A stretch of DNA of 63,240 bases, the filler included, from Bigelowiella natans CCMP2755 (Eukaryota > Protista > Cercozoa), in NCBI GenBank assembly GCA_000320545.1. It is 12 parts of 12 records of this genome, joined end to end, with 100 filler letters (N's around TTAATTAATTAA, not from the genome) between each part and the next. Parts side by side here need not be neighbours in the genome. Positions count along the whole stretch, not along the records: positions 14,232 to 38,711 come from ADNK01000629.1; 11 more parts are not named here. One strand, given 5' to 3'. Shown piece by piece: positions 1 to 63,240 of this stretch; positions within the stretch are counted from its first letter, which is position 1, and each line of letters starts with the position of its first letter. A program made the translations under genes and the position numbers. Under the pieces are notes generated by a model. It searched no databases. It had not been told where the DNA came from and saw only the letters and a list, made by a program, of their open reading frames with translations.

Positions 1-13792: not shown

Positions 13793-14081
13793 AATTATTC
13801 ATCCATCCAGCCGCTACAGGCAGAAGAGGATGAGGATGCGGAGGACAATCACAGGGATCGGTAGGTGAAACCTTCTGCGCATTACTTCCATGAATAAGGG
13901 CGGTTGATATAGTCGTAGCATCATCGTCTTCGTCGCTACCGATGTTATTTTGATAACATGATGATGACCTAGTTCTCTCCTTAACTACCAGAGAGCGAGT
14001 GCGGACATTTATGGAGGCGGAGCGGCTGACAAATTGTCAACCTGAAATCGATATCAATGGGGAGACGATTCTTGGCGGAGA
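12076..14081 (+). CDS. Protein with SH3b-like domain, coiled coil and possible SAM-like domain, fragment
   Basis: Spliced GLYQ|VVGPSGATVRKHADLSSKVK|GRLPIGENVTVIETIGRRAHVTYPMEGWVSVCTSGDFALILEQ fits the SH3_3-type pattern; followed by charged helical exons. Confidence 0.6.
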
Positions 14082-14424
14082 CGTTGTACGACTATGTAGC
14101 TAGAGAGGGGCGGAATTTATGTGTGCGTGTGNNNNNNNNNNNNNNNNNNNNNNNNNNNNNNNNNNNNNNNNNNNNTTAATTAATTAANNNNNNNNNNNNN
14201 NNNNNNNNNNNNNNNNNNNNNNNNNNNNNNNTAAAAAAAATGAGCACATATGTGTGTGGTAGAAGTGAAATATCCTATAAACCAAGCTACGACAAGCACA
14301 TAGGGGAGAACTCCTCTACGATCAAATTTCCCTTTAAGACTACCAACATTAGATCTACCCCACCCCGCTGAGTTACCAGCGAGACTTTACAGAACCACTC
14401 TAACCCGCCTCTCACTTAAAGAAC

Positions 14425-14807
14425 ATGAGTATGGAAGCCAAGGAATCTTCGGGATGCGACAAGGCGACCGAAGCCGTTCTTGTAAAATCTGAAGACATGC
14501 CCGAGGGGACCCCAGAGTAGTGCGAAATAAGAAGCAGTATGTTGGTGTGTGCTTTTCCCAGATCCTCCTCAGTTTCGAAAATGCCATACATGTAGGTGTA
14601 AAGGGTTCGATTTCTATAAAGGATTAGAGTAAGATGCTCTCTTCAAGTAAGTAATATAGGGATCCACTCACACATACCCTCCCTCGCTCCCCCACGCCCG
14701 CACTCTTATACGTACGTGTGTAGGTCACTCACACTCTATGTATCTCTAGCTACACATTTTGGTTTGGTTGTGGGGTGGCTCTCTCGCACGGTGACTCACA
14801 CCCCAAA

Positions 14808-14878
<71 letters not shown>

Positions 14879-16778
14879 CCCATTTGTTATTTTCTGAGTA
14901 GTAATCTGAGAGAAACCACCACCACCACCACCACTACCAGTTACGATGGAGACTGAGTCATCAAAAGTTTGACCCTAACAAAGAAACAGAGGAGTTTAAA
15001 GATAAGCAAGGTATTATTATTATCATTATTCCGTACTCATCAAGTCTAGTACAGCTGTGGTAGTATATTCTACTATGAGTCCTCATCCAACTTATTTTTA
15101 CTACTACTATAGTTCGTGAAAATACAAGGTGCACCATCTTTCTTGGATATACCTCCAATATGGTAATAATATAGTCAGAACTTATTAAATATTTTATATA
15201 ACCTTCTTGTAGTCTAATCGGCTTATTGTCTATAATTAAAGGTCAGCTGCGGAAATAGAGAAATCATCCGCTACCTCATGCAGCATAGAATGGTACGTTT
15301 ATTAATCTTCGATTCTAATGTGTGGTCATCTCTATAAACTAGTAATCGGGTTCTGTTGTATTAGATCAACTGTGTTGTCACAACCGGGGGAGCAATAGAG
15401 GAGGACATCATGAAATGTTTCTTCCCTCACTACATGGGGGTAATTAGAATAATGATAATAATAACACTAAGTACTACGCAACAATGCATCATTATTAGGT
15501 AGTAGAATGTGAAACCAACACAATTCACAGTGTGACTAATATTATCATGAGCTGCTCATATTTCTGCTGCACATGTCTTCTAATGGTAGTCGTAGTAGTA
15601 GTGCTAGTAGCAGTGCTACTACTGCGGCATATCAGCAGACTTAGTGTGCTGACTCGTCGCATCATCATATTAATATTATTGTGGTGCTTTCTGTACGTAG
15701 GACTTCAAACTTCGGGGAAAAGATTTAAGGTGGTGCCCCCCATTCTAAAATCACGACTTAGACTTCACGACGACGTGCACTTGGCACCTCTACTAATACT
15801 ACTACTGCTGCTGCTACTACAATCGGAATAATTTTGCTACTATAACTACCACTACTACCACTACTACTACTACCACTGTTATCTAGACTCAAAGGATTCA
15901 ATAGAATTGGCAATCTTCTGGTAAGTAAGTAAGTTGTACTACTATCACTGACAAACAACTGAAATAATAACACATACGGTGTGATTGGATTGAGCTCAGC
16001 ACTACCTCATCAACATACAGACAACTACGGCTACGCTACCATGTTGTGTGATGTGTTTCTTTCTTCTGTGATGATGACGATGATAATGATGATAATGATG
16101 ATGATGCAGGTCCCAAATAAGAACTATATTGCATTTGAAGACTGGCTCAAGCCAATCCTCGGTCTGTGTGTAGAGGAAGAGGAGGAAGCACAACTTTTCT
16201 TTTAGCAGCAGTCAATATTAAATAAATCTCTTGATGATTGATTGGTGATTGATTTATTTATGTATTGATTGATTCTACAGCAAAGATGCTAGATGAGCAA
16301 GAGCCTACCGTTCAAAACGTAACAATCCTTAAAAAGCACTTCTCTAGGATGATGCTAAGAACATGCAAAGGTAGATCTTATATTACAACAAATCCCAAAG
16401 TTGTGCATCTTGGCATCCTAATCACTTTGCGTGGAAGACGTGTACATTGTTATGTTAAAAGGCAAATGAATATAACGTGTATCATCAATCATCATCATAT
16501 AACTTCATCATCATTATCATCATCATCATCATCATCATAGCTGGAACAATGATCATCGAATCGGAAACATCCAAGATCAAAGCCAAATCTACAGTCAGTT
16601 GTTACATTTATAATCATTTGTTGTATTATTCTCGGTTACCTAACTAATTTACCACAACAATAAAGATTTTAAGCATAAACGACATTGCAATGACTGGCAA
16701 AATGGAAGAGGGTATTATGATAAAATATGATCTAATTATGATAAGAAATAACGAGAACTTGATTTTGAATCAAACTCG

Positions 16779-16809
<31 letters not shown>

Positions 16810-18001
16810 TATCATCATCGATTACAGATGTAAAAAGCTTTCTCGATAAGATAAGCGGAGATAATTCAGAAATAAAACTAACGGTATTATTATTATTATT
16901 ATTATGTGTAATCAAATTAGTGTAGTTCTAATTTATATCAACTGGTCTTTCCATCCCTCCCATATGACAGCCAGCAGCAGCATCAATTTCAATATACATC
17001 CTTGCTACTTGATGATGCATGATATGTTGTTTTCCAATATCCATCATTGCTACTTACTACTACAACAGCTTTGGGTGCCTGGAGAAGTCTTTTCTCCATC
17101 CAAAATAATAAGACGCATGGTACTACCAATACTATTACAACATCATTTCTTCTTCTCTCCCAATCGATCTCAGTGATAATATGATTTCCAAGTATTGTTG
17201 TCTGTTGTCATCATATGTATCATCTGCACTTTGAAAATAACAATAAGGGGAAAGAGATTGATAATAAAGACTCCATTCTGTACTGGGTAGTATGTTATTC
17301 CTTATTACTAATAATAGTACTACTGGTAGTAACAGCAGCAGCAGCAGCAACAACAACAACAACAACAACAACACCAGTTTGAAGATAACGACTACGACAG
17401 ATTTTTGTTATAGTGATGCGTATTATTCCTTCTGTAGCCTCTGCCTCCATTGATCATCGATTCACCACCACCACCACCTTCAGCAGCATTACTTACTTAC
17501 TTACTTACTTACTATAATAAAGGCCTACAAGAATGATATTCCCATTTTTTGTCCAGCAATAACTGACGGGTAGTAGCAGCAGCAGTTGTAGTAGAAGTTT
17601 ATATAGTTATAATACTAAATAGGATAAATCGCTGCACGTTGATGATGATGATGATGATGATTGTGATTACTAGTACTGATTAATGGTAATTAATAACCTT
17701 CTTCAGTGCTGTTGGAGATGTGGTATTTTTCCATTCCTACCAAAAGGAAGGTGATAAGACTCTTGATATATACATCATGGATGATGACCCTACTTCTCTG
17801 CCCACAGTTAGAATACATGAACGTTGTTAATGTAACACTACTAGTACTACTAACTATCTTCTCTTGTTCTGCCCTCTTTCCTAGCTACTTACATACATTC
17901 TTACATGTATTTATTTTCAATTACATGTATTTATTTTCAAAGGCATGATCATCGATACTGCTCAGGACATCAAGAAAATAAATGGTGCTGGTGAATATAT
18001 G

Positions 18002-18057
<56 letters not shown>

Positions 18058-18570
18058 TTATTTGGAAGAAGCAGCTGTTTGTTCTGTCTCCCCCCTGTTT
18101 CTTCTACTATTAACTACTAGGACTGACTGCAGGACGCATGTAGTGATATTATCGTGTTGTTATTGTTGTTGTTGTTGTTGTTATTGTTGTTGTTGTTGTT
18201 GTTTGTGTGGCTAGAAATGGCAATGAATGCTCCTAAGACAGGAATGATTATTCTCGGGGGTATGTATGTACTACAATTATTAGAGATGATAAAAATGATG
18301 ATATTCCTTAGATGAAAAGATTGTGCTCAAAATTATATACCATTAATATTGTGAATGGTTGCTTTGTTTGGTGAAAATTGATAATTGATAGGAGGCATTG
18401 TAAAGCATCATATCTGCAATGCCAATCTTATGAGAAATGGTAATGATGATTCTCATTATTGATTCAATGTAGTATTAATAACGATAAGTCCTTCCACTAC
18501 CCAACAACCGCCTCATCACCATCAGTATAGCTACAACAACAACAACAACTACTATTGACCTTAGTGCTGA

Positions 18571-18638
<68 letters not shown>

Positions 18639-19128
18639 CAAGATGCAGGAGTCATCACTAGTTGTCAAACGCAGCAGAGAAAAATAATCATCCTCACTTA
18701 CTACCACCACCACCACTACTACTTTGTGTTACTACTTCTACAACTACTGCTTGCTGGTACTACTATTACGATTACAGGAGCAGACTTTTCAGTGTTTGTG
18801 AACACTGGCCAGGTATATCAATCAACAATATATCAAAATCAAACCATAATTAATTACATTTATTAAAAACCAACATGATATTTATTCAAAATATTATTTT
18901 ATTCTCAATCATCTTCCGTTTGAATTTCTTTGTATAATTGACTTGTTGTCAATTTAGCCTGGCTATTACAATCATGTGTGTAGGAATTTGATGGCTCAGA
19001 CTCAGGAGCTCGGCCTGATGAGGTTAGGAGGAGAATGTGTAGTAGATATGTAGACGACTGATGGGTTAATTAGGAGGAGAATTTGTAGGTATGTAGACGA
19101 TGACTACTACATGTTATTATTTGTTGAT

Positions 19129-19165
<37 letters not shown>

Positions 19166-19318
19166 TACTACTACTACTACTCTGCATGATTATCATTTTT
19201 TAGGCTATATCATGGGGCAAAATTCGTCTAGATGCTAAGCCTGTGAAGGTAGGAGATATTCAATGGATCATTCTTACCCCTCCTCTATTCGGCCTACACA
19301 AAGTCACATATATATTCT

Positions 19319-19357
<39 letters not shown>

Positions 19358-19489
19358 ATATATATATAATGTACATATCAGGTTTACGGAGATGCATCTT
19401 TGATATGGCCCTTATTAGTTTCCCAAACTTTTGTGAAATATATTGAACAAGCATCAGCAAATGAGGAGACAAAAGGAACAACCAAATAA
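14425..19489 (+). CDS. DHPS: Deoxyhypusine synthase, 25 exons, with ~80-aa insertion
   Basis: Phase-consistent GT-AG chain: [97 protein letters not shown] (catalytic Lys kept), VYGDASL; stop TAA 19487-19489. Exons 2-3 carry apparent base-call errors. Confidence 0.97.
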
Positions 19490-19692
19490 GGCGTGCTTAG
19501 GCGTGCTTCATCGTGCCTATTCGCAACTTGCATAATTTATCACAAATAAGTAAGTATCACATGGTGATATGATGGTAAAGCATATTCACTTCACGGTGGT
19601 CATACGCATAGGCAGTGGACATACCATCTAGTTAGCCAGGCCATCATGGAGTCTAGAGATGCGCGTGAAATCATGCTAATATATAAGACGGA

Positions 19693-19763
<71 letters not shown>

Positions 19764-19965
19764 CGGATGCATATGATGGGTACATGTTATACATTACTGC
19801 TCTGCATGATGCTAATGTATGATGAGTACATGCTATATATTATATGACTTCCAAAGTCGTTTTGTTGTGTATAGTGTTCCATGACGGATACTCCATTGTG
19901 TCTATTTGCACCTACAATATCCTGGAGCAGTTGCGTGCAGGGCGCGAACACATGCTTGTACGTAC

Positions 19966-20167
19966 ACCAATGAACTACAAATTTAATTGATTAGTATTAC
20001 ATCCGTCTTATTGCGTACCATGTATTACAGTGCTTGTCTACCCTACTAGCTTGCTAGTTCATACAACTGTGTCTATAGTTTATATTGTATTGTCGCACTC
20101 GTACACGTACATGCTGCGCACGATGTGTAAGATGGATATAATTAATCAATTAAATTTGTTCAATGGT
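19966..20167. repeat. ~200-bp element bounded by ~40-bp imperfect inverted repeats (MITE-like or hairpin)
   Basis: acaaatttaattgatta (19977-19993) is the exact reverse complement of 20143-20159; similarity extends to 19966-20010 versus 20128-20167. Confidence 0.6.
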
Positions 20168-20960
20168 CATCCTCATGTAGCTATACTATGCAACTAGCGC
20201 TAAAGTTAAATCTATTAGTTTCTGCTATGATGTGTTTATTCATGCATGATGTGTTGTGATGAAATTTTCCAACTAGTATGCCTACGTACAATGTTCTACC
20301 AGTTACTACTCTAGTACTGCTGCCGCAATTGTCTGCGTTGTGTACGAACCTTGTCTTGTGTGTAGTTACCACTGACTATGCATTTTCTTTGCAAATAAGA
20401 GGCTATTAGTGTTAGGCTGTCTAGCTGTGCCGATTTTTATCTGACTGCTCTAGCTAGCTAGCTAGCACTAACGTACACTTCTAGATCGATTTGTGCAAAC
20501 CTAGAAATGCGTAGACATGGCTAGATGGGTTAGTTGAGTGCCGGGGCACAAGTGTACACACAAACAAGACAAAATGGTTGTTAATGGAATCGTAGCAGTA
20601 CCTAGCTGCCATGGCGCGGCTAAACCAAATTTTTAATGATCAAATCGCACATTGTTGACACATTAGACAAAGCACTGCGTGCAGTGCAAAATCATAGACA
20701 TGTATAACAGCGTTGGATGCAGCGAGGCTGTAAAGCTGCAATAGATGAGGATATGTCTTGCGCTACTAGTATGCATCTTGTCTCAAAATAATAAGCTTGC
20801 TCACATGCACGCATTATTTGTTCACAGGCGCACTTTTTTACATCTTGACATGCAATGTATTCTTGGAAGATGTAGTATGTACGATCGGCCACACGCAGAT
20901 CGAATGCGTTATAATGATCTTCTAAATAATAGATATATTTTGCGTTTAAGTTGCTGTATG

Positions 20961-29522
<8,562 letters not shown>

Positions 29523-30219
29523 GATTTTTAACGATCTGAATGCTCAATATTGAAGCGGATCGTCGAGGTTGTCGTGATGATCGTCGTCATAAAATGATAG
29601 AGCGAGTCCTCGTTGCAACGAGTGGAGTGATGAGCATCGGAGATTGAAAGAATTGGGAGGAGGGAGGAGAAGAAGAAGATGAAGTGCGAATAAATAATTA
29701 TATCTGTTCTTCACCGAACTATTCTTTTCATCGGAGCTGCTTCGGAGACTAATCCACAATGGCATGGTGGAAATTAGGCGAATTTCACAGGAAATAATGT
29801 GCCAAAACATTTCTCCGGTTGATACGTCTCATCGGCGATTTTTCTTATCTCCTATTTATAATTAGATGCATGCAAGGTATTTGATGTATGCGACTTCGTG
29901 TTCGTTATGTCGTAGTACAAGTTATAGCAGGGGATACTCCTTGTACTCGTAGTAGTTAATGAAAGGATTATCATCATCATTCCTCACCCACTTTCCAAAA
30001 CACACAACTCCTCTACCTGCCTACCTACCTACCTACCTACTACCTCAGGTACAAGCTTTCGAACTACAAACACGCAAGTATAGAACATACAGCAACATCT
30101 ATGAGTAACCATTTTCAACATCATTACTCTCTACAGATTAGTTGTTTCGAGAGGGAGAGTGAGAAAGAGAAGAACACGCACAGAAGAAATAAAAGAACTA
30201 CGTGCTTCTATCTAGGATC
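29523..30219. promoter_or_regulatory. Divergent (head-to-head) region between ZGPAT and purH, probably with 5' UTR exons
   Basis: Start codons on opposite strands ~700 bp apart. Confidence 0.5.
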
Positions 30220-30740
30220 ATGGCAGAGTCGAACGAAACCTCTCGAGTTTACAACTTTGTTCGGAACCTCAAAGTAATAAAAGCTGTTCTTTGTAAATAA
30301 TATCGTAATCATTTGTTTGTAATACTTATTGTTTGTTGTACTGTGTGATACGGTTGCGATCCTCACCAAAAGTTTGTTGTGTTGTGTTGTGAATGGACTC
30401 ATCTGCAGTACGGTTGCAATCCGCACCAAAAGTTTGCCGCAATCTACACAATCGATCAAAAGACTTGGTCTAATGAGAAGGACCAGGCAATAAAAGATGC
30501 AGCTAAGGACGCCTCGAAGATGCCATTTGAGGTGCCACCTTTCTTCACGGGATAGCATTATCATAAATACAAACCCTTTAATAAATAAATTAAATATCAC
30601 ATTTCTCACAGGTTTTGAACGGAAATCCAGGATATATCAACCTCTTGGTATTAACATATTCTAGATTTAAAACTCAAAAGCAGCAGCATATGTCCTCCAT
30701 GCGTGCGTTAATATTATAACACACACACACACAAACCACG

Positions 30741-30790
<50 letters not shown>

Positions 30791-32737
30791 ACGCTGTTTA
30801 CCTCCTCTCGGAGCCCTTTTCTGTTTGGTTGAAGCATAGCATAATGATAATAGTAATAATATTTGTACTAACTATGCCCTTCCAACCAACTATGGAAGGA
30901 CGGAATAAAGGAAGAAATACAATGACAGAAGGAGAGACAAAGGATTAATGAATAAATAGCTGTTATCTATCATCTTAATAATAATGTCTCATTGCTTATA
31001 ATGTTCAAGGACGCCCTAAACGCATGGCAACTAGTTCTTGAGCTGAAGGAGGCTCTTAATCTCCCAGCTGCTGCTTCATTCAAGCACGTTTCCCCAGCTG
31101 GAGCAGCCGTAGGCGTTGAACTCGACGAAGTCCTTGCAGATGTATATGATGTAGATGCAAAGTCACTTACACCTCTTGCTGCTGCATATATTCGTGCTCG
31201 TCATGCTGACCCCAAATCCTCTTTCGGAGACTTCGTTGCTCTTTCTGATAAGGTACTCTACTTATTTGTCTTGTGCTGCTGCTATGAGTCCAGTCATCAT
31301 TCACATATAGTAAATTGATTACAAGCGTAACTTAGGCCGCTGCTGAGATGATAGTAGTACCAATTAGACACTTATACTTACTAGTTCTACAATCACTACC
31401 AACACTATTTGCTGGTGTAGCTTCTTTCTTGTTGTCACAAAGCAGTTCTTTCTTATTATTACACAGCTACAACAATCCTTTCTTATATTTAGTGATGTTA
31501 TTACATTCATAGTGACCATTCACTCACTAACTCACTCAGGTTGATGAGCAAACTGCGAAGATCCTCAAAAGAGAGGTAAGTGACGGTATCATTGCTCCTG
31601 GGTATGATGAAAAGGCCCTCGAAATACTAAAGCAAAAGAAAGGAGGAAAGTACCTCATCTTGGAGGGAGATGTAAGCTACAAGCCGCCAACAAATGAGTA
31701 CCGAGAGGTCTATGGTTTAGTATTTGCTCAAAAGAGAAATGACACCGTCGTTACGAAGAAGATGTTCGAAAATGTTGTAAGCAAGAACAAAGACTACCCT
31801 GACTCAGCGGTCATTGACGGCATTCTCGCAACAATCTGCGCAAAGTAGTAGTCATTTTTTGCCTGTAATAAACAACAATTTGATGATGTATGATGTGCAT
31901 TTGTGCTGCTTTAGCGGAGTGGTGAGGATATTGATCACTCCTTTGTTGTCTTCCCCGAACCCTTCTTATTATTATATTCTATCATCATCATCATCATCGT
32001 CATCATCATCAGGTATACTCAATCCAACTCAGTCGGTTTCTCCAAGGGTGGTCAGATGGTAGGTGTAGGTGCTGGACAACAAAGTCGTGTTGATTGTGTA
32101 AAGTTGGCAGGATCCAAGCTGCGCATCTGGTCCCTTCGTCAGCATCCAAAGGTGAGGGGTCTTAAATTCAAGAAGGGGATTAAACGTGTTGAACGCTTAA
32201 ACGCCAGACTCCAGTATATCGATGAAAACGACATGACGGGGCCTGAGCGTAAGGCATGGCTTCAGTATTTCGATGAACCTCCAAAATCCTTAACAGAGCA
32301 GGAGAAAAAGGACTTTCTCAAAGATGATCTTACTGGGTAGTACCAAGTAGCAGTGTTAGTAGTAGTAGTAGTAGTAGGTGTGACAACATCAGAAGACTAC
32401 TCATCATCATCTAACATAAAGAACACCACATAGTTTTATTGCAAATTATTCATTATGCACAATACAATGGTGTAGCTGTATTTCCGTGTACTGCATTGTT
32501 TCTACAACCTACAATGTACTTATATATTGTATATATATATATATATATATACGAAGGGTTACTCTGGCGTCGGATGCTTTCTTTCCTTTCCGCGATAACA
32601 TCGACGTAGCAGCCAAATTTGGAGTGAAATACATTGCACAACCAGGAGGAAGTACTCGTGACTCAGCTGTCACTTCTGCTGCAGATGAGTACGGAATGGT
32701 TATGGTGCACCACGGCATCCGAGTGTTCCACCACTAA
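30220..32737 (+). CDS. purH: AICAR transformylase, monofunctional (no IMP cyclohydrolase domain)
   Basis: MAESN..NLK|[14 protein letters not shown]|[12 protein letters not shown]|[36 protein letters not shown]|..[13 protein letters not shown]|[24 protein letters not shown]..|[27 protein letters not shown]. Confidence 0.95.
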
Positions 32738-33739
32738 CCAGCAGTAAAGACGTCACAACAATACCTACTACCTAAATCACCATCATAGGAAGTAATAGTA
32801 GTAGTACCATCATCAACTCTATATCATGAATGCTGTAGTTCATATTACGGTCGTAGCAGTAGTTACGAAACATCAACTTATGCATCCATAGTACACTTAA
32901 TAGATGAAGTAGAAACTAATACATCGGCAGTATTCTCAATTATCTTTGAAGACTGATTGCACACATCTGACACGTTGCGCACGCATACAATAAGTACGCC
33001 TAGGTACGCGCGCGCGCGCACACACACACACACACATACACATACACACAAGGCTGCTATCTTATAAACGATATTCGCGTATACATACGTAACATATGTG
33101 ACCTTCTAGCCTTGTCTACGACTGAATGCACGTGTGCATATTGCATTCTAGGGTTAGGGTGGATCGACATTATCATTAAAGTATTGTGCATGTAATAATG
33201 ACCTACCATATGTACCACATGCTAGCATGTGAATGTGCACATAATGGTGCATAGACTGCATGGGACTTGTATCAATGAACAAATGAACGCATTGTGCACT
33301 GCGCTAACTAGCAGGCTACACATGCACATGCGAATCAACATGACGCACAATGCACACATGCGTGCGAACATTACATGATCGACTCGATTATAGCACATGT
33401 GTGGACGTGCATGCCAGCGAAATGCCACAATTTTAAAGCATAAGCATATCTGCTGCGCTAGCATGACCAGATGTACACCAAACGTTGCAAGTAATGTCTG
33501 GACGTATGCGGCGTGTATGATAGCGGGGAGTGTGCATTACAATTTTGACTCGCAAAAGTTATGTCACGAGACGAATACATATATCTGATCGTAGGCACAT
33601 ACAGCAGGATTACATACCAACAACGATAAACCTAGTTGTTTTAGTGTTGGTTGATCTCACGCCCTTTATATTATCATAACAAGAGAAATTACATCCATTC
33701 TCAGCGTGATTACCATTAGTGAGATGATGCATCTATGTT

Positions 33740-38543
<4,804 letters not shown>

Positions 38544-39311
38544 TTAAATTGCATACATTAATATTACGATAATAATACACGTCATTAAGCATGTCTGCAA
38601 ACTAAAGAGTAGTAATAGATACACCACAAACGAGGGAGTGTGATGGTGGTGGTGTTGGTGATAATGATGATGATTTCGGAATAGATGGGAGGAGGAGGAG
38701 GAGGAAGAAGANNNNNNNNNNNNNNNNNNNNNNNNNNNNNNNNNNNNNNNNNNNNTTAATTAATTAANNNNNNNNNNNNNNNNNNNNNNNNNNNNNNNNN
38801 NNNNNNNNNNNTACCATTGTAGAGTTGCGTGAGAAAAGGCCTTGTGTTGGACTCAAACACTTTCAGCACCTTCATCTAACAACGTGCACGCATCAGTTCG
38901 CTCACGGGCACATCACAGCAGGGGGGGGAAGGGGATGGGGGGGGGAGGGGGGGGGATTATTTGAAGGGCTAACCGCGCAGTATTAAACGATACGAGGAAT
39001 CCTGCCCTTCCCCGCCTACCCCCCTCTTCCCTCGGCAAGTAATAGACCTTTGTGACAATCTTGGACGGCACCAGGGGATGGTAAACGACCTGAATATGGC
39101 AGCGATGGGTGGAATCATCGTCGTAGCCGTCAAATGTTTGATTGTGCCCGAACGCTGCTCTATGCTTGAGGTGTCTTATGCTATTATGTATATATGGCGG
39201 AAGGAAATGCACGTACGATGTCACTGGGGCTCCTGCTATCAATCGGGCCTTCGCGCTTCATCTTGCTCTCGGCCTCCACGAGATTGTCTAGAACGAGCTT
39301 TATCTGGTAGG

Positions 39312-39350
<39 letters not shown>

Positions 39351-52571: not shown

Positions 52572-53645
52572 GTGCAAATTGATGTTTATAAGTACGATGG
52601 CTATCACTACCTTACCTTCGTTGATGTGGCCACTGGAAAGTGCTGGGTTAAAAAGATTATCAAGGTCAACGTTGCTAAGAAGAACAAAGGCTTATATAAG
52701 CAGAGGCTTACTAACTGCTACCGTACCTGGGAGTCTGAGCTCCAGGCTATCCCTGATGAAGTTAGCATAAACAAGATACCAAAGAAGTTACATGTGGATA
52801 ATGAGACCTCTCTTCTACAGCTACCACACCCTAATATTGATGCCTCACCTGTATACTATGCCCAGTCCAACTCCAAGGTAGAGCGACTCCACCGCACCTT
52901 GGCCAACCTAAGCAGGATAAATAGCACCACACCAGACAAGATACAAGGGTTAGTAAACGACACCTTCACGTCTGGGGGAGGTATCAAGGATAAGGAGAGG
53001 GAAGAAGGCGACGACAACGACGACGATACCGAGAGCGAAGACGAGAAGGTCCCGTACGATGGCCGAGTTCTAAAGGAAGGACAGTATGTTAGGGCCAAGG
53101 TAAATCTGAGATCGAGAAATAAACAAGACCCCTTCTGGGGTGGCGTTGCAAAGGTTACCGAGAGGAAGGGGAGGAAGCAGTACTACATCTATGATGGGAA
53201 CAGGGTCACCTTGCGCCACATCAGTCACCTAAAGAATTATGATATCGGTGAGAAGCTCCTAGAGGATGTTAAAGTAAACCCTACTGTGTGGGAGCGAGCA
53301 ATGCCTTGTTTAGGACCCCGACCTAAGTTCGATGTGGAATATGGAAACAATAAGGTCAGGGTGAACGACGATTGGCGCATGAAGATTGTCTATCTAGGCT
53401 ACCCTGGATTACGAAATATGGAGAGGGTAGCTATGAAAATAAAGGACGGAAAATATCAGCTACTCTACCTAGCTGTTCCCGACTTACCCTTTGAGCACTG
53501 GTATAAGGTCCTGGGGGACCTTGATGCAGAGGGCTGGTATGGACACGAACCTAAGGACGAAGGTGAGTTCTGGGTAAGCGACAAAGGAGATAAGGTTAGA
53601 GAGGAATCTATTACCTGGTGGTTGGTGAAGTTCCGAAAGCGATGA
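52572..53645 (+). CDS. Retroelement integrase (DDE core + GPY/F-like module) fused to a degenerate Dam-like methyltransferase domain; C-terminal part of a polyprotein
   Basis: QID..LTFVDVATG, LHVDNE, YYAQSNSKVERLHRTL; LKEGQYV..KQDPFWGG..RHISHLKNY; C-terminal DDW..IVYLGYP..VAMKI..LYLAVPDLPFEHWY. Confidence 0.85.
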   Translation: MQIDVYKYDGYHYLTFVDVATGKCWVKKIIKVNVAKKNKGLYKQRLTNCYRTWESELQAIPDEVSINKIPKKLHVDNETSLLQLPHPNIDASPVYYAQSNSKVERLHRTLANLSRINSTTPDKIQGLVNDTFTSGGGIKDKEREEGDDNDDDTESEDEKVPYDGRVLKEGQYVRAKVNLRSRNKQDPFWGGVAKVTERKGRKQYYIYDGNRVTLRHISHLKNYDIGEKLLEDVKVNPTVWERAMPCLGPRPKFDVEYGNNKVRVNDDWRMKIVYLGYPGLRNMERVAMKIKDGKYQLLYLAVPDLPFEHWYKVLGDLDAEGWYGHEPKDEGEFWVSDKGDKVREESITWWLVKFRKR

Positions 53646-53696
53646 AGGTCTAAGGGAATAAGGAAGGAAGGAAGGAGCAACGTGACTTGGGGGAGG

Positions 53697-54077
53697 TGTA
53701 GCGCGTACCACTACGCGGGCACAAGTCACGTGCGACAACAAAGGGGTTGTCGCGGATATAGAATATAGATAACGTAGATATTAATACAGCATAGGCACGT
53801 GGGTTCCGGCGGGACTCATGGCAGCACACCGGAAGTGTGCTGCCCCACGTGCGGCGGCATTCGCGAAAGCTTCGCGAATGATTACGCAGTGCACGATTTA
53901 ATAAAAATATAATCTTTAATAAAAATAAACACAACTCTTCAAAAGGAAGCAAACGTGCCTTTCCCCCCCCCTGCCTACTTGTGCACGTAGCGCCTCGGCC
54001 TGTGAACACCTTACGCGCAACACCCACAAATTGTTCCGTGGCTGTAGTTATACTTGACGCCCTTCGTCAGGCCTACA
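53697..54077 (+). repeat. Putative 3' LTR (381 bp)
   Basis: Starts TGTAG right after the PPT and ends CTACA (5-bp terminal inverted repeat); AATAAA signals at ~53900-53930. The second LTR is not in the window. Confidence 0.7.
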
Positions 54078-54850
54078 ATGGTAATCTTTTCTCCCTCCGT
54101 AAAGGGCATGTAGGCTTATATTTGTTATAATATATGTATAACGCGAGTGTTCCTCAAATCTTTCACTAGAGAGGAAGGCTCGAAGGCCGGAGAGGGGTGG
54201 GGCGCCTTTCGTGTCTTTCCGGAAGGCTTCGTGATTGGTTAAGTTCTAAAGTTCTAAACAGTTCATCTAATATGAAAAATACATCCCTTTTATGTATAAA
54301 GACAACCAATGCGTGAGATATTCTGAGAGAACTACGCGCAACTGCCGGCATTCACACCAGAACAATTTTAAAATTCCTTTTTACATACTGCGACAACCAT
54401 TAATTTGTGTTTTCTCAAAAGAGAAGCTCTCCTGTTTCTCGGATTTATTGGTAATACATCTCCGAAAACATTTCAGAAGGATGACATTTGGCTGCGTATT
54501 AGCTGTTAATATCGAGATTTCTTCGAGATATTGAGAGATTACCCGAGATTCCTTTGAAAACCGAAACCTGAAACGTAAGCCCCCACTCACCTCATCGAGG
54601 GTTCGTTTTGTGTGGTTTGAATATGGGAAAGGGTTCGCCCCTTAGGGAAATGGATAGGGGGGATCTTATCACAATGCCTTTGTTTTTTCCCTTTCCGTGA
54701 ATTTCCCCGAGAGGGGAATGATGCAGCGTATAACTCGGTTCAATCTAAAATCAGTAGGCTCTAGCCCTTTTCCTATCGAGCCAGACTCGAAACCCAGACG
54801 CGTTCGTATATTGTGGAGAGTGTTACTTCTATCACACACTAGTCCTCAAG

Positions 54851-55922
54851 ATGGGAAGGGGAGGTGCCAACATGGGCAAGCTGCTCAAAGGTATCCGCTC
54901 AGTCTTGTAGTGGACACGCTTGAATAAGCAACAGAACTCCCCGAATATCACATTAATATTTCCACCCAATCCCCTTCTCCACCTCCTCCTCCTTCTTCTG
55001 CCTCTGATTTTTACTAGGCAAATCTAGGGAAACTGAATCGAAGAAGAAAACCGCCAACGACAAGAAACCCGCAGCTGGGAGCTACAACGAAGAAATGAAA
55101 CGGTGACACGCCGGATGAGAAACAACGATAAAACATCACAACAAGGATACAAAAAAGATGTCGTTGGTGTGGTAGATGGGGGTAGTGTCAAAATGGGAGG
55201 GGGGGTTTTGCGCGGAATTTCTTAAAATGACGCACAAACCATCACATCACGATTACGAATGCTATATGGTGTCAATCAATTTCTCAACCTACTACTTGTA
55301 ACAGATGGGCTACACAAGCGGCTCGATTGAAGCAACTTATCGCTCAAGAAACAGAAAATGCACGAGTGAATCAAAGGTACGTCCTAGTTATTCCTTCCGG
55401 TCCTCTACAAGCAAGTAGCGCGAATAATCTGTATGATAAAACTCTACTATATTGTTTTAATAAATTTATTCAAGATATATGTATCCAGAGAGAGAGGGGG
55501 AGAAAGAGAGAAAAAGAGAGAGAGAGAGAGAGAGGAAGGGAGATTACGGTTAGATTGGCCGTGTGCCTGGACGCCTTAGCGAGGAGTATGGACGCCTCTA
55601 CTTACCTTTATTTTTTCACTTCTCTTGTCTAGACTGGTGACGACGATTCTAAGGAATCAGCTGAGAAAGCAGAAGATGGATGGTGCAGACTAATCATAAA
55701 TGCCCTCGTCAAAATGTCGCATTTATTCTTTTGTTCACTGAGCATTGATGTCCTCTTATATCTGAAATCTGCATGAGCAACGCCGTCTAATGCTGTCTCT
55801 GTGTATCTTAACCCCCTCTTTCATTCTTTTGCAGAACTCAACGACAATATCGCCATCCTAGCACAAGAGCATCAACGTGAGATGGATCGGAAGGACTCAG
55901 TACTACAGACACTTCAAAACAG
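54851..55922 (+). CDS. CCDC65: Dynein regulatory complex subunit 2 (CCDC65-like), 3' partial
   Basis: LKQLIAQETENARVN..LRKQKMD|ELNDNIAILAQEHQREMDRKDSVLQTL matches the DRC2 pattern L.KDIEILSQ.HEREVDRKD..I..L. Confidence 0.75.
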
Positions 55923-56022
55923 GTCAATGGTCCCATCATATCTGCTGGTTCAATGTGTGCATAGTGGGGGTGTATATTTTTATTACAACGGACTCCCATC
56001 CCGCATAGTCTATATGGCATTT

Positions 56023-56065
<43 letters not shown>

Positions 56066-56569
56066 CCGGGAGAGAGAGAGAGAGAGGGGGGAGCACAGTG
56101 TGGCGAATAACATACCAGAATGTGTGGGGGTTGCAAAACACAGAGAGAACATATATATGGGGAGGTAAATATATATATATGAATACGGAGATGATATGCA
56201 CACAGAGAGTGGAAATGACCATATGGGGAAGAATAGCGACTTTATTACATCCGTCACATCTCATAGCTGAGAGGAAGCCACTCTTAGTCAGCATAGGCAT
56301 TACTCGCAACGCCATATATATATATGCATCATTAATGCGCTGCTTCTCATTTTGTCGCTTTGCTTGATTTCATTGAGTTCTGTCACATATTCTATATTCA
56401 GTTCATCCGTCGACGGGAGCTAGCTGTTATTCGACAGTCGCCCTTGCTTGAGTGCCGATCCACCTTCTTNNNNNNNNNNNNNNNNNNNNNNNNNNNNNNN
56501 NNNNNNNNNNNNNTTAATTAATTAANNNNNNNNNNNNNNNNNNNNNNNNNNNNNNNNNNNNNNNNNNNN

Positions 56570-56625
<56 letters not shown>

Positions 56626-58149
56626 ACGTGAACGCTCTTTAGTTCAGGTCATTCGTTCTTAAAATCAAAAGTCGGAAGTAACATCCCGTCGTCGCTTGTG
56701 AGCTACAACATGTTCGAGGTGAAAGCATCGTCAGTTGTCACACAAAGCCTTATTCCTTGTGGCGCTACGGGATGAAATTTGGCGTGTGTTTGCCAAATAT
56801 AAGAAGGGTCGATCAGAGGAGTGGAAGAAGAAGAAGAAGAAGAAGAAGAAGAAGAAGAAGAAGAAGAAAAGGCTGTACGTGAATGTATTTCTCCTGTGTC
56901 TGCGTCTCCCACAGAGCCACTTTCTTCCGCTAAATGCACGACAAACACGAACAACTTTCAACGAATCTTACAACACATAATATTTTTTTTAAAAAAGGGG
57001 AAGGGGAGGGTGGGGGGAGGGTCGTGGAAAGAAGATCGATTTGAAGGCATTGTGTATTAATGTTATATCCTGGTCGCGTTAATAGCGATCCCGAATAGTG
57101 TCACTGTGGGCTGTAATGCATGACAAAACACCGTGCCAGAGAACGCAACAAGCAGCACGTTTGATGATGCTGACCTGATCCTTATTTTTCTTCCCCGAAA
57201 CAGCTTGGGCGAGCAGTCTCTCGTCACTCTGACGATATATATTCCTTGGCTAAGAACACTGACAGAGAAGGCAGATCAACTAGCTCACAGTTGCGTTACG
57301 TATGTATACCCTGAATCGTTGCGCATTCGGTAGGTGTGCGATCACCACTGCAAGGAGGAAAGCGAAGGAGCATCGAGCAAGGGGACTAAGGGTTGGGATG
57401 ATGACGGGTCATCGCTTTATCACATGGAGAGACATTACAGATAGCGCACACCTAATCCGTCTTCTCTCGGCGAATCCCCGTTCCATAAATGCAAACGCCT
57501 GTTTACGGGACAATCTTGAAAGTGCTAGCGACGAGGGGCTTCATAGATCTGTGTACACGCGCTGGCGGGGGCGTCCCGTTGGCTGGGTTTGCAAAACCAT
57601 ATCAACTCTTGCGACATGAAAAATATTATATTTTTACAAGAAATTCCCTTCATTTTCTTACGTACATGAAGTAACTCCCGAGCTTGTCAAACCCATCAGA
57701 GAGGCCACATTCTGAACGACAGTTCATTTGTGTAGTCGTTCGATCCAAAAATATCAAATTGCTCCGTAGCGCCAAAGTCATGATGGCGTAGGTGATTTTA
57801 TGATATTATGGGTATTAAATGCTTGTCGTTAGTAAGTAAATGTGGAATGCACGGGGTTTTCCCTGGCGACACATAAACGTCAGATTATCCAACTTTATGA
57901 ATAGGAGAAGTGATTCGCGTTTATTTAATGTGGAATTGTACAAATATAGTTTGTAAATATAATAAATGGAATGTAATTTGTAGTATTTTTTTTTTCGAGA
58001 AGAATCGGATACTGGTCGCTAAATCTGAAAATTAGTAAAGGCACCTCGAAAGGCAATCCCCCCCTCCGTCTCGTTCCAAAGACCTCTAATTGCTGCTCGC
58101 AAAATCGATGTCCCGTGAGAATTAGAAGGCGGAGTAGGTATAACTCACG

Positions 58150-59222
58150 ATGATTAGACGCGCACGGCAATTTGCCACAAGGCGGTTGCAGATGCTGCGG
58201 TCCTCTGCATCGAACCCTCTCCATCGAAAGTTATTCCCGGAGAAGCTACGCCGTTTCTCCACTTCTATCCACGCAAGGGCCTTCGCGTCGATATTTGGTG
58301 TCGGAGTTACTTTTGTCGGTGCGTATGCAGCATATCAAGTCGAGAAAGACCCTGAAAATGAACAGCAGGTGAACCGATCGTGTCCATTCCACCATCTTTC
58401 TGCAATCTATCTCCCCTCCCCCGTGCGCGTCATGCCAGCCGCAAAAAAAAGTAGCGTCTTCCACTAATGCACAAATCAAATTGTCTGCATTTGTATTCAC
58501 TGGATTGGTTGGCTTCTCTCTCTTGGTTCGTTCGCCGCCCCCACAGGTGATTGTGTCCATCACCGAAGACTCGCGTGCAATAACCCGCCCTCCAGAGGCC
58601 CGCCATCCCTATGAGAAAGAATCTCTCGTCTGGAAGACGCTGTTCAAGGTGTTTGTTGTGCCTCTCAAGTTTGTATTTTCTTTGCCGTGGAGTACGTCAA
58701 TGTTTGCTGTTTACTTTGGGGTTCTAGATAGTCGGCCCCCCTCCCTCATTGTTCCTACCCTGTACTACACCCTCCTCTCGTCTCTCTCTCTCTGCCTCCT
58801 GCTATAATAATCACAGATTCATCGGATCTTGTACTTCTGCGTTTTGTTCGCGCCTTGTGTCTTTGGAGGAATCCTCTGCAAGCTCACTGAAGATCCGGTT
58901 AGCAGCCGCAAACCATCATCAATTGAAATATAAAGCGAGAGGGAGGGGGGGGGCGAGGAAGTGCTGTTCCTGGTTGTTTCTGTTTGAAAACCTGCATCTG
59001 ATGTTTTTGACAATCACCCTCATTCCAATACAGTCATTGCGTGAAGCTTGGATCCGATTACTAGTCAAGACAATCGAGATGGTAGTAGTAGTAGTACAAA
59101 GAACAATGATGCGTTCTGTTTCGAGCGCGACTTATCAAACGTTGATTGTTATCGTTGTCCATCGGTGGTAGGGGGGCAGCAGCTGCATGAAGTTTGGACA
59201 GTGGATCTCAATGCGACCAGAT
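58150..59222 (+). CDS. ABC1/AarF (ADCK2-like) atypical kinase, N-terminal part, with mitochondrial-type presequence
   Basis: Arg/Ser-rich acid-free N-terminus; WIRLLVKTIEM|GGSSCMKFGQWISMRPD equals the ABC1 motif GP.FIKLGQW.STR.D. Confidence 0.8.
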
Positions 59223-59331
59223 GTTATTGCAGGTTAGCTCGAGAGGGCGGAGAAGAGGGGAGAGGGGGCGGGGGGGGACGACGAAATGTCCACTGAGTCA
59301 AGAATATATAAATAAATATATGCATACATAT

Positions 59332-59397
<66 letters not shown>

Positions 59398-59561
59398 ATA
59401 GTGTGTGTGTGTGTGTGTGTGTATATGTTTGGTTTTTTTTTTTTATATTTTCTTGACTCANNNNNNNNNNNNNNNNNNNNNNNNNNNNNNNNNNNNNNNN
59501 NNNNTTAATTAATTAANNNNNNNNNNNNNNNNNNNNNNNNNNNNNNNNNNNNNNNNNNNNC

Positions 59562-59602
<41 letters not shown>

Positions 59603-60151
59603 ACCTATCACCATAGAGACACGCACGCAAAGACGACATGTACACGCTCGAGAACAATACACATAAAATAAACATTAATCATAAAACTAAAAAAGAAAAA
59701 ACCTACCCAAAATCACGGAATTGCCGTGCTTTGGCCCTTTTTCTCAGCAGCTGGTAGATGACACTAGTTGCCAGCGTCTTTTTCGAATCCCCCTCCTTCT
59801 TCGCGCAATTCCCTTGAGAATGAACGACATCAAAGATCAGGAGCACCCATCCCGCTTTTGGTTGTGTATGCGCGTGCGTGTGTGCGGGTGGCGCTGTTAT
59901 ATTGTGCACACGCACGCGCCGTTTTGCCTTGTATTCGTATGCTACGCAACGCGTGAGGCAATGGCGGAGAGAACGATGGACAAACGGGGCGACGTACGCA
60001 AGTGGACGCTGCTGCACGGAGAGGAGGGAGGGAAGCTTTGCGAAAGATGGAAAAAAATGTGTTTGCGATAAAATGAGTGCGGACCGCTTCGCCCGTCGCA
60101 TGTCGCCCATTTTCCTTGAAGATCGTTCACGGCCACCTGCCCCCAAAATAC

Positions 60152-60221
<70 letters not shown>

Positions 60222-60436
60222 CACGCACGTACGCGTATACGCGCACACGGCACAGCAATCCTATCACACATTTGCAAGGAAGAAGATAGCGAGAAGCTTA
60301 TGCATGCCGCCGTTGAAGCAAGTGTTTGTGAGTGTTAGTGCTGCTCCTACTGCTGATGATGTTTGTGCTATTCAAACCCCAGCAGCCTGCAGGTCCTCTA
60401 GAATGGCGTCGGCAGTATCCCAGTCGCGCTCGATTC

Positions 60437-60533
<97 letters not shown>

Positions 60534-60552
60534 AATATGTAATGGTTTGTTC

Positions 60553-60590
<38 letters not shown>

Positions 60591-61423
60591 ACCAATCCTA
60601 TTTCTGTGTCCGTGTGTGTTTCAAAAAGATATTGGAGGATGTATGTCTTTATGTATGTATAGAGATACATGCCGCGAGAGCGAGCGCGCGCGCGTGTGCG
60701 TGTGTGTGTATCTCTCTCTCTCTCTCTCTTTTTCTTTCTTCTTTTGCGCGTGTGAGAGAGAGACGAACGTGCTTCGTGGCGCTCCTCCAAAAGGCCTTTG
60801 CGTCGAGAAAACATGCGTATCGACAAAATGAACACGCTCAAAACAGAAAGCATAACAACGGGAACCATAAGCAACAGCAGCATGTTCAACCAAAGGCCTT
60901 CAAGAAACGTTCATCGTATGCTCTGGCAATTATTCTGGAAACGACGTACGCACGATGCATACATATATAAATATATACTTCACAACGATCGATCGCGACG
61001 ATGTAGCGGGGGGGGATTATGAAGAACTCAAGGCCTTGAGTAGTGTTTCATATTGGCTTCCCCCCCCCCCTCTCGGCACGGCCACATCAGCAGCGATTAT
61101 AGAATAAAAAGGCCATCTTCTAATGAGAAAGAATTCTGTCTTTGTTGTGTTTCGTGTGTTGTTGTTGTTGTTGTTGTTGTTGCTATTGTTTGTTGTTATC
61201 ATTGTTTGTTGTTATGGAAGTTATCCTCCTGTATAAAGGCATTCACGTACCATCGATAATCGGGTCTGATAGTGCGCATTTCCCCCCCCTCTGCAGGACT
61301 CGCACGGCAGAGCTGCCCCACCCCTCTTCTTGCGGTGCGCCTCGAGGGCGCGAGTTTGCTCCTCTTAAAGCGTCGGGACGGGAAGAATACCCACGTCCTG
61401 AACATCGATATGATCCATCAGCG

Positions 61424-61463
<40 letters not shown>

Positions 61464-61648
61464 AACAAGACTGAAGGAGGGGAGAGAGTGAANNNNNNNN
61501 NNNNNNNNNNNNNNNNNNNNNNNNNNNNNNNNNNNNTTAATTAATTAANNNNNNNNNNNNNNNNNNNNNNNNNNNNNNNNNNNNNNNNNNNNACTCACAC
61601 AAACACTGTCGTAGTTACGTACTAATTAAGTAATTAGATTAATGACTT

Positions 61649-61688
<40 letters not shown>

Positions 61689-61784
61689 CCCCACCCTTCT
61701 CTCGATGAAGCCACCGTATTCAGCAAGCGTATACACCTTCTGTACGCTCTACTATGATCATGATGTATGTATTTATTACCACAG

Positions 61785-62029
61785 AATATCCTAATTCTCC
61801 TGCCCAGTGCTTCACCTCCTTTGTGCCGAGAAGGGGGCCGGTAGTATCATTTCTTCCTTTTCCCTCCTCCTACCCCCTCTCCTCCTCTTCTTCCTCTCTT
61901 CAATTCTCTTCTCAAAGAGGAAAAGTTATAGACTTGCATTACCACTATTTTGCAGGGGCTGCAGGAGCTCTTGAAGCCCCCTGTTGGAAGTGAGGGAAAA
62001 TGGACTACCGATTTTGCAGAGGAGGTCAG

Positions 62030-62062
<33 letters not shown>

Positions 62063-62112
62063 GTTTGTATTGTTCCTGATAGTAGCAGAGACATGGTTAT
62101 AATGACGATGAC

Positions 62113-62147
<35 letters not shown>

Positions 62148-62695
62148 GAAAAGAGTGCATAATGTCTTCGTCGACGCGTTACCAAGCTGACAGCAGCAGC
62201 AAGAACAACAACAAAAAAGAAGAAAAAGTTAGAATGAATGGAATTGGCAGACGCCGCGATATACATATACTTGATGTTACTTATCCTCCCTTCTCCAGGC
62301 TATAATAAGTGTTTGGTAGCCTCGGCTTCAAAATTTATATTTTCTCCCCCCCTCCTCCTTTCCCCTCACCTTCCTCCTCCTCCTCCTCCTCCTCCTCCTG
62401 TTCTCTCACTCCTTAGAGGCAAGTGACAAAGTACTACCACAACCACAAAGATGGTGACTTCAAGGATAGAAAAGGTATTGCTACTATGCTCATATAGAGA
62501 TGCTAAATGGCTGCTGCTGATGATGATGATGACCTCTCCTGACCTCTCCTCCTCCTCCTCCCTCCTTTGATTTTGCTCTTACGCTTTGATGGTGTGATGG
62601 TGACGATGACTTGTACGACGACGATTTAGGAGATATAAGTGGCATTCGTGAGCAAGGTTACGTTAAATTTGACTTGCCTCAAAGGAACGCGGTGG
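61785..62695 (+). CDS. Exon fragments of an uncharacterised protein
   Basis: GT-AG-bounded non-repetitive exons (YPNSPAQCFTSFVPRRGP; GLQELLKPPVGSEGKWTTDFAEE; GDFKDRK; GYVKFDLP); no family recognised. Confidence 0.35.
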
Positions 62696-62709
62696 GTATA
62701 ACATATTAT

Positions 62710-62746
<37 letters not shown>

Positions 62747-62756
62747 CTTTGTTTTA

Positions 62757-62801
<45 letters not shown>

Positions 62802-62988
62802 CTTCCAATATAACCAGGACGCACTCGTTTTTCTTGTGAGGGAGTATAGTCTCCCGGCTCACTCTGCTTATTATTGTGTTATAACATAAGAAAATGAATA
62901 TTGGGTGGGTGGGTATGTGTGTGAGCCATATACCTGGACTTTTGTCGCGGCTACGATTGTATTTTGGCAATTTGCTTGTGCAGATGTG

Positions 62989-63025
<37 letters not shown>

Positions 63026-63240
63026 ATATATAATATACATTTATTGATATATCCATCCACCTCCATCAGGACGTCGTACATCTCATCATATGCCAGGGGT
63101 AGTAAGTGATTGTGATGATAAAGATGATGATGATGATGATGATGATGATGATAATGCTGGTAGTAACGCTATGAAATGCTTTATCGTTTATGCGAACGTT
63201 TTCCATATTCTCTCTCTTTCTCTCTCTCCCCCCCACCCCC

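What the first reader, a model, noticed from the sequence alone, without database searches (positions are those of the whole stretch)
16301..17083. PDZ-like domain inserted into deoxyhypusine synthase
Seen: between conserved KMLDEQ and FSPSKII, where the human enzyme has a ~6-aa loop, five phase-compatible exons (16281-16370, 16541-16593, 16666-16711, 16828-16883, 17069-17119) add ~80 aa: EPTVQNVTILKKHFSRMMLRTCKAGTMIIESETSKIKAKSTILSINDIAMTGKMEEDVKSFLDKISGDNSEIKLTLWVPG. The second half follows the PDZ pattern (IL.vNg..v.G...eev..lL......v.Ltv); the GLGF loop is degenerate. Catalytic Lys and His motifs are intact. Inference: an active eIF5A hypusination enzyme with an acquired interaction module; I do not know of a described DHS-PDZ fusion.
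Basis: partly seen in the sequence, partly recalled or inferred. Interest (0 to 1): 0.8.

Follow-up and report, generated by a model that had tools for sequence, protein, structure and literature searches.

The report
Extra module inside deoxyhypusine synthase
A microbial eukaryote's gene for the enzyme that starts the hypusine modification of translation factor eIF5A carries a real, transcribed extra segment of about 80 residues in a surface loop. Whether that segment is a PDZ domain could not be tested, and the sequence evidence for it is weak.

Summary
The five exons have GT/AG borders and join in frame. Spliced transcript contigs from three independent studies contain them. The gene is a 25-exon, 452-codon deoxyhypusine synthase (DHS) at 14425-19489 on the + strand. 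Its catalytic and eIF5A-contact residues are intact. It has 82 residues between KMLDEQ and FSPSKII, a net gain of 76 over the canonical loop.

The PDZ reading is not established. The spliced insert has no reference, so it could not be sent to Pfam, fold prediction or database searches. Exon-by-exon Pfam scans found nothing. A local profile of this genome's own PDZ-like domains scored the insert at 1.8 bits, and 65 of 2000 shuffles did as well. hhalign gave P = 0.059, in the right register. There is no GLGF-type loop. A beta-alpha-beta-beta-alpha-beta fold fits the residue periodicity about equally well.

- This loop is a known hot spot for insertions. Diatoms add 20-32 residues there, and Plasmodium and Leishmania DHS also carry insertions.
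- The genome holds a second, canonical DHS paralogue, also with the catalytic lysine.
- The assembly shows an in-frame TAA at codon 43, probably a contig-end error.

Verdict: a new variant of a known kind, of moderate interest.

The parts
14425..19489 (+). Deoxyhypusine synthase gene: 25 exons, 24 GT-AG introns of 72-338 nt, 452 codons plus a TAA stop
   Evidence: Exon model built from the joints and the splice sites. The joined translation matches diatom DHS P0095 at 390 bits, E 4e-137.
16281..16370 (+). Exon 11. It holds the last conserved residues (KMLDEQ). From 16301 on it holds the first 23 residues of the insert.
   Evidence: Laid whole in contigs of X1, X2 and X7 with no differences. 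Translation.
16541..16593 (+). Exon 12, a 53-nt micro-exon of the insert
   Evidence: Joint 16593>16666 with GT..AG in three runs, and depth in bin 16424-16600.
16666..16711 (+). Exon 13, a 46-nt micro-exon of the insert
   Evidence: Joints 16593>16666 and 16711>... in three runs.
16828..16883 (+). Exon 14, a 56-nt micro-exon of the insert, with the helix-like segment
   Evidence: Canonical AG/GT borders. The contigs hold exactly 56 further letters between exon 13 and exon 15.
17069..17119 (+). Exon 15. It holds the last 7 residues of the insert (to 17089), then the conserved FSPSKII helix resumes.
   Evidence: Laid in X1 and X2 at 17068-17118/17120. Translation.
16116..16127 (+). Codons equivalent to human Asn173 through Tyr176, which contact eIF5A. 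They lie at the start of the helix that ends at the insert.
   Evidence: Numbering from the alignment to PDB human DHS. Role of the residues from PMC10042821.
18406..18408 (+). Codon equivalent to the active-site residue His288
   Evidence: Exon 21 translation. Numbering.
19219..19221 (+). Codon of the catalytic lysine (human Lys329) in the SWGKI motif
   Evidence: Exon 24 translation and the alignment to P0095. The residue number comes from PMC10042821 and PMC7581365.
14630..14632 (+). In-frame TAA at codon 43 of the assembly, where homologues have Tyr (human Tyr42)
   Evidence: The X7 contig differs from the assembly at 3 letters in this exon, and all three runs differ at 3 places in the 5' UTR. 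The site is about 400 nt from the contig start.

Best explanation
The window encodes an expressed and, by its residues, catalytically competent deoxyhypusine synthase. It is one of two paralogues in this genome. The hairpin loop between two surface helices (human Gln194 to Trp201) has grown from about 7 to about 82 residues. The extra residues are encoded by the 3' part of exon 11, three micro-exons and the 5' part of exon 15, and they are in the dominant mRNA. The insert is not low-complexity. It has exon-like base composition and alternating hydrophobic runs, with one or two amphipathic helix-like segments, so it most likely folds into a small alpha/beta module that projects from the enzyme surface. 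Its attachment point is the far end of the helix whose first turn (Asn173, Tyr176) holds the hypusination loop of eIF5A. I infer that the enzyme still makes deoxyhypusine on eIF5A. I further infer that the module adds a docking or regulatory surface, for eIF5A, for a partner, or for assembly with the other paralogue. Shown: gene structure, transcription, position of the insert, conserved catalytic residues, and the existence of the paralogue. Inferred: that the insert folds, which fold it adopts, and any function.
For: - Splice sites and frame.
- Spliced contigs from three studies contain the exons, and their lengths fit the model exactly.
- The joined protein scores 390 bits against diatom DHS.
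- The motifs for Glu137, Asp238/243, His288, Asn292, Leu295, Asp313/316, Glu323, Trp327, Lys329, Asn173 and Tyr176 are all present (residue roles).
- The segment from the NYxxFEDW-type motif to the MIxRLG-type motif (which holds the loop) is 99 residues here, against 23 in canonical DHS and 42-55 in diatoms.
- The AlphaFold model of diatom P0095 (pLDDT 83) shows helix 224-258, a coil, then helix 279-290. The site is therefore a helix-loop-helix tip that tolerates additions.
- Insert GC is 38.6% and GC3 41.5%, close to the rest of the CDS (42.1% and 42.9%) and unlike the introns (33.3%).
- Residue periodicity shows strand-like and helix-like segments.
Against: - The assembly has an in-frame TAA at codon 43.
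- The fold of the insert was not predicted, because the joined sequence has no reference.
- No orthologue with the insert was found, so conservation and selection on it are unknown.
- Contigs show only the dominant isoform and give no quantitative expression.
- The 56-nt exon is supported by length and frame only.
- No enzymatic data exist.
Confidence: 0.72

Rival explanations
1. The insert is a degenerate PDZ domain. It would be a peptide-binding module grafted into DHS that recruits a C-terminal or internal peptide of a partner.
For: - The length (76-82 residues) suits a PDZ domain. PDZ termini lie close together, which suits insertion into a loop (own knowledge).
- hhalign aligns insert residues 30-76 with columns 27-71 of this genome's own PDZ-like family, in register and nearly without gaps, at P = 0.059.
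- The family HMM scores the insert above 97% of shuffles.
- That family is PDZ by Pfam, with PDZ_6 E-values of 1e-5 to 3e-7.
Against: - None of these values is significant: 1.8 bits and an hhalign probability of 0.9%.
- Exon-by-exon Pfam scans were blank.
- PDZ, PDZ_2 and PDZ_6 scans of the genome hit other loci but not this one. Power is low on 15-18-residue exons.
- There is no Gly-hydrophobic-Gly-hydrophobic loop.
- The segment where strand beta-2 should lie has helical periodicity.
Confidence: 0.25
2. The insert is a different small alpha/beta fold, for example a ferredoxin-like beta-alpha-beta-beta-alpha-beta unit of the ACT or RAM type. In that case it would act as a ligand-sensing regulatory module.
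For: - The periodicity map suggests a strand (about 3-8), a helix (9-20), strands (23-28 and 31-46), a helix (55-61) and a strand (68-74).
- The size fits. Such modules are often fused to metabolic enzymes (own knowledge).
Against: The periodicity analysis is crude. No profile or fold test was possible. No Pfam hit was found exon by exon.
Confidence: 0.2
3. The insert is a tolerated loop expansion with no function of its own, like the variable inserts of diatom, Plasmodium and Leishmania DHS.
For: - The loop is a hot spot. In diatoms the segment that holds the loop is 42-55 residues and variable, partly acidic and low in complexity.
- P. vivax has a 40-residue insertion aligned with a helix (alpha-8) of the human enzyme.
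- L. major DHSc has several insertions of 15 residues or more.
- No homologue or donor of the insert was found.
- The micro-exons are flanked by microsatellites.
Against: The insert is not low-complexity. It has regular hydrophobic runs and exon-like composition. It is kept in frame across four introns in all transcripts seen.
Confidence: 0.25
4. This copy is specialised relative to the canonical paralogue. It could be a subunit of a heterotetramer, as in trypanosomatids and Entamoeba, or an enzyme with a changed acceptor, as in plant homospermidine synthase.
For: - There are two DHS loci in the genome. They are 57.7% identical and sister in a sparse tree with support 88/87.
- Only one eIF5A locus was detected.
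- DHS paralogues with divided roles are known.
Against: - Both copies keep the catalytic Lys and the NAD and spermidine motifs, unlike the dead DHSp.
- The window copy has the shorter branch, 0.75 against 1.06.
- The eIF5A-contact residues are kept.
- Expression of the other copy was not examined.
Confidence: 0.15
5. The gene is broken, because the TAA at codon 43 truncates the protein, and the insert has no consequence.
For: An in-frame TAA in exon 2 of the assembly.
Against: - It is the only stop in 452 codons.
- It aligns with a Tyr, and a change of the third letter alone (to T or C) gives Tyr.
- The transcript contig differs from the assembly at 3 letters in this exon, and all runs differ in the adjacent 5' UTR, while exons 3-25 show no difference.
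- The site is within about 400 nt of the contig end.
- The transcript is abundant in three studies.
Confidence: 0.05

Closest known systems
Canonical eukaryotic deoxyhypusine synthase (human DHPS; PDB 1DHS, 1RLZ, 8A0E)
   Same: It has the same domain and the same order of motifs. The catalytic Lys329, His288, Trp327, Glu137 and Asp243 are present, as are the eIF5A contacts Asn173, Tyr176 and Leu295.
   Different: - The loop from Gln194 to Trp201 carries 82 residues instead of about 7.
- Ser240 is Ala and Tyr305 is Phe.
- The gene has 24 introns.
Diatom DHS (for example P0095 of Epithemia, and about 120 others)
   Same: The insertion is at exactly the same loop, after the K-M-x-D-E-Q motif. These are the best full-length matches among the proteins retrieved (390 bits).
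   Different: The diatom inserts are 20-32 residues. They extend the preceding helix and are followed by an acidic coil. They show no detectable similarity to the window's insert, which is three times longer and has strand-like segments.
Plasmodium vivax DHS and Leishmania major DHSc insertions
   Same: Both are lineage-specific insertions in mid-protein regions of an active DHS. P. vivax residues 224-263 align with a helix (alpha-8) of the human enzyme. LmDHSc has several inserts of 15 residues or more.
   Different: Those inserts have no known function and were modelled as coils. Whether any sits at the identical loop was not tested here.
Trypanosomatid and Entamoeba DHSc/DHSp paralogue pairs
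   Same: There are two diverged DHS paralogues in one genome.
   Different: Here both copies retain the catalytic lysine and the cofactor motifs. Neither looks like a dead 'prozyme'.
PDZ domains (Pfam PF00595, PF13180, PF17820), including this genome's compact PDZ-like family in membrane proteins
   Same: The size is similar. The C-terminal half is colinear with the family profile, running strand, I-x-I-N-D-type strand, helix, final strand.
   Different: There is no significant profile match and no GLGF-type loop. The alpha-A region is shorter. The fold was not tested.

Membership tests
Deoxyhypusine synthase (Pfam PF01916, DS) | Sequence homology to DHS along the whole domain | tested here: met
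   The joined model scores 390 bits, E 4e-137, against P0095 in a local BLAST. Single exons match P0095 weakly in the genome scan. The Pfam scan of the genome listed only the paralogue, because this gene's exons are 9-36 residues long.
Deoxyhypusine synthase (Pfam PF01916, DS) | The catalytic lysine (human Lys329) and the active-site residues His288, Trp327, Asp243 and Glu137 | tested here: met
   All are present in exons 7, 18, 21 and 24. Numbering. Residue roles from PMC10042821.
Deoxyhypusine synthase (Pfam PF01916, DS) | eIF5A-contact residues essential for hypusination (Asn173, Tyr176, Leu295) | tested here: met
   Present in exon 10 and exon 21.
Deoxyhypusine synthase (Pfam PF01916, DS) | An uninterrupted reading frame | tested here: inconclusive
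   There is one TAA at codon 43 in the assembly. The transcript contig differs there at 3 letters whose identity was not shown.
Deoxyhypusine synthase (Pfam PF01916, DS) | NAD-dependent transfer of the aminobutyl group of spermidine to eIF5A | not testable with these tools
   This needs an enzyme assay.
PDZ domain | A significant match to a PDZ profile | tested here: inconclusive
   Exon-by-exon Pfam scans gave 0 families at E up to 10. Genome scans with PF00595, PF13180 and PF17820 gave no hit in this contig. A local HMM of 8 PDZ-like domains of this genome scored 1.8 bits, and 65 of 2000 shuffles did as well. hhalign gave P = 0.059. The Pfam PDZ models could not be run on the joined insert, because it has no reference.
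PDZ domain | A carboxylate-binding loop of the GLGF type (x-hydrophobic-Gly-hydrophobic) before strand beta-2 | tested here: not met
   The corresponding stretch in exon 11 has no glycine (translation). The genome's own PDZ-like family keeps a G-x-G-F-type loop.
PDZ domain | The fold of five to six strands and two helices, with a peptide groove between beta-2 and alpha-B | not testable with these tools
   The spliced insert has no reference, so structure prediction and fold search were left out. Crude periodicity fits either a PDZ-like or a beta-alpha-beta-beta-alpha-beta order.
Catalytically dead DHS paralogue (DHSp 'prozyme') | Loss of the catalytic lysine and other catalytic residues | tested here: not met
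   Both the window copy and the C2723 copy keep the lysine and the surrounding motif. Compare PMC3663545 and PMC7581365.
Homospermidine synthase derived from DHS | Loss of eIF5A use, with putrescine as the acceptor | not testable with these tools
   I know of no diagnostic residue set. The eIF5A contacts are retained.

The most novel reading that the evidence does not exclude
A folded peptide- or ligand-binding module, PDZ-like or ferredoxin-like, has been built into the helix hairpin of an active DHS next to the eIF5A docking groove. This would give hypusination a lineage-specific docking or regulatory input, in a genome that also keeps a plain DHS. It would be the first DHS with an inserted interaction domain.
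Probability: 0.2. Interest if true: 0.6.

Novelty: new variant of a known kind. Interest (0 to 1): 0.35.

Why it matters
DHS is an essential and very conserved enzyme with a single known substrate. Most eukaryotes have one plain copy. A structured insert beside the substrate groove, together with a second canonical paralogue, would be a natural experiment in how hypusination can be regulated or partitioned. It would also be an example of a domain-sized insert encoded by micro-exons. If the insert is only a tolerated loop expansion, the case is ordinary. It then adds one more lineage to the list (diatoms here; Plasmodium and Leishmania carry insertions whose exact site was not tested) in which DHS carries lineage-specific insertions.

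Tried and rejected
**Retrieving the spliced protein from the databases**
- The representative search with a paralogue exon gave 150 hits, none of them from this organism.
- The word search with diatom P0095 listed only diatoms, because more than 7800 DHS clusters outrank this protein.
- The search with the read-through ORF of exon 11 was blank.
- The search with the PDZ-like alignment A2 was blank.

**Aligning exon rows to a backbone**
- This was meant to build a profile (A1). MAFFT scattered the short rows, so the alignment was unusable.
- A local trial with an unrelated backbone behaved the same way, and I dropped the idea.

**Looking for spliced or related copies**
- An exact exon-13/14 junction pattern found nothing in metagenome contigs.
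- A degenerate pattern for the C-G-N-R-E-I-I-R-Y-L motif found three environmental DHS contigs. Two are ciliate-like with in-frame TAA/TAG. All three have a canonical loop.

**Origin of the insert**
- There is no DNA duplicate of the insert exons in the genome. Only the intronic (CAT)n repeats recur.
- Internal duplication of DHS sequence was rejected. The best local score was 35, and 94 of 1000 shuffles did as well.

**Other points**
- An alternative genetic code (TAA read as Tyr or Gln) was considered and rejected. There is one TAA against about 11 ordinary Tyr codons, and both paralogues end at TAA.
It was re-run reading the insert from a file.
- The joined step was left out: Pfam, profile search and structure prediction of the spliced insert.

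Full report
**The observation**

The region is AT-rich eukaryotic DNA with short introns full of microsatellites. Joined, they read in one frame from KMLDEQ through the insert to FSPSKII.

I laid the contigs of three runs from three studies of the same organism, plus one raw RNA run, on 14300-19600. The contigs skip 15 or more stretches that begin GT and end AG, so they derive from spliced RNA.
- They contain exon 16280-16370 whole, with no differences.
- They show the joints 16160>16280 and 16593>16666.
- In X1 and X2, 154 contig letters lie between the pieces at 16370 and at 17068. That equals 53+46+56 minus one letter that fits both sides.
Its presence therefore rests on exact length and on the frame.
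- The raw RNA run gave only 34 reads, mostly at the 3' end, so it adds nothing.

An in-frame shortcut is possible on paper, from a donor after 16318 to the acceptor at 17069. It was not seen, but contigs show only the dominant form.

**The gene**

From the joints and splice sites I built a model of 25 exons spanning 14425-19489. It has 24 introns of 72-338 nt and 452 codons. The exon sums equal the contig lengths: 115 letters between 15438 and 16280, and 588 plus 2 ambiguous letters between 16370 and 19380.

The joined translation was used only inside local scripts. There it matches a diatom DHS (P0095, Epithemia) at 390 bits. With the human numbering taken from PDB alignments, the following are present:
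- the equivalents of Glu137, Asp238, Asp243, His288, Asn292, Leu295, Asp313, Asp316, Glu323, Trp327 and Lys329;
- the eIF5A contacts Asn173 and Tyr176, whose mutation abolishes hypusination (PMC10042821).

Ser240 is Ala and Tyr305 is Phe.

There is one blemish. The assembly has TAA at codon 43 (14630-14632), where homologues have Tyr (human Tyr42). The X7 contig differs from the assembly at three letters in this exon. All three runs differ at three places in the 5' UTR, while exons 3-25 show no difference. The site is about 400 nt from the contig start. I take it for an assembly or strain difference, but the letters were not shown to me and this remains open.

**Where the insert sits**

It lies between human Gln194 and Trp201, in the loop after the helix that begins at Asn173/Tyr176. 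I measured the segment from the NYxxFEDW-type motif to the MIxRLG-type motif in the retrieved DHS sequences that contain both motifs:
- 23 residues in canonical sequences;
- 42-55 in diatoms;
- 99 in the window protein.

An AlphaFold model of the diatom protein (pLDDT 83) shows one long helix (224-258), a coil, and the next helix (279-290). The site is therefore the tip of a helix hairpin, and the diatom insert extends the first helix.

P. vivax DHS has a 40-residue insertion aligned with a helix (alpha-8) of the human enzyme (PMC11637365). L. major DHSc has several insertions (PMC7581365). The loop is thus a recurrent place for additions. The window's insert is the longest among the proteins I retrieved and the only one with strand-like runs.

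**Is it a PDZ domain?**

The spliced insert has no reference, so I left out the joined step. That means no Pfam scan, profile search, fold prediction or database search of the joined sequence.
- Exon by exon, Pfam finds nothing, even at E up to 10.
- Genome scans with three PDZ models hit other loci but not this contig. Exons of 15-18 residues give such scans little power.
- Those scans revealed a family of membrane proteins with a compact PDZ-like domain. Pfam PDZ_6 matches it at E 1e-5 to 3e-7.
- A local HMM of eight members scores the insert at 1.8 bits, and 65 of 2000 shuffles do as well.
- hhalign aligns insert residues 30-76 to family columns 27-71 in register, but only at P = 0.059 and probability 0.9%.
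- The family keeps a G-x-G-F-type loop. The insert has no glycine there.
- A crude periodicity map gives helix-like segments at 9-20 and 55-61, and strand-like or hydrophobic segments at about 3-8, 23-28, 31-46 and 68-74. This fits a PDZ-like order, but it fits a beta-alpha-beta-beta-alpha-beta unit just as well.

PDZ therefore remains a possibility, which I put at about one in four. It is not a finding.

**Origin**

- No other place in the genome resembles the insert exons. Only the intronic (CAT)n repeats recur.
- The insert is not a detectable duplicate of DHS sequence.
- Its base composition (GC 38.6%, GC3 41.5%) is close to the rest of the CDS (42.1% and 42.9%) and unlike the introns (33.3%). 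This argues against very recent exonisation.
- Its borders lie inside exons 11 and 15, so it does not look like a simple exon-shuffling event. Given the intron turnover in this gene, that says little.

**The second copy**

The genome has exactly two DHS loci. The other lies on contig C2723 and has 13 exons and 349 codons. It has a canonical-length loop and also keeps the catalytic lysine.
- The two copies are 57.7% identical.
- They share only 4 intron positions, of 12 in the paralogue and 24 in the window gene.
- They are sister in a sparse tree, with support 88/87. The window copy has the shorter branch.

This differs from the dead-paralogue system of trypanosomatids and Entamoeba (PMC3663545). 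One eIF5A locus was detected, which is a lower bound.

**Searches for relatives with the insert**

All of these failed or were uninformative. I found no paper on a DHS-PDZ fusion.

**Verdict**

This is a genuine, transcribed insert of about 80 residues in an otherwise intact DHS, at a known variable loop. It is probably a small folded module of unknown fold and function. The PDZ label is unproven. It is a new variant of a known kind, of moderate interest.

Noticed in passing
window 14630-14632 (exon 2): There is an in-frame TAA where other DHS have a conserved Tyr. The transcript contigs differ from the assembly in this exon and in the 5' UTR (one letter left out at 14363, A>G at 14393). This looks like contig-end error, but it was not resolved.
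   Followed up: partly
L005 2680-7420 (= G000 contig C2723:40679-45419, + strand): A second DHS gene with 13 exons and 349 codons. It has a canonical loop and an intact catalytic lysine, and a 1.4-kb intron just before the M-I-E-R-M-G helix.
   Followed up: yes
window 14425-19489 compared with L005: The window copy has 24 introns in 1.36 kb of coding sequence, about one per 57 nt. Its paralogue has 12, and only 4 positions are shared. This points to large intron gain or loss after the duplication.
   Followed up: partly
L025, L027, L030-L034, L037 (several G000 contigs): A family of predicted membrane proteins carries a compact PDZ-like domain of about 72 residues. A G-W motif replaces the usual G-D, and the domain follows a hydrophobic segment. 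Long open frames of up to 850 residues show that not all genes here are split into micro-exons.
   Followed up: partly
window 30992-31315 (+): This open frame matches the AICARFT/IMPCHase bienzyme (purH) at E 1.9e-12. A purine-synthesis gene therefore lies about 11 kb downstream of the DHS gene.
   Followed up: partly
window introns, e.g. 16480-16540, 16775-16825, 14815-14875, 18560-18635: The introns are packed with (CAT)n, (TA)n, (CA)n and (CAA)n microsatellites. The (CAT)n tracts next to exons 12 and 14 recur at 40 or more other loci. They also caused the read tool to mask exon 14.
   Followed up: no
L019, L020 (freshwater metagenome contigs), L021: These are environmental DHS genes that share the unusual S-C-G-N-R-E-I-I-R-Y motif with both paralogues. 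L019 and L020 have in-frame TAA/TAG, as ciliates do. L021 is intronless.
   Followed up: partly
P0001 (608 aa), P0152 and P0163 (about 735 aa; Taraxacum, Tagetes): These database proteins hold two DHS units in tandem. In the two Asteraceae they may be fused gene models or DHS/HSS neighbours.
   Followed up: no
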